DNA of 19,764 nucleotides from positions 1-19,764 of the forward strand of contig JBEKHN010000026.1 in assembly GCA_050012255.1 (NCBI GenBank). The letters run 5' to 3'. Positions 1 through 19,764 of the stretch are shown here, piece after piece. A program made the translations under genes and the position numbers. Numbering within the stretch: the first letter of the stretch is position 1; every line of letters starts with the position of its first letter. Below the pieces are notes generated by a model. The model saw only the letters and a list, made by a program, of their open reading frames with translations. It had not been told where the DNA came from and ran no database searches. This DNA is from Candidatus Bathyarchaeia archaeon (GTDB taxonomy: Archaea; Thermoproteota; Bathyarchaeia; Bathyarchaeales; Bathycorpusculaceae).

Positions 1-2
1 TA

Positions 3-470
3 GAGTGCTTTGACATTTCCAACTTGGGGCAGGAGCACGTGGTTTCAGGCATGGTCAACTTCAGGGACGCGAAGCCTGACAAGAGCAACTATCGTAAATT
101 CAAAATCAAAACTTTTGAGGGGCAAGACGATTTCGCTGCCGTCAACGAGGTCGTCACGAGAAGGTACAGGCGTTTGATAGAAGAAAAAAGCCAACTGCCC
201 GATTTAGTGGTTGTTGATGGGGGACCAGGGCAGGTTAGCGCTGCCAAAGCGGCTTTGCAATCGCTTGGGCTTCAGCTTCCGCTTATTGGTTTAGCTAAGG
301 AGCATGAGGAAATTTATTTGCCTGATGAGTCTGCGCCTAGAAATTTTGATAAGAATAGTAGGATGATGCTTCTTTTGCGAAGGGTTCGTGATGCCGCTCA
401 TGAGTTTTCGCTGGGTTATAACCGAAAGAGAAGACAGATGAAAATCAAGGAAGAGTTTAAATCAGGTTAA
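3..470 (+). CDS. uvrC: Excinuclease ABC subunit C, 3' part (5'-truncated by window edge)
   Basis: Frame is open from base 3: ECFDISN...VSGMV, then YRKFKIK, DDFAAVNEVVTRRY, PDLVVVDGGPGQ, IGLAKEHEE, RVRDAAHEF. These are motifs of the UvrC RNase H-like endonuclease domain. Confidence 0.95.
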   Translation, partial: ECFDISNLGQEHVVSGMVNFRDAKPDKSNYRKFKIKTFEGQDDFAAVNEVVTRRYRRLIEEKSQLPDLVVVDGGPGQVSAAKAALQSLGLQLPLIGLAKEHEEIYLPDESAPRNFDKNSRMMLLLRRVRDAAHEFSLGYNRKRRQMKIKEEFKSG

Positions 471-564
471 CTTGCCAATATGATTAAGTCGAAAAAGAGT
501 TGTTTTCTATAAATCGCAAATAAGCTGCCGGCAAAATTTTACAACCAGATAGTGTGACGATTAA

Positions 565-594
565 GTGGCGGGCCCGTATAGGTTTGAACCCGCG
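565..594 (-). repeat. Degenerate copy of the tRNA-Lys 3' end (att-like direct repeat)
   Basis: GTGGCGGGCCCGtataGgtTTGAACCCGCG matches 17687-17716 (GTGGCGGGCCCGacggGaaTTGAACCCGCG) at 24/30 positions, ungapped and in the same orientation. Confidence 0.8.
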
Positions 595-731
595 TTTGAA
601 CCCTCGGGTTTGTGATACACGTAAAATCCTAGGTTGATGATGAGCTATTCATCTTTGTACCCGTGCTCAAATCGTGCAGCTTAGCAATCAGGACTACTTG
701 AAAGCGAGTCGGACCGGACTTAACCCCAAAC

Positions 732-934
732 CAGACTGTGTAAAAACTTGGAATAAGAATTGACCTATTTGGCATTCAAGCCTCTGTCTAGCGCTCAGTT
801 GCTGTTTGCTTGCTTTTATCAAACTTTGACCAAAGCCATCAGCATGCCAACGCCAAGTATGTTGATAGCCCTTCTCATATTGTAAGCCAGCATGGTAAAT
901 CCGATTTCTCCCTTAACCTTCCAAAACCTCGCGG
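732..934 (-). mobile_element. IS1182-family remnant: transposase C-terminus plus right terminal inverted repeat
   Basis: Minus strand encodes RGF-(1-nt frameshift)-KVKGEIGFTMLAYNMRRAINILGVGMLMALVKV* (stop at 819), the typical IS1182 transposase C-terminal signature. CAGACTGTGTAAAAAC at 732-747 resembles IS1182-type terminal repeats. Confidence 0.7.
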
Positions 935-1345
935 GAGGTCTTGGCACGAATGGGGTCAGCGTAGGATACTGGGCAAGCGGCACAGTAACCTCAGTACACG
1001 GTACCCAAACAAGCGGTGTCGGGGTGCATGCAACTTGGAATCCCGGCGACATACTAGAGCGAAGCGCAGATACAACAACTGGTTCTGGAGGCTCTTTCAA
1101 TGCCCAGACATACGTTGGACTTTCAATTCCCGTTACTTGGGATTTTTCCATGCACCTTCACTGGCACTTTCACAAGCATTCGAACTCAAGAGAAGAAGGT
1201 TTCAGACAAACAGGTTTTTGGATAATGGATTGTTAGCAGTAATTCAGATTCTGTCTTCATATTAATTATATACAACAAGCTGAGAAATAGTCGCTCAGAA
1301 AGTGACTAGCAATGCAGAAATATCTAAAACTGTGGGGACTAATAG

Positions 1346-1726
1346 GTGTTGAACAGCACTAGTCTTATCTGTGGGACAGCGTTTGAAGAAAATATACTGC
1401 CTGAAGAGCAAATTATCGAGAAACACGTTAAGACTTTTTTGGACATAATAATTTTGGCCATGCTGAACGGCAAAGTCACGTACGGCTACAAAATTATCGC
1501 GGTAATTCACACAGAATTCGGAATTCTACTCAGCCCAGCTTCACTCTACCCTCTTCTCCACTTCTTAGAACAGAATAAACTGGTAGAGTCAATCTTTGAC
1601 CAAGGAAAAACAATGTACCGCTTGACCTCAAAAGGAAAAGACACACTCGAAAGAAAACTCGCCTTGTACAACTTGTCTATCCAAATAATGAGTAACTTCA
1701 TGAAAGTCCACGGAAAAATCTGGTAG
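1346..1726 (+). CDS. PadR-family winged-helix transcriptional regulator (GvpE-like subfamily)
   Basis: LDIIILAML...YGYKII...LLSPASLYPLLHFLEQNKLV...YRLTSKGK is a PadR signature. Visibly similar to the C-terminal domain of 8773..9603. Confidence 0.88.
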   Translation: MLNSTSLICGTAFEENILPEEQIIEKHVKTFLDIIILAMLNGKVTYGYKIIAVIHTEFGILLSPASLYPLLHFLEQNKLVESIFDQGKTMYRLTSKGKDTLERKLALYNLSIQIMSNFMKVHGKIW

Positions 1727-1776
1727 CCAACCGCAGGCTATTCAGAAAAACGTTCCACTAGATGGAAACATAACTC

Positions 1777-2349
1777 TCATGCGACAACAAATTCCCTTAT
1801 TTTTCCTTCAAGCGTTCTTATAAGCGCACCCATTTCTTCGGTGTGAAGCAGCACAAACTCACTATTCGACTGACCATTTTCAAGTGAAAGCAGAAGAGTT
1901 TCCCCTTTCTCCTTCAGATACTCCTTTTTGTCAATGGATAAACTTTTTATTCGGTCTAGAGTTGTTTCAAACAAAATCTCAGCGGGTTTTTTCCGGAACA
2001 AGAAGAGCCTTTTATTTGTGACATAAAGATACCCGGGTCTCCAGACGCCGGGAAGAGACGAATCACGATAATAATGTGAACCAAAGGTCTTGAAGATGAT
2101 TTTTTCGTTCTCACTTAATGGGGCTTCTTCCCAGCTGTCTGCGAGGACGGATTTTCTGATTTTTTCGTCCCACGCTTCCATCATGCCGTAATCCACCATG
2201 GTTGTTATGCCGGCGATTGCAGCTTTCAAGTTAACACCAATCAAAGGCACGCCAGAAACTGAGATGATGAGATCTGCGTGGAGAATTACGCCTTTGGCTA
2301 AGATTCTGTCAACAAGGTCTACGAGTGCACCATCTCTTGAAGGTTCCAA
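1777..2349 (-). CDS. gvpM: Gas vesicle protein GvpM (GvpA/J/M family) fused to a C-terminal GRAM/PH-like domain
   Basis: N-terminal (M)EPSRDGALVDLVDRILAKGVILHADLIISVSGVPLIGVNLKAAIAGITTMVDYGMMEAWD closely follows haloarchaeal GvpM. C-terminal LSENEKII...PGYLYVTNKRLFLF is GRAM/PH-like. TTG start at 2349, just after the dnaK stop, preferred to 2367. Confidence 0.85.
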   Translation of the reverse strand: MEPSRDGALVDLVDRILAKGVILHADLIISVSGVPLIGVNLKAAIAGITTMVDYGMMEAWDEKIRKSVLADSWEEAPLSENEKIIFKTFGSHYYRDSSLPGVWRPGYLYVTNKRLFLFRKKPAEILFETTLDRIKSLSIDKKEYLKEKGETLLLSLENGQSNSEFVLLHTEEMGALIRTLEGKIREFVVA

Positions 2350-2351
2350 AC

Positions 2352-4277
2352 TTACCCTTCTCCACAATCGGCCTCTAGCAGGATTGCCATCTCTTTCAGT
2401 TTAATTATCTCTGCGTTAACGTGCGAGTACGGCGTGTCTTCCAGCCTTTTGAGTGCTTTCCTAATCTTCCTTTTCTCTTCGCTGGACAATCTATCACCTA
2501 GTTTTCGCTCCACTGAAGACAGCAAAGCCTCAGCTTGACCCACCTTTTTCAATTTCACTTTCACGCCCGCAATAAGTTCACGCAACTCATCCGTACATTC
2601 TTTGACTCCCTGATGTTTGGAGCTATCCAGTGCTACCTTTAGCCTCGCTGAAGCTTCTTCAAGGGATCTTTTTTCTCGTTCAGAGATTTTTCCACTTGCT
2701 TCTCCTATTAATTTCTGCGTTGCATAGATCACAGCTGCTGCTCGGTTGCGCGTTTCAACAGCCTCTTTCCCCTTTTCATCTGCCTCATCGAACTTGGTTG
2801 CTTCTATAATCATCTTTGTAATTGCTTCCTCTGACAGACTTTTTGTCTCTGCAATATCGATAGCTGCTTTTTGCCCTGTTTCCAAAATCTCGGCTGATAC
2901 AGTTAATATGCCGTTGGTATCTATCTTGAAGGTAACTTCAACTTTTTGCTCGTATTTGGGCGCTTGAGGAATGCTGTCTAACTTGAACAAGCCCACGGAC
3001 ATGTTATCCTTTGCCATCTCCCTCTCACCTTGCAGAACATGGATCATCATCGAAGTCTGGCCGTCTTCTTCGGTTGCAAATATCATGTTTTCCTCAGCGG
3101 GAATGGTAGTATTCCGTTTGATTAACCGAGTGAATAGTCCGCCTGACGTTTCCACGCCTAAGGATAAGGGAGTAACGTCTAGAAGCAGCATGTTTCTTAT
3201 TTCGCCGTTCAGAACACTGGCTTGGACGCTGGCGCCTGTAGCAACTATGCCCATTGGGTCTATGCCAAGTTCAGGTTCCACTTCAAAAAAGCTTCCGAAA
3301 TACTTTCTCACGATGGGTATCCTGGTTGGTCCACCCACCAAGATGAGCTTGTCTATGTCCCGAATGCTACGTTTTGAATCTCTCAGCGCCTGTTCCACCG
3401 GACCTTGCAGCCTGTCAAGCTGGGGTTTGATGAGTGCTTCAAGCTTTTCCCGGGTTAAAGTTAGGTTCGGGTTTAGTTTGTAACCGTCAAAGTCAAACGC
3501 GACGTCTACGGTTGTTAGAAGTTCACTCGAAAGGCGAATCTTTGCCATTTCCCCAGCGTCTCTGAGAATGTTCAAGTTTTTGCGGTCATTTTTCAGGTTA
3601 ACGCCATGTTTTTCCTCAATTTCGTTAACGAGATAATCTAGAATAGCATCGTCCATGTCTTTGCCGCCCAGACGAATGTCTCCGCTGGTGGAAATCACTT
3701 GGAAAACGCTGTTGTTCATCTGCAAAATGGTTACGTCGAAGGTTCCAGCGCCTAAATCCAGCACTGCTATGTTCAGGTTTTTTTCAGTCTTGTCCAGCCC
3801 GTAGGCTAATGAAGCCGCTGTGGGTTCGCTGACGATTCTTAAGACTTCAAGACCTGCTAACTCACCCGCCTCTTTTGTGGCGTTTCTCTGGTTATTGTTG
3901 AAGTAGGCTGGCGCTGAAATTACTGCTTTGTCTATCTTTTCGCCCAGGTACGTTTCCGCGTCCTTTTTCATCTTCTTAATTATCAGAGCAGATATCTCTT
4001 GAGGCGTGTATGCGTAGCCGTCTATTTTCACTGTATAATCTGTTCCCATTTTTCTTTTGATCCATCTTATCGTTCTCTCTGGATGAGTGTAAGCGTAGTT
4101 CTTTGCGTTCTTGCCTACGATTATTTCGCCGTCTTCTTTGAATGCAACTATGGACGGGAACATTTTTCCGTAAGATGTTGATCCTTCAGAAGCTGGAACA
4201 AGCCTTATTTTTCCATCCTTCATCAAAGCGGCAGCCGAGTTGGATGTTCCAAGATCAATTCCTATAGTTCGACTCAT
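2352..4277 (-). CDS. dnaK: Hsp70/DnaK-family chaperone (divergent paralog embedded in the gvp operon)
   Basis: GIDLGTSNS, PAYFN, EPTAA, DLGAGTFD, LGGKDMD, LVGGPTRIP, LLLDVTPLSLG linker, VLQGER; 641 aa. Confidence 0.95.
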   Translation of the reverse strand: MSRTIGIDLGTSNSAAALMKDGKIRLVPASEGSTSYGKMFPSIVAFKEDGEIIVGKNAKNYAYTHPERTIRWIKRKMGTDYTVKIDGYAYTPQEISALIIKKMKKDAETYLGEKIDKAVISAPAYFNNNQRNATKEAGELAGLEVLRIVSEPTAASLAYGLDKTEKNLNIAVLDLGAGTFDVTILQMNNSVFQVISTSGDIRLGGKDMDDAILDYLVNEIEEKHGVNLKNDRKNLNILRDAGEMAKIRLSSELLTTVDVAFDFDGYKLNPNLTLTREKLEALIKPQLDRLQGPVEQALRDSKRSIRDIDKLILVGGPTRIPIVRKYFGSFFEVEPELGIDPMGIVATGASVQASVLNGEIRNMLLLDVTPLSLGVETSGGLFTRLIKRNTTIPAEENMIFATEEDGQTSMMIHVLQGEREMAKDNMSVGLFKLDSIPQAPKYEQKVEVTFKIDTNGILTVSAEILETGQKAAIDIAETKSLSEEAITKMIIEATKFDEADEKGKEAVETRNRAAAVIYATQKLIGEASGKISEREKRSLEEASARLKVALDSSKHQGVKECTDELRELIAGVKVKLKKVGQAEALLSSVERKLGDRLSSEEKRKIRKALKRLEDTPYSHVNAEIIKLKEMAILLEADCGEG

Positions 4278-4301
4278 GGCAATCCCCGATTGATGGCTGT
4301 C

Positions 4302-5282
4302 CTATCGGTCTTTTTCCTCTACCAGGATGGTTTCTTCGACTTCTGTTTTTCGAAGAGAGCAGAGATAATGTTCGCAGTACTTTATCAACAGGTCGTACGC
4401 GTTTTTTATTCTCTTAAACTTCTCCTCTGCGGTAAGGTCATCGGGGTTAATGTCAGGATGGTACAGGCACACAAGACGATTATAAGCGGAGTTGATTTCT
4501 GAAATGCTTACCTCACAGCTCAGCCCCAAAGTTTTTCTTGCATCTTCCACAGCGTTAAAATCTATTCTTTTCACGCCCAGCCTAGTGAAATCGTATGGTG
4601 GCAAAGGACCGACAGCGAGAAACTTCAGTTTACGCGCGTATTTTTTCTCCAACTCATCTAGTTTACCGTAGAATTCATGTTCTCGGTTTTTTTCAACAAG
4701 AAAAGCGGCGTTCAATAGTGTGTCTTGATCAGGTATCTTGTTTTCTTCCGAATCGCATGAGAGACTTTTTAGCAAACTGTTTATTTCGGTTATGTATTCG
4801 TTTTTCTTTTCGTCTAATGCTGATTTAACTTTTCTTCCCAGCTCAATCCTGAGGGATTGGTCAGCATTTTCCTTCGCTTTGAGGGTTAATTTACGTATTT
4901 CGACGTTTTCATTCAAGATACTTGCGAGAACGTCTTTATCCCACGAGATCTTGACATTAATCTGAAGTTTATTTTCAATTTTTTCCAAGGTCTTCTTGAG
5001 TTTCATTCGAGCCCGTTTTAGAATGTTTCTTATTTCTTCTTCGTCTTTTGCAACTATGCCGAAGCTCATGGGAATTACTGCGCGAGGCTGCATGATTTTC
5101 CGCAATGCTTCATCGTGAATTTTGACTTCTTCCATTCCGATCTTGCAGTTTTCGAAAACGTCGCTTACGACTGCACCGACGTCCTCAAACTGAACACTGT
5201 ATATTTCGCCGTTGCCTACCCCAATGTTGCCGAAGCTTTTTTTGTTCTCCGAGTTTATGATGCCATAAAGGTATTTTCCCAT
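4302..5282 (-). CDS. GvpF/GvpL-family gas vesicle protein fused to a C-terminal J-domain (HPD)
   Basis: GKYLYGII, VIPMSFG, LLNAAFLV, GPLPPYDF mark the GvpF/L domain. It is followed by ARKTLGL...EINSAYNRLVCLYHPDINP...AEEKFKRIKNAYDLL, a J-domain with HPD at 4452-4460. ATG at 5282 has an AGGTGA RBS overlapping the upstream stop, so it is preferred to 5318. Confidence 0.92.
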   Translation of the reverse strand: MGKYLYGIINSENKKSFGNIGVGNGEIYSVQFEDVGAVVSDVFENCKIGMEEVKIHDEALRKIMQPRAVIPMSFGIVAKDEEEIRNILKRARMKLKKTLEKIENKLQINVKISWDKDVLASILNENVEIRKLTLKAKENADQSLRIELGRKVKSALDEKKNEYITEINSLLKSLSCDSEENKIPDQDTLLNAAFLVEKNREHEFYGKLDELEKKYARKLKFLAVGPLPPYDFTRLGVKRIDFNAVEDARKTLGLSCEVSISEINSAYNRLVCLYHPDINPDDLTAEEKFKRIKNAYDLLIKYCEHYLCSLRKTEVEETILVEEKDR

Positions 5283-5289
5283 TTTGTTT

Positions 5290-6099
5290 TCACCTGCTTC
5301 CCTCGATTTTTGACTCATTTATCTGCCCAACAAAAGAGTATGGAGGCCAAGGACCCGTGAACCTAACTGCAAAACCTTCATTCTTGAGTGCGCCTAGCAT
5401 GTTTCCCAAGTTTTCAACCTTGTCTTTGTGCGCAAGGCAGGCTACGTTTAGAATCATTTGTTTGCCTTTCCATTTTTCAGGAACTTCCTTACTTGTTGAA
5501 CCAATCTTTACGTCGTTAACAAGCTTCTCGATTTGGGTGTACAGATCCTTCGCATATTTATCTATGGCAAGCTGTTTTTCGAGTTGTCTTCCGTGTTCTA
5601 ACTTTTTCTTAAGTAGGTAAGATGCTCCGCTGCTTGTTGTTTCCAACTTCTTTTTGAGGTCCTGAAATTCTTGGCTGTTGTCCAGGAGTCGGTCGACAAA
5701 ATCGTTTTCGAGGAAAATTTGAACGCCATATTCGGCTTTGCCTTCAAGTCTTGTTGACAAATCTTTAAGTTGCTGGTACTCTTCACTGAGCCATTTCTTG
5801 AGACTTTCATTATCTCCCTTGAGAATTGTGTCAAAGGTTAGAGGGATCACTGTTCCGAATTCTTCTGTAGCCAAGTCAACTACGTATTGATGCGCCAAAA
5901 GCCATTTTCCCGCTTTTTCCTTGGTTGCCGTTTCATAGGGCTTCGCCTCGCAACGGTGAACCACTGCGCCTATATCGTTGAATGCAACAATGTAGACTGA
6001 GCTGTCTTCGACTCCTATTTTTCCAAAGTCTTTTTCGTTTCCGCTACTGACTATGCAGTAGAGGTATCTTCCCTCTTCAGAATTGTTTTCCAGAGACAT
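5290..6099 (-). CDS. gvpL: Gas vesicle protein GvpL (GvpF/L family)
   Basis: EGRYLYCIV, WLLAHQYVVD, FGTVIPLTFDTIL, VRFTGPWPPYSF. Lies directly after gvpK, as in haloarchaea. Confidence 0.9.
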   Translation of the reverse strand: MSLENNSEEGRYLYCIVSSGNEKDFGKIGVEDSSVYIVAFNDIGAVVHRCEAKPYETATKEKAGKWLLAHQYVVDLATEEFGTVIPLTFDTILKGDNESLKKWLSEEYQQLKDLSTRLEGKAEYGVQIFLENDFVDRLLDNSQEFQDLKKKLETTSSGASYLLKKKLEHGRQLEKQLAIDKYAKDLYTQIEKLVNDVKIGSTSKEVPEKWKGKQMILNVACLAHKDKVENLGNMLGALKNEGFAVRFTGPWPPYSFVGQINESKIEGSR

Positions 6100-6415
6100 C
6101 TTGATTCACCTTTTCTTGTTTCCATCTTTCTGGGTTAGCCATTACATCGATGGTTTCTTCGACCAACTTGTCAAGGTCAGAGCGTATAGATTTGACAATT
6201 TTTTCGATGCCGTTCTCCACTTTGATGTGTTCAAGTGCGGCCTCAAGTTCCATTAGCCCCTGCCCTAACCTTTCAATTTCGTTCTCGTTCAATCTGCCTG
6301 ATTCCATTCTTCGTATTGCTTCTCTTTCAAGAACGTCTTGTATGACCTCTACTAACGCGACAATTACGCCTAGAAGACCAGATTTTAAGTTGTCTTCATC
6401 AATTTGTACCGGCAT
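6077..6415 (-). CDS. gvpK: Gas vesicle protein GvpK
   Basis: GLLGVIVALVEVIQDVLEREAIRRMESGRLNENEIERLGQGLMELE is the GvpK signature. Confidence 0.93.
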   Translation of the reverse strand: MPVQIDEDNLKSGLLGVIVALVEVIQDVLEREAIRRMESGRLNENEIERLGQGLMELEAALEHIKVENGIEKIVKSIRSDLDKLVEETIDVMANPERWKQEKVNQDVSGKQF

Positions 6416-6421
6416 GCTTCA

Positions 6422-6940
6422 TTAGCCCACCTTGCTAAGTTTAATTTCCAGAACGCCGTTGTTTAGAGTTACATCAGCCTTCTTTTCAACATTACAGAAG
6501 AGAGGCACTTCTTTGTAGTACTCTTTCCCAGATATTACCAGAAGAGAGCCGTTTACTTTGACTTCGGCGTTTTTTTCTTGAGGAGGCAGAGCCACTACGA
6601 TTCTTAGAATGCCTTTTTCATCCATAACGTCCACGAAGTCATCGTGTGCGCTGTCCGTCAATTCTTCGTTTATCCACCAGTTGAAAACAATTTTTTCGCC
6701 AGTCAAAGGATCGATTTTGCTTTGTTCAAACTTGATAGCAGGTTTTCCTGTGATTTCTTGGGCTTTTGGGTTTATGATTTCTCTGATTCTCATTAGCACT
6801 TCCATGTCAGAAGAAGCGCAAATCAGATCTGTTAGCTCTTTGATTCTGGCATGTCTTTCTCTTGCGAGATAGGTTACGATTTGCTTGCTCTTCTCATCTA
6901 CTCCCTTGACGAGTGTTTCAACCTTTTCCAATGCGCTCAA
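6422..6940 (-). CDS. Putative HTH domain plus Hsp20/alpha-crystallin-like (GvpH-like) protein
   Basis: C-terminal VDVMDEKGILRIVVALP...YYKEVPL...LNNGVLEIKLSK is Hsp20-like. N-terminal SKQIVTYLARERHARIKELTDLI looks like a winged HTH. TTG at 6940 has a GGAGGT RBS and overlaps the gvpJ stop (TTGA). Confidence 0.75.
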   Translation of the reverse strand: MSALEKVETLVKGVDEKSKQIVTYLARERHARIKELTDLICASSDMEVLMRIREIINPKAQEITGKPAIKFEQSKIDPLTGEKIVFNWWINEELTDSAHDDFVDVMDEKGILRIVVALPPQEKNAEVKVNGSLLVISGKEYYKEVPLFCNVEKKADVTLNNGVLEIKLSKVG

Positions 6941-7323
6941 CTGCGAACCTCCACTTTCACTCCAATTTTTGGAGTGTTTTTCTTCTTGGCTTTTGCACTT
7001 TCCCAACCACACCACGGGCAGGCAGAATCCAGCAGTTCTTCTCTGTCAACTTGTTTGCCACATTGAGGGCAATCCTCTTTGTCTATCATGGCGTTTTTCC
7101 AAGCCGTTGTTTCCAAGTTGGTTCCAGACGGAAACTCAAGCCCGTATTTTGCGGCTGTCTCAAAAGAAGCAAGGGCAGCTCGTATTTTTATTCCAAGTAA
7201 CTCTACTCCCGCAACGCTGATGGCGATGTCAGCATTAATCACTAAACCTTTGTCCAAGATTCTATCTATGGCATCCGCCAAGCCAGAAGATTCTTTTTCA
7301 GGGTTTAACGTTCTGTTTTCCAT
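6937..7323 (-). CDS. gvpJ: Gas vesicle protein GvpJ with a C-terminal CxxC...CxxC zinc ribbon
   Basis: LADAIDRILDKGLVINADIAISVAGVELLGIKIRAALASFETAAKYGLEFPSGT is GvpJ, followed by CPQCG...CPWCG. ATG at 7323 has an AGGTGA RBS. Confidence 0.92.
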   Translation of the reverse strand: MENRTLNPEKESSGLADAIDRILDKGLVINADIAISVAGVELLGIKIRAALASFETAAKYGLEFPSGTNLETTAWKNAMIDKEDCPQCGKQVDREELLDSACPWCGWESAKAKKKNTPKIGVKVEVRS

Positions 7324-7327
7324 AGTT

Positions 7328-7654
7328 TCACCTTTCACTCTGTCTATAACTGAATCCACACCAAGGGCAGCCTTCGCTGAGCTCCGTGTAAGTGGATTCC
7401 ATGCCGCAAGCCGGACATGACCGCTTCGTTACTAAATCTCGCCACGATTGCGTGTTGAGGTTGGTGTTTTCAGGAAAAATCAAGCCTATTTTTTGAGCCG
7501 TTTCGAAAGATGCCAGGGTAATACGCGCTTTTGCTCCCAGAAGTTCGATGCCGCTAAGGTTAACTTTGGTGTTCGCATCAATTGTGACTCCCTTGTCAAG
7601 AATTATGTCTAAGAGTCTGCTTAAGCCCGCTTCTTCCGGTTTCAACGTCACCAT
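7328..7654 (-). CDS. gvpJ: Second, more divergent GvpJ paralog with a C-terminal zinc ribbon
   Basis: LSRLLDIILDKGVTID...IELLGAKARITLASFETAQKIGLIFP, then CPACG...CPWCG. GGAGGT RBS. Confidence 0.85.
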   Translation of the reverse strand: MVTLKPEEAGLSRLLDIILDKGVTIDANTKVNLSGIELLGAKARITLASFETAQKIGLIFPENTNLNTQSWRDLVTKRSCPACGMESTYTELSEGCPWCGFSYRQSER

Positions 7655-7800
7655 CTGCGTGACCTCCTTGGATTTTGGTCAACACTTTGTTGTGTCACTG
7701 TATCTACAAGATAAAGTTCAATCAAAGCACTGAAAGGCTCATCGCTTTGCTGGTTTGCTAGATATTCCGTTTTTTTGTGTTTGTTGCTCAAATCTTGCAC
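7648..7800 (-). CDS. Small hypothetical protein (50 aa) between gvpG and gvpJ
   Basis: Hand translation from GTG: MQDLSNKHKKTEYLANQQSDEPFSALIELYLVDTVTQQSVDQNPRRSRRW*. Fills the gvpG-gvpJ gap and overlaps the gvpJ start. No recognisable family; weak RBS. Confidence 0.4.
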   Translation of the reverse strand: MQDLSNKHKKTEYLANQQSDEPFSALIELYLVDTVTQQSVDQNPRRSRRW

Positions 7801-7811
7801 TACCTTCTAAC

Positions 7812-8099
7812 CTAGCTTAGAATGTTTATCCTCTGATCGAGGTTGACTCTGCTCACTCGCTTATTCATCAGGCGCTGGTGGTTCAGCCTGCTGTTTCGTT
7901 TGGCGTATTCTTCTTTCGTTATTTCGCCCAGCTCAAAGAGCAGTCGGGTCTCTCTAATTTCATTGATAATTCTTTGCTGAATTTCCTTCACTCTTGAGTC
8001 ATCAACGTAATCTGTGATTGTTTCCATAAGCCAGATCATGTCAAACGGTGGTATGGATAAGCCAAACATTCGCAGGAAAATGTCGTCTATGAAAAACAT
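7812..8099 (-). CDS. gvpG: Gas vesicle protein GvpG
   Basis: MFFIDDIF...EIRETRLLFELGEITKEEY resembles haloarchaeal GvpG. Follows gvpF; AGGTGA RBS before ATG 8099. Confidence 0.88.
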   Translation of the reverse strand: MFFIDDIFLRMFGLSIPPFDMIWLMETITDYVDDSRVKEIQQRIINEIRETRLLFELGEITKEEYAKRNSRLNHQRLMNKRVSRVNLDQRINILS

Positions 8100-8108
8100 T
8101 TGTTTCAC

Positions 8109-8762
8109 CTATTTTTTTGTAATCTCCACGCCGTCTGCTCCGATTTTTATGTAAACAAAGTTGTGGGGTGCCCAGGGTCCACTGTACAAGATTCTGATCG
8201 CAGGATACTTGTTTTGCATTCTTGAGACTTCATCGGAAAAGGTGTCCACGCGTTCCTTGTTGACTAGGAACGACGCGTTTAGAATCAGTCGGTCACTGAA
8301 TAGGTCGCCAATAACGACCTGTTTAGCCGCAGTCTTCAGTGATCCTATGATGTCTGAGGCGCAGTCTTTCCTTTTTTGCGCATCAGTAAACACGGTGTTC
8401 TCGGTTATCACGGCTTTTACTCCGAGCTCAACCATGTTGTCTAATAGCTTCAGGCAATCTTTTACAGGATCATACGCTTTTTTGAGTAAACGTTTCAGAA
8501 GTATCTCGTTCATTATTGTTGTTCCAAACTCTGCAGGCACAACCGCGTATTCTCCCATCACTTGCCGTATCACGTCTTCGTGCTTTGTTGTGTTCTCTTC
8601 AGTTAGCTCGTAGTCTTTCATGGGAGAATCGCTGACTACGGCGGCAACATCCAAATAGGGAATTGCGTAAACTTCGCTGTTATCCATGCCTATTCTGCCG
8701 AAGCTCTTTTCTTCACCGCAAAGTGTCGCGCAGTAGAGATATTTCCCATTTTCTTTTTCCAT
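8109..8762 (-). CDS. gvpF: Gas vesicle protein GvpF
   Basis: GKYLYC, AAVVSD, HEDVIRQVM, VVPAEFG, VELGVK, LFSDRLILNASFLV, YSGPWAPHNFVYIKIG. Start at ATG 8762 or TTG 8768. Confidence 0.92.
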   Translation of the reverse strand: MEKENGKYLYCATLCGEEKSFGRIGMDNSEVYAIPYLDVAAVVSDSPMKDYELTEENTTKHEDVIRQVMGEYAVVPAEFGTTIMNEILLKRLLKKAYDPVKDCLKLLDNMVELGVKAVITENTVFTDAQKRKDCASDIIGSLKTAAKQVVIGDLFSDRLILNASFLVNKERVDTFSDEVSRMQNKYPAIRILYSGPWAPHNFVYIKIGADGVEITKK

Positions 8763-8772
8763 GATCAAACCT

Positions 8773-9603
8773 CTAAATTTTAGTTTCCTGCTGCAAGTAA
8801 TGATTCAGAAGTTGGTGAGCTTGAATGTGCGAGTTGACCAAGTTTCTTATTTTTGGTTTGGCTTCTTCAACTGGACCGTAGACTATTTCCTTGCCAGACT
8901 TCTTAACCGTCAGTATTCCTTTCTGTTTTAACGAGTGAAGCAGCGGGTATATGGTTCCAGGGCTCAGCAGAACGTTGAATTTCAAGTGTATAGTTCCTAT
9001 TATGTCGAGTCCGCACATCGTCTCCTTTTGCAGGATAGCGAGGATGATGTTTTCCAGATTGTCCTTCACCATTTTTTCGATGGAGTCACCTGAAACTTTA
9101 GATTCATCAAACAAGTCTCCAGAGAGTATTGTCAGATCACTGGTTGTAAGGCGAAGTTGATTGTGGTAGCCTGCCAATTGCTTGATTTTTTCAAAGCTAA
9201 GTTTGGCAACGTCATAGGTGCAGAGGCAATCTATGTTCCGCCCTTTGCAAAATGCGTTCAGAAAATTCTCCCTTTCTTCAATTTCAGCGCTTTTCTGGTT
9301 GACCATGGATCCTGCGTCTACGATGAGCTGCATTTCACGGGTTTCTTCTTTTTTGAGTTCTTTGAGTCCTTCGGGCGGGATAATTCTTAGCTTAACATTC
9401 GCTGGGTTGAACTCACGCATCAGAGCTGCTTGGTCGCTGGTGGTTACATACACTATTTGCTTTTCGTTTTGGGTGGGAATTAGAAATGCTCTCTGGATGG
9501 GGTATTTGTCGACCTTAGGTGTGTAAAGGTGAAGGGTGTGGTTTAGGCATTTGACTTCTCTATTTGGAGATATTTGAATGCCGAAGGCGGACGTTGTATC
9601 CAT
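8773..9603 (-). CDS. Transcriptional regulator: putative MEDS-like N-terminal domain plus GvpE-like/PadR winged helix
   Basis: C-terminal LENIILAIL...CGLDII...LLSPGTIYPLLHSLKQKGIL...VY resembles GvpE/PadR. N-terminal HTLHLY...LIVDAG...CLCTYD is the MEDS-like pattern. Occupies the gvpE position, just upstream of gvpF. Confidence 0.8.
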   Translation of the reverse strand: MDTTSAFGIQISPNREVKCLNHTLHLYTPKVDKYPIQRAFLIPTQNEKQIVYVTTSDQAALMREFNPANVKLRIIPPEGLKELKKEETREMQLIVDAGSMVNQKSAEIEERENFLNAFCKGRNIDCLCTYDVAKLSFEKIKQLAGYHNQLRLTTSDLTILSGDLFDESKVSGDSIEKMVKDNLENIILAILQKETMCGLDIIGTIHLKFNVLLSPGTIYPLLHSLKQKGILTVKKSGKEIVYGPVEEAKPKIRNLVNSHIQAHQLLNHYLQQETKI

Positions 9604-9631
9604 CGCTATTTCCCCTTTTAGTCGCTGGCTG

Positions 9632-9919
9632 TTATACTTCTGCCGTTTCGTCTGGCGTTATCATGTCGCAGCGTCTTCTAGTCATCTTCTGCGTCCAGCC
9701 GATTAGTTCGCCATCCTTAGTGAGTCTGATCTGGTATCTTCCTAGAATGTCTTGAGTGTCAGGTACTGCCTTTCTCTCCAGAACTTCAACTGTAACTCTC
9801 CATTCGCCATTTTTTTCCGTGACATCTACAATGGTCTCGGGAGTCTTGGAAATGTACTTCTTCGCTATGGCAAGCGCGTTTTCAGTAACTTTGTATATTG
9901 AAGCCTTCTGCGTTTCCAT
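9632..9919 (-). CDS. gvpO: Gas vesicle protein GvpO
   Basis: WRVTVEVLERKAVPDTQDILGRYQIRL...G is the GvpO signature. Follows gvpN. Confidence 0.93.
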   Translation of the reverse strand: METQKASIYKVTENALAIAKKYISKTPETIVDVTEKNGEWRVTVEVLERKAVPDTQDILGRYQIRLTKDGELIGWTQKMTRRRCDMITPDETAEV

Positions 9920-9921
9920 TT

Positions 9922-11022
9922 CTATTCCTCCGGTTTCTGGTAGGCATAGGTGTTGCAGACGTTGATGGCTGGGATTGTTGCGCCAGTTTTCCCGATTTGA
10001 ACTTCAGTGTAGGCTTCGTCAAGTATTTCTTTTATGAGGTCGGTTTTATTGAGGGCCCCCAGGGGGTTGCCTATTTTGGTTGCGAGAACATCCAAGCAGA
10101 TCTGTTCAAAATCTTCGCTTGAGTAGTTGCCTAGAGTCTTCAAACCCTGAGAAATCATTATTTCTGCTCTGGTGCCGGGTTTATGAGGTTCAGGTAGTTT
10201 TTCTCTCATTGTCCTTACGACTGTGACAATTTTTTTCGCTTCAGGAAGTGAGATGCGAGAGTGCGCCTGAACGATTTTTACCTCTGTATCAAAATCGTAA
10301 TAGTCCATGTATATGTCTATCATTCTGTCTAGCAGGGCGTCTTGTGGTTTGTGTACTCCTGCGTATTCTATGGAGTTGCTTGTGAATATCACGTTGAAGT
10401 CAGGATGAACTTTTACGTATCTTTCTTCTCCGAACATTGTTGGAAGTTCGAGTATATGTTCCTCTAGTACCGATAGGAGAACGTTGTTTGCTTCTGGTTT
10501 TGATCTTGAGAACTCGTTGTAAACTAGCGTGTAGCCGTATTTGCATGCGAGGGTTAGTGGATTGTCAACCCACTTGTATTTTGTTCTGTCTTTGGTTAAC
10601 CAGACGTTGTGAATGTATTTGTCTCTCACGCTCTCAGCTTCCATTTCCGAGTACCCGCCGATTAGGTCAGTTGTGGTCATCTGATCGTCGCCGTTTATCC
10701 ATACTGTGGGTCTGCCTAACTCTTTTGCCACCTGCATGGCCAGCGTGGTTTTTCCGCAGCCTGTTGGTCCTACTACGTGAGGAGGGAATCCCGCTCTAAC
10801 CCACAGTCTAACTCTGTCCTTTAGCTTGCTGACTTGTTCTGTTTCGATGAAACTTTCAATTGTGGGTATCAAAAATTCCGTTTCTATGTTGCCGATTGAG
10901 AGTTTTAGCGTTTTCTTTTCTGGGGCTTTCTTTTCCAAGATTAGTTTTGTGTGTCTTTCGTCCGCCGTTTCGTGAACTCTTTTTCCCCGAACAATTCTAT
11001 TATGAATGGGTGCATATTTCAT
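9922..11022 (-). CDS. gvpN: Gas vesicle AAA+ ATPase GvpN
   Basis: HVVGPTGCGKTT (Walker A), WVDNPLTLAC, LVYNEFSRSKPEANNVLL, VHPDF, TSNSIEYAGVH, QDALLDR. Confidence 0.96.
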   Translation of the reverse strand: MKYAPIHNRIVRGKRVHETADERHTKLILEKKAPEKKTLKLSIGNIETEFLIPTIESFIETEQVSKLKDRVRLWVRAGFPPHVVGPTGCGKTTLAMQVAKELGRPTVWINGDDQMTTTDLIGGYSEMEAESVRDKYIHNVWLTKDRTKYKWVDNPLTLACKYGYTLVYNEFSRSKPEANNVLLSVLEEHILELPTMFGEERYVKVHPDFNVIFTSNSIEYAGVHKPQDALLDRMIDIYMDYYDFDTEVKIVQAHSRISLPEAKKIVTVVRTMREKLPEPHKPGTRAEIMISQGLKTLGNYSSEDFEQICLDVLATKIGNPLGALNKTDLIKEILDEAYTEVQIGKTGATIPAINVCNTYAYQKPEE

Positions 11023-11049
11023 ATTTCAAAGTCACCGTTTACCTTTCAT

Positions 11050-11128
11050 CTATAGCAAGAATTACGATGTTACCTTTTAAGCAATATTCAAGATTTCGTT
11101 ACGAAAACTGTATCGAAAATCGAAAACC
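11050..11128 (-). promoter_or_regulatory. Putative gvpN promoter (BRE/TATA block plus upstream TTTTCG repeats)
   Basis: Minus-strand TTGAATATTGCTTAAA (11076-11091) is 15/16 identical to the block upstream of gvpA. TATAG downstream and TTTTCGA upstream occur at the same spacings in both. Confidence 0.7.
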
Positions 11129-11251
11129 ACGCTGTAAGGCATCCTTAGTCTTAGGGTTAGGCAGCAAAAACCAATCATACAGCAATTCCCATTAAGACTG
11201 GGAGGTTTAAAATAAACGGATGACCTGAGAAAGGCACAATCTTCCTTTTTC

Positions 11252-11413
11252 TCAGAGCTTCTCCTTTTCAAGATCGTTCACCCACATCATGCGAACTCTT
11301 TGTGGGCGAGAAACAACAGATAAATACCCTACACTCTCTCTGTATTTTCTCAGCCACTTTATTTTCCTGTCTCTTTCTCTTGCGTTAACAGCGCTTTTCG
11401 GCATCTTAGACAA
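11252..11413 (-). CDS. Small basic protein (53 aa), possible minimal GvpI
   Basis: Below the ORF track cutoff. GGAGGTGA RBS (11420-11427) 6 nt before TTG. MSKMPKSAVNARERDRKIKWLRKYRESVGYLSVVSRPQRVRMMWVNDLEKEKL*; 15 K/R versus 6 D/E. Confidence 0.65.
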   Translation of the reverse strand: MSKMPKSAVNARERDRKIKWLRKYRESVGYLSVVSRPQRVRMMWVNDLEKEKL

Positions 11414-11468
11414 CCATATTCACCTCCTAATCAATCACGCTTGGATCCGACCAGTTCAGTATAAAGTT

Positions 11469-11520
11469 AAAAAAAGGGGATGGGAAAGGGAAAGCAAGTC
11501 GCATTATTATGTTACTGCGA
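11469..11520 (-). terminator. Putative terminator after gvpA-gvpC
   Basis: Minus strand: short inverted repeat TCGCA...TGCGA just after the gvpC stop, then a pyrimidine run CTTTCCCTTTCCCATCCCC ending in T7. Confidence 0.55.
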
Positions 11521-11524
11521 AGAC

Positions 11525-11890
11525 CTATCCGTAGAACTGCTTCGTGTATTCTTGGTGTTCGCTTATCTGCTTCTCGATGCTCGTTCGCATGGCCGCGATG
11601 CCTAGCATCATCTCAGCAACGCCGGATTGGAAAGCGGCGGCACCTGCCTTGTACTTGTTAACTTGATCTTTGATGCCTAGCTGAATTTCCTGGATGCCTG
11701 CTTGCATTTCGCGGAGACCTTCTTGTAGGGTGTTGATGCCTGACTCCCGCATTTCGTTGGCGGCTGATTGGAAGTTGGCGGCGGTCTGCTGGTATAGAGC
11801 CCTTTTGCCGTTGACTGTGTTTGATTTTGCGCTTTCGCTTGTTGGCTTAGCTGCTGTCCCTGTTTTCTTTTTCATTTTTTGTTTTGACAT
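11525..11890 (-). CDS. gvpC: Short GvpC-like helical-repeat protein
   Basis: Directly downstream of gvpA. Amphipathic helical repeats (AANFQSAANEM / AAAFQSGVAEM). VNGKR and the terminal QFYG recall the start and last repeat of haloarchaeal GvpC. Confidence 0.65.
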   Translation of the reverse strand: MSKQKMKKKTGTAAKPTSESAKSNTVNGKRALYQQTAANFQSAANEMRESGINTLQEGLREMQAGIQEIQLGIKDQVNKYKAGAAAFQSGVAEMMLGIAAMRTSIEKQISEHQEYTKQFYG

Positions 11891-11924
11891 TTCTGTTCAT
11901 CCCGAACACTATTTTGCCAGAGAT

Positions 11925-12152
11925 TTAGGCTGCGGGGACAGGAGCAGCTATTGCTGCCTGCTCGACCTTTGTGATTTCTTCTGCGTAGTGGAGGAAAGTA
12001 TCTACTGAGGCAACTACCACTCTAGCTTCAATGGTGAGGATTTCGATACCAACCAGAGAAGCTCTTGCCCACGCGTCGACGACTATGCCTTTGTCAAGTA
12101 CTCGATCGAGAACTTCTGCCAAACTGCCTGAATCTGGACTATGTGACACCAT
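11925..12152 (-). CDS. gvpA: Major gas vesicle structural protein GvpA
   Basis: [65 protein letters not shown] before ATG 12152; 75 aa. Confidence 0.98.
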
Positions 12153-12187
12153 ATTTAGTTCACCTCTCAACCTGTTCTTTTGATTTC

Positions 12188-12259
12188 CTATACTCGAGTA
12201 TGATATATTGTTATTTAAGTAATATTCAACTGATGGGCACAGAACTCGACTCGAAAACC
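12188..12259 (-). promoter_or_regulatory. Putative gvpA promoter
   Basis: Minus-strand TTGAATATTACTTAAA (12214-12229), GGTTTTCGA upstream (12251-12259) and TATAG downstream (12188-12192). Same architecture as upstream of gvpN. Confidence 0.7.
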
Positions 12260-12413
12260 GATATACAGAAGATTACGTTTTGCCGCATATTACGGATTGA
12301 GAAACAAAGCTTATTACCCGATTTTCGCAAAATATATCGGGGTAAAGCCCACTCACGACGCAGAGCAAAACGTGATGGCCCCCGCGCTGGGAAATATGTA
12401 AGAGTGTGAATAC

Positions 12414-13010
12414 TTGGTCTGGTTAATCTGTCAGACAGCTTCCAGAAAGGGAAAAACCAAACTCTTAGTAAGAGGCACCCACGGAGCTGAATGGGTCTTT
12501 TGCCCAAGGGTCAAACGCATAAAAAACGACAAAATCAGCGTACACGGCTGTCAAAGATGCTCGCACTTTATATCCTTAGAACAAACCCGTACGCCGCAAG
12601 CACGAACTGGGAAAGGAAGGCTTCTGCCAAAGCGTACAAGCGTTCTTCATTTCATGAAGCCAGTAAGCAGATGGAAAACCAAATATCCAAGCGTAAACTC
12701 GCTTTCTCAACCGCTAAGTCTGATAAGGGAAAAGCAGCCTCTTATCGACGTCTTTGATGAGAAGAACCACTTCGTAATTTTGGCGCAATTGCCCGGCATT
12801 GATGAAAAAGATGTAAAAATTAAGGCAGACGAAAATAGCGTAACGATAACTGCACAAAACGCGACGAGACAGTTCCTGGAAACGATAAGGCTTCCAACGT
12901 GCATCAAGAAAGACACAATGAGATTCACTTACAGGAACAACATCCTGCAAGCAAGGCTGAAGAAAACAGCTTCATACAGCGTGGTTAAGAGTTTACAGGT
13001 TAATGGCTAG
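12414..13010 (+). CDS. Hsp20/alpha-crystallin family protein with a Cys-containing N-terminal domain
   Basis: C-terminal QPLIDVFDEKNHFVILAQLPGIDEKDVKI...IRLP...YRNNILQARLKK. N-terminal WVFCPR...GCQRCSHF. Start codon uncertain. Confidence 0.82.
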   Translation: MVWLICQTASRKGKTKLLVRGTHGAEWVFCPRVKRIKNDKISVHGCQRCSHFISLEQTRTPQARTGKGRLLPKRTSVLHFMKPVSRWKTKYPSVNSLSQPLSLIREKQPLIDVFDEKNHFVILAQLPGIDEKDVKIKADENSVTITAQNATRQFLETIRLPTCIKKDTMRFTYRNNILQARLKKTASYSVVKSLQVNG

Positions 13011-13045
13011 AAAGGGGAAAGTGGCGATTGTGAGTATCAATGCAG

Positions 13046-13657
13046 TCAATGTTTACGTGATGGCTGCAGTCCCGTAGCAATTTGATCCACGGCATCAATG
13101 AGTTTACGTAAGCCTGATTCTACGTCCCCACTTGATACGTGTAATATGATTTGAGAGGCATCTTTTCTTAGTGATGCCACTTGATGGCAAGTTTCGCAAT
13201 TCCATTTGCCTTTCTCAAAATCTGGGCACGCTAAAAGCGACTCCGCTGCCTTCATTAGTTCTCGTGCCTTGGCAGCTTTTGCGGTCAAGTCCTTGGCTTT
13301 GTTTGTTTCTTCCGTAAGTTGTTTGATTGTTCGTTCTGCTTCGAGGTATTTTGGGCAGCTTGTCTTTTGAGGTTGTTTGTTGACTTCGAAGCGTTTTGGG
13401 TTAATGGCTATTTCTACGCCTACGGATTCGCAGATTCTGTAGTATTTTCGTGCTGCTCCTGCGGGGCTGTTTCTCCAGAAGCTCTCTATTAGGCCGGCTT
13501 TCTCGACAATGCTGAGGTGTTTGAGGATGGCTGGTTGTGTGACTTCCAGTTTCTTGGCTATTTCGGATATGTACCGTGGTTCTTCGGAGAGAAGTGTAAG
13601 TATTTTTCTTCGGGTTTCGTTTCCGACGATTTGGAGGATCTTATCCGTTGGCTCCAT
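13046..13657 (-). CDS. Phr/HSR1-like heat-shock transcriptional repressor (ArsR-type wHTH) with a Cys-containing C-terminus
   Basis: ILQIVGNETRRKILTLLSEEPRYISEIAKKLEVTQPAILKHLSIVEKAGLIES...ARKYY parallels Pyrococcus Phr. Divergent from cdc48. ATG 13657 preferred. Confidence 0.85.
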   Translation of the reverse strand: MEPTDKILQIVGNETRRKILTLLSEEPRYISEIAKKLEVTQPAILKHLSIVEKAGLIESFWRNSPAGAARKYYRICESVGVEIAINPKRFEVNKQPQKTSCPKYLEAERTIKQLTEETNKAKDLTAKAAKARELMKAAESLLACPDFEKGKWNCETCHQVASLRKDASQIILHVSSGDVESGLRKLIDAVDQIATGLQPSRKH

Positions 13658-13683
13658 TGGGATGTACCTTACAATCAAGTGTA

Positions 13684-13725
13684 TAACAAAAGGTTTATAT
13701 ACATTTCGTTATTAACTAAAGGTTA
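13684..13725. promoter_or_regulatory. Two Phr/HSR1-type operators around a TATA box in the divergent phr/cdc48 promoter
   Basis: TAAC-AAAAG-GTTT (13684-13696) and TAAC-TAAAG-GTTA (13713-13725), with TTTATATA at 13694-13701. Confidence 0.75.
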
Positions 13726-13751
13726 CATATCTCAAGAGGCGAGACATACAC

Positions 13752-15937
<2,186 letters not shown>

Positions 15938-15941
<4 letters not shown>

Positions 15942-16900
15942 AAGAACTGGTAGCCAAAGAAGTTGAAAACACTGACTTCCAGGAGAACACTGAATTGGCT
16001 AAGGCACAGATTGATCAAACCCTTAGAAACATCCATAAAAGAATGAGCGAAGTTTTCCACATTGATTTTGCATATTTCAGTGACGTCAAAATAATCAAGC
16101 GCTCAGAAATCCAAAATGAGTTAGCCCAACGAACGTGGAACGATCTCGAAGAAAGCGGCGTTGCGCAAAGTAGCACTCAATGGAATCAAACCTTCGAAAC
16201 ACTTTTGAAAAATCCCACGGCGGAAATCTTCGAATACTTTGCCTTTTATAGCCCGCGAGATGACACATTGTACATAAACGAGAAAATGTTAACAGCCCCT
16301 CCGGAAAAAATAGTTTCTGTATGTGCTCACGAACTCGCAGAGAAACTTCTTTCCAGATATACTTCTTCGCCCATGAAGTCGTCCGTGCAGCCTGCCGTTA
16401 AACTCTACCTCGAAGCTAAAAAGACTAACAATACAAAGATACTGCACGAACTTCAGAACGTGTACATTGACACCGTTTTCAAAACCGTTTTCAAAGAAGG
16501 ATGCTGCGAGGCGATAGCACTTAAAACCTTACGCGGCATGGGATACGAAACAGATGTGGAGTCTTTGGAAAAAGAGTTACAGGAAGGCTACATGAAATGC
16601 ATAGACCTGCTATCGTACATAGAGAACGCAAGAATGAACGGAGAAACACGCCGTCAAGAGTTAGGCGAAGAACAACTAGCTAAGGGAGTTCTCAGGAGTT
16701 CCCAGATAATCAAAGGAGTTGCCTACTACTTGGGCTATCCGCTGGCGAAGACCATTCTGGAGAACTGCGGCATTGAAGGAGTTAGGTCTGCCCTCGAGAA
16801 TAATCCGCCGCTCAAAGCCGAGTATTTTGCCAATCCGCGAACATATCTGCAGTTACTGGAAAAATTGAAGCTGCCCAGTGAAGCAAAGGAGGTGAAGTAG
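15938..16900 (+). CDS. Hypothetical protein with zincin-like motifs (HExxE variant)
   Basis: [13 protein letters not shown]...CAHELAEK...KEGCCEAIA...YYLGY...NNPP...ANPRTY. ATGA overlap with the cdc48 stop. Confidence 0.6.
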
Positions 16901-17641
16901 ATGGCGAAAAAAGGAAAAGCGGAAAAAACTTCTGAAGGAAAAGGTCTTGAACAGCTGAAGGAAGAGATTGCGCAAAAAGGAAAAGAAATCGAACAGCTGC
17001 AGAAGTCAGTGGAGGAGATGAGGACGCAGATCAAGGGAAAAGAGAAAACCGGCGAAACAGCAGAGTTGGGCAGAATGGTCGACGATGTCTCAGGACTTTT
17101 AAACGTGGGTTTCAGTATACTTGGTGCACCAGAAAAGGCGCAAAACGAGAAATCTAAGGGATTAGTTGGGTTAGTCAACGAGCTGGGCAAGTTAGCGGAG
17201 AAGTCTCAGACGACACAGAAGACGATTAACTTCGGAAAAGGCGGAGTAATCGACTTTCGGGTAAGTTCCCATCCGATAAAAGGAACCCCTTCGACACATC
17301 ATGCGAGTACGCTGAAGATCAGCAGACCAAACAGAGAGTCACCAAAAATACATGCGCCCTTACCTTCAACAGCAGGAACAATAAACGAAAGACAGCCAAT
17401 CGTTGATGTGTTTGAAGAGGAAGACTACGTTAGAGTGACTGCTGAACTGCCTGGCGTTGAAGAGAGTGAAATAAACCTGAAAGTAGAAGACACTACTCTG
17501 ACCATAAGCACGGGTACGTCTGCAAGGACATACTACAAAGAGGCAGAGCTGCCAACTCCTGTCAAAAAAGAGGTCGCTGAATCCAGTTACCGCAATGGTA
17601 TTCTAGAAGTTAAACTGGTGAAGACGAAGAAAGACGCATAG
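16901..17641 (+). CDS. Hsp20/alpha-crystallin family protein (GvpH-like) with an N-terminal coiled coil
   Basis: RQPIVDVFEEEDYVRVTAELPGVEESEI...YYKEAELP...YRNGILEVKL. N-terminal heptads LEQLKEEIAQKGKEIEQLQKSVEEMR. GGAGGTGA RBS. Confidence 0.9.
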   Translation: MAKKGKAEKTSEGKGLEQLKEEIAQKGKEIEQLQKSVEEMRTQIKGKEKTGETAELGRMVDDVSGLLNVGFSILGAPEKAQNEKSKGLVGLVNELGKLAEKSQTTQKTINFGKGGVIDFRVSSHPIKGTPSTHHASTLKISRPNRESPKIHAPLPSTAGTINERQPIVDVFEEEDYVRVTAELPGVEESEINLKVEDTTLTISTGTSARTYYKEAELPTPVKKEVAESSYRNGILEVKLVKTKKDA

Positions 17642-17687
17642 ACAAACACGCATTGAGAATAGACTCTGTACAGGTAAGAGATGGTTG

Positions 17688-17765
17688 TGGCGGGCCCGAC
17701 GGGAATTGAACCCGCGGCCTACGGATTAAGAGTCCGCCGCTCTGGCCTGACTGAGCTACGGGCCC
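17688..17765 (-). tRNA. tRNA-Lys (anticodon CTT), intronless, CCA encoded
   Basis: GGGCCCGTAGCTCAGTCAGGCCAGAGCGGCGGA-CTCTTAA-TCCGTAGGCCGCGGGTTCAATTCCCGTCGGGCCCGCCA folds into a cloverleaf. Confidence 0.97.
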
Positions 17766-17891
17766 GCATAAAGGCTTCTTTTGAAAAAGGCTCCACTGAG
17801 AAATATAGAGCTTGCGGTTTTGTTGTTGCAGCTTGATGCAGTGAAAAACTAATAACAAAGCAGCCCTTTAATTTTTTATGGAGCAGTTTTT

Positions 17892-18818
17892 ATGGTGAAC
17901 TCTTTGAGCGAAGTTTTCATTCTAAAAACTACGGATAGAGCAACAGGCGTTCCTGCACTGCTCAACAAGTTTGGCTTAGACGAGTATTCTGGGAAGCAAG
18001 TGGCTTTGAAGGCTAATTTTAACAGTGCTGACCCGTTTCCAGCATCAACCCACCTTGACACCTTAAGAGCTATAATGCAAACCCTAAAAAATGCAGGCGC
18101 GAGCGGCATAACTTTGGCTGAACGCAGCGGTATGGGCGACACCGAGCAGGTTCTAGAGCAAATGGGCGTTTTAGCCTTATCAAGAGAACTGGGTTTTAGC
18201 GCTGTTGTCTTAGATGATGTGAGCAAAGAAGACTGGATTAAAGTTGAACGAGGAGAAACCCATTGGCTCAGAGGATTCTACATGGCAAAAGTTTTCCACG
18301 ACGCTGATAAAGTAGTTCAGACATGCTGCCTAAAAACGCACAGGTTCGGCGGCCACTTCACGCTTTCGCTAAAAAACTCTGTTGGCTTAGTGGCAAAAAA
18401 GGTTCCAGGCGGAATATACGATTACATGTGGGAACTGCATGGTTCACCGTTTCAGAGGCAGATGATTGCCGAAATAAATAACCATTACAACTTGGACTTT
18501 GTTTTGATGGATGGTATAAAAGCATTCATAGCCGGCGGTCCAGAACGGGGCACCTTGGTTGAGCCAAACCTTTTGCTTGCAAGCCAAGACCGAGTAGCCA
18601 TAGATGCGGTTGGAGTGGCGATTCTCAAAATGTACGGTGCCAAAGGGAAAGTCGGCGAAGCAGACGTTTTCGAGCAGGATCAGTTACGACGGGCGACAGA
18701 ACTGGGTTTCGGAGTAAAATCAGCCACTGAAATACAATTGACGCCTTTGAATGATGAAAGCCGCATTGAGGCAGAGCGGATAGAACAGGTTCTTAAAGCG
18801 CAGGTTGCTATGCATTAA
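17892..18818 (+). CDS. DUF362 domain-containing protein
   Basis: GKQVALKANFNSADP.PASTH, LAERSGMG, LKTHRFGGHFTLSLKNSVG, MDG, DRVAIDAVG. Confidence 0.85.
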   Translation: MVNSLSEVFILKTTDRATGVPALLNKFGLDEYSGKQVALKANFNSADPFPASTHLDTLRAIMQTLKNAGASGITLAERSGMGDTEQVLEQMGVLALSRELGFSAVVLDDVSKEDWIKVERGETHWLRGFYMAKVFHDADKVVQTCCLKTHRFGGHFTLSLKNSVGLVAKKVPGGIYDYMWELHGSPFQRQMIAEINNHYNLDFVLMDGIKAFIAGGPERGTLVEPNLLLASQDRVAIDAVGVAILKMYGAKGKVGEADVFEQDQLRRATELGFGVKSATEIQLTPLNDESRIEAERIEQVLKAQVAMH

Positions 18819-19482
18819 CACGCATGAGAATGTCTGGCTTATCGCTGGCTATGCCGTCCACCCCTTTCTTAACGTATTCTTCGACTTCTTCAGGCTTGTT
18901 TATGGTCCAAACTATCACTTTTAAACCGTTTTCATGCGCTTTCTGAACATTAGCCGTATGCGTGAACCTATAGAAAGCAAGAAGATAGTTTGCTTTCAGC
19001 TCTAACGCTGCTTTAATTGGGTTCTTGTGCTTTGCGTAAATCAACCCAATCTCAATGCCCTTGTCTAATTCTCTAACTTTCTTTAGTGCATCTTCAAGAA
19101 AAGAAACGATTACAACATTCTTCCCTAATCCTCGCTCGTTCACTATCGAAAGCACTTGCTCCTCAACGCCCGCTTCCTTCAACTCAATGAACACCTTCAC
19201 TTTCTTACCCAAAAAATCAAGCGCTTCCTGCAAAGTAGGAATTTTCTCGCCACTCTCAGCAGAAAAACCTTTGATTTCCTTAAGCGTAAGCTCACTTACC
19301 AAGCCTTCGCCATTGGTTGTCCGCTTAACATCTGCATCATGAATAACGACAAGTTGGTTGTCTTTGGTCTTTCTAACGTCTAACTCAACCGCATCTACGC
19401 CGATTTCCATGGCTTTCTTAAAACTCATCAACGTATTCTCAGGCGCATAAGCCCTAGCGCCCCTATGACCAACACGTAACAT
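18808..19482 (-). CDS. Glycerophosphodiester phosphodiesterase (GDPD; UgpQ/GlpQ-like)
   Basis: VGHRGARAYAPENT, VELDVRKTKD, VVIHD, IPTLQE, IELK, VWTIN, GVDGIASDKP. ATG 19482 preferred. Confidence 0.95.
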   Translation of the reverse strand: MLRVGHRGARAYAPENTLMSFKKAMEIGVDAVELDVRKTKDNQLVVIHDADVKRTTNGEGLVSELTLKEIKGFSAESGEKIPTLQEALDFLGKKVKVFIELKEAGVEEQVLSIVNERGLGKNVVIVSFLEDALKKVRELDKGIEIGLIYAKHKNPIKAALELKANYLLAFYRFTHTANVQKAHENGLKVIVWTINKPEEVEEYVKKGVDGIASDKPDILMRVNA

Positions 19483-19764
19483 AATAAATTGTTTCTTCAA
19501 CAAAGAATAATACTTTGTGCAAGTTTCCTCTGCTCAAAGCATTCACAGGGCGCTCAATAGTTATAACTTTGGCGCCAGGCTTGACTTTGAATAAATCTAT
19601 AGGCTCAGCATCAGAAGCAGGCTCGGATAGTCTCGATTTGAGTCGCTGCTCTCCACGACATTGAAAAAAAGCTGAATCTTCTTCGATTGTAGTTCTGACA
19701 ATTTTTAATAGCTACTTAGCTAACATTATTTTACGAATCGAATCGAATGCTTATATAGATTCGA

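Follow-up and report, generated by a model that had tools for sequence, protein, structure and literature searches.

A gas vesicle (gvp) gene cluster from Bathyarchaeia encodes, side by side on the minus strand, a protein in which a GvpF/L fold is fused to a J-domain and an Hsp70 that belongs to a clade apart from the housekeeping DnaK. The two proteins probably work together as an Hsp70 system of two parts that is reserved for making gas vesicles, in which the fusion serves as the co-chaperone. The positions of the genes and of their parts in the window, which is the whole stretch of 19,764 nucleotides analysed, are listed in Table 1.

Table 1. Features of the gvp cluster that bear on the fusion and the adjacent Hsp70
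Feature	Position	Strand	Basis
GvpF/L-J-domain fusion, class C-like J-domain protein, 326 aa	4302..5282	(-)	Pfam, AlphaFold2 model, Foldseek, homologues
GvpF/L-fold domain, the part of the fusion presumed to bind the client	4584..5279	(-)	Pfam residues 14-245 of the 338-aa ORF; Foldseek
J-domain of the fusion	4383..4535	(-)	Pfam DnaJ residues 262-312; PF00226 match C26:4383-4535
HPD motif of the fusion	4452..4460	(-)	Computed coordinates, alignments
C-terminal tail of the fusion after the J-domain (YCEHYLCS...VEET...)	4305..4379	(-)	Conservation; ends in a predicted beta-strand
gvp-linked Hsp70, 641 aa, divergent DnaK paralogue	2352..4277	(-)	Pfam, NCBIfam, PDB match, trees
Interdomain linker of the Hsp70, MLLLDVTPL	3165..3191	(-)	Alignment to DnaK
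Substrate-binding loops of the Hsp70 with S378 and E403 (M404 and A429, respectively, in E. coli)	3069..3146	(-)	Alignment
GvpM-like protein with C-terminal PH-like extension, candidate client	1777..2367	(-)	Pfam Gas_vesicle; NCBIfam
GvpL	5290..6099	(-)	Pfam GvpL_GvpF 1.1e-61; stop 7 nt before the fusion start
Remaining gvp cluster	6077..12170	(-)	Pfam and NCBIfam; gene order same in related loci

The open reading frames were called on the minus strand at 4302-5318 (338 aa, fusion), 2352-4277 (641 aa, Hsp70), 1777-2367 (196 aa, GvpM-like) and 5290-6099 (269 aa, GvpL). The first-pass annotation placed a full-length Hsp70 gene next to the fusion gene and adjoining gvpM. This arrangement is confirmed, with the Hsp70 gene starting 24 nt downstream of the fusion stop and its own stop overlapping the TTG start of the gvpM-like gene. 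The GvpM-like protein matches Pfam Gas_vesicle (3.2e-13), with a sub-threshold match to bPH_3 (3.1e-4) and a match under the cut-off to NCBIfam halo_gas_GvpM (4.8e-26). The remaining genes of the cluster encode GvpK, an Hsp20-like protein (6422-7015; NCBIfam Hsp20 4.9e-10, under the cut-off), two GvpJ-like proteins, GvpG, GvpF, a MEDS-PadR regulator, GvpO, GvpN, a 121-aa protein and GvpA, and two HSP20 genes, a CDC48 ATPase gene and a PadR gene lie beside it. The contig, from a genome with 5.04% contamination, is rejected as a binning contaminant, because the same cluster is present on Bathyarchaeia contigs of 0.4-2.0 Mb. One related locus, L038, carries a Micrarchaeota title, yet its cluster is of the Bathyarchaeia type. 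Contigs from metatranscriptome libraries of three studies match the Hsp70 and the fusion at 90-99% identity, which is weak evidence because such libraries can contain DNA.

The 338-aa frame of the fusion contains a GvpL_GvpF domain (E = 6.7e-52; 177.4 bits against PF06386, cut-off 23.6) and a DnaJ domain (E = 3.3e-13, above the cut-off), in agreement with its initial description as a third GvpF/L paralogue with a complete C-terminal J-domain. Translation may start at an ATG at 5282, as first annotated, to give 326 aa, or at an upstream ATG at 5318, to give 338 aa; the former is favoured because most homologues are 322-332 aa long (two are of 338 aa and one is of 344 aa). Both domains are present in all of the best 120 homologues. 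The AlphaFold2 model (pLDDT 96.3, pTM 0.88) is matched by Foldseek to the GvpF structure 6l5d_B (E = 1.3e-15) and to 4qsg (E = 1.3e-14), with target-normalised TM scores of 0.75-0.80 to both crystal structures. The J-domain matches 5nro_B (48% identity; rmsd 1.0 A across 52 columns), and its HPD motif, located between helices II and III, is invariant in 12/12 Bathyarchaeia fusions. Residues Y302, C303, E304, Y306, L307, C308 and S309 of the tail are likewise invariant in the Bathyarchaeia alignment, residues 319-323 of the model are a strand by DSSP, and a similar 'YC....SF' tail is found in distant fusions. The gene is located inside the gvp cluster, with genes for GvpL, GvpK, the GvpM-like protein, GvpA, GvpN and GvpO as neighbours. 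Thus, the fusion is a J-domain protein by its fold of helices I-IV and its HPD motif, and would be expected to activate ATP hydrolysis by an Hsp70; it is a member of the GvpL/GvpF family by its profile and fold, and would be expected to bind a GvpA-family protein. Prediction of a complex between its GvpF/L domain (residues 1-250) and GvpA, run without controls (score 0.22; mark 0.32), counts neither for nor against this binding. As the cluster also encodes plain GvpF and GvpL, the role of the fusion may be an accessory one and not essential.

The 641-aa protein is a complete Hsp70 (Pfam HSP70, 1.6e-177), for which the best PDB match is Geobacillus DnaK (2v7y, 8.5e-153). It scores 659.7 against the DnaK equivalog NF001413, narrowly above the cut-off of 648, but 657 against TIGR02350, below the cut-off of 822.55, whereas the housekeeping DnaK of the same genome exceeds both cut-offs (857.5 and 852.7, respectively). 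Its identification as HscA is ruled out by its score of 493.7 against TIGR01991 (cut-off 708.55) and by the absence of isc genes from the window. The catalytic and allosteric residues (D8, K70, E171, D194, T199, D201, R167, P143, R151, Q378 and P419) are conserved in 17/17 rows of the gvp clade, and so is the linker LLLDVTPL, with L391, D393 and the positions around them. In contrast, the substrate arch is altered. Position 404 is serine in 16 rows and threonine in one, against leucine in 15 and methionine in three of the housekeeping rows, and position 429 is glutamate in 15 rows and glutamine in two, against alanine in all 18 housekeeping rows. According to the available part of the review PMC8215388, from which the roles of the arch, cleft-bridge and J-contact residues are taken, prokaryotic DnaKs have a conserved hydrophobic arch with M or L at 404 and A at 429. 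This alteration may be read as a sign of changed client specificity.

Two further surfaces differ from those of the housekeeping protein. Arginine at position 56, which forms the R56-E264 salt bridge of the nucleotide cleft, is present in 1/17 gvp-clade rows and in 18/18 housekeeping rows; K55, of the bridge K55-E267, is kept in 12/17 gvp-clade rows, and both residues are lost in the Hsp70s of a distant gvp family. The acidic residues that contact the J-domain are also replaced: E206 is glutamine in 15 of the 17 rows, position 217 is never acidic, and D477 is replaced by lysine (14 rows), glutamine (two) or arginine (one). On the side of the Bathyarchaeia fusions, R22 of J-domain helix II is asparagine in 10/12 and K26 is never basic. 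J-domain position 26 is aspartate only together with lysine at Hsp70 position 217 (5/5), a pairing that carries no weight as covariation because it is confounded by kinship within the clade. K48 of the J-domain is kept, though its DnaK partner D477 has become lysine, and this combination of residues is not accounted for by a model of simple charge swapping. That the pair may be independent of GrpE and insulated is suggested by the analogy of these few residues to those of DnaK and HscA in E. coli.

The Hsp70 gene directly follows the fusion gene in all 23 Bathyarchaeia-type gvp loci, including those of the distant family, in which the fusion is 34-36% and the Hsp70 50-53% identical. This adjacency is far beyond chance, because the same gene pair recurs in 23/23 related loci. 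Among 401 genomes of the class sampled, the seven with a GvpA-family gene are the same seven that have the fusion. In one locus (L032), the Hsp70 is split over two reading frames. In a tree of Hsp70 sequences, the 18 gvp-linked rows group as a single clade (SH-aLRT 100, stem 1.14), separate from that of the 18 housekeeping rows (SH-aLRT 97, stem 0.23). When the distant family is included, 16 gvp-linked and 10 housekeeping rows again separate (SH-aLRT 100 for both). The trees are quick searches with SH-aLRT support, have DnaK and HscA of E. coli as their sole outgroups, and do not fix the origin of the clade; one reduced tree omits 10 of the 18 housekeeping rows and the partial rows L032, L039, L042 and L122, and the tree with the distant family also omits L033, L036, L041, L044, L104 and L128. 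The first-pass annotation asked whether the linkage to gvp genes is conserved elsewhere and whether the linked Hsp70s form a clade apart from housekeeping DnaK; the answer is yes in both cases.

Outside Bathyarchaeia, the fusion is more common than the pair. An aligned HPD is present in 130 of 149 distant cluster representatives (131/150 rows of the wide alignment, by column count), and Pfam finds both domains in eight of nine distant representatives searched; the ninth, P0127, has HTD in place of HPD and gives no DnaJ match. One such fusion, WP_015497776.1 (GvpL_GvpF and DnaJ), is encoded inside the gvp cluster of plasmid pOA238_160 of Octadecabacter arcticus 238, and no Hsp70 is found among the 29 annotated features of that cluster. 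Among fusion loci from outside Bathyarchaeia that are flanked on both sides by at least 4 kb, an Hsp70 gene is present in 5/22 and absent from 17/22; roughly, and without computation, 1-2% of random windows of 16-20 kb would be expected to contain one. An Hsp70 of its own is therefore not a general requirement of the J-fusion, because these 17 loci and the Octadecabacter cluster have none nearby. In helix II of the distant fusions, K or R is present at the R22 position in 40/50 and at the K26 position in 30/50, which fits the use of an ordinary host DnaK. The taxa represented are Pseudomonadota and Chloroflexota (Atlas labels, few records) and Octadecabacter, with a Methanocellales MAG as one name among 20 representatives. 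Databases label these proteins by one domain or the other, as 'GvpL/GvpF family' or 'DnaJ-domain-containing protein 1'. Thus, co-occurrence of the fusion with an adjacent Hsp70 holds for the Bathyarchaeia-type loci but not for most others. No publication found describes the Bathyarchaeia pair; the J-fusion is much more widespread than was supposed.

The first-pass proposal that the GvpF/L domain targets Hsp70 to gas vesicle proteins is supported by the separate housekeeping operon (see below), the conserved linkage, the separate clade and the intact J-domain with its HPD motif. Beyond the observed architecture, conservation, separate clade and residue patterns, we infer binding, activation of ATP hydrolysis in the Hsp70 by the fusion, a gas vesicle protein as the client, and the GrpE independence and insulation of the pair. 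GvpJ and GvpM are minor paralogues of GvpA thought to work early in vesicle formation. The GvpF/L domain of the fusion would bind a hydrophobic GvpA-family protein, either GvpA or one of these paralogues, while the conserved tail would hold the J-domain in a fixed position. The J-domain, through its HPD motif, would then trigger ATP hydrolysis in the adjacent Hsp70, which would clamp the client, so that aggregation-prone shell proteins would stay soluble and be passed to the growing vesicle. The Hsp70 would be specialised for this task by its altered arch, by a loosened nucleotide cleft, with which GrpE may not be needed, and by altered charges on the J-binding surface, through which the pair may be insulated from housekeeping DnaK and DnaJ. 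The J-fusion itself is old and occurs widely, with host DnaK probably used in most bacteria; in Bathyarchaeia, where many relatives are without any Hsp70, the cluster brings its own. It can be proposed only tentatively that vesicle assembly is driven by Hsp70 in many lineages, with GvpF/L proteins as adaptors and the J-fusion as the explicit link, and that the Bathyarchaeia pair is orthogonal, GrpE-independent and co-evolved through its recharged interface, making the cluster self-sufficient and transferable to hosts without Hsp70.

Both the choice of client (GvpA or GvpJ/GvpM) and the direction of the reaction (assembly or disassembly) are matters of inference. Hsp70 systems are known to dissolve aggregates and to strip coats, as in the uncoating of clathrin by Hsc70 and auxilin, and the pair might similarly disassemble collapsed or surplus vesicles, or clear misassembled GvpA aggregates, to recycle shell protein. 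The rigid coupling of the GvpF fold and the J-domain in the model would suit docking on an assembled lattice as well as on a monomer, and the Hsp20-like gene of the cluster, with the two HSP20 genes and the CDC48 ATPase gene beside it, is consistent with such a role. However, no ClpB-type disaggregase is seen in the cluster by Pfam, and the available part of PMC11445434 places the binding of GvpF early, possibly during translation. Disassembly is hence an unlikely, though not negligible, role of the pair, which the present data do not separate from assembly.

Assembly by a dedicated pair is also to be weighed against a general role, in which the Hsp70 is a chaperone on a mobile gvp island that supplies Hsp70-poor hosts, has no specific vesicle client and is only boosted locally by the J-fusion. 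Hsp70 is indeed patchy, with no PF00012 match in 15 of 31 genomes (the source genome and 30 relatives), as is the gvp cluster (7/401 genomes). G032 (91% complete) and G044 carry the pair, and the one Hsp70 found in each is the gvp-linked copy; neither GrpE nor a housekeeping DnaK is found in them, an absence that the incompleteness of these genomes may explain. The gvp-linked copy is not, however, the only or the housekeeping Hsp70 of the source genome, which would have spoken against a dedicated role: the grpE-dnaK-dnaJ operon, with the genome's only GrpE match and full dnaJ, is on a separate contig (C10). In the window, a Pfam profile search finds neither grpE nor a canonical dnaJ, as first annotated. 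A second gvp cluster of the same genome (contig C7) has its own fusion and its own Hsp70. The gvp copy is kept despite the presence of grpE-dnaK-dnaJ in G000, G041, G042, G043, G045, G198 and G261, the J-domain of its partner is joined to the fold of a gas vesicle protein instead of a general client-binding domain, and its arch departs from the conservation of prokaryotic DnaKs in the available part of PMC8215388. A general role is therefore very improbable. Least probable of all is a regulatory role, in which the pair would tune vesicle production by controlling how active or how stable a cluster regulator, such as the MEDS-PadR protein, or GvpN/GvpO is, much as DnaK acts on sigma-32: the MEDS-PadR gene inside the cluster and the PadR gene beside it are both conserved in related loci, but the targeting domain has the GvpF fold, whose documented partners are GvpA-family proteins (PMC11445434, available part), and no link between GvpF/L and a regulator was found in this analysis.

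The proposed dedicated pair resembles HscA/HscB, the pair specialised for IscU, in three respects: the genes for an Hsp70 paralogue and for a J-protein of its own are neighbours within the operon whose process they serve (E. coli isc locus inspected), the J-protein has a client-binding domain in place of the zinc-finger and C-terminal domains of DnaJ, and both Hsp70s have an arch that differs from that of DnaK and have lost cleft salt bridges. In the available part of PMC8215388, HscA is described as having an arch unlike that of DnaK and as being independent of GrpE through the loss of these bridges. The gvp Hsp70 differs from HscA in its place in the trees, among DnaK-type proteins and apart from E. 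coli HscA, and in its arch residues (S/E, M/F in HscA); the client module has a GvpF/L fold, and the process served is the formation of a protein-shelled organelle. With the DnaK-DnaJ-GrpE system, the gvp pair shares the full Hsp70 architecture, the catalytic and allosteric residues, HPD, R167 and Q378. It differs from that system in falling below the TIGR02350 cut-off, in having no adjoining grpE or class A dnaJ, in its arch, cleft bridge and J-contact charges, and in a charged, helical C-terminus where DnaK has a low-complexity tail. The fusion has the fold and Pfam family of GvpF and GvpL (4QSG, 6L5D) and is encoded beside plain copies of both, but adds a J-domain and a conserved tail at the C-terminus. 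Its architecture is the same as that of the Octadecabacter-type fusions, whose cluster differs in having no Hsp70 and whose distant relatives mostly keep the basic residues of helix II.

The function of the accessory Gvp proteins is a long-standing question. In the available part of PMC11445434, GvpF is the primary partner of the shell protein, for which a chaperone-like role is suggested, its function is left unexplained by two crystal structures, and DnaK and Hsp do not occur. No report of an Hsp70 or J-domain in a gvp cluster was found in the literature searched, though gene-map figures, supplements and subscription journals could still show such genes, and a search for 'Bathyarchaeota' with 'gas vesicle' gave no paper on gas vesicles in this class. 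The natural joining of a J-domain to the GvpF/L fold, conserved in at least 130 distant sequence clusters, says that this fold delivers something to Hsp70, which is testable. According to the available part of PMC12848028, gas vesicle clusters serve as acoustic reporters, but many fail to assemble in E. coli, where their expression causes proteotoxic stress; a matching chaperone pair is an obvious component for heterologous gas vesicle expression. Some uncultured Bathyarchaeia probably make gas vesicles, and the presence of a chaperone pair in the cluster itself suggests that Hsp70 helps to build them. An Hsp70/J pair that is dedicated to GvpA-family proteins, and possibly insulated, would join the HscA/HscB kind of process-specific pairs, here for a protein-shelled organelle.

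The gas vesicle (gvp) cluster of the window, which is an entire contig (C26) of a genome of 2.35 Mb in 38 contigs, lies on the minus strand, and its genes are identified with Pfam. The first-pass annotation described a third GvpF/L paralog carrying a J-domain with an HPD motif (hereafter the fusion), an adjacent Hsp70 and a gvpM gene next to it. This description is correct in every detail that can be checked against Pfam and the coordinates. A gap of 24 nt separates the fusion stop from the ATG of the Hsp70 gene, whose stop in turn overlaps the gvpM-like gene at its TTG start; the GvpL stop is 7 nt ahead of the fusion ATG at 5282. This ATG is the likely start, because the homologues are mostly 322-332 aa long.

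Features of the gas vesicle region of the window and metatranscriptome contigs (sources X1-X3) that match the fusion-Hsp70 region
Feature	Position	Strand	Evidence or remark
PadR gene, divergent, just past the gvpM-like gene	1346-1726	+	
GvpM-like protein	1777-2367	-	
Hsp70	2352-4277	-	Pfam, PF00012 1.6e-177
Fusion	4302-5318 (likely start 5282)	-	Pfam, GvpL_GvpF E 6.7e-52 and DnaJ E 3.3e-13
HPD motif of the fusion	4452-4460	-	
GvpL	5290-6099	-	Pfam
GvpK	within gvp cluster	-	Pfam
Hsp20-like protein, 197 aa, inside cluster, GvpH-like position	6422-7015	-	NCBIfam Hsp20 4.9e-10, below its cut-off
Two GvpJ-like proteins	7328-7654 and 6937-7359	-	Pfam
GvpG	within gvp cluster	-	Pfam
GvpF	8109-8768	-	Pfam
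MEDS-PadR regulator, inside cluster	8773-9603	-	Pfam
GvpO	within gvp cluster	-	Pfam
GvpN	9922-11022	-	Pfam
121-aa protein, Ala/Gln-rich, probably helical, between gvpA and gvpN	11525-11890	-	no real family match
GvpA	11925-12170	-	Pfam
Two HSP20-domain proteins, beside cluster	12414-13010 and 16901-17641	+	
CDC48-type AAA ATPase, beside cluster	13752-15941	+	
X1 contig	2933-3272		2 differences in 340
X2 contig	3207-4128		
X3 contig	4094-4370		3 differences
X2 contig	4854-5896		

The gvp neighbourhood is rich in chaperone genes, with the Hsp20-like gene inside the cluster and those for two HSP20-domain proteins and the CDC48-type ATPase alongside. The 121-aa protein is kept in related loci and may be a GvpC-like outer protein. 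Each GvpJ-like protein is extended at its C-terminus by a segment bearing paired CxxC motifs (CPACG...CPWCG and CPQCG...CPWCG); these segments look like zinc ribbons, and we know of no description of zinc ribbons on GvpJ or GvpM. The GvpM-like protein has a C-terminal extension of ~120 aa, likewise kept in related loci, with a sub-threshold match to the bacterial PH domain bPH_3 (E 3.1e-4, 21.6 bits, cut-off 23). The MEDS-PadR and divergent PadR genes both recur in most of the related loci mapped by tblastn. Metatranscriptome contigs assembled from the libraries of three studies map to the Hsp70 gene and span the Hsp70/fusion and fusion/GvpL junctions. This result weakly suggests that the genes of the pair (the fusion and its neighbouring Hsp70) are transcribed, as such libraries may contain DNA and a contig over two genes is not proof of a single transcript.

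The whole genome encodes three Hsp70s and three J-domains. A classical grpE-dnaK-dnaJ operon is located on another contig (C10), and its DnaK passes both NF001413 (857.5, cut-off 648) and TIGR02350 (852.7, cut-off 822.55), whereas the Hsp70 of the window passes NF001413 (659.7) and scores below the TIGR02350 cut-off (657). The possibility that the latter is the only or the housekeeping Hsp70 of the genome, on which the proposal of a dedicated chaperone would have foundered, is thus removed. The third Hsp70 belongs to a second complete gvp cluster (contig C7, L008:2743-13571, order L-M-fusion-Hsp70), in which a separate 331-aa fusion is directly upstream of it. This Hsp70 is 68% identical to that of the window and belongs to a different subclade; therefore the two clusters do not represent a recent duplication, and two old gvp cluster types share one genome.

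The linkage of the fusion to an adjacent Hsp70 is kept beyond the window. A scan with one genome per species gives 15 loci with a fusion, 14 of them filed as Bathyarchaeia or Bathyarchaeota (including MAG BA2) and one as Micrarchaeota, and the tblastn map places an Hsp70 ~30 nt past the fusion in all 15, and likewise in the window, the C7 cluster and one partial locus from a related genome (G032). Two metagenome loci and three genomes from a distant family of Bathyarchaeia have the identical arrangement; in this family the fusions and Hsp70s are 34-36% and 50-53% identical, respectively. The Hsp70 gene thus follows the fusion in 23/23 Bathyarchaeia-type gvp loci, the order being L-fusion-Hsp70-M in 13, L-M-fusion-Hsp70 in seven and L-M-L-fusion-Hsp70 in two, with one partial locus. 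The cluster itself is rare and patchy among the relatives and in the class. G032 alone among 40 relatives has a true fusion, the remaining matches being the J-domain of housekeeping dnaJ, and in an even sample of the class 7 of 401 genomes have a GvpA-family gene, the fusion being present in exactly those seven (three of which, to judge from coordinates and the lengths of their contigs, are loci already in the tblastn map). In L032:11001-12921, from a Bathyarchaeota genome, the gvp Hsp70 is split, with residues 1-216 in one frame and 216-640 in another, as a result of a frameshift or of an error in assembly.

Identity to the Hsp70 of the window is 63-77% for the gvp-linked Hsp70s and 47-51% for housekeeping DnaKs from the same or related genomes. 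A 38-row tree with E. coli HscA as the root and only two outgroups places 18 gvp rows in a single clade (SH-aLRT 100, stem 1.14 changes per site) and 18 housekeeping rows in a separate one (SH-aLRT 97, stem 0.23). The split persists when the distant family is included: the 16 gvp rows in that tree group together (100), as do the 10 housekeeping rows (100), and the family's own housekeeping DnaKs fall among the latter. This result answers the question, raised in the first-pass annotation, of whether the gvp-linked copies form a clade apart from housekeeping DnaK: they do. With two outgroups, the trees are compatible either with birth of this clade by duplication inside Bathyarchaeia or with its import together with the cluster. 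The locus filed as Candidatus Micrarchaeota (L038, JBDRKD010000015.1) has a Bathyarchaeia-type gvp cluster with an Hsp70 nested inside the Bathyarchaeia clade, which points to a binning error or transfer.

The entire fusion is modelled by AlphaFold2 from a 150-row alignment with a pLDDT of 96.3 and a pTM of 0.88. In Foldseek searches its N-terminal 240 residues match GvpF crystal structures (6l5d_B, E 1.3e-15; 4qsg), and its C-terminal part matches J-domains, such as 5nro_B (rmsd 1.0 A). The high pTM and a last beta-strand at residues 319-323, past the invariant YCEHYLCS segment, suggest that the tail would pin the J-domain to the GvpF/L body. In two fusion alignments, residues 302-326 (window 4305-4379), past the J-domain, show a tail YC....SF.. 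followed by a short hydrophobic strand. This motif is kept from Bathyarchaeia to distant, probably bacterial, fusions and appears to be one of the features that define the family.

According to PMC11445434, the primary partner of the shell protein is GvpF, which is transient and chaperone-like in this role; the paper speculates that GvpL binds GvpA2, GvpJ and GvpS likewise, and never mentions DnaK or Hsp. We consider it probable that a private Hsp70/J pair handles GvpA-family proteins: the GvpF/L fold would serve as the targeting module that directs the pair to these proteins, on which the pair would act during vesicle formation. GvpM or GvpJ is a serious alternative as the client, because the Hsp70 gene is recurrently placed beside GvpM-like genes. 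That the pair instead disassembles or recycles vesicles or shell protein is improbable. In its way of working the pair may resemble HscA/HscB, but the gvp Hsp70 is outside the HscA family by score.

The residues of Hsp70 and J-domain (E. coli numbering; roles according to the review PMC8215388) were compared between 17 gvp-clade and 18 housekeeping rows. D8, K70, E171, D194, T199, D201, R167, Q378, P419, P143, R151, D393 and the linker are intact in 17/17 gvp-clade rows. The arch that covers the bound peptide has S16/T1 at M404 in the gvp clade and L15/M3 in housekeeping rows, with E15/Q2 and A18, respectively, at A429, and both V436 and T437 of the nearby pocket are replaced by methionine in gvp Hsp70. 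The substrate pocket is thus probably specialised for a client. That this Hsp70 is a general chaperone hitch-hiking on the gvp island is very unlikely, and a regulatory role of the pair is to be expected least of all. The pair as a client-handling system may also have its own J-interface. The acidic J-contacts E206 (Q in 15/17), E217 (K10/Q4/R2/H1) and D477 (K14/Q2/R1; D in 18/18 housekeeping rows) are changed, and in 12 Bathyarchaeia fusions R22 is N in 10, the K26 position is never basic, and K48 and K51 are retained. Fusions outside Bathyarchaeia have K/R at these helix II positions in 40/50 (R22) and 30/50 (K26). These changes suggest that the interface is remodelled, and possibly private. 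R56, of the nucleotide-cleft salt bridge, is arginine in 1/17 gvp-clade and 18/18 housekeeping rows; HscA, in which this bridge is lacking, releases ADP fast and does not need GrpE (PMC8215388). The cycle of the gvp Hsp70 is therefore possibly GrpE-independent, which is consistent with G032 (91% complete) and another genome (G044), where the pair is present and neither GrpE nor any other Hsp70 is found, although incompleteness could explain this absence. The trends are alike in the distant family, and the C-terminus of gvp Hsp70 is a charged helical segment where DnaK has a low-complexity tail.

Databases already tag the fusion by its domains, and a description of it or of a gvp-linked Hsp70 was not found in the literature searched, mostly main texts of open-access articles. 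A HMMER search returns 7524 proteins at E <= 0.001. Among 149 of 150 representatives of those listed (P0269 was omitted from the alignment), HPD is in its column in 130, the C-terminal part is absent in 14 and the motif is degenerate in five. The Atlas labels of such fusion clusters are mostly bacterial, and one representative's cluster contains a Methanocellales MAG protein. Plasmid pOA238_160 of Octadecabacter arcticus 238 encodes a 360-aa GvpL_GvpF+DnaJ protein inside a gvp cluster, with no Hsp70 among its 29 annotated features. Scanning metagenomes with an alignment from outside Bathyarchaeia gives 80 loci, all with the J-domain covered and two of Bathyarchaeia type. Hsp70 is present in seven of the other 78, and in 5/22 of those flanked by 4 kb or more on each side. 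It immediately precedes the fusion in two (L125, L122), and closes the cluster right after a GvpM-like (two) or GvpJ-like (two) gene in four (L104, L128, L135, L151), whose Hsp70s form a clade of their own (97). The Hsp70 of L138, ~190 nt downstream, groups as the sister of the Bathyarchaeia clade (88-90). Several lineages thus have an Hsp70 tied to fusion-bearing gvp clusters, though only a minority of the loci do: the fusion is widespread and the dedicated Hsp70 is not. The fusion therefore probably relies normally on the DnaK of its host. Hsp70 is patchy in this order: of 31 genomes (that of the window and 30 relatives), 15 have no match, some of these being 98-99% complete. We therefore conclude that the cluster carries its own Hsp70 where supply by the host is uncertain.
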